A stretch of 63,977 bases of DNA, counting the filler, from Stramenopiles sp. TOSAG23-2 (lineage: Eukaryota), in NCBI GenBank assembly GCA_900128395.1. It is 3 parts of 3 records of this genome, joined end to end, with 100 filler letters (N's around TTAATTAATTAA, not from the genome) between each part and the next. Parts side by side here need not be neighbours in the genome. Positions count along the whole stretch, not along the records: positions 45,033 to 63,977 come from LT649595.1; 2 more parts are not named here. One strand, written 5' to 3'. The translations under genes and the position numbers were made by a program. How positions within the stretch are numbered: position 1 is the stretch's first letter; every line of letters begins with the position of its first letter. Positions 1 through 63,977 of this stretch are shown here, one piece after another. The notes beneath the pieces were generated by a model that saw only the letters and a program-made list of their open reading frames with translations, searched no databases and was not told the DNA's origin.

Positions 1-36
1 AGCGCACACGTGGCACACACTAATTACATCATCGAA

Positions 37-1299
37 TTAAAAGCAACTTTTAGGCTTAACATTTATTGCTGTTGAATGGATAGTATTATTGCATGTTACA
101 AAGCCATGACCAGGAAGGGAAGTAATGGAAACATTCTCCATTTTAATATTAGTACAAGGAAGCTCTGGTATGCAATTAAATATCCCAGCTGTAAGTGCCC
201 CACCATGAATATTTCGAAAAATTACATTTTTTACATTAGGCCATCCATCTTTTGCATGGCTTGCATTTGGCAAGATATTTCCATCATACTCATCTAATGT
301 TATTGCAGTACCTGATACTTGTCCAAGCATTGCTAGTTCAACGTTCTCGAACAATACATTGCTAACTGTACCGCCTCTACCATAACCAGTCTTAATTCGC
401 AAAGGATGTAAGACATCATTAAATTTAATATTTTTAACAACAATATTATAAATACCACCACTCATCTCTGAACCAATACTAATACCATCACCATGTGGCA
501 CACGTATATTATCAACAGTAATATTAATACTAGGCTTTCCAAAAAGTCTCCCAGCTTTATCTTGTCCAGATTTTATGGCTATTTGATCATCACCACCAGA
601 CAAAGTACAGTTTCGTATATAGACATTTGTAGACGAATCAGGATCAATACAATCGGTATTTCTACTATAAATAGGTGCTGCAATAATTAAACCTTCAATC
701 AACACGTTATCGCACACATATAAATGTATCGTCCAAAACGGTGCATTTAGGATAGTTATACCTTTAATTACTATGTCGGAGGAATACATCGGTTCAATCA
801 ATCTTCCCCGTGTATGTTTCAATGTATCTTTATGACCTGGCAAACGACCTGATCTTTCCCACCATATAAAACCCTGCCCATCAATTGTTCCAGTTCCCGT
901 AATTGTTATGTTTTTACTATTGAATATACCAATAAATGCCCCATATCGTAGCGTCATATTACCAAAATTTTCAACTGGTTTCGGATAGCTTGGCAGTGGT
1001 GCAACAACTGGCCATAAATTAGGATCCGTTGTCGCTAGTAATATACCATTTATGACGAAAATTTGATTGCTTGTCAAATTGAAAGGAGCAGATAAAAATT
1101 TGTATTCAGCAGGTAAAAGTATGGAGTCACATTTAGCAATAGCATGTTGTATTGCGTTGGTATCTAAAGTACGCCCATCTCCTTTTGCACCATAATCTAA
1201 AACATTGCATGATTTTTGCGTACCTTCAACAAATCTATTTAGAAATACAAAACATATTAATAGAAGTGTAATTATTATTGTTGTTGTTGATGATTACAT
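37..1299 (-). CDS. Glycoside hydrolase family 28 (polygalacturonase-like), secreted; in-frame TAA at codon 2
   Basis: GH28 motifs NTDCID, GDDQIAIKSG, GISIGSE, LRIKT. The frame stays open upstream of the listed ORF (1077) through CNVLDYGAKGDGRTLDTNAIQHAI and a hydrophobic signal peptide to ATG at 1299, which is followed directly by TAA (1296-1294). Confidence 0.85.
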
Positions 1300-1361
1300 A
1301 CACACACACACACATATATATATACACACATACATACATATATATAGTGCATACAATTACA

Positions 1362-3041
1362 ATGTCTTCCTTCGATAGCCCAATTGATAAAATCAATGAT
1401 TTAGCGAAATATATTGATGATAAAAATGATTCACCTCCACGTTCGCCTAAAGTGAAACCAAGTAGAGAGACTACGGAATCATTTGTTAAAAATACTAAAT
1501 CAAATATACATGGATGGAGTCCAACTAGAAATAAGGATAGTGGGAAAAATCGTAGACCAAGTGGGAATCAAATTATTGATAATTTTACCCTAACTCCAAT
1601 AGCAAGTGACGATACACCATCAGTTGGTGATAATAATAATAATAATACAAACCAAATACGTACTATGTCTGCTAACGTAGATGCAGATAAAAAAAAGAAT
1701 AAAGGAAAAAAAGGTGGTGACCCAGCTAAACAATATCCCAAGAAACCAAAACTTTCAAAAAAAGAGAGAAGGGCTTTACAGGAAGCGCAACGGGCGAGAA
1801 AAGCTGCGTTAAAAGAAGGTAGTGGTGGAAATAGTAAAAAAGGAAGTGCTAAAAATAGCAATAGTAATACCACTAAGAATAGCACAAATTCAAACAACAA
1901 CAACAATAATAATAATACAAGTAAACGAAAGAAAAAGAAAAACCATGGCGGTCATGCTATTTTTTCACATTTAGCACAATATCAAGCTACAAGTACTAAA
2001 TCAGAAAAGTTATTATTTTCAAAAAATGAAACAGTACACCCAGCAATAATACGAGTTGGTTTAAAATATGCACGATGGAAAATTTCAGGTTCAAATGCTC
2101 GATGTGTGGCAATGTTGCATGCAATAAAGGAAGTTATTATGGATTATACTACACCCCCGGACCAAGTATTACAAAGGCATCTGGATAAGCATTTAAAACC
2201 AATGATTAATTTCATTGTTCGTTGTCGACCTTTATCTAGCAACATGGGAAACGCAATTAATTTCGTCAAGGCTTCGATTGCAAAAATTGGGACAAACATT
2301 AATGACGAGGAGGCAAAAGAGACGCTTTGTGAACGGATTGATCGATTTATTTTAACGCGTATCACATCGGCATCTGATGCAATTGTTAAGTTTGCTATTG
2401 AGAAAGTTTTAGATGGGGATGTTATATTAACTTATGGAAGATCCTATGTTGTAGAAAAATTGCTAATACGTGCATTCAAAAGCGGCATTAATTTTCAAGT
2501 AGTAGTAGTTGACTCTAGGCCAAGAATGGAAGGCAGAGGATTGTTAAGTCGCTTAGCAAAAGTTGGTATTAAATGCACATATGTACTCTTAAGTGGTTTA
2601 TCGTATGTCATGAAAGAAGTGACGAAAATTATATTAGGCGCATCATCAATGATGGCAAACGGTGCCGCCGCTTCACGTGTTGGAACTGCTTGTGTGGCTA
2701 TGATGGCTAATAATTATCATAAACCTGTAATTTTTTGTTGCGAAACGTATAAATTTACTCCTAGGGTACAACTAGATTCGATAGTCGATAATGAAATGTT
2801 AGACCCAGATGAATTATCGAAAAATTTGTACATGGAACAGGTGTCAATGAATAGCTCGAACACAAACGCATATAATTCTTTGAAAAATTGGAAAGAGAAT
2901 AATTATTTGAATTTATTGAATATTGCATATGATTTTACCCCTTGTAAATTTATCGACATGATTATAACAGAAGTGGGTATGATGCCAGCCTCATCAGTTC
3001 CAGTTATCATTAGAGAATATGAAGCGGCAATAAACGATTAA
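1362..3041 (+). CDS. EIF2B4: Translation initiation factor eIF2B subunit delta
   Basis: Lys-rich N-terminus with KKERRALQEAQRA; HPAIIRVG, ISGSNARC, CRPLS, DVILTYG, VVVVDSRP, CCETYKF, ITEVGMMPASSVPVIIRE. ATG at 1362 chosen because the upstream extension is a CA/TA microsatellite. Confidence 0.95.
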   Translation: MSSFDSPIDKINDLAKYIDDKNDSPPRSPKVKPSRETTESFVKNTKSNIHGWSPTRNKDSGKNRRPSGNQIIDNFTLTPIASDDTPSVGDNNNNNTNQIRTMSANVDADKKKNKGKKGGDPAKQYPKKPKLSKKERRALQEAQRARKAALKEGSGGNSKKGSAKNSNSNTTKNSTNSNNNNNNNNTSKRKKKKNHGGHAIFSHLAQYQATSTKSEKLLFSKNETVHPAIIRVGLKYARWKISGSNARCVAMLHAIKEVIMDYTTPPDQVLQRHLDKHLKPMINFIVRCRPLSSNMGNAINFVKASIAKIGTNINDEEAKETLCERIDRFILTRITSASDAIVKFAIEKVLDGDVILTYGRSYVVEKLLIRAFKSGINFQVVVVDSRPRMEGRGLLSRLAKVGIKCTYVLLSGLSYVMKEVTKIILGASSMMANGAAASRVGTACVAMMANNYHKPVIFCCETYKFTPRVQLDSIVDNEMLDPDELSKNLYMEQVSMNSSNTNAYNSLKNWKENNYLNLLNIAYDFTPCKFIDMIITEVGMMPASSVPVIIREYEAAIND

Positions 3042-3360
3042 AAAAAAAGATTTTTTTTTCAATTTAAACGTAAATATTGACATTAACATATACGAAGTAT
3101 ATATTGGGAGTAAAAGAAATTTATACGATTCGTACGACTTCGTATAATATATACGAAGTATGAGGAAGAGACAATTATATATAATACGAGCTTCGTATTA
3201 AAATATATGTATTTTTATTAAAATATATTATGTTGAGAATTCGTGTATGATACTCGTAGATAAAATAGTAAAAAATAAGCTTGTTCGCGTATATAAAATA
3301 CGTTCGTGCGTTCGTAAAAAATACGTAAAAAATAAAGTATGAGTTCACATATTTTATATA

Positions 3361-6300
3361 TCATACAAAAAACTTCTCATCTTTGTTATGAACAGCTAAA
3401 CTCTTAACTTGCGTATATGGAATATGATATTCATTTCTATATGTTGTGTATTTCAGCTTAATTTCATTTTCATGTTTCATATCTTTTAATGCTCTTTTTT
3501 TAGCTGCAATTTTGTGGCGCTTTGCCTTCAAGCGTCTTTTCACGTTACTTCGCACCTGCGATCTTTGTTTTTTTGTCATATTTAAAAAATCCTTTTCATC
3601 GAATGGTTTTTCTTCTTCTTCACCAGTACCATCATCATCGTCCTTGCTATATCTCTTTTTGTACCACGCTTTTAATTTCTCTTTCCAAACACCAAATATT
3701 TTTGGAGTCAACTTTTCTTTTAAATTGAGAGCTTTTTCTTTCAATTTTATTGCAGGATTGATAAATATTTTTTCACCAACTTTCTTAATTACTCCACTTA
3801 TTTTTGGAAACTTTTTACCAAACGCGTTGAATGGCATTGTAATCCTATTTTTCCAAATTTCATAACGTGACAAATGCATAATTTTATCTTCGAGTTCACT
3901 TTCAGTTACTTTGGGCTTGAATTTGCGAAATACGTACATGGGAACTTCATGTTCATCTCTTCTTCGTCGATGCGCTAAACTTCGCTCTAATTTTATTTCT
4001 TTTTGTTGAAGAGTTTTCAACCTATTTTTGACTTGTCTAACTTCAGCATTATAGCCACCTTCTTCTAAAAAATCTTCACTTTCAATATGATTTTCCATTA
4101 ATTTTTCTAAACGTGCTTCTAATAGTATCGTTTCCCTTCTATACTTTTCACGTTTTTTCTTTAACATACGTTCCTTATGCTTTTTATGCAATAATTTTTT
4201 TATTTTATTTGCTGCTTCAAGCTCCTTCATTTTTTCTATATATCTTATATTTTCCATTGCACGTAATTGATCCTTTACTACCCTTATAATAGAATGTTGA
4301 ACCCAATCTTCCGCGGGCAAAGCTTTTGGTGCTTGTTCCATAATACGTATGATTAAATCTGTTTTTAGCTGTTTGCCCAATACAATGGAAAAATTTTGTC
4401 GAAAATATTTTAATGCCATGCGAGGTACGCAACGTGGATTTGGTGCAGTTCTACCACCACTTGCAGAAACTTTAACAACAGCAATTTCATTTCCTGCATC
4501 TTTTGCTCCAATGCCATATTCCTTTAATTTTCGATCGCCTGGCAAATAACCAATGCTTAACTCATCTGGAAAATCTAAGGTATTATCTAAAAAGAAAAAA
4601 CCTCCTTCTGTTGGTAGAAAAAAATAACCTAACGATTCAGGACCATATTCACCAGAATTTGCATTAAACAAACGTATCATTTCATCTATCGTCTCATCCT
4701 CAGTAACAACTAGACGGACCAGACTCCCACTTGGTATACTTTTAATCCATATTGTTATAGGATTATAACCTTCTGCCTGGCGATATTGTAAAATAGAGCC
4801 ACGATCTACTAAACGTGTATGCATCTTACTTAACCATGCCATCTTCTTCTTTGCTATTCTTGCCATTTCTTCATGATGTGAAAATCCACCTTTAGATTTA
4901 CCAGGATGCGACTCAGACATACTTTTCTTTCTCTTCCCTTGCGCTTTAACTTTATCAGGGGAATATTTATCAGTAGTGCTTATACGTTGCTTCTTTTTTC
5001 TACGAACACGACGACAAGATATATTTGCATGTTTTTCCCCATTTTCAAATTCGATTTCATAAAATAGCCCATCTTTGTGTTTGGATATAATTTTACCAAG
5101 ATAATGACCTTCCCAGCCTTTAACTCTTGCTTCTACATATGCACCAACACGAAAGAAACGCTTGTTATTATGTTTTTTATCATCCATATCATTACCTTCC
5201 ACATTATCTTCCTCATCTTTGCCACTTGCTTTACCATCCAATTTTTTCTTTTTCTTTTTCTTTTTTTTCTTCTTCTTTGTTTTCTTTTTCTCCTCGTCAT
5301 CTTTACTTTCAGCTTTTTTCTTCTTTACATCCTCAAGAGATACAATTCCTTGTGGCCGTACATAGACCGGTTCATACACATCTGGATCCTCTCGTTTTGG
5401 ATATGTATGTGGCATCTTTTCATTTAAATCAAAACACGCCGGGCATCCAGGATGTCCAGTAACTCCTGGTCTAGCTTTACAAATGGGACAACGACTACCA
5501 AATGGCTCTAATGTTTTCACATCAAACTCTTCATATAGATCTTCCTCCTCATCAGATTCACCTTCATCCCTTTGATCGCGAATGTAACTAAAAAATGTAG
5601 GATTTTCTACCATAGTGTTGCAACGAGTACGTTTAACACTGAACTTTCTAAATAAACCATAAAATGATATATGTTTATTATTCGTTTCCAACTCATCAAA
5701 ATTTTCACGAATTTCCCTATTTAAATTATCTGCTTCCTCTTTTTCTTTCGCTAAACGTTTTTCTTCCTTTTCACGCTGCTTTTTTTCATATTCAGCTAAC
5801 ATTTGTGCACCTGTTTGACGTTTTTTCCTCTTCTTTTTCCTACGACTTCCATTGCCACGGCTACTAGCTCTAATACTGCCACCTCTACTACTCGTAGCAC
5901 GATCATCATCCACAATCAGAAAATCAGATGCTGAATGTACACCTTCTATTGTTTTTGGTGGTGGTGGAAATGGTCCATTCTCATTTTCCAATTGATAATC
6001 TTCATCGTAATAATCTATTGTCGATGGCAGTGACCCGGGATGTAACTTTTCAACATCAACACGATTTTTTTCATTCACAACACTGATTTTTGGCTTTGGC
6101 TTAAAAGTAATTTTATCTACATCATAGCCCCAAAATATTGGAGACACTTTATTTACATCATGCTTGACTCTTTGTTGACGATATCCAACAAAAGATGGAT
6201 GTCGGTTTATTGATTGATAAGACGTTACTTCAAACAAAACATCACGGCGTTGTCGATTTTCAACAATTGCTGCTTGTGTTTCTAATTGGTTTTGTATCCA

Positions 6301-7170
6301 CTCATCAGTAGCGCGTTTCATTCGTTTCAATTTTTTTGTTGCTTCTATTAGATCTTGTTGCCTTTGTTTTATTCTAGCTCTTTGCTGTTTCATAATTATC
6401 TTATCCCTTTCTTTACGTTTAAAGGCTTTTTCACGACTTCTTCTTTCCCTTTTTGTAGCCCAATAATCTTCTCTTTTTGCTAAAAACTCAGGTTGGCTAG
6501 ATTTCGAAAATGATACATCGGTTGCATTTTTTGTTTCATTTATTGTTTTGACAACATCTTTTGGATCCTCCTTTGCTAAATATACATCAGTATCAACTAA
6601 GCCAAATCCAAAGGACAAAGACGTGTTTGCTTCACCCTTATCCAGATCGTCCCAAGTTGGAACTTTAAAATTACTATTTGCATCTTTTTTTCTCTCTAAA
6701 ACTGGTTTACCAAAGCCAAATGCTATGGATTCTTCTCCAAGTGTACGTCGTTTATTTTTCTTATCTATTTTTGCTTGTTTTTTCTTCCTTTCAGCCTCCT
6801 TTTGTTTCATGTATTTACTTTCCGGCCCGTACATCTTAGCCAATGCATCTTCATCATCAGCACTTTGTATATCAGAATCACCTGAGCTATCTGTTTTTCC
6901 ATCTTCAAAAAATTCTCGATCAGATTCGCTGTCACTCTCTAATACATATCTATTAATCTTTCTCTTCTTTTTCTTATTTTTCTTTGAATCGCGTCTCTCC
7001 TTTCTTCTAGTTTCTTTCTCTAACTTTTCTGCCTCTCTATTATCATATAATTGTTCCATTATATCACCCGGCACAATAGCATTACCTTGCCCGGCAGCAA
7101 TTAACTCTGATATTGTTCTTTTATGATGCTCATGTTTATCATGTTCGTGACCTTTAGTAACACGTACCAT
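3361..7170 (-). CDS. Large Lys/Glu-rich protein with putative CxxC-CxxC zinc site, Tudor-like and ubiquitin-like domains
   Basis: 1269-aa uninterrupted ORF; CPIC...CPAC; FRVGAYVEARVKGW...YEIEFENG; ITIWIKSIPSG...RKLKEYGI. Domain calls are by eye. Confidence 0.6.
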   Translation of the reverse strand: MVRVTKGHEHDKHEHHKRTISELIAAGQGNAIVPGDIMEQLYDNREAEKLEKETRRKERRDSKKNKKKKRKINRYVLESDSESDREFFEDGKTDSSGDSDIQSADDEDALAKMYGPESKYMKQKEAERKKKQAKIDKKNKRRTLGEESIAFGFGKPVLERKKDANSNFKVPTWDDLDKGEANTSLSFGFGLVDTDVYLAKEDPKDVVKTINETKNATDVSFSKSSQPEFLAKREDYWATKRERRSREKAFKRKERDKIIMKQQRARIKQRQQDLIEATKKLKRMKRATDEWIQNQLETQAAIVENRQRRDVLFEVTSYQSINRHPSFVGYRQQRVKHDVNKVSPIFWGYDVDKITFKPKPKISVVNEKNRVDVEKLHPGSLPSTIDYYDEDYQLENENGPFPPPPKTIEGVHSASDFLIVDDDRATSSRGGSIRASSRGNGSRRKKKRKKRQTGAQMLAEYEKKQREKEEKRLAKEKEEADNLNREIRENFDELETNNKHISFYGLFRKFSVKRTRCNTMVENPTFFSYIRDQRDEGESDEEEDLYEEFDVKTLEPFGSRCPICKARPGVTGHPGCPACFDLNEKMPHTYPKREDPDVYEPVYVRPQGIVSLEDVKKKKAESKDDEEKKKTKKKKKKKKKKKKLDGKASGKDEEDNVEGNDMDDKKHNNKRFFRVGAYVEARVKGWEGHYLGKIISKHKDGLFYEIEFENGEKHANISCRRVRRKKKQRISTTDKYSPDKVKAQGKRKKSMSESHPGKSKGGFSHHEEMARIAKKKMAWLSKMHTRLVDRGSILQYRQAEGYNPITIWIKSIPSGSLVRLVVTEDETIDEMIRLFNANSGEYGPESLGYFFLPTEGGFFFLDNTLDFPDELSIGYLPGDRKLKEYGIGAKDAGNEIAVVKVSASGGRTAPNPRCVPRMALKYFRQNFSIVLGKQLKTDLIIRIMEQAPKALPAEDWVQHSIIRVVKDQLRAMENIRYIEKMKELEAANKIKKLLHKKHKERMLKKKREKYRRETILLEARLEKLMENHIESEDFLEEGGYNAEVRQVKNRLKTLQQKEIKLERSLAHRRRRDEHEVPMYVFRKFKPKVTESELEDKIMHLSRYEIWKNRITMPFNAFGKKFPKISGVIKKVGEKIFINPAIKLKEKALNLKEKLTPKIFGVWKEKLKAWYKKRYSKDDDDGTGEEEEKPFDEKDFLNMTKKQRSQVRSNVKRRLKAKRHKIAAKKRALKDMKHENEIKLKYTTYRNEYHIPYTQVKSLAVHNKDEKFFV

Positions 7171-8088
7171 GTTACTTTTTCTAATATAAAGGTATTGTCT
7201 TTACTCTATGGTTTCTATTGTGTTTTATAACATTTTATGAAGCGAATGATGTATTGATCTAGTTATAAAGTACTGTTGTAGATGAAATTTGCTATTTTCT
7301 GTTGTTTGTTTGATATATTTATCTTATAAAGATAATTCGTATGTTACAGCTTAAAGTTATAAATTTATATACATACAGTAGTATTATATACATATATATG
7401 AAATGTACATACATGCAAATAGTAGTATAGGGCACTATAGGTGTATTATTAATATCACTAAACCAGGGACCAGCAGGGAGTTAACGTGGTAACGTATACA
7501 TTTAGCTCCTAATATTTTAAGGTGCGTGCGGCCAGAATCAAATCAGTCCAGCACAGTACAGAGTAAAATAAGAAGTATAATACTAGTCGTCTATTATAAC
7601 AGTAGAACTACGCACTAACATTCGCAATACTGATGTTGATACGCACTTTAAACTTGCATTTTTATAACTTTACTTTAGCTCTATCTGATAATACCAGGTA
7701 GCTAATAATACTTGGTATAATAATATAAAATAATATATTATAACGCACACCTGGCACATAAATATTACCAGGTACTAAGTAAATAATTGGATGAAGTTGT
7801 GAAGAGTGCAAGAAGGGCAAGGCATAATTATTTTAAATTTATCTTATCGAAAAATGGAAACAAAATATAAAAGAGAAAGAAACCGAATTGATTTATAATA
7901 CCAAACAAACTGAAAACATTGCATAGCATTCCATACAAATAATAACTCTAAGTAAATATTGAGAAATAATGTACATATAAACAATAAAAAATTTAGATAT
8001 AAAGTCTGTGTAAAAACTAACTAAAAAATACTGCATAATTGTAGAGTATTAGTCTTATAGTAACAAGTGTACATAAATCCAATATAAT

Positions 8089-11000
8089 ATGGGGCTGAAG
8101 GAATTATATGAAGACGTCAAATTTAAAGCAATCGCAAAGAAAGAAGCAGTTGTAGAATGGTATCAAAGCGATAAAGTACAAAATCGTATAAGTAAAGTAA
8201 AGGCAAAACTGAAGCAAGCGAAAGAAAAGGCTAAAAAATATGCAGCCGAAATTGAAAAATCAGAGCAATTCCAAAAAATGAAGGAAAAGGCAGCACCCCA
8301 TATTAAACATATACAAGCTAAAGCGGCTGAGCTAAAGCAAGCAATTGCTGACAAACAAGCTGCTAAGCGATTAAGGGCAGAGAAAACGGCAGATGTTTTA
8401 AGCGATGAGGAAGCTGATCAAGCGTTGTATAATTTTATATCTGATAAAAGAAGAGCAGAGAAAAAATTAGCCGCTGCGCAAAGAGGAAAAGATAAGATAG
8501 GTGGAAATATGTATTTATTTGCAGCTAACGGAGATGTAGACAATTTTCAAAAGTATTTTCAAGAAGCAAATGATGAGAAAACAAGCCTTGACGAAACTGG
8601 GATGACTGTTTTGCATATTGCTGCAGAGAACAACAGGTTAGCAATTGTCGAATGGTTACTAGAAAATGATTATTTTGAACCAAATATCCGTGATCTATAT
8701 GGCAATACACCATTGCATATGGCAGCAACTGCTGGCCACACGGAGGTTGCTAAACACTTGCTAGTAGAAGCTGATGCGGATATAGCGTGTATAAATAAAT
8801 GGAATAAAACGGCACTTCATTATGCATCTGAATATGGCCATGTCGAAATGACAGACTATTTATTGTTTAAAGGGATAAATGTGATGGCTATTACAAAGGC
8901 AAGAGAGACAGCATATGATTTACTTGGTAAAAATTGTAGAGGGAAAGATAAAGAAGAGAAATTGGAAGAAGTAAGAAACACTTTATTAAAATATGTTGAA
9001 TTAGCCAAAGTGGAACACACGGCTTTAAATAGTAATCACGAGATTGGAACAAGAGAATTTGATCAAGCTGAAATAAAATTAAAGCGTATTAATAGGATTT
9101 TAAATAAACATCAAGAATGGTTAGATTCATTTATTGAGGAAGAAGTAGTAAGCAAAGATATTGGCCCAGATCTAATAAAAGCTGCCAGGGAAGGAAGAAT
9201 CCAATGGATTGATGATATGCTTGCAAAAGAAAATGTACGAGAGGCTGCAAGTGACTTTAAAGAGGAAGAAACCGGGCAAACACTTTTACATGCTGCAGTT
9301 TTAAATGATAATGAAGATTTTTTAGCTATTTTACAAGATTCAACAAATTTAATGCCTGATGATGCCGACAAGGAAGGTCGTACAGCATTACATTTGGCAT
9401 CAATGTATGGACTTATTGATATGGCAGAACTTTGCATTGATCAAATAAAAGATTATGATGGGGATGTGGAGAAATTTATTGGTACGGAAGATAATTATGG
9501 AAAAAAAGCTATGGATATGGTGTGCCAGGCATATATAAAAGAGGATAAAAGTACAATTAGAGCTGAGATGGAATATTTATTGGATCCAGACAAGGCACAA
9601 AGAGAAGCAGATGAGGCGGAATTAATACGTCGATACCAAGAGCAAGTAAAATTAGCCAAATATTATAAAGCTGCTCATATTAAACATCCACAATGGATCA
9701 TGGAACACAAACATGAAATTAATCAAACGCTAACTGGTTTATGGAACGCAAGAAAAAAACGAGAAGAACGTCGTAAGTTTCTTGAGGAGCGAAATGCACG
9801 TCGGGCAAGGGAAAAAGCCGAGCGTGATGGTCTCCTTACCGATTTGAAGTTAGCTGTTAAGACAGGTAATGATACAATTGACAATAGCAGAAAAAAATTG
9901 TACGATCGTGTAAAGACGAAAACCGACCGTCTTCAAACGGTCATCGATGGAATCGATAAAGATGTGGAAAATACGGAATTTATTAACGTGCAGGGTCAAG
10001 GGTTTTTGGATGGCGTCAACCCTAGAATCGAGGAGTATTTACACCCAACAGAAAATGTTAGAAGAGTAGCGAGGGATGAAGCAATAAAGTTGTGGAAAGG
10101 CCATATAAAAATCGGAAAGCGAGCAATCGAAAGTGTGTGGAAGCAATATGAGCAACGCATCATAAAGTTAGAAAGTCATGTTGTTGAGACAGTCGGAGTT
10201 AAAAAAGTAGAAGCAAAAATTAAAGCAATACAAGCTCAAATGGAAACCAATCGACAAAAAAGAAAAAAAGTAGTAAAAGATCTGGATAATTCATTAGTTA
10301 TTGAAAGGATATTTGTTATCACAGAGAGGCATAAAATGGAAACTGCAGAAGGCAAAGAAACCCCGAGAAGTAGAAGAGAACGAGTCAGGCAATATAAGCG
10401 CATTAAATACGCATTAGACGTCCAAGAAAGGCAATTGTTAGCAGAAAAAGCACATTTAATTGGAAATCGGATAGTAGAGCAAAAACGTATTGCCCAAGTG
10501 CAGTATGATGAGTCTACCCAAAGCACCAGACGGCGTTTTAAACGCCATAAACAACTTACATGGAAAAAAGCAGCAAAGGCATTACAAGGCAAATACGATG
10601 ACTGGAAAGCGTATGATAAAGAGACAGAAAATGTGAGAAACCTGTTAAAAGCAGAAGAGAGTATCGTACAGAAGAAAGAAGCACCATTATGGTGGAGAAA
10701 AGCACAGCGGGAAAAAGTAGAAGAGATCAAAGAGGAAATTAAAACAAGGGAAAAATTTTCTGAAAGTTTCGAAATGGTTATTGAGGATCTTATCAGTCAA
10801 TACGATCAAAAAATATGGTCGAAAGAAGTTAGATTTAAAAAGCGTTCATTCAAACGCTTCAAAGCTTTTAAAAAGTTGCACAAAGCACTCAAGACAGAAT
10901 ATCTCAAAGCAGCGCAAGACATACCGGAAGAGGAGCGTTTATTTGATTCTGATGGGGGAGAAAGTGCGTCAGAAAGTACGCGTAGTAGTGATGACGAAAC

Positions 11001-11262
11001 CGATAATAGCAGTAGTGATGAAAGCAGTGATTCATCATCTAATGACGATGATTCCGATGATAGTAATACAAATAGTAGCAGCCAAAATTCCAATGATATT
11101 GATTCAAATTCTGATGATAAAGGTGACGCTTCAAATAGTAATAATAGCAATGCAGATGAAAGCAAATCTAATTCAGTAGACGAAGATGAGGAAAGTGAAT
11201 CAGATAGTGTATCAGCGTCTGATTCTGAAAGTGATGATGTGAGTGATGTAGGCAGATTGTAA
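8089..11262 (+). CDS. Ankyrin-repeat and coiled-coil protein with acidic Ser/Asp-rich tail
   Basis: Ankyrin motifs GMTVLHIAA, GNTPLHMAA, NKTALHYAS, GQTLLHAAV, GRTALHLAS; 1057-aa ORF. Confidence 0.85.
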   Translation: MGLKELYEDVKFKAIAKKEAVVEWYQSDKVQNRISKVKAKLKQAKEKAKKYAAEIEKSEQFQKMKEKAAPHIKHIQAKAAELKQAIADKQAAKRLRAEKTADVLSDEEADQALYNFISDKRRAEKKLAAAQRGKDKIGGNMYLFAANGDVDNFQKYFQEANDEKTSLDETGMTVLHIAAENNRLAIVEWLLENDYFEPNIRDLYGNTPLHMAATAGHTEVAKHLLVEADADIACINKWNKTALHYASEYGHVEMTDYLLFKGINVMAITKARETAYDLLGKNCRGKDKEEKLEEVRNTLLKYVELAKVEHTALNSNHEIGTREFDQAEIKLKRINRILNKHQEWLDSFIEEEVVSKDIGPDLIKAAREGRIQWIDDMLAKENVREAASDFKEEETGQTLLHAAVLNDNEDFLAILQDSTNLMPDDADKEGRTALHLASMYGLIDMAELCIDQIKDYDGDVEKFIGTEDNYGKKAMDMVCQAYIKEDKSTIRAEMEYLLDPDKAQREADEAELIRRYQEQVKLAKYYKAAHIKHPQWIMEHKHEINQTLTGLWNARKKREERRKFLEERNARRAREKAERDGLLTDLKLAVKTGNDTIDNSRKKLYDRVKTKTDRLQTVIDGIDKDVENTEFINVQGQGFLDGVNPRIEEYLHPTENVRRVARDEAIKLWKGHIKIGKRAIESVWKQYEQRIIKLESHVVETVGVKKVEAKIKAIQAQMETNRQKRKKVVKDLDNSLVIERIFVITERHKMETAEGKETPRSRRERVRQYKRIKYALDVQERQLLAEKAHLIGNRIVEQKRIAQVQYDESTQSTRRRFKRHKQLTWKKAAKALQGKYDDWKAYDKETENVRNLLKAEESIVQKKEAPLWWRKAQREKVEEIKEEIKTREKFSESFEMVIEDLISQYDQKIWSKEVRFKKRSFKRFKAFKKLHKALKTEYLKAAQDIPEEERLFDSDGGESASESTRSSDDETDNSSSDESSDSSSNDDDSDDSNTNSSSQNSNDIDSNSDDKGDASNSNNSNADESKSNSVDEDEESESDSVSASDSESDDVSDVGRL

Positions 11263-11452
11263 AAAAGTTTTTTTAAATGTGTATTTTTTTAGAGCTTGTA
11301 ATATGGCATTATATCATATGTTTCGTATGCATATCATACGTGCGTAATATTTAATGATTTGTGTACATACGTATGAGTATTTTACAATATTGATATGATA
11401 CGACACACATAAATTCATGTACATACTCGCATATTCATACTTCGCGACATAT

Positions 11453-14400
11453 TTATGATAAACTGCAAAGGTCTTTAATGCGCAACATGCCAAGGAAAAA
11501 CTTTAATTTAGGTTTGTGATCACATTTAAACACTGCTGTCATATGGCGTGTAATCGAATCAAATCGAATTTCGGAGAAAAATTGCACGTCTTCATTATAA
11601 TTCTTTCCATACAAATATACGGTGAACTTGTTACCTTTAACTCCACTAGCGATAACGCGAAATCCTTTTGCAGAAACATTTTCAATTACCGAACTTGGCG
11701 CAGGAACACTATGCAACTCCATCATGACAGTTGAGTTTATCTTCATTTTGGTCCAGAACCCTTCAAAATCATGCGGTAAAATTTCATTATTGACAGAAAG
11801 ATATTGGTCTTCATAATTATTATCATGATGCAGATCTGCCCCTGCTATTGACACTGTGTGATCCTCTACAGCACTATATTGAGGAATTTCCCAAACACTT
11901 TCCCCAGTATATTTAGATACATAATACTGATTTCCCTCTTGATCTAAATGGGGTTCCCACTCATCGCTAGCATCTACCTCTCCGGGGTAACAATTATCAG
12001 TAGTATATATATGTTCATGTTCATCATGATATTGCATATTACCGCTATCATGGTCACTATTTTTATACTTTGGAGATCGATTTTCATCAATTGAATCAAG
12101 ACTTGAATCATTTTTTGGTTTCGATATTTTGGGAAATTTTGGCAAACCACTAAGGTGACTTACTCTTGGTTTTGTCTTGGCAGATTTCCCCTTTCCACCC
12201 AATGCTAACTTCGGCACAAATGACGGTCGATCTATCCCACGTTCCGTTTTAGCACCCCATAAACGTGCTGAATCTTGTTTCGACAATGGCGTACGCGGTG
12301 TCTCTTTCGCAGCTCTAGCTGAATTTTGCTTTCTTGGAGTTCCATTGTAATGATTTAGATTGTTACTTTTTCTTGTTTTATTATTTTCATCTACAAATAA
12401 TTCACCACCATCATCTGAATCTGAATCATCTTCTGTGTCACTATCACCATCATCCATAAATCCATGCAACGTATACCCATCTCTAACATGATTATCTGGC
12501 ATCTCTGCTAACCACGACTTCACAATCATTCCTAAATCGGCAATCAAAAGTACTGCCCATATATCTAGGAAAAACAACGTGAAAAATATCCATGTCATTA
12601 CAAAATCAAGGGTAGACGTACGTGGTCTCCCAACAAAATTATTAGCCTGGACATAAGCGGCCCACGTCCAAATTCCGATTATGAAATCAAATATTTTTGC
12701 ATAAGTAATACCTCGGAGCCATGCTTTTTCATATATTATCATAGGTTCATATTTTGTATGAAAACACGAATAAAATGGAAACATACATGCAGCCGTATCT
12801 ATATTCCTATATATTGATGCTACAACGATTGCTGATGTAATAGCCTTTAAAAAAGTAAGAACCAATAATGACATTCCAGTAGGTGCCCGACTAAATTGAG
12901 GAGTCCAAGAATATGTCGTTACAGCAACTATAGAAATAAATAACATAAAGAAACCACAAACGATGTGAAGCCAAAGTTGTGCAACTATACGAGCAAATAT
13001 TTCCCCTTTTGAATCTTCCAGCTTTAACTTGCCACAAGATGGCAAACAGAAACGATTGTGATATGCCCATTTTACACTTTTCTTTTTTCCAACAGAGTGT
13101 GCTACTTGCAGCATTTTTCTTGCAGTCTCCTTTCTTTCTTCCATTTTTTCGCGACTGCTTTTTGGACGTTTGGTAGCATTATTATCTTGCATTTCCTTTC
13201 CTCCAGAACTCTTCTCACGATTTAGGATATTTACATTTCGAGCTGATTTTACACTTTCTAATTCACTACGAAGACGATTAATTTCTTCATGCAAATGAGA
13301 ATGATTATCAAGAGTCTTAGGTATGTTATCAGATTTGCTTACATCATTAGTAGTTTTTGAATCATTATCAACAGTAGATAAACCAAGTTCCTTGTCGTAT
13401 TGATGATTTGTTTCACTGAAGATTTCTATCTCTGTATGCTCTTTTTCCTGACTCATAATTGTGGAAGGAGGATCTTTAATGATCCTTTTTTCACTTTCTT
13501 CATTATTAAAATCTTTTCTCCCAATCCCATGATTATTATTTTTACTGCTATTATCGTGTTTTTTGTTGTTATGACCAACCGTCTTTTTACCGTCACCATC
13601 TTCGTTATCATTATCTCCATCTTCAAATGAAAGCAATGTTGGAACCGGTAGCTTTGTTTTTTTTTCATTATTTATATTTTCACTTTTGGTTATTACAGTG
13701 CCATCAGTATTATTTTTTTTTGCACTATCAACAGCTTCATTTTCTTTAGAACCTATTACTTGTTGAAAATTTATGATATTATCAACATGCTCAATTGGAG
13801 GACTATTTTCTTTTGAAGACGTATTATTAAGTTCTTCCTCGGCTTCCTCCTCCCCTGATATGTTATTGATATTACTTTTGTTATCATTCTTTGTGATACT
13901 ATCTTTCTTTTCTAATCGTTTCATAAAATCTTTCATCGACGGAGTCATCAAAGTTTTAGGTTTATTAAAATTTATTGGACTACTACTATTGTCATCAATA
14001 TTCAAAGAGAGCTTTTCCTCTTCAAGGGTCTTTTTAAATTGCTCTTGAAATTTCAATTCCTTTCCTAACTTGGAATGTAAATCTTTCATTTTTTCACTTC
14101 GCCTCTCTTTCTTTTTTTTTGCTTTTTTCGAACTTTTCTTCAATGAACGTTGTTTTCGCCTTATTTTTTCAAGGTGATCTGGCAATTTCACAGAGCTAAA
14201 TTCGTGCTTTGGGCTACTTTGATCACGTTTGAAACTAAAATCAGTTTTTACAATTTTGATTGGTGTAATCCTTTCTTTTTCTTTTCCATTATTAATCTTA
14301 TCACCATTATTTTTATTAATATTATTATTGTCATCACTTTCTTTACCTTCCGTATTGACTATAATTTTCTCCTGCAATATTTTCTTTTTATCTTGATTTT

Positions 14401-14677
14401 TACTGGAAAAATCAATCTCTTCATCCGCAACAACAGGTATGATTGGCGTAGAAAATTTGCTGGCATATTCTTCTTTTGGACTTTTTGAAGTTTGTGGACT
14501 GTATTTATCTAAACCATTATAACTATTAGTATCATTATTGCTGGTAATATCATTATTATTCCAAGCTGTTTTATTTGATGATAATTTACGTCGAATAGGT
14601 TTTCTTTGTAATGTTGTTGCTTCGTTATTAGTTTCCTTTTTTTCAAACAATTTGATTCGATCCTTGACGTTTGACAT
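11453..14677 (-). CDS. Multi-pass membrane protein with WW domain and C-terminal beta-adaptin appendage-like domain
   Basis: About four hydrophobic helices mid-protein; WW motif EWEPHLDQEGNQYYVSKYTGESVWEIP; C-terminus PHDFEGFW...GFRVIASG...YLYG...FKC resembles the beta2-adaptin appendage C-terminal subdomain. Confidence 0.65.
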   Translation of the reverse strand: MSNVKDRIKLFEKKETNNEATTLQRKPIRRKLSSNKTAWNNNDITSNNDTNSYNGLDKYSPQTSKSPKEEYASKFSTPIIPVVADEEIDFSSKNQDKKKILQEKIIVNTEGKESDDNNNINKNNGDKINNGKEKERITPIKIVKTDFSFKRDQSSPKHEFSSVKLPDHLEKIRRKQRSLKKSSKKAKKKKERRSEKMKDLHSKLGKELKFQEQFKKTLEEEKLSLNIDDNSSSPINFNKPKTLMTPSMKDFMKRLEKKDSITKNDNKSNINNISGEEEAEEELNNTSSKENSPPIEHVDNIINFQQVIGSKENEAVDSAKKNNTDGTVITKSENINNEKKTKLPVPTLLSFEDGDNDNEDGDGKKTVGHNNKKHDNSSKNNNHGIGRKDFNNEESEKRIIKDPPSTIMSQEKEHTEIEIFSETNHQYDKELGLSTVDNDSKTTNDVSKSDNIPKTLDNHSHLHEEINRLRSELESVKSARNVNILNREKSSGGKEMQDNNATKRPKSSREKMEERKETARKMLQVAHSVGKKKSVKWAYHNRFCLPSCGKLKLEDSKGEIFARIVAQLWLHIVCGFFMLFISIVAVTTYSWTPQFSRAPTGMSLLVLTFLKAITSAIVVASIYRNIDTAACMFPFYSCFHTKYEPMIIYEKAWLRGITYAKIFDFIIGIWTWAAYVQANNFVGRPRTSTLDFVMTWIFFTLFFLDIWAVLLIADLGMIVKSWLAEMPDNHVRDGYTLHGFMDDGDSDTEDDSDSDDGGELFVDENNKTRKSNNLNHYNGTPRKQNSARAAKETPRTPLSKQDSARLWGAKTERGIDRPSFVPKLALGGKGKSAKTKPRVSHLSGLPKFPKISKPKNDSSLDSIDENRSPKYKNSDHDSGNMQYHDEHEHIYTTDNCYPGEVDASDEWEPHLDQEGNQYYVSKYTGESVWEIPQYSAVEDHTVSIAGADLHHDNNYEDQYLSVNNEILPHDFEGFWTKMKINSTVMMELHSVPAPSSVIENVSAKGFRVIASGVKGNKFTVYLYGKNYNEDVQFFSEIRFDSITRHMTAVFKCDHKPKLKFFLGMLRIKDLCSLS

Positions 14678-15161
14678 ATTATGACTGCTTTATACAATTA
14701 TTTAAGTTGTTTTCTTTTAGCTGTATTTGGACGTGGAGAATATATTTACAGTAGAAAGAAGTCCTAGTGAATATATATATACAGAGTATGATATGTATTT
14801 ATTTGATTTACTCTTTACTCTCTCCACATTGCTACGATATGTATTGTATATATATTTTGATGAAGTAGAAGAGGTGCGAAAAACCCTAACGTTTTTATTA
14901 TTACATACAGTATATAGGAAAAAAAGCTAGGGAGTGTGTATATCTTACACTATACATTTGGTAGTAGTGATTTGGAAATAAAATCAGTATTGTTAAAGTA
15001 TATAACTGAAACTTACTACTATATTACTATACACGAGTACACGCGTATATAAATTAGGTACCGTAGTTATGACATAAGTAATAATTAAATATATATCATA
15101 CATGTCGAATTATATGTGACAACGTGTGCCAGATCTTGCCATATAATATATATTATCAAAA

Positions 15162-15881
15162 TTAATATCTACTGTGCCCTAAAGTCGTATGATATGCTAT
15201 ATATGGTACGCCTAGACAAACAAACCATAAAAATGCCAAAAAGCCCACGATTAATGCACCAATCAAAAATGTATTATTATTAAATAAATTTCCATTACTT
15301 CCTTGGACTGCCCCAATAATGATGAATACAATACCAACCCAACATGCGACATATGTACATAAAATACTCCAATCAAACCAATCGCAGCTAAAGGTAACCA
15401 CATGCTCAAAAAATGTTCCATCATCTGGTGGCAACGGACCATGTGGATTTGCTGGTTTTCGATCAAATTTACTCCACGAACTAATACGACGCATTCCACG
15501 ATTTCTTGAACTTGGGGACATAATATACATAGGGACTTCATTACCTTTTTTTCCGACAGCACCAGACTCATTCATATTTTTTGGTCTAACCCACGTAGTT
15601 CCCAACTTTTCGTGTGCATAGTACGTTCGACCATCCGTTGTTTTATGTGCAGTCCATCCAGCATTGTTGCTTGAAGAAGACAATGCAGATGTGTAAGAAT
15701 TGGTTTGCATTTGTCCTTGAACTCTAGCTCTTTCTCGCTCATAACCTGGGTCCGTAGTTAACTTTAATTTAGGTCTTGCTTTACGTTGGTTTTTGACTAA
15801 TGTTTCTGCTCTTTCTAACGCATCGTCATCCCCCATTAATCCCAAAATGGAATGGGTATAAGAGCTATTTTTATTACTCAT
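15162..15881 (-). CDS. WW-domain protein with two C-terminal transmembrane helices
   Basis: AGWTAHKTTDGRTYYAHEKLGTTWVRP; two hydrophobic segments; first ATG at 15881. Confidence 0.7.
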   Translation of the reverse strand: MSNKNSSYTHSILGLMGDDDALERAETLVKNQRKARPKLKLTTDPGYERERARVQGQMQTNSYTSALSSSSNNAGWTAHKTTDGRTYYAHEKLGTTWVRPKNMNESGAVGKKGNEVPMYIMSPSSRNRGMRRISSWSKFDRKPANPHGPLPPDDGTFFEHVVTFSCDWFDWSILCTYVACWVGIVFIIIGAVQGSNGNLFNNNTFLIGALIVGFLAFLWFVCLGVPYIAYHTTLGHSRY

Positions 15882-16438
15882 TTTGTTTATGTATATTATT
15901 TTCTTTCTTTCTCTATTCAAAAAAGCTTTTGTTCATGTTTCTATTTCGTACGGTATACTTTTACAATTTGACTTTCCAAAACAACAACATTATTAATAAA
16001 ACTCTTTTAACCGCTGCTTTTGCGGGCAGCGAATGAAAAATCAGAATTTTTTTGAAACAAAATATTTTGCCTTTTCTCCTCGTAGGATTTTATGTATGTC
16101 GATAAAGCCATATTGATAGGTACTTTTATTTAACTCTACCAATTGCATACTCCAGAATATTTTGTGAAAATTCTCTGTTTCTGTTTCTGTCCTTAAATTG
16201 ATTTCAGGTTTCAGGACAGGGGTTCTACAGTAGCCTCATCGTCGGGCCTTTCAGGTTATAATAATAATAATTGAAAGTGGTAAATCCTAATAAAATAAAT
16301 CTGTGATGAGCTGCAAATGCATTTATAATACATGAAACAGATGTAAATAAATAACAAACTCATTATACAATTCTACAGTAGTTTATAGTCATAATATTGC
16401 CACTATCTAGAAACACACAACGAAAGAATACAGCAAGC

Positions 16439-16852
16439 ATGAAGTTTGTAAATTATCTTATCACATTTTTGGTCGTTTTGAATATATTTTGTACAAAAGT
16501 TACAATAGCTAAAGATGCAGAAGAACCAGTAGTAGCCGTGTCACGGTTCGAAGGACCATCCTCCGGTAACTTAGGTGCCTTTTTACGCATTGTAAATAGA
16601 GATCCAGAGATTAAATATTTGTACGCAAAGTTACAAGAATATGTAGTCGGTAGAATACAACGTGCTGCAGTTGGTGAACCACGTGTTGGAAATGAGGAAG
16701 AAATATTTGAAGATTTATTATTAAACCATGCTCATCCACATTCAAAAGACGTTTATACGTCGGAAGAGCGTGCTATAGTTAAAGAGAAAATTGTCAAACT
16801 TGTCAAGTTGTTAAATTTAATGCATGTTGTCAGCAGTGATGGCGATTTATAG
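16439..16852 (+). CDS. Small secreted or ER-lumenal hypothetical protein
   Basis: Signal peptide MKFVNYLITFLVVLNIFCTKVTIA; ends in DGDL, resembling a KDEL-like retrieval signal. Confidence 0.6.
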   Translation: MKFVNYLITFLVVLNIFCTKVTIAKDAEEPVVAVSRFEGPSSGNLGAFLRIVNRDPEIKYLYAKLQEYVVGRIQRAAVGEPRVGNEEEIFEDLLLNHAHPHSKDVYTSEERAIVKEKIVKLVKLLNLMHVVSSDGDL

Positions 16853-17276
16853 AAGAAAATTTCTGTATGATGTGTATTTATATATATACGAGTATATAAA
16901 ATGTATAATATATATACATGTATATATATATACGAAAGATTATATATATAATATAATAAATGTACATGTAAATATATCTCCTCAATTTTTATCATACGAA
17001 AAACTAGATTTATTTTACGAAAGTATGTATCATACGTACTCTGGCAAGCGCAGAGTCTTTCCAGCAAAGCTGGAAAGATATATCATACAATTATATACAA
17101 GAATTATTATAGTGTGGTTTTATATATTATATATATTTTTTTGTTGCATAATATTAATATTTTTTTTATTTTTTTTTTCTTGCTGGCTTGTTTTTTTAAT
17201 TAAATTTCATATCATACGTACTATCATAGGTATTGTATCTCCCAGATCTCATCAAGATTATACATTCAACTTTTTG

Positions 17277-19814
17277 TTATTTCTTCTCGTATGCTATAAT
17301 CATCTTGTTTAAGCGTTTTACAAGTTGCCTTACCACATTGTCATGTTCTTTATCTTTCTTCATCAAATCTAGTTTATTTAATTCGATTTCTTCTTTTAAA
17401 TGTTCAATATCGACATCTTTTATATTATTCGATTCCATCAATTTGGATATGTTATCCTCCATTTCTTTTTTTAATTTATTTATCGAACTGCTATTTTGTT
17501 TTTTAATACTTTCAATTTCAAAATTATGCGAGTGTTTCATTTGCTGTATTTTCTTATCGCGTTTTGCAACTTCCTCTGCACCGCTTTCATACGATTCCAA
17601 TAATTGTTTTGCTACTTCATCTATACGGTTTTCTAAGGCTCGAAGTTTCCGCCTCAAAAGCCCAGCTTCCCTTTCAGCAATGTCACGTTCATTTCGTAAA
17701 TTGTCAGTTTGCTCTACTATACGTTCAAAAGACAATTCCTTTAAATTAATAACAGAATCCTTATGCTTCAAATGTTCCTCAAATCTACTTGTTTCTGAGG
17801 TCAACTTTTCATTTGCCTTTCGCAATTCCTTTTTTAAATCTCTAATTGTATCCTCATGAGAAACTTTTTGTTCATATGTTTGCCTTTCAAAATGATCCCT
17901 TTCTTTCTTCATCTGATCCTGAAGCTCCTTGAATTCTTCATTTTTGTTTTCTAACATTTCCTCTAAAACTTTCATTTTCTCAAAATCTTCTGCATTCACA
18001 TTTACACGTTCATCATTTATATCACGATTGCTGGTACCCCATGAATCGGCAAAATACGATAGCTCTGTCATATCTGTTTTTCCAGCTGTTAAAAATATAT
18101 ATATTATATCCATTCCTAGTCGTACAGTTGCTTTATTAGCTGATAATAATGCTTGCCTTAATATTTTAATGACTCTACCATCAGTTGAAAATAATTTCAT
18201 ATATTCTTGGACATTTTTACTATGTTGCCAATCTTCACTCAATAATATACATGCAAGTTGGCGTATTTTCAAATCAATCAATTGAAAATTACTATCGTTA
18301 TTATTATTGTTGTTGTTGCTAGTAGAAACCGTTGCACCTGCCTTCTTTATTTGAATCTTATTTTTTACGATAATTAATTTATCTATTCCTTTTAACATGG
18401 ATGACCGCAAATGATCAATACATGAAACTACTTGCGATGTAGTACCTTTCAATTTTAAAAAGTCTATAGCTGGTATTGATAATTCTAATATCTTTTCATT
18501 TGTTGCAAATATTAAAATTATATTTAAAAAGTCACGATCATTGTATGCTGATTTTTGATTAGGTATGTTGCTATTTAACAACTTTAATGTATTTAATATT
18601 GATATGCATAATGAAATACCGTATTCATTTAATTCAATTGTAACATATCCTAAAACTTGCCATAATATATCAGTGAAATTATTTGTATTCATAACTTCCA
18701 ATATTTTGTCTTTTAAATCAATAGTAGCATTTGTAATTGCATCATGTATCAAATCCAATGCTGGCTGTACACTCAACAATGAATTATATTTATCTTCTTT
18801 ATCTACAAATTTAGTAGCAGCATCAAACCGATCTTTAACCATATCTATGGTTTCTCGTGTAAATTTACAAAAAGATAATGTTGCATTATTTATATAACTA
18901 CTTTGATTGGGACGTTGCAATGCTAATGATATAATGGCATATGCTTGGAAACGCTGTATCATTGTAATATTATTGTAATTATTCTCATCATGAATATTAT
19001 TTTTATTACCATTCTTATCTATTTCATTATTAGTTATATACTTGTTACTTTCTTGAAAGCTTGTATTAATTTCACTAGTTAAAACATTGAAACATAAATC
19101 ATACAGGACATTCACTTCGTCTTTGTTAATAAAATAAATATATTGCGGAGATTTATATACAACAAATGCCATGGACAGACGTATTTGTACATTTGAGATA
19201 TTTATCCAACTTTCTTTCTTATTTATTCTTTCTAATTTATTTTTCCATTTTGATGATGAAGAAAAATTACTACGAATGTTTGATGCTTTGAGAGATAAAA
19301 TCGAACTGATTAATGGATACAAAATGTCTTCTTTCAATATCAATTCATTATCACAACTTTCGATTTTCTTAACAAATTGAGAGAAATTAGAATTTCTTGA
19401 AGACTGCATCAATTTTGTTTTGCGAAATAAAAGAATATTTAATAACTTGCACAATGGTTTGCAAATTTGCGCTTGTAATGGTTGTTTCAAAGCAGAGGAA
19501 CAAAGTTTTTCAACAATATATTGTATCGTAGAATTATTACTATTATCTATTACATAAACTAAACTTTCATGCGCATAAAAATTACCACCAACAAATTTTA
19601 ACAAAACGATGCAAACATTTTCTAATAAAAACGAGGAACTTCCTACATCTAAGCATTTGGCTACTTTCAACATTAACTTATACCATAATTTTGGATATGA
19701 AAAAAACCATTTTGTAAAGTTATCTGATGATTGTAATTTTAAAATCCAATTATCAAATTTTTCATTTGAGTTAAATTTATTGAAAGCTATTAATTCTTGC
19801 AACTCTTTCTTCAT
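17277..19814 (-). CDS. Helical-repeat (ARM/HEAT-like) N-terminus plus C-terminal coiled coil; CIP2A-like architecture
   Basis: 845-aa ORF; Leu-rich helical N-terminal ~600 aa followed by a heptad-rich E/K coiled coil. Family identity uncertain. Confidence 0.55.
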   Translation of the reverse strand: MKKELQELIAFNKFNSNEKFDNWILKLQSSDNFTKWFFSYPKLWYKLMLKVAKCLDVGSSSFLLENVCIVLLKFVGGNFYAHESLVYVIDNSNNSTIQYIVEKLCSSALKQPLQAQICKPLCKLLNILLFRKTKLMQSSRNSNFSQFVKKIESCDNELILKEDILYPLISSILSLKASNIRSNFSSSSKWKNKLERINKKESWINISNVQIRLSMAFVVYKSPQYIYFINKDEVNVLYDLCFNVLTSEINTSFQESNKYITNNEIDKNGNKNNIHDENNYNNITMIQRFQAYAIISLALQRPNQSSYINNATLSFCKFTRETIDMVKDRFDAATKFVDKEDKYNSLLSVQPALDLIHDAITNATIDLKDKILEVMNTNNFTDILWQVLGYVTIELNEYGISLCISILNTLKLLNSNIPNQKSAYNDRDFLNIILIFATNEKILELSIPAIDFLKLKGTTSQVVSCIDHLRSSMLKGIDKLIIVKNKIQIKKAGATVSTSNNNNNNNDSNFQLIDLKIRQLACILLSEDWQHSKNVQEYMKLFSTDGRVIKILRQALLSANKATVRLGMDIIYIFLTAGKTDMTELSYFADSWGTSNRDINDERVNVNAEDFEKMKVLEEMLENKNEEFKELQDQMKKERDHFERQTYEQKVSHEDTIRDLKKELRKANEKLTSETSRFEEHLKHKDSVINLKELSFERIVEQTDNLRNERDIAEREAGLLRRKLRALENRIDEVAKQLLESYESGAEEVAKRDKKIQQMKHSHNFEIESIKKQNSSSINKLKKEMEDNISKLMESNNIKDVDIEHLKEEIELNKLDLMKKDKEHDNVVRQLVKRLNKMIIAYEKK

Positions 19815-20318
19815 GGTTCTTGTAGTATTTCTTCTGGTTATTGATATACAGTTGCATTTTACCAGTACTATGATGTGTATCTATATCTATAGTTTTATCT
19901 ATAGTAGTAATACTGTGTAAGTTAAATTACGTAAAATAATATTATACATATATATTATATATGTATAACTAAAATGAGGAGACGACTGGTGTGGTATCCT
20001 AATATATACAATAATATAAATAGATGATTGCTTTGTTCTACTATAGCTATAGCTACTGTATAGCACCACACAAGAATCCCCTTAAACAAAATAATTTTGT
20101 GAAAATTTTAGCGATTATTATTTCAATAATTTAAATTTAAATTGTTGTTGCAATTGTTGTGCAATTGGCACAATTCTTCCAATAAATTATTAATTTAAAT
20201 TTCAATAATCCAATAATATAGAGAAGATTTTTGCTGTAGAATATATATATATTAAATAGTAATACATGATAGTAGAAATATACCACCAACAATTATTGCA
20301 GAACAAACACAAACAAAC

Positions 20319-21260
20319 ATGACGTCAATATCATCATCATCAACTGCAACAACATTAGGCTTGATTGCCGGGGCTGCAGCAGGAACTTTATTGCTCGCTG
20401 CCAGGAAGCGCAACAATAGTAGCAAGAAGCTAATATTAAGTCAAGGAAAAATAAATAATTTGGAAACTTTAACATTGAAACACTCATCTGGTTCTCAAGT
20501 TATTATTTACAAACACGGTGGTACAATAGCAAGTTGGACGCTTCCGAATGGGAAAGAAATGTTATTGTTATCTAAAAATGCCGTATTTAATGGGAAAAAA
20601 GCTATTCGAGGTGGGATACCATTGGTATTTCCACAGTTTGGTCCAGGAAAATTACCAAACCATGGATTTGCACGTACAAGTGAGTGGAATACGAATAGTT
20701 TAAAAAATAATATTTTAATATTAGAGTTGAAAGATAATGAAGAGACACGCAAATTATGGAATCATCAATTTCAATTATTTTATGAAATTGAATTAAATGC
20801 AAAAAGTTTAAGAACAAAATTAGTCGTTAAAAATACTGGTAAAAGTGATTTTGAATTTCAAGCATTGCTTCACACATATTACAAAGTCCCTGACATTAAA
20901 TCAACTTTTGTAAAAGGTTTAAAAGGTTCCTCTTTTATGGATAAATTAAAGGATGGAAAAGTTTTTAACGAAACGCGTAAACAAATTAATTTTACGGAGG
21001 AAACAGATCGTATTTATATGAATGCCCCATCAATGGTTACATTACCTGGAATTGCGAAGATAGAAGTACAAACAAGTGGTAAAGATCATGATATTGTTGT
21101 TTGGAATCCACATATTGCAAAGTCAAAACGAATGGGGGATTTTGGAGATGATGAATGGAAGAACATGGTATGCATTGAGCCTGGATATGTTGCAAAATGG
21201 AAAAAATTAGCAGCTGATGAAACTTTTGAATTGGAGCAAAATATATCCTCTAGTCTGTAA
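20319..21260 (+). CDS. Glucose-6-phosphate 1-epimerase (D-hexose-6-phosphate mutarotase)
   Basis: AIRGGIPLVFPQFG, HGFART, ALLHTYY, ETDRIY, VVWNP, MVCIEP. Confidence 0.93.
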   Translation: MTSISSSSTATTLGLIAGAAAGTLLLAARKRNNSSKKLILSQGKINNLETLTLKHSSGSQVIIYKHGGTIASWTLPNGKEMLLLSKNAVFNGKKAIRGGIPLVFPQFGPGKLPNHGFARTSEWNTNSLKNNILILELKDNEETRKLWNHQFQLFYEIELNAKSLRTKLVVKNTGKSDFEFQALLHTYYKVPDIKSTFVKGLKGSSFMDKLKDGKVFNETRKQINFTEETDRIYMNAPSMVTLPGIAKIEVQTSGKDHDIVVWNPHIAKSKRMGDFGDDEWKNMVCIEPGYVAKWKKLAADETFELEQNISSSL

Positions 21261-21393
21261 ATTTGTTTTGTAGTACATATTATATGTGATTGAAAAAGGT
21301 CAAAATAATATTATATATAAAAATTATATAAAAATATAAAATATATATTAAAAATATTCGTGTGTGTGTATTTTTTTTTGTACTCTTCGTATT

Positions 21394-22275
21394 TTATGCT
21401 CTTTTATAAACAAATATTTTTCGTTTCCATTTCGTTTCCCCTGCAAATTTCACATTTTTAAAACCTTTATTTTTTATAGTTTCATCAATATATTTAAAAA
21501 CATTTTCTCCTCGATAAAGAATATTATTTAATTCTTCAAATGTGCCTGATTTTTTACATTTTCTTAACCTTTTAGAAGCTTTTCGATAACTTTTCCATTG
21601 ATGTGGTTCAATTATCAAGGTATTTGTTTTCGATGTAAGCTTATCTAAAAAATCTTTCAAACCTTTATCTCCATGATTAATATGAATCCACATAGTTAAA
21701 CCAAAACAGGTAATAAGATCATAATGATGTTTTCCGTCTAAGTTTTCTTTCATTATATTCAAAGTTTTGAACTTACATATATTATTTACATCATTTTCCT
21801 TTGCCATAGATATTAAATCTTGATCCATGTCAATTCCATACATTTCAATTTTTTTATTTGAATCAACTTTTGAAAAAATATTATATAATTCCAAAGTTAA
21901 TTCACCGCTATTACATCCAATATCACAGCACTGTAGTTTGTTACTTTTTTTTCCACTATGTTGTTGAAATATTAAATTTAAAACATCTTCTGTATCAATA
22001 AATTTTGTTCGCTCTTCCGTCGGATTAAACATGTAATAGTTTTTAAAAGCACCATATCTATGTTGAATATACTGCTGTTCATCTTTTACTTGCAATTCAA
22101 TATCTTTTCTATTTACATTACCATTATTCTCAATGATTTTTTGTTTTTTGTTTGTGTTATCATTGCCGATATTATTATTATCATTATTATTATTATTATT
22201 GCTAATACTGCTTCCAGCATTATTATAATAATTTAACTTTCTCCCTCGCTTCATGGAATATTCTTTTTTGTACAT
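21394..22275 (-). CDS. BCDIN3D: Bin3-family RNA 5'-phosphate methyltransferase (BCDIN3D-like)
   Basis: YGAFKNYYMFNP, DIGCNSGELT, GIDMD, TMWIHINHGDKGL, IIEPHQWKSY. Start could instead be 22254. Confidence 0.85.
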   Translation of the reverse strand: MYKKEYSMKRGRKLNYYNNAGSSISNNNNNNDNNNIGNDNTNKKQKIIENNGNVNRKDIELQVKDEQQYIQHRYGAFKNYYMFNPTEERTKFIDTEDVLNLIFQQHSGKKSNKLQCCDIGCNSGELTLELYNIFSKVDSNKKIEMYGIDMDQDLISMAKENDVNNICKFKTLNIMKENLDGKHHYDLITCFGLTMWIHINHGDKGLKDFLDKLTSKTNTLIIEPHQWKSYRKASKRLRKCKKSGTFEELNNILYRGENVFKYIDETIKNKGFKNVKFAGETKWKRKIFVYKRA

Positions 22276-22447
22276 ACAGTATAGACAAACACAAACGAAC
22301 GCGCGTAATATAAGCTATAATCTCTTGTTGTAATAATTTTAGCTCCTTATCTGTGCATGCATACTGGCATCCTCGTATATATAGATCTATCAGATATATG
22401 TGGCGTACAATATTTATATTATACATAAGTTAATGTATTATAATTTT

Positions 22448-22547
22448 NNNNNNNNNNNNNNNNNNNNNNNNNNNNNNNNNNNNNNNNNNNNTTAATTAAT
22501 TAANNNNNNNNNNNNNNNNNNNNNNNNNNNNNNNNNNNNNNNNNNNN
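22448..22547. other. Artificial contig linker (N44-TTAATTAATTAA-N44)
   Basis: Exactly 100 nt; the 12-mer gives stop codons in all six frames. Confidence 0.97.
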
Positions 22548-22885
22548 ACCACGTTCCTAAACGCCTATAAACGAGGTAATGTTTTTAAAAATATGAGGTG
22601 GGAGAGAGTTCTTCGTAAATTTGTAAATTTTAACTCTATTATATAAAATTTATGATATGGTGAAAAATGATTTATAGACTTTATATAATCTCGTTTGGAC
22701 GTATTAGTTTGCAGACGTGCATTTTAGAGCTCTTCACTAATAAATAGTTCGTAGAGGATAGAATATTGCGCGTACACGAGTATTATTAAGATTGAGTGTA
22801 TTGAGCATATTATTTATAACTCTTAGATTTTTACCCCCATCACACATTTTTTTAATTACGATCGTATTATATTTACCTCTCCCCT

Positions 22886-23123
22886 TCATCTTTTTTTCAA
22901 TCTCACTTCTTTGCATCATTTATTAAATCAACACCACATCGTAATAGTGAATCTAACTCCTCTGCTGTTGGTTTCCCAGTACCTTTCCATCTAACAAACC
23001 CATGTCATCTTTTTTTCAATCTCACTTCTTTGCATCATTTATTAAATCAACACCACATCGTAATAATGAATCTAACTCCTCTGCTGTTGGTTTCCCAGTA
23101 CCTTTCCATCTAACAAACCCATG
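22886..23123. repeat. 119-bp tandem duplication of the ATP10 3' end (one substitution)
   Basis: 22886-23004 matches 23005-23123 except aatagtga versus aataatga. Confidence 0.9.
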
Positions 23124-23894
23124 CGTATCAACTAAATATGCATATGATACTAAACGATTTTCAATATCTAAACCATTGCATAATTTTTTAATTTCATCTG
23201 CTTGAAAAATTGGAAAAAAAGTTGAATGCAAACTACTATCTATAGTTGATCGTAATGATTTACGTAACCAACCTTCAATTAATCTTGCACCCCAATTATC
23301 TGATGCACTGATTTCCACTAATTTAACACCTGGATTATCATATTTGAACACATTTCCCCATTCCTGTGCTTGTGTCCGTCCAAAGCTATTGAAGGATATT
23401 AAAACTAAATTAGTCGTTAAGCGAAGAATCGAGTTAAAATCACGTTTTGGTAATAATTCATCCAATGGTTGCACATTTCCTATATTTGGGAATTTTGTCG
23501 ATTCTAAAAAATCAATTAATGTTTCATTCGCTGGAAAAATTTTTCCACCTGATTGTCTTAATTCACGTATATCACCAATAAATCCAACACCACGTTTTAA
23601 TTCTTTTTTTAACAATTTTCTTTTATCATATTTTATGTTATCATCAAAGACAGTACCATCCATCCATTCATATTTATTTTTTATATTATCTTCATCATTA
23701 TTATCTTTTTGTTGTTGCTTTTGTTTTGCATTCTCCTCCTCCTTATACAATGTTGATGTGGTATGATAATTATAATTATAATAATATTTATTATTTATTT
23801 TTGTATTTGTTATTTCATTTATCGTGGCACCATGATGGTATTTTATAGATTTTTTTGTTATCCCTTTGATTAATTTATTCGTTATTGTCCACAT
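23022..23894 (-). CDS. ATP10: Mitochondrial ATP synthase assembly factor ATP10
   Basis: Basic transit-like N-terminus; GGKIFPA, NRLVSYAYLVDTHGFVRWKGTGKPTAEEL. Confidence 0.88.
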   Translation of the reverse strand: MWTITNKLIKGITKKSIKYHHGATINEITNTKINNKYYYNYNYHTTSTLYKEEENAKQKQQQKDNNDEDNIKNKYEWMDGTVFDDNIKYDKRKLLKKELKRGVGFIGDIRELRQSGGKIFPANETLIDFLESTKFPNIGNVQPLDELLPKRDFNSILRLTTNLVLISFNSFGRTQAQEWGNVFKYDNPGVKLVEISASDNWGARLIEGWLRKSLRSTIDSSLHSTFFPIFQADEIKKLCNGLDIENRLVSYAYLVDTHGFVRWKGTGKPTAEELDSLLRCGVDLINDAKK

Positions 23895-24071
23895 GATTAC
23901 TTTTTATTTTCTTCTTATTTACATATAATATATATATATATACCATGTTTGCTTTCTATATATTTGTTATCCCTTTGATTAATTTATTCGTTATTGTCCA
24001 CATGATTACTTTTTATTTTCTTCTTATTTACATATAATATATATATATATACCATGTTTGCTTTCTATATA
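23854..24071. repeat. 109-bp tandem duplication spanning the ATP10 start
   Basis: tttgttatccctttgat...gctttctatata occurs twice back to back. Confidence 0.9.
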
Positions 24072-24538
24072 ATCTTCCTCTTGTATAATTCTATTTTATT
24101 TTTTGTAAATATTGGAATAATATGGAAATTTAAATTGGTTGTTGTTGGAGAGATCTGGGAGATTAAGAAGTTAAAGTGAGCGGAGTGCCGAGAGGAGGGT
24201 GCGAGGGGCAAAAGCCTGGACAGCAAAATCAGAGAAAATCTCTAGAAAATTAAAATGTGGAAGTACATGACGTTAGTATATGTTTTGATAGGTCATGAAT
24301 AGCATTAACATAGCATTATAATTCGAAACCCTCACACCTATGTGGTGCGTGATCTAGTAGTGGGATCCCCACAACGAAGCGAGGAAAAACGAGATCCATA
24401 AAGTTTCTCTCAAAAACAATAACACTACTAACAATGGGAAAAAAGGCACGTGCAAAAAGCTAACTAAGATAATAAGAATGAATGAATACATCATTTTACT
24501 TGCATTCGTTGTAATAATAATAGATAGATCGATCAATG

Positions 24539-24668
24539 TATCGATAGACAAACGTAATTATACATCATTTCCATCGACTCATCATTAATAACATATAGGA
24601 ATTTATCGATAGACAAACGTAATTATACATCATTTCCATCGACTCATCATTAATAACATATAGGAATT
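24539..24668. repeat. 65-bp tandem duplication
   Basis: tatcgatagacaaacg...ataggaatt occurs twice. Confidence 0.9.
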
Positions 24669-24703
24669 ATACATACTATATAGTTTTTAAATCAAAAATC
24701 ATC

Positions 24704-25720
24704 ATGTCGGAGGATGGAAGTGGTGCTACAGCTATAACAGTTGTCGTCATCGTCATTGTTGTTGTATTGGCATATGTGTTTTACCGTTCTGTTCATATCA
24801 TTAAAGAAAGGCAAAATGTTGTGTTGGAGCTATGTGGAAAATACAGCGGAACACTTAATGCTGGTTTGCATTTTAGGTTATGGCCTTTATACAGACCAAA
24901 AACATATACGTGGAAATATTTCCTTACACAAGGAAACAACGTAGTGCCAGTACGTAAGATTAACCATCATATTATCTTAACTAAAAGTGAAGTTATGGAC
25001 TTTCCAAAACAAGATGTCATATCAAGGGATAATGCCCGTGTAACACTAGACGCTGTTATGGGTTATAGAATTAGTAACCCAAAGAAAATGATTTACAACT
25101 CGCAAAATTTACCGTACATGCTTGCTAAATTGTTACAAGCACAAGTACGCAATATAGCAGGGACATTGGATGTCGATAGTATTGTTGATGATACAACAGC
25201 ACTTAGTGGAATCCAACTTTCTTTAAATCAAATCTCACAACGTTGGGGTGTCACGATTGAAAAAGTTGGTATTCAAGGTGTTGAAGCAAGACAATTAAAA
25301 GATGTATTAGCAAAACGTAAACGAGCAGAATTGCGAAATAAGGAAATTATTATTCAAGCAAAAACCACAAAACAAACAACAATTGTCGATAGTGAAGGTA
25401 GGAGAGATAAAATGATTACAGAGGCAAGAGGTACATTGGATCAAAAAGTATCACGTGCACGTGGTGTAGCAGCAGCTATTGTGAATAAAGCAGGTGCTGA
25501 AGCAAAAAGTGTGAAAGAGATTGCAAATGCAGTTGTACAAGCTGGTGAAAATCCAACTGATTATTTATTAGCAGTGAAATATATTGATGTATTAAAAGAC
25601 ATCATGCAAATGCGCAATACAAGAATTAATTTGTTGCCAAAGAAAACCGCATTTTTAATTACTAGTCAAGCACTTGGTATGAATACTTTAATGCCAAAAG
25701 GTGGTGCAAGAAGGAATTAA
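24704..25720 (+). CDS. SPFH/Band 7 (stomatin-like) membrane protein
   Basis: N-terminal TM helix; GKYSGTLNAGLHF, FPKQDVISRDNARV, RWGVTIEKV; Ala/Glu-rich coiled coil. Confidence 0.9.
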   Translation: MSEDGSGATAITVVVIVIVVVLAYVFYRSVHIIKERQNVVLELCGKYSGTLNAGLHFRLWPLYRPKTYTWKYFLTQGNNVVPVRKINHHIILTKSEVMDFPKQDVISRDNARVTLDAVMGYRISNPKKMIYNSQNLPYMLAKLLQAQVRNIAGTLDVDSIVDDTTALSGIQLSLNQISQRWGVTIEKVGIQGVEARQLKDVLAKRKRAELRNKEIIIQAKTTKQTTIVDSEGRRDKMITEARGTLDQKVSRARGVAAAIVNKAGAEAKSVKEIANAVVQAGENPTDYLLAVKYIDVLKDIMQMRNTRINLLPKKTAFLITSQALGMNTLMPKGGARRN

Positions 25721-25922
25721 ATCTCGTCGACCTTTGATGATGGATCAAGATATCATATTTATAATATAAATATATACTCGTATTTATTAAATACTGACCG
25801 CCGCCGGATAGTTTTTTTTAGAGTCACAGCAGTGCATTTTATTAATTTAAGAGAGAGGAGAGTGTGTTTGGCACGAGATGTTCGGTGCGTGTTCGCGCGT
25901 TCTGTATAAGAGAGAGTAAATA

Positions 25923-26915
25923 TTAAAAAAATAGTTTTGTACGACACCATGGTGGTTTTAACATATAATAAATCCATCCATCACCAGGTATTGTTCCCCA
26001 ATCTTCAATTACACGTTGCAATTGAAATTTTTGTATAGATGGATTCGATGCGGCTAATACATTCATATATGCTTTTAAACCACGTCCACTTTCGACTGTT
26101 TCCCTATTAAAACGTATACATATTAAATCATCCTCTGTTGCTAATGTTTCAAATTCATAATCATCCCAATCAGCTTGTACTACCTTTGTTAATTCTTTTA
26201 GACATTCAGGCAATAAACTTCTAGCAGGTCTTTCAAATACACGTCCACGTCCAGATGGCATAAATGGACCTGATAATACTTTTGCATCTTCAATCCATTT
26301 TGCACGTAAGCGCTGATCTTTCGCACCATCGAAATCATCACCCATATATGGAAAACGATATTCCTTATTTTCAAAAACATCTTCATATTTCATTTTTTTA
26401 CTTTGTCCAGAGCATACAAAGTCTCTACCACCAATCTCTAAACGCTTTGCCTCGTCTTCTAACCGTTGCTTTGTTTTTAACTCATCTGCTAAACTATAAC
26501 GTGATGGCACGTAGTCAAATGTTGAAAACAAGCCATTTTTCGCTTTACCGCCACTACCATTCGGATCTTCGTCGGGAACTAAGACGACAGAACGCCTATT
26601 TGCATCGATTTTTGCTGCCATAGCACGGTTTGTTGCGGACGGACGTAAACGTGTTGGTAAATCACGTACCATAACAAAGGATGTGACACTAAATGCTTGA
26701 CGGATATATTCTTGTTCTCTATTACTATAATCAGGTAAAATTGCTGCAAAATTTGGCATTTGATGATGATGCAACGATGTACTAAAGTCTTTAAATTCTG
26801 ATGATTTAAATTCATCATAAGAAGAATCATTTGGACCACCATTGTTTCTTTTATTATTTTTTGCTATTGGTTGAAACCCTTCTAATATTTCCGAACCACC
26901 ACTATCTAGAGACAT
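25923..26915 (-). CDS. Hypothetical protein
   Basis: 330-aa ORF with typical codon usage and complex, non-repetitive sequence (GLFSTFDYVPSRY, KVLSGPFMPSG). No family recognised. Confidence 0.7.
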   Translation of the reverse strand: MSLDSGGSEILEGFQPIAKNNKRNNGGPNDSSYDEFKSSEFKDFSTSLHHHQMPNFAAILPDYSNREQEYIRQAFSVTSFVMVRDLPTRLRPSATNRAMAAKIDANRRSVVLVPDEDPNGSGGKAKNGLFSTFDYVPSRYSLADELKTKQRLEDEAKRLEIGGRDFVCSGQSKKMKYEDVFENKEYRFPYMGDDFDGAKDQRLRAKWIEDAKVLSGPFMPSGRGRVFERPARSLLPECLKELTKVVQADWDDYEFETLATEDDLICIRFNRETVESGRGLKAYMNVLAASNPSIQKFQLQRVIEDWGTIPGDGWIYYMLKPPWCRTKLFF

Positions 26916-27565
26916 TATTATTATTGATGGATGTTATATATATATATGTAGAATACGATATATTTCGTTTGTTTCTCTTTATTATATATTTGTAAAATAT
27001 TTCGCTCCCTTCTAGTATGACTGAATGTATTTCTACAATTTATAATACTCCGTACAATCTGTCCCACCACACCTTCTCTTACACACACACCATCTTATGT
27101 ATGAGTTTATAGTTTGTTATCGATATAAGTGTGTGTATAAATGTATAAGTCGAGTAAAACGTTATTAACGGGTTTGTTGTATTGGTATACTTAATAGAGT
27201 AACAATATCAATTAGGATCAATGATGGAATGTTTAAGGGAGATTAAATATATACTATTTATTATATAATTATGCATATAATAAAAACATGAGCAATTACT
27301 GAATAATTACCTTAAGTGGTTAGTTTTCATAAATGTAATTGACAACAGTGTGGTGGGTGAAAAAAAAACAGAAAACTAGTGAAGAAAAATATGAAGCTTG
27401 TATAAATGTATAAATGGACAGAGAGATGGATATATGGACAATGTACATGGGGCTTGCGTAATATTGTGTTGTATTGTTTGTAGATCAGATTATCACATTC
27501 ATAAAATTTAATCCTCCTTATTTTTATATAGAGAAAGTACTATATTAATATTGTGAGTGAATACA

Positions 27566-28685
27566 ATGACATCCATAATACGTAATAATAATAATAATAA
27601 TAATAATGATAATAAAATACCAATTATTGATATTGAACCATTAATTAATTTTAATAATAATAATAATAATAATAAAAACTATGTAATTAAACAAATACGT
27701 AATGCATGTTTACAGAATGGATTTTTTTATGTTAGTAATCATGGGGTAGATTTAAATTTAATTCAAGAATTAGAAAATTTAGCATTAAAATTCTTTGATC
27801 AATCTGTAGATATAAAAAGTAAAATACATATGAAACAATCTGGGTTACATTGGAAAGGGTTTTTTTGCATTAGGCGAAGAATTAACAAGTGGAAAACCAG
27901 ATAATAAAGAAGGTATTTATTTTGGTGAAGAATATTCATTAGAATCGGAACAAGTGATTAACAAAATGGCAATGCATGGTCCAAATCAATTTCCTGAACC
28001 ATATAATATATGGAAAACAACTGTTTTAAAATATATGGAAGAATTAACAACATTAGGACATATTATTATGAATGCAATTGCATTATCACTAGGATTACCA
28101 TCTGATTTTTTTGAAAAACAATTTTGTAAACCAAAACCATTTACACCATTTCGTATCTTTCGATATCCACAAGGATCAAATAATTTCGGTGTTGGTAGGC
28201 ATACTGATTATGGCGTATTAACTATTTTGAAACAAGATGATGTTGGTGGTTTACAAGTTGAAGATCCAATTACGAAAGAATGGATTGATGCACCACCTGT
28301 GAAAGATACATTTGTAGTTAATATAGGAGACATGTTGCAATTATGGACAAATGGATTATATAAAGCAACACCACATCGTGTTAAAGCATCATTAAATAAA
28401 GATAGAATTAGTATGCCATTTTTTTTTGATCCTGCATTTGAAACGAAAATATTAAGTGATGATATTACAAATGCAATGATGAAAGGCGATGGTGCTACAA
28501 ATATAAATACTACAAAAAGTACAAAAGTAAAATTAACAAATGCTAAAGGTGATGTTGAAAAAGAATTAACAACTGATAAAGTTGAAGCAATACGTTATGG
28601 TGATTATATAACACATAAAGTAGCAGCTGTCTTTCCTGAATTATTTGAAGATAGTTCAGGTGTTGATATGTTGAATAATTTGTGA
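27566..28685 (+). CDS. 2-oxoglutarate/Fe(II) dioxygenase (IPNS/DIOX family), split by a 1-nt frameshift
   Basis: IPIIDI, ACLQNGFFYVSNHGV, GRHTDYGVLTIL, NIGDML, ATPHRV, RISMPFF. Removing one T from the T7 run at 27860-27866 joins the two ORFs through GFFALGEELTSGKPDNKEG. Confidence 0.88.
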
Positions 28686-28789
28686 GGAGGTGTGAGGAGT
28701 GAGGAGAGAGGAGTGTGCGGGGTGAGGAGGTTTTGTATAAACACAGAGAGATTCTCTAATTGCAGATATAGCAGTAACATTAACAAAAT

Positions 28790-29194
28790 ATGGATGTAGA
28801 TAAAGTAGAAATAGTCGATCCAAAAGGGGAAGTAGTTAATGTTGATGATGATGGTGATACTCTTATGAATAATGATAATAATAATAATAATAATGTGGAG
28901 GAGGTTGATAATAAAGGTTTTCCTGGCTCGAGTGGAATAGCTGTTCCTAAAGAACAACGTATCACGAGCCGTTTTATGACAAAATATGAACGTGCTAGAA
29001 TATTAGGTACTCGTGCTTTGCAAATTAGTATGAATGCACCTGTTATGGTTGATTTAGAAGGTTTAACAGATCCATTAAAAATTGCTGAGAAAGAATTGGA
29101 AAAAGGAAAAATTCCATTGATTGTACGACGATATTTACCAGATGGTACATATGAAGATTGGCCAATTAACGATTTAACAATACAATTTAAATGA
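28790..29194 (+). CDS. RPB6: RNA polymerases I/II/III shared subunit RPB6
   Basis: [28 protein letters not shown]...[18 protein letters not shown]. Confidence 0.98.
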
Positions 29195-29414
29195 ATAAAG
29201 TGTGTATGTAATAATAAATTATTTTTAGTATGTAATATATGAATTTGTATAATATATATTTCTCTGCGTGCCCACACTGCTGCTGTACAAATACACGTAC
29301 ATACGAACAAGAATTTTAAAAACAAATCTCTCTCACAGGTCCAAGTTAAAAAATGATTACATATTCTTCTTCTTGTGCACACACACTATATAAATACATG
29401 TATCATCGAGATAT

Positions 29415-29921
29415 TTAATTAGTTTTAACCTTTGCACTACCACAAAATAAATCAGAGAAAGCCAATACTAAAATAATAGCATTGACAATGTATGTTGATA
29501 CACATACAAGACAAATATCTTCCAATACGTATACCAAGATATAACCAAGCCATGCCGAACTTGCACATGATATGCAGGATGCTAGAAACATACCTAATTT
29601 GCTAATAGTTCCTGGGATAAACGTTAAATATGGTAAAATAAATGTGATACCATAAAATAATATGCCTAATACTGCGTTTGGTTGATCTAGATCACTACCT
29701 TCTTCTACGAAACCGAAATAGGACATCATTCTACCATATTTACTTGTAAATACTTTAGAGCATGAAACACCAATAGCTTCAATATCGCAGGCTGCTTTAT
29801 AACCAGGCATTTCCACTGCTTTATGTTCTACGTATAATGCATAAACTGATAATAACAAACCAAAAATAGCAGCGATTTGTTTACCATTTAATGCACAACA
29901 TTTTTTACCTTTCTTTGCCAT
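29415..29921 (-). CDS. VKORC1: Vitamin K epoxide reductase (VKORC1-like)
   Basis: LSVYALYVE, YKAACDI, SCSKVFTSKYG, QPNAVLG, active-site CLVC. Confidence 0.93.
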   Translation of the reverse strand: MAKKGKKCCALNGKQIAAIFGLLLSVYALYVEHKAVEMPGYKAACDIEAIGVSCSKVFTSKYGRMMSYFGFVEEGSDLDQPNAVLGILFYGITFILPYLTFIPGTISKLGMFLASCISCASSAWLGYILVYVLEDICLVCVSTYIVNAIILVLAFSDLFCGSAKVKTN

Positions 29922-30430
29922 ACTTCAAAATTACTTGTTTTATTTTTTTTCTCAATAGGTATATGTAAATATATATTTATTTAATTCAATATTGTTTCTT
30001 ACACAGCTTGATTGAATATGTATTATTATGTTTTTATTTTCAATATACATATATATATATGTACACACTCTCTTTTCTTAATACAATATATATATATATT
30101 TCTAATTTATTAGCTACATTTTTTGTGGTTGGTATGGTGGGTGCCTAACATCAGTGGGTGGCACGGTGCTATTTACATGCTAAATTTCACAGAATTATAT
30201 TCTTCTGTAATTTATTCAAAAAATGAATTAGAATAATATTTAAAAATATATTTATTTACTTTTTATATATATGAATTATTATACTATGGTGTCTCATCAT
30301 TTATTAAAATTACATCTCTTGTATGTGGTGAATGACAATATTTCTAGACGATTATTGTATTCAACTCTTCTTCTTTTAATTTAATTTATCCCCATCGCCA
30401 CCGCCGTCACCATTACATCAATTTACCATA

Positions 30431-31966
30431 TTATTGTTGCTGTTGAACTAACAAACTTAATCGTTCAACACATCCTTTTAATTTACCAATTTCCAATACC
30501 ATGACTAAACAACTTTCAATACCGAATGGACCCATACTTCGTGGCTCCGTATCTATCCCACTTGTACGTAATGGGCATGTATAACTCAATGTAGCACTAT
30601 CTCGCAATATTTCGTCCTCAAATTTAACATAATAAATTTGTTCATTTGTACCACTACCATCATTACTAATTTTTTGTTTCTTTTTACTACGTTTCTTTTT
30701 CTTTTTCTTTTTTTTCTTACTGCCGCTGCTACTGTTGCTATTTCCTCCTGTTATATACACCGTGCTAAATACAATTAAATAATCAAATGAAAGTTCTTTT
30801 CTTAATGAATCATTTAAACCACTAGTGTTCCCACTAGCCCATTCAATATCATCTAAAAACGAACGATGCATTGCCGGGGACAATTCAGATGGTAAATTTA
30901 CCAATCTTTCACTAATCAAAACCCCAACATTTTGTCTATTATTACTTAATATTTGATTCATTTTTTGTGCATTTGGACATGTACGCAATAAAAACTTTTG
31001 CATTTCTTTTGAAGATTGTTTAATATTTTTATTATTAATATTCAAAGCAGTAATAAATCCAGTAATTGCCTCGTCAACTTTAATGACAGTTCCTACTGCA
31101 ACTTGATCAATCACTGCGTTTGTAATTTCACTAACACCAAATGATGCCCATGCAGAATTGGAAATTAATTGGCGTGTCATGTGAAAACAGGATTCATTAA
31201 AATCGACAAAATCAAAATTAACATCAACAATCTGTATAATAAATATATATATATATATACATATGGATAATAAATACATGTTAGTAAAAGAACATAGTGT
31301 ATAAATATATATGTATGTACATGTGTGCGTGTGCATGTGTGTCTATAAAATACATACATTACCTGTACCTTCTGGATTTAAACTAATACCAGCGTCATCT
31401 TCTTCATCTTCAGAAGAGGATGAAGAGGATACAAGATGATCATCATTATTAGATAAATCAGAAGTACTACGATGTCGCTTTTCATTTTTATTTTTATTTC
31501 TTTTTTTCGATGATGATTTTGAGGAAGAAGAGGATGTAGAATTGCCAGAATATGAACGTATTGGTGGCGGCAATGTCGGGCCTATTACCACAATATTACT
31601 ATTGTGATTGCTACTATCCATAGATGTGTATTGCAAAGATCGTTTACCAAGGCTATTGCGGCTATTACCATGATTATTATTGTATTCCTCTGAATCATCA
31701 CTATCACTATTTTTATTTTTTTTACTATTACTATATGAAAAATCATCATCATCATCAGAATCACCAGGATATATCAAAGGTGAAGTATTTGAACGTTCCC
31801 TGGCAACTTGTTCTCCACCAACTCGCAGTAAATGTTCCCCTTCTCGTCTTAAGCTTTCTAATTCTTCTTTCGTATATTGTTTTTGATTATTACTTATGGG
31901 AGCATTATTATTATTATTACTATTATGTCCACGTACAATATTAAATGAAGATGATATGGAAGTCAT
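30431..31966 (-). CDS. BCP1: BCP1/BCCIP family protein, two exons (31966-31358, 31231-30431)
   Basis: IVDVNFDF, VGTVIKV, GFITALN, VGVLISERLVNLP, FDYL, YVKFEDE. A phase-0 intron joins the two listed ORFs. Confidence 0.85.
31232..31357 (-). other. 126-nt spliceosomal intron in BCP1
   Basis: Donor GTATGT at 31357, acceptor TACAG ending at 31232; splicing keeps the frame (GTGN|IVDV). Confidence 0.8.
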
Positions 31967-32380
31967 ATTGTTTTAATTATTTAATTTATTTTAAAGTATT
32001 TCTTTATTGATTTTTTTTCCCCCTTTATATTTATAATATATATATGTCTTATTTTATATATATATATATATATTGTATTAGTAAGATATACTATTATATA
32101 TACTCTCTATATATACATATGGTATATGTTAATGTATATACGACATTCTATAGATACTAGTTGTATTATTTCCAGATTGCATGCACTCCTGGCGGCACTA
32201 CTGTGCACTACTTATAATCTTCGATTTAAATTTTTTTTTTTTTTTTTTTCTATTTCTGAAGAATTTAAAAATCCTCTCTATACAGCTGGTGTGTCCATGT
32301 TAATTTTTATAACTACTCACTATTGATTTTGATCAAAAAAAGGTGTAATTTTAGGATCAACGTATCCAAAACGAATTTGT

Positions 32381-32689
32381 TTGGATATTACTGCAGCAAG
32401 AAATAATAGTAAAACAGCAGTCCTGGAAATGCGTAGAGACAACCAAGCATTTAATGATGAAGGTGGTTATGATGTAATTTTACTGCCTGATGGATCACGC
32501 TCTCGAGTATTCACAAGAAGAGACTTACGGTTGAACCGTGATGGTTCCATTAAAGTATTCAAAGGGAAAAAACGGACGAAGAAGGAAGGGAAGAAGGCAA
32601 AGAAGAAAACAAAGAACAAAATAGCAAAAGATAACAATCAAAAATCTATTACGAGTTTCTTTGCAATAAGTACTACTACTGCTTTCTAA
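32381..32689 (+). CDS. Possible small basic protein or terminal exon
   Basis: Coding-like composition with a Lys-rich tail and QKSITSFF (PIP-box-like). Start unclear; divergent from BCP1. Confidence 0.3.
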   Translation: MDITAARNNSKTAVLEMRRDNQAFNDEGGYDVILLPDGSRSRVFTRRDLRLNRDGSIKVFKGKKRTKKEGKKAKKKTKNKIAKDNNQKSITSFFAISTTTAF

Positions 32690-32909
32690 AAAGATTAAAA
32701 GTTAAGGAGAAGTCAGGAAATTGCATCTGTAGAGTGCAAATGATAAAAATATGTATCATATACGAAGTTCGTGCGTAGAAAAAAACATGCGAACCACGTT
32801 CGTAATTTAACGGTTCGTAATACGTATACAATTGTGTGTAACATGCTGTACAAAATGATTAAAAATATTTTGCTTTTTATTTTATTTTATACGAACCGTA
32901 TATTTTTAT

Positions 32910-34916
32910 TTACCCACGTCGATATTGTTTCAACTCATCTAATAAACCTTGCCTTTCCCTACATTGCCGATGTACAGTTGCTTCTAAATTACCAATTTCT
33001 TGATCTTTCTTACGGATTTTTTCAGATAATTTTATTAAATGTCTTTCCAACATTTCAAGCCCATCGCTAGTTTCTTTATCTTTGCTACCTTTCATATCTT
33101 CCATTTCTGCACGTAAACGTTCTATTTCCCATTGCTTTGATTTAATTTCTTTTATTGCATTTATTTTTTCAGCTTCAATTTGTTTAATATCGTTATTTTT
33201 CTCTTTAATTTGATTGTTTAATTGATGTACTTGTTCCATTAAAGCAATAAATCGATTTTTTTCATTTTCTAATTCTTGCATTAATTTTTTATTTTCAATA
33301 TCTAATTCATGCGCTTTACTTTGCGCTTTGATTTTATCTTTTTTACAAGTTTCAATTTCTTCTTTGAAATCTACTTTGACTTGTTCAATTTTATTATCAC
33401 AATCAATTTTTAATTTATCCATTTCCATCCGATGTTGATGTTTTAATCTTTCTATTTGTGATCTATACTCCGCCTTCGCTGCATCTAATTTTTCTTGCAT
33501 TTCTGTTGCTAATGATTTATCATTTTTATGTAAACTTTTGAAATTTTCATATTCATGTTGAATATTTTCTAATTGCAATACAGTTGCATTTAATTTTTCT
33601 GTCAACGTATCAATTTCTTTTGTATATTCAGCTTTTTTCACTTTACCATTTTCTTGCAATATTTTAATTTCATCATTTGCAGAAGTTAAAAATTTTTCTA
33701 AATTTTGTATAGTAGACTTGGACGTTGATTTTTCTAATAATAAATCATTTTTTAAACGTGTATTTTCCTTCATCAAATGTTTATTTTCATCTTTCATTTC
33801 ATTTAATGCGGTTTTTGCGTTTTGCAATTTTGTATTTAATAACGTTATTTGTTGATTTAATTCTTTTATTTGTGTTTCTTGTTGATTTACTTTTTTCTTC
33901 AAATCATTCATGTCATTTAATAGTTGATCATGTTTCTCATTGTGTGAATTACCTAATTGTTTTGCATTTTTCTCCATTTGCTTCAATTCATTTTTTAAAT
34001 CTTGAGAATTTTTAATTTCATTTTGTAATTGTTCTTTGATGTTTTTCATTTCGTTTTCATGATTAAATTTCATATTTTCTTCTATTTTTAAATGTTTATT
34101 TTCCACTTCTGTTGTCTTTGTTCGTAATTGTTCCTCTAGACGGCGCACATCTGATTTCCATTCTTCTTCTAATATTTCAATTTGTCCTTTCAATGTTTTG
34201 CGTAATTCATCACCTTTCTCCCTGGATTCAATTTCTTTCTTTAAACGAAGAGCCATAACTTGGACTTCGTTTAATGTACTTTGCATCAATAAGCCCATAT
34301 CTTTAATACTAGCACTTGCATCATTTCGTATACTTTTTAATGCATCTTTTTCACGTTTTAAAGCACCTTTTACTGCACTCAATGCTCTGCGTTGTTTTTC
34401 CATAAATAATTTTGCTTTATTTCCATTGAAACGTTGAACTTTACATTCTTCTTCTAACATTTCAATTTTTGCTGATAATGCGTTGGTACGAGCAATCCAT
34501 TCTTCTTCTAATATGGCCATTTGATTTTTTTGCGCAGTTTGATGCGTTTCATGCAATTGATCTAATTTTCGTTTCAACTTGTCAAAATCTTTCAATCGTT
34601 TTGAATATTGTTTTATCTTATTTTCTGAATCTTCTAACCTTTTTTCCAACTCTTTAATTTCACTAAATACTAAATATGATACCCCACAAAATTTACAAAC
34701 AGTATCTTGTCGTTCCATCTCTTGAACTTCCTTTGGCAATTCTTTCCTCGTCGGTCCATTATGCAATTCATCTCGTGTTGGATGTTTACTACTATTAACT
34801 GTTCTAGAAAAATGTTTCCCACCCGAACGACGTCGAACGACAGTCCTTGCACCTACACCTGGTGGTAAGTTATTCCCACCAGCATTGCTAGATGGTGGTT
34901 GTGGCTGTCTTTCCAT
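32910..34916 (-). CDS. LEKR1: LEKR1-like coiled-coil protein
   Basis: ELPKEVQEM...TVCKFCGVSYLVFSEIK and C-terminal LEATVHRQCRER match the LEKR1 signature as I recall it. Confidence 0.75.
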   Translation of the reverse strand: MERQPQPPSSNAGGNNLPPGVGARTVVRRRSGGKHFSRTVNSSKHPTRDELHNGPTRKELPKEVQEMERQDTVCKFCGVSYLVFSEIKELEKRLEDSENKIKQYSKRLKDFDKLKRKLDQLHETHQTAQKNQMAILEEEWIARTNALSAKIEMLEEECKVQRFNGNKAKLFMEKQRRALSAVKGALKREKDALKSIRNDASASIKDMGLLMQSTLNEVQVMALRLKKEIESREKGDELRKTLKGQIEILEEEWKSDVRRLEEQLRTKTTEVENKHLKIEENMKFNHENEMKNIKEQLQNEIKNSQDLKNELKQMEKNAKQLGNSHNEKHDQLLNDMNDLKKKVNQQETQIKELNQQITLLNTKLQNAKTALNEMKDENKHLMKENTRLKNDLLLEKSTSKSTIQNLEKFLTSANDEIKILQENGKVKKAEYTKEIDTLTEKLNATVLQLENIQHEYENFKSLHKNDKSLATEMQEKLDAAKAEYRSQIERLKHQHRMEMDKLKIDCDNKIEQVKVDFKEEIETCKKDKIKAQSKAHELDIENKKLMQELENEKNRFIALMEQVHQLNNQIKEKNNDIKQIEAEKINAIKEIKSKQWEIERLRAEMEDMKGSKDKETSDGLEMLERHLIKLSEKIRKKDQEIGNLEATVHRQCRERQGLLDELKQYRRG

Positions 34917-35653
34917 ATGTTTATTTTTTAATTTGTATCTATCTATCTATATATGTAATATATATATTTGTTTTCTAATATATATATATATGTATGTAGT
35001 ACTTGTTATAATTATATATAAATTAATTTTATTGCTCTGTGTCTATGTTTATACCTGGCTGGATATATATATATATATATTATACCAAGCGTTCTTGTAT
35101 ATTCTACTACTGTATAGATGATATGTGCATATATCTGGTCGTAATAGATATAGTAATTGTGTGGATATAATATATATGAAACGTTTTTTATTATTGCGTA
35201 CTTTTTATTGTATATTTGTATCCCTTAAAATAGAATATATACTGTATTAAAATGTAGAATTGATTTGTATCACGTGTGCTTATATTGACTAAACACACAT
35301 GACGTTGAATGTTGTTCCGATTATATTTAATGCTATTTCACCAGGCCATGACCAAGAGAATATGGATATTAATATCAATATCCCCTTAAAATGGACGATT
35401 ATTATTATTATTATTTACTCATTGATGGACCATAACTCATTTATACCTGGTAGTATATTATCGATAGAGAGTTGTAACTCTATGTCTAACGTTTTTTAAA
35501 ACTTCTTTTATGAATTTATATAAATATAAAAAATATGATAGAATAAATAATTACAAAATTAAATAATTTGTATATGATACTACAAATAAAACAACGAAAG
35601 AATATAATAAAAAACTTTAAACAAAGAAAATACAGACAAGCGAAGAGATACAT

Positions 35654-36889
35654 ATGTCGAAAGTACAATTGAAAGACCCAAATAATTTGTGGGGAAAATC
35701 ATTAGGATATCCTACTTCTCCAGGGTATAAAAGTAAATTAGGTGCCTTGCTTGATGATAGAAAATTTACCCGTATAGGCAATTATAGCCATGGGTACGAA
35801 AAAGTTTTTCCACATCATATTATCAAACCAAGTAATGAACCGTTTCAATTTGATGATGGGAGCCCACCTATATATCAAGATACATTTGAATATCGTTATG
35901 GTCGAGAAATGTATGAATTAGAAGACTATTTTAAGCAATATCCTGTCACCTCGTTCATGATAGCTCGAAAAGGTAAAATATTTGTTGAAAAATATTTACA
36001 CGAAAGAAATAATAAACATAGGTTTCAAAGTTGGAGTATGGCAAAATCAGTTACATCATTATTATTAGGCATATGTTTAGATTCAAACTGGATTGATTCC
36101 ATTGATGACACAGTGGAAAAATACGTACCTGAATTAAAAGGAACACTGCATGGCCAATCCACTATTAGGAATTTAGGTAATATGGCATCTGGTGCAGAAA
36201 TTACACATATGAGCGAGGATTATAATTCATTATATCCTCGATGTTTTTCGTTTCCCGAAAATACAGATATATTACCAGTCGTAGCCGGATGGAATAAAAA
36301 ATCAAATGCACCACCAGGTGCAACATTTAATTATAATGAATTATGTGCATTAACAATTGGTATATTAATACGAAAAGTTGCAAACATGACACTTTCACAA
36401 CTGTTTGAACAACGCATTTATCAACCAATGGGTGGTGAAGATGAAGTGACATGGAGTACCGACTCCAAAGGAAATGAATTCAATTGCATTGGTATTGGCA
36501 TGACAACTCGTGATTGGTGTAGATTAGGCATGTTAATAGCAGGGAAAGGTTTCATGAATAAGAAACAAATTATAAGTGAAAAGTATGTAAACGAATTTAC
36601 CAGTTGGGATTTATCAAAGGATAAACATTTATGGTCAAAAAATAAACATATCAACTCCACGATGTTGCAAGAACAAGGTGTTCTAGGATGTGGATATAAA
36701 CTTTTTTTCTGGCATCAAAAGCCGGATGGGTCACAGCCAACTTTTTCAGGACATAATGGTCAATATATAGTTATTGATATACCAAGTGGCACAGTTATGG
36801 TAATGACAGGTGTATCAGAGGAAGGCCCATGGCAAGTAGAAGCAAATGCTATTTTCCAAGCAGCGATTAATATGAAAGGGAAGAAATGA
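35654..36889 (+). CDS. Beta-lactamase/AmpC-fold serine hydrolase (NylB-like)
   Basis: SxxK in FQSWSMAKS; PGATFNYN; TTRDWCRLG; SGHNGQYI. Confidence 0.88.
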   Translation: MSKVQLKDPNNLWGKSLGYPTSPGYKSKLGALLDDRKFTRIGNYSHGYEKVFPHHIIKPSNEPFQFDDGSPPIYQDTFEYRYGREMYELEDYFKQYPVTSFMIARKGKIFVEKYLHERNNKHRFQSWSMAKSVTSLLLGICLDSNWIDSIDDTVEKYVPELKGTLHGQSTIRNLGNMASGAEITHMSEDYNSLYPRCFSFPENTDILPVVAGWNKKSNAPPGATFNYNELCALTIGILIRKVANMTLSQLFEQRIYQPMGGEDEVTWSTDSKGNEFNCIGIGMTTRDWCRLGMLIAGKGFMNKKQIISEKYVNEFTSWDLSKDKHLWSKNKHINSTMLQEQGVLGCGYKLFFWHQKPDGSQPTFSGHNGQYIVIDIPSGTVMVMTGVSEEGPWQVEANAIFQAAINMKGKK

Positions 36890-37362
36890 GATGCGAGAGA
36901 AAAAAAAGTCTGTGTCTGTGTCTGTGCGTGTGTAGTGTTTTTAAAGGAATAAAGATATATGCATACTTACTATCATATAATGTTTAATTAATGCATAATT
37001 TATTTTTAATTTACTCATGATAATTCCTACTCTCCAGAAAGAATACAATAACTGAGACAAATCTATCTCACTAAACTGAAAGATGGACAATGAATCGTAA
37101 CATTGCGATAGAGTTCATCTTGATCATATATGCATAAAACAATTATTGCCAAATAGTGTTATTATTACGTACATTTTTATTTAAAAAAAATATTTTTTAA
37201 AAATTAAAAAATTACAAAAGTACTTCGTATATGATATTTAAAGTGTATTTTTAATGATCTGGTTAAAATCTAAAGTGTGTATTAAAAAGAGTCTGACGAC
37301 GCAGACTAAGTGTGTATTAATATTATAATTTAAATACCTTATTATAAATGTTCACAACTCTT

Positions 37363-38886
37363 TTAAGCATTGACTGCATACCTCGATTCACCATTCGCAA
37401 CACTACTATTCCAAATTATAAATTTATTAGCATATACATCTGCTTCAATGGATATATGTGTACTTTGTATACTTGGTTCAATTGAAACAGCATTTTTATC
37501 AATAGTAATTCCACTTAATGTATAATTATTTATAGCAAACGATAATTCTGCATAACAATTTGCACTGACAAGCATTGGATCCTTACGCTTACGTATCTTT
37601 TGATAATTATCTCCAGATTCAAGACCATCCAAATCATCTTTTGCATAAACATTCCATGATGTTCTCGCTTCAAATTTCCCCATTTTATTTTGTGCATATG
37701 TATTGTATTCTAAACCGACAATTGATGCATCATTATCATCAACTTGTTTATCAACATTATTGTTATCTTTATTGTTGTTGTTATCATTATTAGAGTAATC
37801 ATGTAACTTTATTGGCATTTCATCACCAGTGCAAATTCCACGATCAATCCCAGGTGCAACAATTGGTGTTGATGGTGGAGTAGGCAAACGAGCTGGTGAT
37901 TCTAACGTTTTTGATGCAAATTGAATAGTCCCTGATAATATTGCATCTAGCCCTTGAGCGAAAAAATTTGAACCTAATGTCCATACCATAGAATTTTCAT
38001 TTGCAGCTAGAATAACAGAGCCATATGATGGAGTCAACGCATGGGATATAATCCTTCCATAATTTTTCCATGGTAAGCGTATAGTTGCCTCTTTCATTAA
38101 ATTTCTATAATTCGCCAACATTCCCCATTTCAAAGTTAAACGAACATTTACACGTTTTTCTGAAACATCAGTTACTTGATATGTTGCTGACAATGGCAAT
38201 TTTGTTTTTGCTGGCAAGGTAAAGCTATATCTACATAATTCAATTATATGGTTTGGTGGTGTGAAAATTATTAATTTACTATCTATTTCTGCTGGAGGCA
38301 ATGCGCAAGTATCGACTAACATATCCGTTAAAGCATTTGCAGTACTCAATGGCAAACTAACACGTGGTACACCATTCAATGTTGCATCGCATGTGATGAT
38401 ACCAGAAAGTGTCCATACATCCTCCACGCCTTTACGTCCATATTGTATGCATTGGATTTCTTCTCGAACATGTAATTTTAATTTTTGTGCACTGTTTTGC
38501 AATATATATGGTTTCCACGCAGGTCGTTTTTGCACGCTTGTCTCTGATTCTTTGAAACCACGAGCATGTAACTCATTGATAACATGTGCATCAGTCTCTA
38601 ATGGTGTACCAAATGGTATCATGCTACTTATTTGACATTGCACAATTGCCAATTTATCACTACCAAATTTAGGTGCACATGGTTTTATAACATACACTAA
38701 AGCTTCTAAAAAAGCAAAAGACGAAGTTACACATGGTAACTGAATGGCTCTAGGTCTATCCTTTGGTAATCTCGCGATAGGAAAACCATCCACTTCTGGT
38801 AACACAACTAAGAAAACATTTAATCTATGCAATACAACAATTGGCCATAAGACTAATATATTAGTATTATTAATATTACCATTTTG

Positions 38887-38919
<33 letters not shown>

Positions 38920-39237
38920 GGTATCATTATTGCTCTTATTATTGCGTGCATTATTTGTTAATGGTGTTCTACGTGTAAGTCCAAAAATGGGATATTCAGG
39001 TGAAAATGAATGATGAAAATGCTTTAAATAATCATCTTGAAATAATTTTGAAAATTCTCTATCGTCTGGTACAGCTACTTCTTTATATGATAAATATTTA
39101 TTATTATCATTGGAATTATCACTTTCATGATATTTTTCATGTCGTAATCTTACCCTTCTTTCTACCGTGGAAAATTTTCTACTAAGTAATACACCACCAG
39201 ATTCATTCAATAGCCATAATCCTCTAATAGAACACAT
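37363..39237 (-). CDS. AP5M1: AP-5 complex subunit mu
   Basis: MCSIRGLWLL...LLSRKFSTVE, LWPIV, MIPFGTP, RPAWKP; mu-homology C-terminus ending FIIWNS. Confidence 0.88.
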
Positions 39238-39790
39238 GCTATTAATTGTTGAGTAGTGTTTGTTGCCGTCTTTGTTTATGTATATGCATGTAAGTACTAT
39301 ATACTATTTCATTTTTCTGACATCAGAGATGATAACAAAATTAATTTCATTCTTATTTATTTCTATTAGATAATTTTTTATATATTGCAACTATTATATT
39401 TTTTGTTGTTGTTGTTGTTTTTGGTGGAGGAATTATTTTTTCGTTGAATTTCGCGGATGATAATATAATATACGTATAGCATTAACATAAACCCTCTTTC
39501 TAACTATATCTGGTCGTGCTATAAATATCCTATAATATCGGATATTTATATGGACAGAAAAATCTATTAGTTTTGTAATTTCGGTCTCCTGTCGTTAATT
39601 TCCCCCAGTGCTATGTAATGCTAAAGGCCTACGATGGCCATCATCAATTCACGATTCAAACTAATACACACACATTTATATATTAATATATATATATACA
39701 TAGCAGCCATAATTAAAATATGGTATATAAAAAAGAGAAAAGGAATTCAACTTCTCTAGACCAAATATTATTATATCGCAAGATAACAAA

Positions 39791-40055
39791 ATGTCATCAT
39801 CCACCACCAACAACAAAGAGATACTCGCAACGATCGATCAATACGAGACAAATTGCAAAGTATCAAGGAAAAATCTTGGAACGCAAACAAAAGCATTTAA
39901 AAAATATAATAATGAGGAAAAATTAAATAAATTTCCAGCTTTATTAAAATTATATCAAAAAGAAATTGATGTATTAACAAAACGTGCTAAATATTCAGAA
40001 GAACATTTCAATACATTAGCAAATAAACAAAATAACGAGAAACCATCTAGTAGTA

Positions 40056-40094
<39 letters not shown>

Positions 40095-42301
40095 GCATTT
40101 CAGAGGAAAGCAAAGACAAATTATTAATACCATGGAAAAGAAAGGTGACAAAGTTGGAAATTACAAATAAACGTTTAGAGCAAGAAATTAAAGAAGTGGA
40201 AGGTGAATTAATGAATTTAAAAAATCAAGATATCACAATACGACAATTGGAAAATAAAATCGAAGAGTTAGAATCAGGTGCAGATAGTAACATACAAATG
40301 CAAGTAATAACACACAAAGAAAAAATGGAAGAAATTCTTGATAGAGAAAGAGATGAATTCCAAGAAGAAATTCAAGAATTTTTAGCAAAAATTGAAAAAG
40401 CGAAAGAAGGTGAAGCAAGAGCTCGTGAGGAACAAGATGCTGCGCAAACGGAATTATTTGCCTTGCGAAGTCGTGTGGATGAGGAACAAGCTGTAAATCA
40501 AAGTGATATGACTATGTTATCTGATGAGCTTGATAATGCAAACAATCGTATACAAATGTTGGAACATAAACTGAACGCAATGGCAGCTAAGAATGGTAGT
40601 AGTAATAGTAGTAGCAGCAGCAGCAGCAGCATTAGTAGAACTAGTCGTAATACGAAAGATACATTAGCAGTTCAATTACGTTTACAAGCAGAATTAACTG
40701 CAAAAGATGAAATTATTGACCATTTGAACCAAAAGATAGATGGGGGGAGGTACCGTTCAAATACAGATGTTGCAGCCGTTTTTAATACAGCCGTTGAATT
40801 GAAATTAGCAAAAGATTTAAAAGCTGTTTTTAAAGTATTGGACCAAGATCATAATGGTTCTATCTCCATGAAAGAATTGGAACTTGGGTTAAAGAAAATG
40901 CATGTTGACATGAATGGAATTGAAATAAAATTTTTATGGGATGCATTAAATGTGAACCATGGTGATTCTATTTCATATTCTGAATTTGAACAATTTTGTA
41001 AATCAAAAGCTCTTATTTCGAAAGATTTGAATTATAATAGTAACAACAACAATAACAATAACAAGAATTATGATGACGACATGGTGAATAAACTAAATAT
41101 TGAACTATTGGAGTTAAAAAATGAATTAAACAAAAGGCCCAGTAATGATATTTATATGGAAACAAAATCAAAACTTCGCACATTACAATTAATCTTGTAC
41201 AATTCTATTGAAGAAAACGATGAGGATGAGATCATGGTGGCAAATAATGGGCACAATAACAATAATAAACAAATATCTGATTTAGAATCAATTATGGTAA
41301 AAAAATATCATTCCATGGAATCAAAGTTAACAAAGTATAAGAACGATATAAGAGATTTAGAAACCAAATTCAAAGTGGAACAAAATTTACTAAATAAATT
41401 TAAAAATGATTGTGAGGAAAAACAAAAATTGATTGATCAATTAGAAGAAGATTTAGCCAATCGTGATACATTGAGTGGTGCATCACCAAATACAAGTTAT
41501 GTAGATGATAATAATGATGAAAGTAATGCAAGGCGTAATATTTTCGGTAACAATAACAACAATAACAACAACAACAGTAATAATAATAGCCCACCATCGT
41601 CGTTCACAAATAATAGTACCAGTAGTCTATTACAAAAAATTGTAGATGATGCACCTGCAACACCTACAATATTACTACAAACAAATACGACTAGCAACAA
41701 TCAATTAGCCGCGTCAATGGAAGATATACTACGTGGCCAGCGGGATCGATATCGTAAACGGGTAATAGAATTAGAAAGTAGAGTATCTAAATCTACACAA
41801 TTATTGCAATCATCAAGAACTTCCGCAGAGCAATTAAGAGCTGACAATGTGAAATTATATGAAAAAATTAAATATTTACAAAGTTATGATCGTCGTAAAT
41901 CGTCAAAGGAGCAACTCACCGGCCGAACGTCATCTAGGAACAATATGGCGCTACTATCGAATAATAATAAACGCGATGATTTAATGGAATCAGGATCAAT
42001 GTCTCAATATAAAAAAATATATGAACAAAGTGTAAATCCATTTACGCAATTTCATAAACGAGAACAAAATAAACGTTTTGAAAAGTTAAATAGTGTTGAC
42101 AAAATCATCTTAATTGGCGGACGTTTTTTCATGAAAAATCGATATTCAAGAGCATTCTTATTTTTCTATTTTTTGTTTTTGCATTTTGTATTGTTCCTTA
42201 CGATGTATAATTGGACACATGCACATCATACATTTCATATTGTTAGGAATATACCTCATCATAATTTGCCACATTCGATGGAGAAGATTGTACACAAGTA
42301 A
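39791..42301 (+). CDS. CASP: Golgin CASP/Coy1 homologue with an EF-hand pair insertion
   Basis: LLKLYQKEIDVLTKRAKYSE, NQDITIRQL, GQRDRYR, LRADNVKLYEKIKYLQSY, YEQSVNPF; C-terminal TM helix with YFLFLH. Confidence 0.9.
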
Positions 42302-42798
42302 AAAAGTTTTTTATTAAAATCCATAAAATTTAAATATGATTGATTTTCGTAGAATCTAGGAATTATAATGGACGAGGTTTGATAGTAAAATATGTGTAAT
42401 TTGTACTTATTAGTATACTAACATTTTATTTATCAATTGGAAGTCCTCTCTCTCTCAGTATCCACATTTATGAATATATACGAAGTGATATTTACAATCA
42501 CGCAGAAGTACATTGCGCACGTAATATTTTTGTACTCGCGTAGTTTTTCCACTACACACACCCTTGATATACTGCGCAATTCCCATTATGTACTTTCGTA
42601 CTCGTACTTTTCACTCTCACACACATTTCTTTCTCCTCGCCCTTCTCGTTTTTTTATTTTACATATTTTTTTTATTTACATTTTTTTCTAATATATTTAC
42701 ATACACATTCACACGCAACAAGCACGCACACACAAAGACACAAATAGTTACTTCTTGCATTTGTGCTAATCCTATTCACATTCCATAAAGACATTTTT

Positions 42799-44055
42799 TC
42801 AATGTGAATTTATTCTATTCCTTTGATTTTCATCGTTACTATTTGTCGCTCTGCTTCTTTTTTTATTTGTTACACCATCAATTGACATTTGAAATTTCTC
42901 CGCTAGCGTCAACATGAACGTTTCAGTATTGCTTACTTTCTGTTCACTTACACCTTTTTCATCTGTCTTATCTACATTCAATTGCAATATATCAGATATG
43001 ATGTTATTACTAGATTCTTTCAATTGTGTAACAAGTTTTGCTTCATTGAAACGGGAATAATTTACAATTGCATATCTAATGCACCTTTCACCTAATTTAG
43101 ATAATCCAAACGTATCAGCGACAATTAATATGTCAATCACATTTTCATCCTCTATCGAATCTTCTAAATATTGTGTCACTTGATCTTTTAAATCAGTTAG
43201 GCAATAAATTTCTGCAGCTTGTAACAATTCAAATACATTTTCATTGTTTATATTATTAGCTTTACCTGTATATATGCAATGTAACACTTCTAAAAATATA
43301 TTGTATGAGACGTCATGTATTGTAATGAGATTGCATTTGCTTTCCATCATTCCACCTAATAACATAGAACGAAAATATGGAGATCTAGCAACTAGCATCA
43401 TCTTGTGCCCATGTATGGTCGGATCATTTTCATTTGTAAATTTAAAAGTAATATCACTTAACTCTTCATTATTTACAAATGTGCTTAAATCTTCACCAAC
43501 TTTCTTTTGTAAATATGCCTTTTTCTCACTTTGAACATTTGCCAGTTCTAGTTTAAATAAAGCACGCCTTGCATTTAACATTCTACGCCGTTCAACCGAA
43601 TCTGCTTCGACCTTATAACCGCAATGTGTATATGGTTCTGCAAGTAACGGTGAATCTAGATCATACCATTCTCTAGTACAACTTGGTGCTCTGAATATTT
43701 GTAATTTATTTCCATCCACATTAAAATCACATACAACTGCGGAGCACCAAGTACTGCTATCACCACTGACTTCAACACCTTTACCAGGTTTCAAAGTTTT
43801 TCTCCAATTGGGTACTTTAGAATTACGCGGTGCAATTCGTGATGATGTTCGTAAGAAAACTGCATTCCATTTCGAACTCCATCCCATAAAACGTACAGTT
43901 ACACTTTTTTTATCGCACGTTATAATTTTTGCTTCATACCACATATCATCACCATCCATAGCATCAATAGCATCATGTTCTCGTAATTCTGATCGCCATT
44001 TATTTTGATTCATTTTTTCCGTGATGTTCATAGGTAATAATTCCATTGATGTCAT
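42799..44055 (-). CDS. BTB/POZ protein with N-terminal Tudor/Agenet-like domains
   Basis: IDAMD...WYEAKI...VRFMGWSSKWN; SDITF...HGHKMMLVARSPYFRSML...LHCIYTG...ELLQAAEIY. Confidence 0.88.
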   Translation of the reverse strand: MTSMELLPMNITEKMNQNKWRSELREHDAIDAMDGDDMWYEAKIITCDKKSVTVRFMGWSSKWNAVFLRTSSRIAPRNSKVPNWRKTLKPGKGVEVSGDSSTWCSAVVCDFNVDGNKLQIFRAPSCTREWYDLDSPLLAEPYTHCGYKVEADSVERRRMLNARRALFKLELANVQSEKKAYLQKKVGEDLSTFVNNEELSDITFKFTNENDPTIHGHKMMLVARSPYFRSMLLGGMMESKCNLITIHDVSYNIFLEVLHCIYTGKANNINNENVFELLQAAEIYCLTDLKDQVTQYLEDSIEDENVIDILIVADTFGLSKLGERCIRYAIVNYSRFNEAKLVTQLKESSNNIISDILQLNVDKTDEKGVSEQKVSNTETFMLTLAEKFQMSIDGVTNKKRSRATNSNDENQRNRINSH

Positions 44056-44732
44056 GACGAAATCAATATGTTATTACTTTTTTATTATTGATATCGATAT
44101 ATATTTTATTGTTTCTTCAAGTTGTATATTTTTAATAACTATTATAATTTATAATAATAATACTTATAATATTACAATATACAAAAAATTCGTATTTTTT
44201 AAAGTAACAATATTAATTTTGGATACAATATTATATAATAAGCGATTATTAATATTTGATATGATAAAACTTATTACAATTATATTGTTGTTTGTTCTAC
44301 TTCACAAATTGTTTGATGTTGTCTATCTCTAGAAGGAATATAGTTTTCAAATATATATATATATAGAGTTATGAAATGTGAGTGTGCGTACATCACATAA
44401 GTAAGGATTAGTATGGGAATAGGCTTAAAGGCTTGAAGGCAGTTAAGCACATCACATCACAATCTCTCGTATTTTTGTTGCGAACAGTGAGATGAAGAAC
44501 AGGGATAGAAAGTTCCATGAATTAGCATTAAAACTAGATTTACTATTATATTTGAAATATATATTAAATATCCGATATTATGTATAGTAACTATTAGAAT
44601 ATGTATATCAAATATATACTAATATTATTAACATTATACTATGTGCCTATTATAATAACTATATAAAAATCCATATTGATTTTTAATTTTAATTGCTTGA
44701 TTTTGGAAGAAGTTTTGGAGGAGTCCGTGGTG

Positions 44733-44880
44733 AGAATACCAGGAATACCAGAATACCAATTATTAACCGTAATGTCATGTGCTGTGGAAATGCTATGATG
44801 CTATGATGGAAGAATGCTGGAATGCTAATAAGGAATGCTGTGGAATGCTGTGGAATGCCAGGAATGCCCGGAATGCCAGA
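44733..44880 (-). repeat. Degenerate GGAATGCy / GGAATACC minisatellite
   Basis: ggaatgctgtggaatgctgtggaatgccaggaatgcccggaatgcca and related copies. Confidence 0.8.
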
Positions 44881-44932
44881 GACTGTCGACTATCGCGGAC
44901 AGCTATCAAATAAGTACACTTACTTTTCATAT

Positions 44933-45032
44933 NNNNNNNNNNNNNNNNNNNNNNNNNNNNNNNNNNNNNNNNNNNNTTAATTAATTAANNNNNNNNNNNN
45001 NNNNNNNNNNNNNNNNNNNNNNNNNNNNNNNN
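44933..45032. other. Artificial contig linker (N44-TTAATTAATTAA-N44)
   Basis: Identical in structure to 22448-22547. Confidence 0.97.
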
Positions 45033-45667
45033 GGGGTAAGAGAGAGGAACAAAAAACGTAAGACGATCTTGTTCTATATATATATATTTCAAACTAATAT
45101 ATTGATTAACGAAATCTATATATATGTACCTATTTGGTGGAAATCGATTGATTCTACTTTGTAATACATATTTAAATATATATAAATGTTTTTATTCATA
45201 TTATTTAGATATTGGAATTATTATTTATTCTTCATGAAGAAAAAAACAAAAATGTAGTACTATTTACATGCTAAATCTTGATAAGTTGTTGGATATTTCT
45301 TTTGATGTATTTTGAATAGATGATATAATAGTGGCACACCTGTGTGAGAGATTTATTTATTAAATCACGTTAATTTTTAGATTTTTTTAGATGTTTTTAG
45401 CACCTGTTGTCATGCTAGCTTTTACCTGCTGATGGAGGCCGGAAATCTTCTCTCTGCCGAAATGTAGTATTATAGTCTAACAAGTATAAAATAAATTCAT
45501 AAATCCAGGAGGCTATTTTTAATTATAAGACATGGGTACAGCAGCTATAAATACATTTGTATGTTTCAAATGATATAGGGGGAAATGATATCTCAAAAAT
45601 TGCCATATCCACGCAATCTCAATCTGGCCTTTTTTTTGGGCTGTGATGTGGCCCAGCGGCCCAGCTG

Positions 45668-45766
45668 GCAATCCAGCAATCCAGCAATCCAGCAATCCTG
45701 GCAATCCTGGCAATCCAGCAATCTGGCAATCCAGCAATCCAGCAATCCAGCAATCCAGCAATCCAG
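45668..45766 (+). repeat. GCAATCCA 8-9 bp tandem array, 12 units
   Basis: Direct count; variants GCAATCCTG and GCAATCTG. Confidence 0.95.
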
Positions 45767-45784
45767 GCCTTAGCGTGGACGGGC

Positions 45785-46023
45785 TCGTTTAAGCTAAAAG
45801 GGGTTTTTTCCCGATGCTGTGTCCATGGACGAATGTGCCCGCAAAAAAAAATACCGGCACATTTTACCATGGATATAGCATTAAGCCAATTTACGGGCAC
45901 ATTTCGTTTAAGCTAAAAGGGGTTTTTTCCCGATGCTGTGTCCATGGACGAATGTGCCCGCAAAAAAAAATACCGGCACATTTTACCATGGATATAGCAT
46001 TAAGCCAATTTACGGGCACATTT
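45785..46023. repeat. 119-bp tandem duplication
   Basis: tcgtttaagctaaaagggg...tacgggcacattt occurs twice. Confidence 0.9.
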
Positions 46024-46050
46024 CTAGCAAGGACACAGGCCTGAAATCCG

Positions 46051-46108
46051 AATGTGCCCGTAAATGTGCCCGCAAGTGCCCGCAAGTGCCCGCAAATGTG
46101 CCCGCAAA
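46051..46108 (+). repeat. GTGCCCG(C/T)AA tandem array, 5 units
   Basis: aatgtgcccgtaaatgtgcccgcaagtgcccgcaagtgcccgcaaatgtgcccgcaa. Confidence 0.9.
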
Positions 46109-46119
46109 ATTTATAAACA

Positions 46120-46349
46120 TATACTAAGTCTGTACACTGATATTATTTTAACCTATCAAAATCCAAATTTTCAGGGCACTTTAATGCTGTGTATATGCTA
46201 TGAGAATCCTTAATTGTGATAATGATAGAACGATTATACTAAGTCTGTACACTGATATTATTTTAACCTATCAAAATCCAAATTTTCAGGGCACTTTAAT
46301 GCTGTGTATATGCTATGAGAATCCTTAATTGTGATAATGATAGAACGAT
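46120..46349. repeat. 115-bp tandem duplication
   Basis: tatactaagtctgtacactg...gatagaacgat occurs twice. Confidence 0.9.
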
Positions 46350-47687
46350 GGAATGGCACTCAAGTATAATAAATTATACAGTAACATAAAATAATTTAGT
46401 TTTATTTGCTTATTTTCAGATAAAGTATAAGTTAAATTTATGACTCAGATAGACTTTGTTACAATTGTACATACATACAAAAAATGCTGTAAAGTTTGAT
46501 AAAATCAATATCTTTAACCCCAGAAACGTCAGTTTATCATACTTTAAAATAAATAAAACCAGTGAAGAAGTATCTGTATATGTTTTGCTGATCAACTTGC
46601 TTTACGATCGTTGTCCATTAAAAATATTAATAACTTCAGAAGTAAGTGAAACAAGTAATAATCTCCAACATCATAGTACACAATATCACTGCATTTTGCT
46701 AAATCTGACCAATATAAATAGCTTAAAACATAGGATAAGCTTTTTCGGCTTACGGTAGACTTAAAATATTACTACTGTATCCAAAGGTGGTGTAAAATCG
46801 CACTTTTTAAGATGTATAAATACGATTTTTGTAAGATTTCTCTGCAACGCACTCTACAATCGTTGAGGCAAAATAAGTTATGGAGAAAAACATTGCCATA
46901 CAAGATATAAAACAACATACGTAACGGTCAAAAGTATCATTCTTATTAAATATGATCATTGTTAGTCTACCGCACCATTATTTAGAAAAATTGGAGTCAG
47001 AATCGATATATATTGTAGTTTTTTCGTTTATTTAAAATATCATCTATTTTACACAGGACTTAGTAGAATATTAGGTTTTACCATATAAATATCATTAGCA
47101 TACATATCTCATAAAAAGTTAAGGGGAAGCATGTTTTCCATGCTGTGTCATATTATTTTTATATATTTCTAAGTGAAGGTTGTGTCTATGTTAAATCTTT
47201 TTTTCCTTCCTTTTTTTTCTTTTTTCCCCCTTTTTCCCTTTTTTTTCCCGCTTCGCGCCCCCCTTTTACACTGGCCAAAGCCATGGACGGGGAGGCCCAG
47301 GAGGCAATCCGCAATCCAGCTGGCAATCTGGCAATCCAGCCAGCCCGCCAGCTAAGGCCAGCCAGCAAATCCAGCAGCATAATCCAATTGAAGCAATTGA
47401 ATAACTGTCAAAAATATGTATATGTATCTTATTATTTATATTGATAAATCTCCCAATTATTCCATCATTTCATATATATATATATATTAATTATGTGTTA
47501 ATTTTCTTTATCACATTTAATCCGAAGAAAACGAGACTTAAATATCGTTATTGATAAATAAAAAAAACAAAAAAATGGCAGGTAAATTACAAGTGGATAT
47601 CAATAAATTACAAAATGAAAGTTTAAATATATTAAAAAGGACCGATCCAAATATAGTTAAAATATTAGCAAATGCATCACAAAAAAA

Positions 47688-48434
47688 ATGGCAGGTAAAT
47701 TACAAGTGGATATCAATAAATTACAAAATGAAAGTTTAAATATATTAAAAAGGACCGATCCAAATATAGTTAAAATATTAGCAAATGCATCACATGCAGC
47801 TAATTATAGCTTTCAACAAGAGACAAATGAATGGAAAAAACGTGAAGTGGAAGGACCTTTTTTTGTTGTTCAACGGAAACCAACGCAACAAAACCAAAGT
47901 ATGTATGCTATGATAGTGTTAAATCGCTTAAATGCTAATAATTACATTCAATACCTCAATACTGGTATTAATTTTCAAGTTAGTGATCCATATATAATAT
48001 TTCGTACACAAAAAGAAACTATTGGATTTTGGTTTGGTAATGCAAATGAAAGAAATGCAATAGCAAATGTTGTACAAGGTGTCTTACAAAATCTATTTAA
48101 TCGCAGTAGAATGCCACAGCAGCAACAACAACAACAAGCCCCACAACAAGCTTGGCAAGGTAATACTAATGCATCGCAACATTTATTATCAATGATAAAA
48201 GGAGGAAACGGCAACAACAACAATAGTGGAAATAGTAATAATAAAGGAAATAATAAAAAGAAAGGTAATAAAAATGCTGCTGATCTTGACAATTTGAAAC
48301 CGGAGGATATTGAACTTACCAAACCTCAATTGCAAAGAATGTTAATAAGAATGTTAGAAGATGATCGTTTTATTGGCTTGCTTCATCAACAATATATACA
48401 AAGTTTGAGAAAGAAGAAAAAATCAGGACAATAA
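47688..48434 (+). CDS. DCP1: mRNA decapping cofactor DCP1 (EVH1 domain)
   Basis: LNILKRTDPNIVKIL, EWKKREVEGPFFVVQR, IVLNRL, PYIIFR, IGFWF; C-terminal LTKPQLQRMLIRMLEDDRFIGLLHQQY. The 5' end is duplicated (113 bp, first ATG at 47575), as is the 3' end (93 bp, 48366-48551). Confidence 0.93.
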   Translation: MAGKLQVDINKLQNESLNILKRTDPNIVKILANASHAANYSFQQETNEWKKREVEGPFFVVQRKPTQQNQSMYAMIVLNRLNANNYIQYLNTGINFQVSDPYIIFRTQKETIGFWFGNANERNAIANVVQGVLQNLFNRSRMPQQQQQQQAPQQAWQGNTNASQHLLSMIKGGNGNNNNSGNSNNKGNNKKKGNKNAADLDNLKPEDIELTKPQLQRMLIRMLEDDRFIGLLHQQYIQSLRKKKKSGQ

Positions 48435-48734
48435 AAAATCACATGGAGGATTATATTTCGTTTTATTGGCTTGCTTCATCAACAATATATACAAAGTTTG
48501 AGAAAGAAGAAAAAATCAGGACAATAAAAAATCACATGGAGGATTATATTTGCATCAATTATATTTCATATCTCATCTATCATCTATGCATTATGGTTGT
48601 TGGGAAGTGGGAATGTGGTGAACTGTGAACTACGTGTACTACATCGGTACGACACATTATATTTTGTATATAATATATATATATATATTAAATATATATG
48701 TATTAAAAATATTATATATATTTTTTTTATTTTT

Positions 48735-51700
48735 TTATGAATATTGTACTTTAATCAATAAACACTCTTCATTTTGATCTGTTTCATCATTTACAAACAC
48801 AAACATCTCTCTTAATCCTGGTTTATCCAATGGCGTGAAAAACAATCTAATATATGCTTTACCAAGTTTTCGCACACTTAATTTAGGCTCTTTGCATCGC
48901 ATTAAATTTGGTTCGTTCGTGCGCAACGTAAAATTCCTTTGGCGATCCCATTGGTTTTTATATGCTATCTTTTTATGTGCACTACGACCAACTGGTATAC
49001 TAACATCATATGTTTTTGTAACAACAGGGGGAGCAGCAGTTGTTGAAACTAACCAAGCAGCAATTAGCTCATGGGAATCAACATCTACCATATGAACAAG
49101 CACTCGACGATTTCCCATACGTAAAGGACGACTGATCATTCCTATTCTATTGTATGCACCTGGCACAAGTTGGAATGCTGTTTTCAATGTAAATGCAGTT
49201 TCACTTGGATGAGAAGTAAAGCATTTCACACGCCTGGAATATTGATCACCTTTAACCATCAATTCGCTTGGTGTTCCTTGACCAACCAATCCATGGACAT
49301 CAACGCGTAACATTGATTGAACGGTTACGTGCCAAATTTCATCCACACGAGCATGATATTGATCTGCATATACAATGATGAAAAATTGACCAAGGGATGG
49401 AAAGGATAAACAACGGTATTTAAAGAAGATTTCTTGAGGCTTGTTTGCATCGGTTTGGTCCAAAAATTCTAAAACAACGTCATTGCTAGGGCAATGTACA
49501 AACTTTGCAGGCATCGCTTGTCCCCGTCTTGCATTAATAACACCAGTAGCGCCATCTTTTGATCTATTTATCGTATTATTGAGACCTGGCATGAGGGCAG
49601 GTGCAGCATTATATGGATTAAAATTACGTGGATGAATAGCAATACTGCGCTTTAAATATTCATTTTCAGCTTGATTGAATCGGAAAGTACGATCAACAAT
49701 AAATGGTCTTGGACGAACATGCACTTGCAATACCATGACGGTATGACCAAAATTTTTACTGAAAAAACGAACAGGTATCGTCCTTCGCATAATTGGTACT
49801 CCATCCCCACCATTACCATGTGCCCCAGAAAAATCTTCCTTTGATTCCGAATCATCGTTCTTAGAACCATATGAATCATCTGATTTCTCGCCAGCTTTTC
49901 CACCAGCCGTAGATGATTTAGAATATTTCGCTTTTCCTTTCCCTCGTCCAGACATTACACTTCCAGAATTAAAGCTTAGGAATACAAATGGAATAAAGAC
50001 AGACTCACCAGCTTCTAATGTCAAATGCAAATCTTCATCTATCATTTCATCTTCAACAGGTTTGTCCCCAAATTTGCCAGCAGCCGGTTGCAATACCCTG
50101 CGGTAATGCTCCTGTGCAAGCCTATCGCGAACAACCCTCAATTCAGACTGTGCTGGAAGCTCAATTACAAATACTGCTTCACATGAATATGGATTACGTA
50201 ATTCATACTCAAAATATTTCGCACGTGCGAACGATGGATAGATTGTTAACTCGTTGCTAATACTTGATTTCAACAAGCGACCAACTAAAGCTTTCTTCCG
50301 AGTGTCACGGAAGCGTTTAACTAAATCCAGTTGTTCCTTATGGATAGCAAATTTCCCTTTGTTTGCATGCTCCTTTCCAATAATATCACTAGCGCGTGAG
50401 GACCGTTTCGAATTGCTGCCATCGCGTTTGCGCCAGTTATCTAATCTAGCCATTTGCCTTTGAATTGTCGATGCGCGTATATCATCCTCGTCATCGTAAT
50501 CGCGGTCATCCATTAACGATAATCCCATATCCATTAAAACATATTTAAATTCCGTGCGGGTTACGTTTCCAGTACCACGATCGAAGGCTTGAAACATCGA
50601 GTCAACATCTTTTCCACTTCGCGTACAATTACCATATGCTTTACTACATTTTTCTTTTACTGCTTCCATTCTAACTGGAACTGAACCTCCTCTACCAGCT
50701 TTCTTATATCTACTACTATTTGGTGCACTATTAGCAAAATCAACAAATTCATCAATACTAACATACCCATCGCCGTTCGTATCGAATCGTTTTACTAACG
50801 CATCTAATTCCCAATGGGCTCCTTTGAAGCCTAAATCAGCTAATACAGCCTCGAAATCTCTATCATCCACTTTTCCGCGATTATCCCTATCGAACTCGGA
50901 AAATGCATCGCGCAAACTCAAACCTTTGTCCTTCGCTTTTTTTAAAATTTTTCTAAGTCTATTTTCCATTTTATCTATTTTGGATTCTGCATCTTCCGTA
51001 TCAATATCGCCCATGACAAAATCCACAAATTCATTAATTGTCAAACGACCATCATGATTTTCATCCAGATGCAACAGTACAGCTTCCGCCTCTTCCTCGT
51101 TTATTTTGATTCCCAAATCCTCCAATGCATCCATCCATTCCGCCCGGGTAATTCTTCCATCATTGTTTTTATCAAAATGTGCAAAAATGTCTTTAATTTT
51201 CATGCCTTTCTCCTCCGCCTTTACTATAATTTTTTTCAAACGCTTTTCAACTTTTTGGACAATATTGCTTTTCAATGAAGATGACGGGGACATAGCAAAA
51301 TCAATAAATGACTTTGCATCAATAGTATTTTCACCATGTCTATGTGCAAATCGTGCCATGAAGTGCTTCATGTCTTTATCCGTTGCATGAAAACCTAATT
51401 TTTTTAACGTGTGTTTAAATTCTTTCTCTGTAATTTTACCATCGCCATCTTCATCAAACTCCTCAAATACATCTTCGATGTCTAGTCCTTTATCTTCCGC
51501 ACCTCTTAATATTTTTCGTAAACGTGACTCCAAACGATCTACAGCAGGTTCGAAACGTTTCTTATTTCCACCTTTTCCTGTCCCACGACCACTTATGCCA
51601 GTGCCATTACAGATATCTTTAACAAAGACTGACCAATCGATCTTCCCAGTCGCGCTTTTCCCTGCACTGCAAAATCCATACAAACTATCTAACTCATCCA

Positions 51701-54700
51701 TAGAGATAGAAAATGGATCAGTCAATGCACGCACACCACTATCGAGACTAGCTGATTTCCATCCACCTTTTTTCTTGGCAGCCATTGATGTGGTTTTACC
51801 GTTGTTTCTACCTTGCGATTCTGTTCGTGAAAATTCTTTTTGGCGTGATGACAACAATGATTTAAGCTCCGGGTTTGTTGCTGGCAACGGAACGGCGCGA
51901 GATCGATGCCTTGCAGACACACGATTTCCACTGATGCTATTGTTGAGGTTGTCAAATCCTGTTCTTGCACCAACACGCCAATCACGGTCACCTTCAGTTT
52001 TTCCAAAAATTTCCTTTCCACGCTCTACAAATCCACCTGCCGCAGCCGAGCTTGCTTTTAATTCTGAATATGGTCCTTTTCCCTCTAAACCATAATTAGA
52101 CATGAGCAATTGAACACGGCCAGTCACACGTCCAGCTGGCAATGCACGTGCTTGCACAGTGGGAATACCTTCACCAATAATTTCATCTGCACTCGATGAT
52201 ATAATATCATACTCTAATGCTGATTTAATAACTTTTTCGCCTTGACGTAGTAAACCTGCTAATTCAACAGCAATGGTACCAACTTTAAGCAATGAATCGC
52301 TATCCCATACTTCAATATAGAGAGTTCGTTCTTTTAAGTATTCTGGGAACAGTCTAGTTTCACCCGGTACTAGGCTATTGTCCACGATGTAACTGTATGC
52401 TAAACTTGGAACAACGCGGCCATCTGTATCTTCTCGTACGAGAATCATCGGTTCAGACATTGATCCAGCCTTTCGTTCACTTAAAAGTGCTCCTCTATTT
52501 TTTTGCGATAAGACCATATGTTCAGTTCTAGTTGGGTAGTTATTGAAAAATTGGAAGGTGAAATGAACGGCACGTGGTTGTGGAATATTTAATCCTTGGA
52601 TCGTGCGGAAGGCGGCAAATTGAAATGTAACTTCATTTGCCAGCAAGGTATCGGAAAATTCTACATCTAAATCGACTTGGCGTCTCGATGGAAGCGGTAC
52701 ACGCTTGACGCCGCCAATTGAAGTAGAATCGCCTAAAACATCAGTATAACCATGCCTTGCTAAATATGTTTTGGACGCACGTGTTAATTGAGTTGCTAAT
52801 GGTGTCGTTCCACCAATGACAGCAGTCACGCCAGGATTGTATGATCCTAATTGTGCATTGATAGTTGCAACTCCACCCATACCAGGTTTCTTTAAAGGTT
52901 GTTTTAAAGATTGTGCCAATAATGAACGCATTAGAATATCGTTTGATCCTCTTGGTAAGCCATGAACAACATTGTCTCCTCCAAGTACTGCTGATTTTGA
53001 TTGTAAATTTCTATCTTCCACCTCTTCGTACCGATCATTTTCTTTATCTGAAAACTTTGATTTCTTTCCTTTCTTCTTTTTGAAACTATCCTCATCATCA
53101 TCATCAGTATCGTCTCCGCTTGATATTTCAATATCCGAATCATCTTTTGCCTTCTTCTTCTTTTTCTTGTCTTTCTTTTTGTTTTTCGCTTCTAGTTCTT
53201 CCATTTTCTTTCTTCGAGCTTTTTCAGCTTTATCCTCTGATAGCTCTCTTTCATAATTCTCAAGCAATTTTTTCTTCTCTTTTTCTTTTTTTCTAGTTTT
53301 CGCTTGTACATGATCTGGTTCATCAACTTCAATTTCACACGAAACGGATGGCGTAATTTGCTCTACGTCATAATCGTATATATCTGGAGAAGATGACGAT
53401 GCAGTAACTCCACCGGTAAATCCATTTGGACTTATCATAGATCCTCGTACACATGGTACAACTAGGATTTCTGCTTTTTGGTTTTTACCATAAGTAGTAG
53501 TGATTCCATGTAAATATTTTTTACCATCAAATGGAACAAATATAGCTTCAGCGACAACAGCATCTGGACCACCATTTACATTGTAAACAATTTGAAAAAC
53601 AATGGCTACATTGGAATCTTTGCAATAATGTGGGATGGTAATATCTTCAGCCCGATAAATTTCCTTTGATCTAGAGGATTTATTGGACAATTCAACCTTT
53701 AAAAATCCATTTTTCCAATCACTTCGCCCACCACGTCTACCACTTTGTGGTGCAAAGACACGATGGCCGTTATGCAATGAAACTCTTAAAGTTCGCTCGA
53801 CGCTGTTACCGCCTTCAAATCCTTTTTCCAGTGCTCTTTTGATTCCATTGTCTATAAGTTTTGGAAGTTTAACAACGACGCCTTTGATTTCCAATTCCAT
53901 TCGTGGCGCTAATTTAATATTAGCTGCTTTGGATGGGTTCTTCTTATTATATAAAAAAGGTCCTTCTGTACTTTGATATTCCACCATTTCTAAACCACCG
54001 ACAGGATTATTAGTACCGATCAAATCATGAGGTTTAAATAGATGCGCAGCTCTTTCCAATGATTGCATTTTACTTAATGAATATGCAAATTTCCCAGATC
54101 TTCTTTGCCATTTAGTGCCATTCCTTTGTTTGTTGTTGATGTCACTAGCACTCATAGTTAACAATGCTCTTGGACTACCATCAAAAAGCGACAACTGGTT
54201 GGAAAAATCTTCCTCATCATCTTCCTCGTCTTCTATATCAACAATATTTTTATCTTTAAATATTCTAACCGTTGTCCATCCCATGGCGTACGATCGTTTA
54301 ACGCCTGTTTTATTATTTTCGTGTATGAGCTGAATCTCAGCAACTCCATAACAGTTATCATCGTATATTGGAGATGCAAAATAAATGAAGTGGTCTAGCC
54401 TTACATCATAACGAACATCTTTGTTATTTTCGAACCAAACAACTGGACTTTCATGTGTTCTACCGAAAAATGTTTGCGACTTTGCATTATACAAACTAAG
54501 ATTAAAACGTACACCTAACCTATCATTAACAGAGTCTCTAGCTTTCAATATACCTGCTGGAATTTGCACACCCAATATTTCATGAACATGCAACGTGAAA
54601 TATCGAATTTCTTTTGCAAATAAAGTATCATCTTGACTAACTGGTATGATACTTAAATGAGAATTTGCAACCCATCTTTTTAATGCCAACGCACCACGGC

Positions 54701-54731
54701 TTCCACCGGGTACTGCCATATGTTCCGCCAT
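48735..54731 (-). CDS. NPHP4: Nephrocystin-4 (ciliary transition zone) with EF-hand array
   Basis: TFFGRT, GWTTVRIF, EVTFQFAAF, HFTFQFF, LYIEVWDSDSLLKVG, YFEYELRNPY, VDRTFRF, HKKIAYKNQW, NEECLLI; several DxDGDG loops. Confidence 0.92.
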   Translation of the reverse strand: MAEHMAVPGGSRGALALKRWVANSHLSIIPVSQDDTLFAKEIRYFTLHVHEILGVQIPAGILKARDSVNDRLGVRFNLSLYNAKSQTFFGRTHESPVVWFENNKDVRYDVRLDHFIYFASPIYDDNCYGVAEIQLIHENNKTGVKRSYAMGWTTVRIFKDKNIVDIEDEEDDEEDFSNQLSLFDGSPRALLTMSASDINNKQRNGTKWQRRSGKFAYSLSKMQSLERAAHLFKPHDLIGTNNPVGGLEMVEYQSTEGPFLYNKKNPSKAANIKLAPRMELEIKGVVVKLPKLIDNGIKRALEKGFEGGNSVERTLRVSLHNGHRVFAPQSGRRGGRSDWKNGFLKVELSNKSSRSKEIYRAEDITIPHYCKDSNVAIVFQIVYNVNGGPDAVVAEAIFVPFDGKKYLHGITTTYGKNQKAEILVVPCVRGSMISPNGFTGGVTASSSSPDIYDYDVEQITPSVSCEIEVDEPDHVQAKTRKKEKEKKKLLENYERELSEDKAEKARRKKMEELEAKNKKKDKKKKKKAKDDSDIEISSGDDTDDDDEDSFKKKKGKKSKFSDKENDRYEEVEDRNLQSKSAVLGGDNVVHGLPRGSNDILMRSLLAQSLKQPLKKPGMGGVATINAQLGSYNPGVTAVIGGTTPLATQLTRASKTYLARHGYTDVLGDSTSIGGVKRVPLPSRRQVDLDVEFSDTLLANEVTFQFAAFRTIQGLNIPQPRAVHFTFQFFNNYPTRTEHMVLSQKNRGALLSERKAGSMSEPMILVREDTDGRVVPSLAYSYIVDNSLVPGETRLFPEYLKERTLYIEVWDSDSLLKVGTIAVELAGLLRQGEKVIKSALEYDIISSSADEIIGEGIPTVQARALPAGRVTGRVQLLMSNYGLEGKGPYSELKASSAAAGGFVERGKEIFGKTEGDRDWRVGARTGFDNLNNSISGNRVSARHRSRAVPLPATNPELKSLLSSRQKEFSRTESQGRNNGKTTSMAAKKKGGWKSASLDSGVRALTDPFSISMDELDSLYGFCSAGKSATGKIDWSVFVKDICNGTGISGRGTGKGGNKKRFEPAVDRLESRLRKILRGAEDKGLDIEDVFEEFDEDGDGKITEKEFKHTLKKLGFHATDKDMKHFMARFAHRHGENTIDAKSFIDFAMSPSSSLKSNIVQKVEKRLKKIIVKAEEKGMKIKDIFAHFDKNNDGRITRAEWMDALEDLGIKINEEEAEAVLLHLDENHDGRLTINEFVDFVMGDIDTEDAESKIDKMENRLRKILKKAKDKGLSLRDAFSEFDRDNRGKVDDRDFEAVLADLGFKGAHWELDALVKRFDTNGDGYVSIDEFVDFANSAPNSSRYKKAGRGGSVPVRMEAVKEKCSKAYGNCTRSGKDVDSMFQAFDRGTGNVTRTEFKYVLMDMGLSLMDDRDYDDEDDIRASTIQRQMARLDNWRKRDGSNSKRSSRASDIIGKEHANKGKFAIHKEQLDLVKRFRDTRKKALVGRLLKSSISNELTIYPSFARAKYFEYELRNPYSCEAVFVIELPAQSELRVVRDRLAQEHYRRVLQPAAGKFGDKPVEDEMIDEDLHLTLEAGESVFIPFVFLSFNSGSVMSGRGKGKAKYSKSSTAGGKAGEKSDDSYGSKNDDSESKEDFSGAHGNGGDGVPIMRRTIPVRFFSKNFGHTVMVLQVHVRPRPFIVDRTFRFNQAENEYLKRSIAIHPRNFNPYNAAPALMPGLNNTINRSKDGATGVINARRGQAMPAKFVHCPSNDVVLEFLDQTDANKPQEIFFKYRCLSFPSLGQFFIIVYADQYHARVDEIWHVTVQSMLRVDVHGLVGQGTPSELMVKGDQYSRRVKCFTSHPSETAFTLKTAFQLVPGAYNRIGMISRPLRMGNRRVLVHMVDVDSHELIAAWLVSTTAAPPVVTKTYDVSIPVGRSAHKKIAYKNQWDRQRNFTLRTNEPNLMRCKEPKLSVRKLGKAYIRLFFTPLDKPGLREMFVFVNDETDQNEECLLIKVQYS

Positions 54732-55655
54732 GCTTTATAAAATCACTAGATTGTTTGTATATATATATATTCCCCACAGATATAGACACACACACAGAGA
54801 GGTAGTTGGTTCTTCTATGTATCTGATACTATAAATATATGTATATTGTATTTGTCCGTATGATCTAGACGACTTTGTTCCACTATTTCTATTTTTTTCA
54901 TTAAAAAATGCTATTTTTTTCAAACTGTAAATGTTTTATTATAACGGCGGCGGTGTTGTTTGCTGCGATGCGAGCTGTGGCCTATGGAAGCGGGGAAACA
55001 ATATATAAGGGAACCAAAAATGAAAAAAATAGAAATAAAAAATAAATTAATGATTGATATAGTATGCACTTGAAATATGTGGTAAAATAATAGGGATAAA
55101 ATATGGAAAACAAATGGCAGATATTATAGAGCATTATAATGAATCAAGAAAATTTAACGATCTTTGCACGGTGGTGGTGTGCCTTAGTAGCTTTCCAGCT
55201 TTAGCCAAGGAATTACTAGACACAATGATATATGGCTATACGTAAAATAATAAATAATACAAAATCTGATAGGGATAGTACTCATGATATAATGCCGTGT
55301 ATTACAATGCTATACATATGCTATTTTTTTAAATAGTGACAAGGGATCGAGTAGATCGAAATAGCACTGTAATAGTACTATAATTGAAATTGGCTCGGTC
55401 CATATTTCATTAAGTACAATTTGTTAGTAGAATAAGTTTTTTTGATAGGACTAGGAGGACTCCAGTCGATTTTATAAAAAAAAAAGTGAGGACAAAAAAG
55501 CACAAAGCACCAAAACAACAAAAAAACAACTAAAAAACTAAAAATTTGATGATACAAATGATGGCAGGTAGAGAGATAGTAGAGAATTCCAAATTGAAAC
55601 AAAGTACATATGTATATATATATATATATTACAGTGTGTGTGAGAGAGAAATAAC

Positions 55656-56276
55656 ATGTATAAAATCATGCAAAAGAAAATAATGACAATGATACAATAC
55701 CATATTGTCATTTTCGTATTGTCAACATGTATATATTTTTTTAATTTAAATAATAATAATAATAATAAAATGTTTGTTTTTGCTGAAGTTATTCATAATA
55801 ATAATAATATTGTGAATAATAATAATAATAATGTACCATTACAAAGCGCAAATATTATTATGAGCAAATTAAAGCAGAAAAGTTTTAATCGTTTAAGAGC
55901 AAATAATAATAGAAATAGCAATAGGTTGCCACAAGTACATAGATTTAAATCGTATCCACTTCCAGATCCAAATGATCCAGACGAGGTAGAAGGTTTACGA
56001 CCCCCAGTTAGAGGTAGAAAAGAAGCATATGAAGATAATACAACTCATACACAATGGAATACGATGGGATTTTTATCTGATTATTATTGTACAGCTAAAA
56101 TTTTTGATGAACCAAGACGCATGAGATTATCATGTACAAAAAATCCAAAAAGGATAATGAATTGTTTTTGTGAAGATAAAAAAGAAAATGAAGTTAAAAT
56201 ACCATGTCGTTGTGAACCAGCAGTTTCAAGTAAATCAAAACATATCAATCTTGTAAATAAATTTGTCGGTACATAA
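55656..56276 (+). CDS. Hypothetical, probably secreted protein with Cys-rich C-terminus
   Basis: Hydrophobic N-terminus, Asn tracts, six C-terminal Cys residues. Confidence 0.6.
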   Translation: MYKIMQKKIMTMIQYHIVIFVLSTCIYFFNLNNNNNNKMFVFAEVIHNNNNIVNNNNNNVPLQSANIIMSKLKQKSFNRLRANNNRNSNRLPQVHRFKSYPLPDPNDPDEVEGLRPPVRGRKEAYEDNTTHTQWNTMGFLSDYYCTAKIFDEPRRMRLSCTKNPKRIMNCFCEDKKENEVKIPCRCEPAVSSKSKHINLVNKFVGT

Positions 56277-56506
56277 AAAAAAAAATATTATACAAAGAAG
56301 CGAGTGTATAGCCTGCTGGATATAGGGTGTGGTGTGTGGTGTGTGTGTGTAAAATGTACGTTCGTACATTTGTTTACGTTTTTTAAATTTGCTTTTAACA
56401 AAAAACCTTTTACACGTATCTCTCCTTTTATACATATATCATAATATGCACTCAAACATGATGTACGAGTACGAATCTTTCTCTCTCTCTCCTCGCCTTT
56501 TTTTCT

Positions 56507-57856
56507 TTAATCAGTATGTGCAGGTAAAATTTTACCTTCACATGTACCAAATCCAACTTTGTATCCATCACCTTGACAAAATCCAGACATGGTAACTCGA
56601 TCACCATCAGCTAAGAATTTACGTGATATACCATTGCCACAATCAAATGGATTAGATCCTTTCCATGAAATTTCTAACATGGATCCAAACATCGATCGTT
56701 CTGTACCACTAATAGTACCAGAGCCAAGTAAATCACCTGGTCTCATATTACAACCAGTTACGGTATGATGTACTAATTGTTGTTTATGATTCCAATACAT
56801 ATATTTAAAATTACTCCTTGATAAAACCACTGGTTTTGGTACATCTTTTTCATTTTCTAATTCAACTTTTAATTGAATATCATATGAACGATAATCAGGA
56901 TCACGTAAATATGGCAAAGGTTCAGGATCTTGTACACCAGCACTCGTTTTACATTTAAATGGTTCTAATGCAGCAGTTGTTACAACCCATGGTGAGATCG
57001 TCGTGCCAACATTTTTCCCAGTAAATGGTCCTAATGGTACGTATTCAAATTTTTGGATATCTCTTGCACTCCAATCATTCATTAAAACAAAACCAAATAC
57101 ATGATTATCTGCTGATTCAATTTTCAATGGATCACCTAATTTATTACCAGGTCCAACCAACATTCCCATTTCCAATTCGAAATCCATTAAACGGCATGGG
57201 CCAAATTTGGAACCTTTCTTCGCATCTGTAGCGTCAATTTGCAATTGTCCACGAGGTCGGCGAATATCAGTACCACTAATAACTACTGATGATGCACGGC
57301 CATGATAACCAACTGGTAAATGTGTCCAATTTGGCATTAAAGCATTTTCCGGGCCGCGAAACATGGTACCTACATTTGTTGCATGTTCACGAGATGCATA
57401 AAAATCAGTATAATCACCAATGTTACAAGGCATTTCCATCGTCACTTGTGATTGAGGGACTAATGCTTTTGCTCTTAAAGCTGTATTGTCTCTTAATGTT
57501 GCATTACCAGCTTTTAATAATTCCGTAATAGCTTGTCTTGCAGCATTCCAATTTTTTGGTCCCATTCCCATAAAATCATTTAAAGTATCCTTACAAAAAC
57601 AATTTGTCCATGAACCTAATTGTCTAAATAAACCAGTGGTATGGATCACTGACAGGTCCAATACTTGATCGCCAATAGCAACGCCAACTCGTGCTTCTGC
57701 ATCTGCTGTTGGTCGAAAGATACCATATGGTAAATTTTCTATAGGAAAATCTGTTTCACTATCATATGGTACCCAACTACCATTTGAAGATTGTAATGTC
57801 GTGCTTGCCATGTTATTATTATTATTTGTTTTTTGTTTTTTCGCTACGTGGCTCAT
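56507..57856 (-). CDS. FAH: Fumarylacetoacetase
   Basis: DFPIENLPYG, GDYTDFYASREHATNVG, PVGYHGRASS, MDFELE, MNDWSARDIQ, GDLLGSGTISG. Confidence 0.97.
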   Translation of the reverse strand: MSHVAKKQKTNNNNNMASTTLQSSNGSWVPYDSETDFPIENLPYGIFRPTADAEARVGVAIGDQVLDLSVIHTTGLFRQLGSWTNCFCKDTLNDFMGMGPKNWNAARQAITELLKAGNATLRDNTALRAKALVPQSQVTMEMPCNIGDYTDFYASREHATNVGTMFRGPENALMPNWTHLPVGYHGRASSVVISGTDIRRPRGQLQIDATDAKKGSKFGPCRLMDFELEMGMLVGPGNKLGDPLKIESADNHVFGFVLMNDWSARDIQKFEYVPLGPFTGKNVGTTISPWVVTTAALEPFKCKTSAGVQDPEPLPYLRDPDYRSYDIQLKVELENEKDVPKPVVLSRSNFKYMYWNHKQQLVHHTVTGCNMRPGDLLGSGTISGTERSMFGSMLEISWKGSNPFDCGNGISRKFLADGDRVTMSGFCQGDGYKVGFGTCEGKILPAHTD

Positions 57857-58273
57857 ATATCTGTGTGTGTAATTATTATATTGTGGTTGTTGAATGGTAA
57901 TGTATTAGATATTTTTCTGTTTATTATGTGATCAAATAGGTGACTCTCTCTCTCTCCTCTTGAATAATATAGTCTACGTATTTCCTTATTCTTCACATAA
58001 TAATTATATATATTTATATTATATCCACACATTTGCAGAATTTTCTGAGGAGTTGGTAGTAGTGTAGTGAGTATATTTCTGGTTTTTACCTATCAAATGA
58101 CATATAATTTTATACTTTAACTTTTGAGACTTGTTGAGGACCACAGGAGGACCTGGAAGATCTACATTATAGGTTGTCCGACAGAAAAATAATATATAGT
58201 GTAGCTTGTTTGCAATAATAAAAAAAATCATATATATATATTGTACATACACCATATCACATCATTTTTACAA

Positions 58274-59637
58274 TTAGTTTCTTGTACCAAGTAGCATACT
58301 TCTTTCCTCAGGAGTGTTACATGATTTTTCAGCTTCTAATTCATGATTTTGAATTCTCAATTGTTTATTCTCTTCTTTTATTTTGTGTATCCGTTCCTTT
58401 TGTTGATTTATTTCATGTTGTTGTTGATTAATTGTGTTTTTGTTTTTTTTACATCGTCTTTTAAATTTCTTTTTTTGTTTTGCATAGTTTTCTCTCTCTT
58501 TTTTCACTTGGATTTGAACTTTTGCTTCTGCCTGTTTTGCTGCATCTGCTTGAAGTTTATTTAAATGATACCTCTTCCAAAATTCATTACCATAATCTAA
58601 CAGTAATTGCTCACCTTTATATATTGGTTTTGTATTTGTTATAAAAATACGGGGTTTACCATTGATAATGACATCTATAATTTTACAATTTGGTCTCCTA
58701 TGTTGTTGGCCTTTATAATTCACAATATCAGTCCTATAATCATTTATAAAAGCTCCAATATTTTTACATTTTGATGCATCAGCAACAAAGATTGTTTCAG
58801 CGTCAAAGTAAGGATAGCGAAAATATTGAGTACCCCTTTTTTTAATTGATGACAAATCAAATGCATAATTGAATTTATTTAATGTTTGTGGATTTTGAGT
58901 TGCAATTTTCTTATCATATTCATATTCTAGTAAAAGTGAAGCTATGTACTCTACTTTTAATTCGTATTGACGTTGTTCAAAGTATTTATTTGCATATACA
59001 CCAAATGATGTAGTATTTTTATTATATGCTGGATCATGTTGATCCACAGGGCGACATATTAAATTAACAGTTGTATCAGGTTTTGCTATAAAGCTTTTGT
59101 TGCGTGGAGGTATCTATGTGCATGTGTGTATGGATAAATTAATATGTTAGAAAAGTGTAAGAATTCAAGATGCAATATTAATTAATACATACATTTGTAA
59201 CAGTCCATTCTGTATTAATGGACCCATGATTAAATGCCTTATTTATACCATGAAGCACCTGTAATGCATTTTCTGTTATTATATTTTCATGATGCCATGT
59301 CTTTTGCAATTCTTCAATTTTTTTCTTATCTGTTTCATGTGCCATATAACTAACGTCTTCCTCTTTTCCTTCAATATTAAATTCATCATATTCCTGTTTT
59401 GTTATATCCCATATGTAATTTTTCTTTACACTGTACACTTTACTATTATTTTTAAATGTCACTTTCCAGGAATTTTCTTCCTTTATACTTGTCGTTGTTG
59501 CTGCATACAGCCAATTTTCCCACTTCTCCCCAGTAATTTTGACAGGCCATCTAACTTTAACATATCTTAGTATAACTTGTTTTTCTTTATTCTTTGTATT
59601 ATTTTTCATTGTTGATTTTTTCCGTTTTCTGTTGTTT

Positions 59638-59675
<38 letters not shown>

Positions 59676-59945
59676 CATTGTTGTTGTTGTTGTGGTTGTA
59701 TTAGAAGATGGCACTATGGCTGTCACAGCTTTTAAATGCCTTCTTAATGGCATGTTAGTATTTGATTTTCTAAGATATTCGCCAGGACCAACAACACGTC
59801 CTGTTGTACTAATATCAGGTGAATCATGATAATAATCAGTAATTTTATAATTATTATCAGTACTTTTTTTCTTACTTTTTTTTTTATTATTATTATTTGA
59901 TGATGGTGATGAGGGGGAGGAAATGATTGTATTTCTTTTTTCCAT
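58274..59945 (-). CDS. SET-domain protein, two exons (59945-59193, 59113-58274)
   Basis: FGVYA, DASKCKNIGAFINDYR, RPNC, IYKGEQLLLDYGNEFW. A phase-0 intron joins the two listed ORFs. Confidence 0.82.
59114..59192 (-). other. 79-nt spliceosomal intron
   Basis: GTATGT donor, CTAAC branch-point-like sequence, CATAG acceptor; frame preserved (TVTN|IPPR). Confidence 0.85.
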
Positions 59946-60183
59946 ATTCTTTTTATTGTTATTGCTCTCTTATGTTATATTCAATTGATAGATTGTTTTA
60001 CTTAACGTATGATTTTGTTTTTGTCATATATATCTATCGGATCATATTGTAAAAAAACAAAATTGTTTTTAGTTTGATGCAACTAATTCTAATAATTGTT
60101 GTTTCTGTGATGCTTCGCAACTTCTTCGACATAAAATTTGTATCTTCCCATACGCAGTGCTACCCTCTAAACCGTGAGAAAAC

Positions 60184-60345
60184 TGTGCACTTAACACTAT
60201 TCACTATGGGGAAAATATTCACCATTTTTTCTATATTTTCGGATATTTGCTATTTTTTACAAATATATGAAAAATAAAATTGGCATTTTAGAAAACGATA
60301 TATACATATTTCCCATAGTGAATAGTGTTATTTGTTAAGTGCACA
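60184..60345. repeat. Imperfect inverted repeat (MITE-like or hairpin)
   Basis: tgtgcacttaacactattcactatggggaaaatat versus atatttcccatagtgaatagtgttatttgttaagtgcaca. Confidence 0.75.
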
Positions 60346-60626
60346 TTTTTTGTCAAAATTCCAAAAAAATATAGTACGAGATATGATGATATATATACAT
60401 ATATTTTATGATGATCATAAATTAAAATGAATAATAATTATATTATACACATCAATATGAAAAGATATCAATATATCAATTATTCATACATTTCATCAAT
60501 TTATTGATTAAGAAGTACACATATACAAATATATCTAAACATATATACCACACAAAAATAAAAAATAAAAAAAATAATCAAATTACCAACCAATAATAAT
60601 AATAATTTAACAACTTTTTTTTAAAA

Positions 60627-61709
60627 ATGTCGTCAGGTGTATTTGATTTATTATTTTATATGTTCATGGTAGCACCTGTTGCTAAAAATTTATATACAAA
60701 AAAAGGTTTAATGTATGCAGTAGCTTTTTTAAGTGTAGTAGGCCTTGGGCAAGTATATATCCAACATATTCACTATGCCGAACCAAATGTGTATCGTACG
60801 TTGAAAGTCGCGCGAAGTGCTACAACATTAGAAGTCAAACGTGCATATCGTAAAGTTGCACTGAAATACCATCCGGATAAAGTTTCTAATTTATCACCTG
60901 AAGAGCAAGATTTTGCAAAAATTATGTTGGAAAAAGTTCATATTGCAAATGAAGTTTTGAAAGATGGCCGTCGACGTTTAGTATACGATCGTTTTGGTTT
61001 AGATGGTTTGAAAAATTTTGAAGGAAGTCCAGGGGATAAAGATCATGAAAGTGCTGCATTTATGGGAATGGGAATGTATTATTTAATGACAGCAGTTATG
61101 TGTTTTTTAATGACATTAGGGGAAGGTTCCGGTTTAGCACGGACATATGTATATACTGGACTTATATTGATGTTTTTATTGGAATGGCAAGTAAAATTTG
61201 ATGATTTTGATTTCTTCACCGATTTATTGCCATACGATACACCATACGATAAGGTACAAATAATGCATTTTTTATTTCCAGCATTTATGACAGGTGCTAG
61301 ATTAATTGCAGCAATGCAATATGTTAATAAAGATGCTATATTGATGGGTCATATACATGCATTAAGACAAGAAAATGTTATCTTACATGGAAAAATAAAT
61401 GAAATATTAGCCAATACAGCAAGAGGTGGAGGAAGACGTGGTAAAAATAATAATAATAACAATAATTCAACAGTAGTAGAAGATGGTGATGAGAAAGACG
61501 ATGATAAGAATGATACAAATGATAAAGCTGGATTACGTCAACGTAGTCCAAAAAAAAAACGTTCTGATGCACCACCTGGTGCAAGATTGCAATCTAAAGC
61601 AGAAGAACGTTTACAAGCAGAGGAAAAAAAACAAGCTAATTCATTTTCCATTCCATCATGGGCATGGTTTTTAGGGATGTATTTTTTCATCAATTACATT
61701 TTAAAGTAA
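60627..61709 (+). CDS. Membrane-bound DnaJ-domain protein
   Basis: NVYRTLKV...EVKRAYRKVALKYHPDK...RRLVYDRFG; several TM segments. Confidence 0.9.
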   Translation: MSSGVFDLLFYMFMVAPVAKNLYTKKGLMYAVAFLSVVGLGQVYIQHIHYAEPNVYRTLKVARSATTLEVKRAYRKVALKYHPDKVSNLSPEEQDFAKIMLEKVHIANEVLKDGRRRLVYDRFGLDGLKNFEGSPGDKDHESAAFMGMGMYYLMTAVMCFLMTLGEGSGLARTYVYTGLILMFLLEWQVKFDDFDFFTDLLPYDTPYDKVQIMHFLFPAFMTGARLIAAMQYVNKDAILMGHIHALRQENVILHGKINEILANTARGGGRRGKNNNNNNNSTVVEDGDEKDDDKNDTNDKAGLRQRSPKKKRSDAPPGARLQSKAEERLQAEEKKQANSFSIPSWAWFLGMYFFINYILK

Positions 61710-62447
61710 AAAATATATATTTTGTAGGTATGTATAAACATTATTTATGTTTTACAGGCGACACATACTAAGTGTACACACAAAGGATCTGAAGAGTGCA
61801 AGCAATAAATAAAAGAAACCGTGAAAAAATAAAAGTATACAGAGAGAGAGAGAGAGAGTGCCTGTGGAGAATGTAAAATACTATAGTAAAAGTAGATACT
61901 TCGTAATATTTTATAATGTTTGTGTCATCTAATTACTAAAGATGTTTGTCATGAGTGTTTTTAACAAATAGAGGGGAGGATATATGTGAACAAATTACGA
62001 TTCTCGTGGTTCGTGGGACTCGATAAATGCTGTGTGAGAGATTGAATTATTAATTAATGTGAGAGGGAGAGCAGTGTTTAATGTTCACCAATCCAATTAA
62101 ATGTGGTTAAAAAGGTTAAAAAATATTCAAAAAGAGTTTTTACTACGATGTGTATTTATCTAACTTAATATTTGTATATGTAATTTTTTTTAGTATCTTC
62201 CATTATCTTCCATTATTATGCGAGTTCACCGGAGAGTATTCGCTATAATACAGTATATTACATCGTATATACACATAGAAAACACTGTTCTAAATATATT
62301 AATATTATCAAGTTCAATTTATAAATAATATAACATCATAAGATACAAGAATCAAAGTACTACTTCTCGTAAAAGCTTTATCTACAAACAATATATATAT
62401 ATATATATTATTATATATTTTTTTTAGCTTTCCACTAAGGAAATTAT

Positions 62448-63977
62448 ATGAACATGGCTTCAATTATAAATAATAATAATAATAACACGGATAATGAGAG
62501 CAAAGGTGAAGATATTACGAATAACCATGCAGACGTTCTTGTTTTGGATCCTATAATTGTGCAAGAGATGAGTGAAATGAATATTGTTAATGATGATCCG
62601 TCATTCATTGATATATTGCCAAGTGGTGGTGCTGGGCGGAATATTGTTTATACCATCCTTAGTATGTTAGATATGAAATCATTAAGTTCTTTGATCTATT
62701 CATCCTTTATTCAATTATTTTGTAAAAATCGAAACGATGATACATTGTATCAACTGTGTAAAGAGATACAACATCAATTTAAAATACAATTGGCGAATGA
62801 ATTAAAGATTAAATACGAAGAAGAATTTCCACATGGTACGCCAATAGTATGCGCATGCGAAAAAGGACGTTTTGAGGAAATGAAATTATTGATTACAGGG
62901 CGTAATGATGTGAATGGTAGTAATGGTAATAATAATAATATGACATTGAAAGAATACGTGAATCAAGAAGGTAAAGGTAGTTATGGTTATGCATGGACAC
63001 CTTTAATGGCAGCTTTTTCTGGTGGACATACAGAAATTATTGATTATCTCTTCGGCATTCTTTCAGATGGTGTAACAATGAATGCAACTATATTAACTGA
63101 GTTGTATAAGAAAACATTTCCAAACGGTACGCCAATAGTATGCGCGTGTGAAAAAGGACGTTTTGAGGATGTAAAATTATTGATTACAGGCTATAATGAT
63201 GTGAATGGTAGTAATGGTAATAATAATAATATGACATTGAAAGAATACGTGAATCAAGAAGGTAAAGGTAGTTATGGTGAATTGGAAATAATAATAATAT
63301 GACATTGAAAGAATACGTGAATCAAGTCGGTAAAAATAGTGGTGGTTATGATCGTACACCTTTAATGGCAGCTTTTTCTGGTCCTTTTTCTGGTGGACAT
63401 ACAGAAATTATTGATTATCTCTTCGGCATTCTTTCAGATGGTGTAACAATGAATGCAACTATATTAACTGAGTTGTATAAGAAAACATTTCCATACGGTA
63501 CGCCAATAGTATGCGCATGTGAAAAAGGACGTTTTGAGGATGTAAAATTATTGATTACAGGCTATAATGATGTGAATGGTAGTAATGGTAATAATAAAAT
63601 AGGAGGTAAAGGAGAAGGAAGAGGTGGTAAGAAAAAGAAAAAGAAAAAGAAAAAGAAAAAGAAAAAGAAAAAGAAAGAAGGGGATGATGAAAATAATATG
63701 ACATTGAAAGAATACGTGAGTCAAGTCGGTGAAAGTAGTGGTGGTTGGTCATGGACACCTTTATGTGCAGCAACAGACCAACGCATTATTGATTATTTAT
63801 TCTCCATCTTGTTAGATGGAATAACACGTAATACAAATACATTGACTGATTTGTATAAGAAAACATTTCCAGACGGTACGCCAATAGTATGCGCATGTGA
63901 AAAAGGACGTTTTGAGGATGTAAAATTATTGATTACAGGCTATAATGATGTGAATGGTAGTAATGGTAATAATAATA
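62448..63977 (+). CDS. Modular ankyrin-repeat protein; frame break near 63280; runs off the window end
   Basis: Four copies of GTPIVCACEKGRFE; TPLMAA...GHTEIIDYL. A second frame is open from ATG 63299 to the end of the window. Confidence 0.8.

What the first reader, a model, noticed from the sequence alone, without database searches (positions are those of the whole stretch)
62820..63977. Ankyrin gene built from near-identical DNA modules with focused hypervariable positions
Seen: a ~291-nt module (FPxGTPIVCACEKGRFEDVKLLITGYNDVNGSNG..MTLKEYVNQxG-loop-TPL) recurs four times with nearly identical DNA, yet some positions differ in every copy. The codon before GTP is CAT/AAC/TAC/GAC (H/N/Y/D at 62832, 63123, 63494, 63872). 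The loop before TPL reads EGKGSYGYAW, VGKNSGGYDR and VGESSGGWSW. Established: the ankyrin beta-hairpin loop just before TPL forms the ligand-binding surface. Inference: a homogenised scaffold with diversified binding residues suggests a natural variable-recognition repertoire, for example for prey, virus or self recognition, shuffled by recombination or gene conversion.
Basis: partly seen in the sequence, partly recalled or inferred. Interest (0 to 1): 0.7.

Follow-up and report, generated by a model that had tools for sequence, protein, structure and literature searches.

The report
F-box ankyrin gene from hypervariable family
An uncultured marine predatory flagellate carries more than a hundred near-identical ankyrin binding modules whose target-touching residues change under strong selection, and this gene joins a string of them to a ubiquitin-ligase adaptor, which looks like a natural library of recognition proteins whose targets are still unknown.

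Summary
The four modules and variable codons are real, but spacings are 291/371/378 nt, a 68-nt partial duplication breaks the frame, and the contig ends in unit 4. The module belongs to a genome-wide family in a MAST-4 stramenopile (123 copies of a 24-mer). One 4-ankyrin cassette is fused to F-box-like, kinase, TIR, lipase, ART, Mrr and SPRY partners. Codon models give omega 4-18 at 20 sites on the ankyrin hairpins and inner helix; neighbouring synonymous sites are nearly invariant; recombination-only simulations fall far short; 83 cassettes from other assemblies vary at the same sites. Best reading: an SCF substrate receptor from a recombining, diversifying binder repertoire, probably against intracellular parasites; targets are not shown. 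Intact multi-unit versions exist in other assemblies, but this four-unit layout and its frameshift may be misassembled. It resembles fungal NLR repeats and nematode F-box genes, without a NOD domain. The scan noted this family before on other contigs of this genome.

The parts
62448..63302 (+). ORF 1 (284 aa): low-complexity N-terminus, F-box-like motif, unit 1, first half of unit 2; stops after the frameshift
   Evidence: Pfam Ank_2 E 5.6e-12
62595..62717 (+). Divergent F-box-like motif (residues that touch Skp1 in the model)
   Evidence: complex model 0.75 vs best control 0.14; profile's top PDB hits are beta-TrCP F-boxes, E 0.043-0.16; no Pfam F-box hit for this copy
62826..63116 (+). Unit 1 (291 nt): ANK1 with Asn-rich loop, hairpin EGKGSYGYAW (62967-62996), TPL helix, linker type A
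   Evidence: linker A is 98% identical to a unit on C1878 whose ORF has another N-terminus
62832..62834 (+). Variable codon before GTP, unit 1 (His); equivalents at 63123 (Asn), 63494 (Tyr), 63872 (Asp)
   Evidence: posterior 1.0 for omega>1 across 75 family blocks
63117..63298 (+). Unit 2a: ANK1 plus a truncated hairpin identical to the start of loop 1, then the frame-breaking junction of a 68-nt partial duplication (about 63279-63298)
   Evidence: junction not bridged by any listed contig
63299..63487 (+). Unit 2b in the second frame: hairpin VGKNSGGYDR (63326-63355), TPL helix, linker A with 12 extra nt
   Evidence: identical contigs in DNA run X2 (63316-63524) and RNA run X15 (63306-63539)
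63488..63865 (+). Unit 3: ANK1, in-frame 96-nt Gly/Lys-rich insertion (63596-63691), hairpin VGESSGGWSW (63725-63754), linker type B
   Evidence: linker B type in 8 other G000 contigs at 83-89% and in intact gene L142
63866..63977 (+). Unit 4, cut by the end of contig C1389; the ANK2-ANK4 C-terminal cassette of complete relatives is missing from the window

Best explanation
The gene is a member of a large MAST-4 family built on one intron-free ankyrin cassette (capping helix, ANK1 with an Asn-rich loop, ANK2-4). Shown by sequence analysis: the scaffold is kept nearly uniform across loci while about 20 codons on the hairpins and inner helices, the ankyrin binding face, are under strong diversifying selection; units are added in tandem and exchanged between genes with unrelated N-termini. 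Supported by a model, not shown: this subfamily's N-terminus is an F-box, so the protein is an SCF ubiquitin-ligase substrate receptor that marks what its ankyrin face binds for degradation; other members wire the same binder to kinase, TIR, lipase, ART or nuclease domains. Inferred: the targets are fast-evolving foreign proteins in the cytosol (viruses, virophages, prey-derived or parasitic bacteria), and the repertoire is an inherited innate defence system evolving by duplication, gene conversion or unequal crossing-over, and birth and death. The window copy is a tandem-unit variant that is either broken or misassembled.
For: Family size: 107 DNA matches with 40 of 194 candidates scored; 123 hits of a 24-mer, 0 for the reversed control. 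M2a over M1a: ANK1 2dL 30, omega 4.1 (75 sequences); ANK2 191/6.6, ANK3 237/8.6, ANK4 255/17.9 (47-48 sequences). 9 of 12 testable DARPin-type positions selected against 9 of 93 others, Fisher p 2.7e-6. Fourfold diversity 0.025 beside selected codons, 0.070 far from them; 0.53-0.57 at first and second positions of selected codons. 14 null simulations, 8 of them with recombination: 2dL at most 11.7 against 198 observed. 83 cassettes from other assemblies vary at the same columns, rho 0.90; 131 of 131 signatures distinct. Linkage decays with distance, permutation 1 of 500. F-box part under purifying selection, pN 0.075, pS 0.288, n=7. Skp1 model 0.75, best of 3 controls 0.14; mark reached by 51 of 78 solved and 2 of 108 mismatched pairs; runs agree in at least 85% of contacts, partner pLDDT at least 63. 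Partner domains. Intact in-frame multi-unit genes in other assemblies. Present in an RNA library.
Against: No ligand, infection response or phenotype was tested. Pfam finds no F-box in this copy; 2 of 18 F-box-like members score only E 0.017-0.056 and belong to another class. Skp1-F-box is a solved textbook pair, so the pass may come from memory. Only 29 of 141 fetched family ORFs or fragments carry an F-box-like start. The assembly is fragmented and may mix alleles of several cells with paralogues; chimeric joins would also make linkage decay. The window copy is frameshifted and lacks its C-terminal cap. 41 of 43 stored homologues of this subfamily have a single ANK1 unit, so four units is atypical. 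No cassette relative was found in viral contigs.
Confidence: 0.6

Rival explanations
1. Same diversified SCF/effector binders, but the targets are not pathogens: self/non-self or mating recognition, prey-protein handling, or conflict with selfish genetic elements.
For: The selection signal says nothing about target identity. Fungal repeats of this type act in allorecognition (PMC13449251, abstract). A new F-box gene blocks gene flow in Caenorhabditis hybrids (PMC11573670, search listing).
Against: The cassette has no signal peptide or membrane segment in the 293-aa model, which argues against prey-surface sensing. TIR, ART, lipase, Mrr and kinase partners are typical of conflict systems (established knowledge). 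More than 100 dispersed copies exceed what allorecognition loci usually need (inference).
Confidence: 0.22
2. A dedicated mechanism (targeted mutagenesis as in diversity-generating retroelements, or programmed somatic recombination) makes the variation in each cell or lineage.
For: Variable codons are near saturation while adjacent fourfold sites are the least variable (0.025); third positions are often fixed; every cassette signature is unique.
Against: Adenines are invariant right beside variable codons (GCA in 52 of 52 between ANK3 sites; AAA in 75 of 75 in ANK1) and all four bases vary, so no adenine-specific pattern. No fixed ends, terminal repeats or common 3' element at the cassette borders. 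The same loop and codon occur unchanged in runs X2 and X15, and the F-box-to-His junction in X1 and X2.
Confidence: 0.06
3. Neutral expansion or a selfish mobile domain; the variable sites are simply unconstrained surface residues.
For: The cassette is attached to many unrelated sequences, and many copies look broken.
Against: Omega is far above 1, not near 1; selected sites are rich in Tyr, Asp, Asn, Arg and Trp; homology fades at coding borders with no transposon hallmarks; fusions are in frame at the capping helix.
Confidence: 0.05
4. The family-level signal is an assembly artefact of collapsed ordinary paralogues. (The narrower claim, that only this four-unit layout or its frameshift is misassembled, is compatible with the best explanation; I put that at about 0.5.)
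For: Array at a contig end; 65 nt of unit 2a identical to unit 1; no listed contig across 63279-63290; a contig in X3 goes on after 63280 with other letters; all contigs of X1 and X15 at 62977 carry another base; similar frame-breaking duplications in many family loci; the linker-A pattern is absent from metagenome contigs.
Against: An assembler cannot invent the codon variants; the same sites vary in 83 cassettes from other assemblies; intact two- and three-unit genes in L142, L144, L150, L151, L152; 62601-62930 and 63306-63539 match other runs with 0 differences. 664 pieces were not shown, so a missing bridge proves nothing.
Confidence: 0.03

Closest known systems
Fungal NLRs with ANK/TPR/WD repeats of high internal conservation (PMC4986451, passages; PMC13449251, abstract and section 12)
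   Same: Near-identical repeats, repeat-number variation, positive selection on the ANK hairpin and inner helix, repeat exchange between loci, varied effector domains (lipase-like, TIR).
   Different: No NACHT or NB-ARC in any of 48 partner regions scanned; only 1 of 12 NOD loci holds a diverged copy of the core. The conserved unit is a whole 4-repeat cassette shared by over 100 dispersed loci, mostly as single copies, and is often joined to an F-box.
Expanded F-box families of Caenorhabditis (PMC8120010, passages) and plants (search listing only)
   Same: Purifying selection on the F-box, positive selection on the substrate-binding domain, proposed role against pathogen proteins.
   Different: The substrate domain is an ankyrin cassette homogenised at DNA level and shared with non-F-box genes; the F-box is below Pfam detection.
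Legionella AnkB (PMC5506055, abstract; ankyrin content recalled)
   Same: F-box plus ankyrin repeats; a few relatives here also end in a CaaX motif (2 of 70 closed G000 ORFs, 5 of 121 homologues, 0 of 112 background ORFs).
   Different: AnkB is a single secreted bacterial effector; here it is a host-encoded multigene family; no homology beyond generic domains was tested.
Ectocarpus ROCO-LRR and NB-ARC-TPR genes (PMC3341825, abstract); Tetrahymena 90-bp-exon LRR genes (PMC6564038, passages)
   Same: Stramenopile or protist repeat repertoires reshuffled by recombination; fusion to kinases; proposed recognition role.
   Different: Those shuffle single-repeat exons; these units are intron-free ankyrins. 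The Tetrahymena genes are reported as mostly under purifying selection.
DARPin libraries (PMC8229355, passages; position numbers recalled)
   Same: Fixed scaffold with variable residues on the concave face; DARPins lead the Foldseek matches.
   Different: Synthetic; the natural cassette also varies position 10 and has longer hairpins and an Asn-rich insertion.

Membership tests
Ankyrin-repeat proteins | Pfam ANK match and helix-turn-helix-hairpin fold | tested here: met
   Ank_2 above cut-off in both window ORFs; model of paralogue P0001, pLDDT 89-98 over most of the ANK part, matches DARPins
F-box proteins (SCF receptors) | Pfam F-box match | tested here: not met
   none for the window copy; weak hits E 0.017-0.056 in 2 of 18 members of a related class
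F-box proteins (SCF receptors) | Profile or fold similarity to solved F-boxes | tested here: inconclusive
   top four PDB sequence hits are beta-TrCP F-boxes, E 0.043-0.16; fold search of a pLDDT-62 model gave only generic helical matches, best Z 6.4
F-box proteins (SCF receptors) | Binds the C-terminal helices of Skp1 (predicted) | tested here: met
   0.75 vs best control 0.14; 51 of 78 solved and 2 of 108 mismatched pairs reach the mark; Skp1 residues 106-158 in the interface; may reflect memory of solved complexes
F-box proteins (SCF receptors) | Physical Skp1/Cullin binding and substrate ubiquitination | not testable with these tools
   needs bench work
F-box proteins (SCF receptors) | Purifying selection on F-box, diversifying on substrate domain | tested here: met
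Fungal-type HiC NLRs | Central NACHT or NB-ARC domain | tested here: not met
   absent from the window ORFs and 48 partner regions; 1 of 12 NOD loci has a diverged core
Fungal-type HiC NLRs | Repeats over 85% identical across at least 100 aa with positively selected binding-face sites | tested here: met
   214 nt at 99% between units 2 and 3, tandem near-identical units in C695 and C634, selection tests
Fungal-type HiC NLRs | Repeat-number polymorphism between individuals at one locus | tested here: inconclusive
   unit number varies among subfamily members (1, 2, up to 4) but no syntenic allele of this locus was found
Diversity-generating retroelements | Adenine-specific variation against a template repeat | tested here: not met
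   invariant adenines between variable codons, all bases vary
Diversity-generating retroelements | Linked reverse transcriptase and template repeat | not tested
   no genome-wide search was run
Transposon-borne cassette | Fixed ends, terminal repeats, target duplication or poly-A tail | tested here: not met
   flank listings show homology fading at the capping helix and stop codon; 3' flanks are A-rich but not a shared tail (judged by eye)

The most novel reading that the evidence does not exclude
MAST-4 flagellates have a NOD-free intracellular immune repertoire in which one DNA-homogenised ankyrin cassette acts as a swappable variable region: recombination shuffles binding blocks and tandem units among more than a hundred loci and plugs them into different outputs (SCF degradation, TIR, kinase, ART, lipase, nuclease), with synonymous sites beside the variable codons kept uniform so that exchange stays possible. 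It would be a natural DARPin library used for defence by a unicellular predator, so diverse that each assembly yields new variants.
Probability: 0.3. Interest if true: 0.85.

Novelty: new variant of a known kind. Interest (0 to 1): 0.62.

Why it matters
MAST-4 are among the most abundant bacterivores of the surface ocean (PMC7970053, passages), and how such uncultured protists defend themselves against viruses and intracellular bacteria is open. A family with about 20 defined, strongly selected binding residues, a predicted link to SCF, and many variants readable from metagenomes gives a direct handle: variants can be expressed and screened for targets, and allele frequencies followed against virus dynamics. 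It extends the repeat-shuffling receptor logic of fungal NLRs to a NOD-free design in a stramenopile, and offers a natural counterpart to DARPin libraries.

Tried and rejected
Treating the array as one intact gene: rejected by the frameshift. Local hotspot or DGR-type mutagenesis: rejected. Recombination as the source of the selection signal: 14 simulations completed of 18 planned, none near the observed value (a first run was killed). Transposon ends: none seen. Viral origin: 10 pattern matches in viral contigs, none confirmed. Allele of this locus: linker pattern gave 0 metagenome hits; 19 related loci, none with the DnaJ neighbour. Fold search of the F-box piece: no F-box chain listed, model too weak to judge. 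Atlas: query not held; homologue search returned generic ankyrin clusters. Cluster look-up gave no organism names. A first strict regular expression kept only 27 cassettes and was replaced by a profile search. Parts of 63004-63135 had no cover in X1, X2 or X15, probably because identical sequence was laid on the second copy. Literature: MAST-4 with ankyrin gave 0 papers with a third term and 1 paper on another flagellate without it (listing only); main texts of PMC5778133, PMC8237690 and PMC13724720 have no ankyrin or F-box mention; their supplements were not read and may list these genes. Search of earlier findings by sequence returned nothing.

Full report
Setting. The window joins several contigs of a 32.8-Mb, AT-rich eukaryotic assembly (G000, 9,146 contigs); the finding is the last 1.2 kb of contig C1389. 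The genome's 18S gene matches the published MAST-4 probe with 0 mismatches and 10 other group probes with 3 or more (probes from tables in PMC4234645 and PMC9303649), so the organism is most likely a MAST-4 marine stramenopile. The stretch occurs in marine DNA and RNA runs of 12 studies. Neighbours are ordinary intron-poor genes: DnaJ, SET, fumarylacetoacetase, an EF-hand protein.

Observation. But spacings are 291, 371 and 378 nt, a 68-nt partial duplication shifts the frame so that ORF 62448-63302 stops and the rest lies in another frame, unit 3 has a 96-nt Gly/Lys insertion, and unit 4 is cut by the contig end. Each unit is two ankyrin repeats plus a linker helix.

The family. The module gives 107 DNA matches with only 40 of 194 candidates scored, 155 protein matches with 150 of 322 scored, and a 24-mer from it occurs 123 times against 0 for the control. 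I fetched 285 kb from 98 contigs and found 141 family ORFs or fragments, with 111 ANK1 blocks on 58 contigs; 18 of 73 ORFs with such a block have two to ten. Complete members end in a 4-ankyrin cassette; median pairwise DNA identity of the core was 84% in 27 copies, scaffold-only distances 5-10%. Of 48 non-cassette regions scanned (chosen from 66, near-duplicates left out), six carry protein kinases above the cut-off, two TIR, and one each Mrr nuclease, lipase 3, SPRY, ART, LRR, choline kinase, EF-hand and EDR1-like; none has NACHT or NB-ARC. One of 12 NOD-domain loci has a diverged copy of the core. Homology begins in the capping helix and fades at the stop codon, with no fixed ends. The window's linker A is 98% identical to a unit in C1878, whose ORF starts differently.

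Selection. From 139 domains I kept 67 unique ones with at least 90% coverage, and 48 of these with at least 70% identity to the consensus. My own M1a/M2a implementation strongly favours a positively selected class: ANK2 2dL 191, omega 6.6; ANK3 237, 8.6; ANK4 255, 17.9, with six indel-prone columns dropped; ANK1 30, 4.1, where the codon before GTP has posterior 1.0 (75 of 102 unique blocks). Of 105 core codons 18 are selected; 9 of 12 testable DARPin-type positions (2, 3, 5, 13, 14; numbering recalled) against 9 of 93 others, p 2.7e-6, and all three position-10 sites. Dyrka et al. place selected sites of fungal ANK repeats on the same hairpin and inner helix (PMC4986451, passages). Fourfold sites next to selected codons are less variable (0.025) than distant ones (0.070), and invariant adenines sit between variable codons, which rules out a regional hotspot and adenine-specific mutagenesis. 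Fourteen null simulations, 8 with free recombination between 3 or 6 segments, reached at most 2dL 11.7 against 198; this is a small control. A database search found 414 relatives among 862 candidates; 83 of 132 domains in the 120 listed passed the same identity filter, none within 95% of a fetched G000 cassette, and their column entropy tracks that of G000 (rho 0.90); all 131 variable-site signatures differ. Some may come from unfetched G000 loci. Linkage falls with distance (r2 0.17 to 0.065, 1 of 500 permutations) and ANK2 and ANK3 scaffold distances are unrelated (rho 0.05), as expected from gene conversion, but chimeric assembly would do the same.

The N-terminus. It belongs to one of four F-box-like classes found in 29 of 141 ORFs; 21 matches for this class in the genome. 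Pfam does not call it. A profile of 18 members ranks beta-TrCP F-boxes first in the PDB, weakly (E 0.043-0.16); a fold search was inconclusive. Folded with the genome's Skp1, the window's 80-residue piece scored 0.75 against a best control of 0.14; that mark was reached by 51 of 78 solved and 2 of 108 mismatched microbial pairs (71 of 105 and 2 of 126 for eukaryotes); runs agreed in at least 85% of contacts, partner pLDDT at least 63; the contacts are on Skp1's C-terminal helices. Because Skp1-F-box complexes are solved, the pass shows likeness, not binding. The F-box part is under purifying selection (pN 0.075, pS 0.288, n=7), the pattern reported for Caenorhabditis F-box genes (PMC8120010, passages), and its synonymous divergence is well above that of the ankyrin scaffold, which fits homogenisation of the cassette.

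Is this array real? Laying four runs on 62300-63600 (contigs only, 664 pieces not shown): 62651-62930 (X1) and 62601-62881 (X2) match exactly, joining the F-box to the His codon; 63316-63524 (X2) and 63306-63539 (RNA run X15) match exactly, joining loop VGKNSGGYDR to the Tyr codon; X15 also covers 62568-62910 with two differences. X1 and X2 may be the source of the assembly and are not independent. Against: no listed contig bridges the frameshift junction, a contig in X3 continues there with other letters, and all X1 and X15 contigs at 62977 differ from loop 1. Many family loci in G000 break at similar duplications. In other assemblies, 2 of 11 loci with this F-box have an extra in-frame unit (L142 with linker B, L144 with another linker) and three loci with other starts have two or three units; 41 of 43 stored homologues have one. 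So tandem units are a real feature of the family, but this four-unit layout may be a merge of two alleles or loci (about even odds) or a pseudogene.

Mechanism. Shown: uniform scaffold, focused diversifying selection, modular fusion, presence in an RNA library. Modelled: Skp1 binding. Inferred: SCF-mediated degradation of bound targets, exchange by gene conversion or unequal crossing-over, and foreign cytosolic proteins as the driver (confidence 0.6). Rivals are non-pathogen targets (0.22), a dedicated mutator (0.06), neutral spread (0.05) and artefact (0.03).

Novelty. It works like fungal NLR repeat domains and nematode F-box expansions but is not an NLR. Searches for MAST-4 with ankyrin found no description, nor did the main texts of three MAST genomics papers (supplements not read); subscription papers are not in the library. 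Verdict: a new variant of a known kind, interest 0.62.

Noticed in passing
window 60169-60350: About 185-nt element with long imperfect terminal inverted repeats; about 40 copies at 83-98% among 40 of 164 candidates scored: MITE-like, not specific to ankyrin loci.
   Followed up: partly
L124 (G000 C688, NB-ARC ORF): An NB-ARC protein of about 2,100 aa carries a diverged copy of the family's 3-ankyrin core (E 2e-14) and 56 nt at 80% to a unit linker: a possible link between the family and NLR-like genes.
   Followed up: partly
L082 (C1561), L064 (C5585), L140, L142, L152: A minority of members end in a CaaX prenylation motif (2 of 70 closed G000 ORFs, 3 of 15 metagenome ORFs, 0 of 112 background), giving an F-box-ankyrin-CaaX layout like Legionella AnkB.
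   Followed up: partly
L011 and L012 (C5388, C2437): Nearly identical N-terminus, first repeats and 3' flank, but different residues at the variable sites of ANK3 and ANK4; the L012 version resembles C8565: alleles, conversion or chimera.
   Followed up: partly
window 63596-63691: In-frame Gly/Lys-rich insertion in the Asn-rich loop of unit 3, not found in other fetched loci. A contig of X1 joins an inverted copy of such a repeat to 63372, a weak hint that it lies nearby in that sample.
   Followed up: partly
L030 (C695) 2091-5852: A 1,254-aa open frame with an F-box-like start and ten tandem units, some exact repeats.
   Followed up: partly
L120 (C1478): A second, divergent Skp1-like gene.
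   Followed up: no
window 48735-54731 (-): 1,998-aa intronless ORF that looks like nephrocystin-4 (recalled) with an inserted EF-hand block.
   Followed up: no
L008, L038, L071, L097: Cassette fused to Mrr nuclease, kinase plus ART, kinase plus TIR, and TIR.
   Followed up: partly
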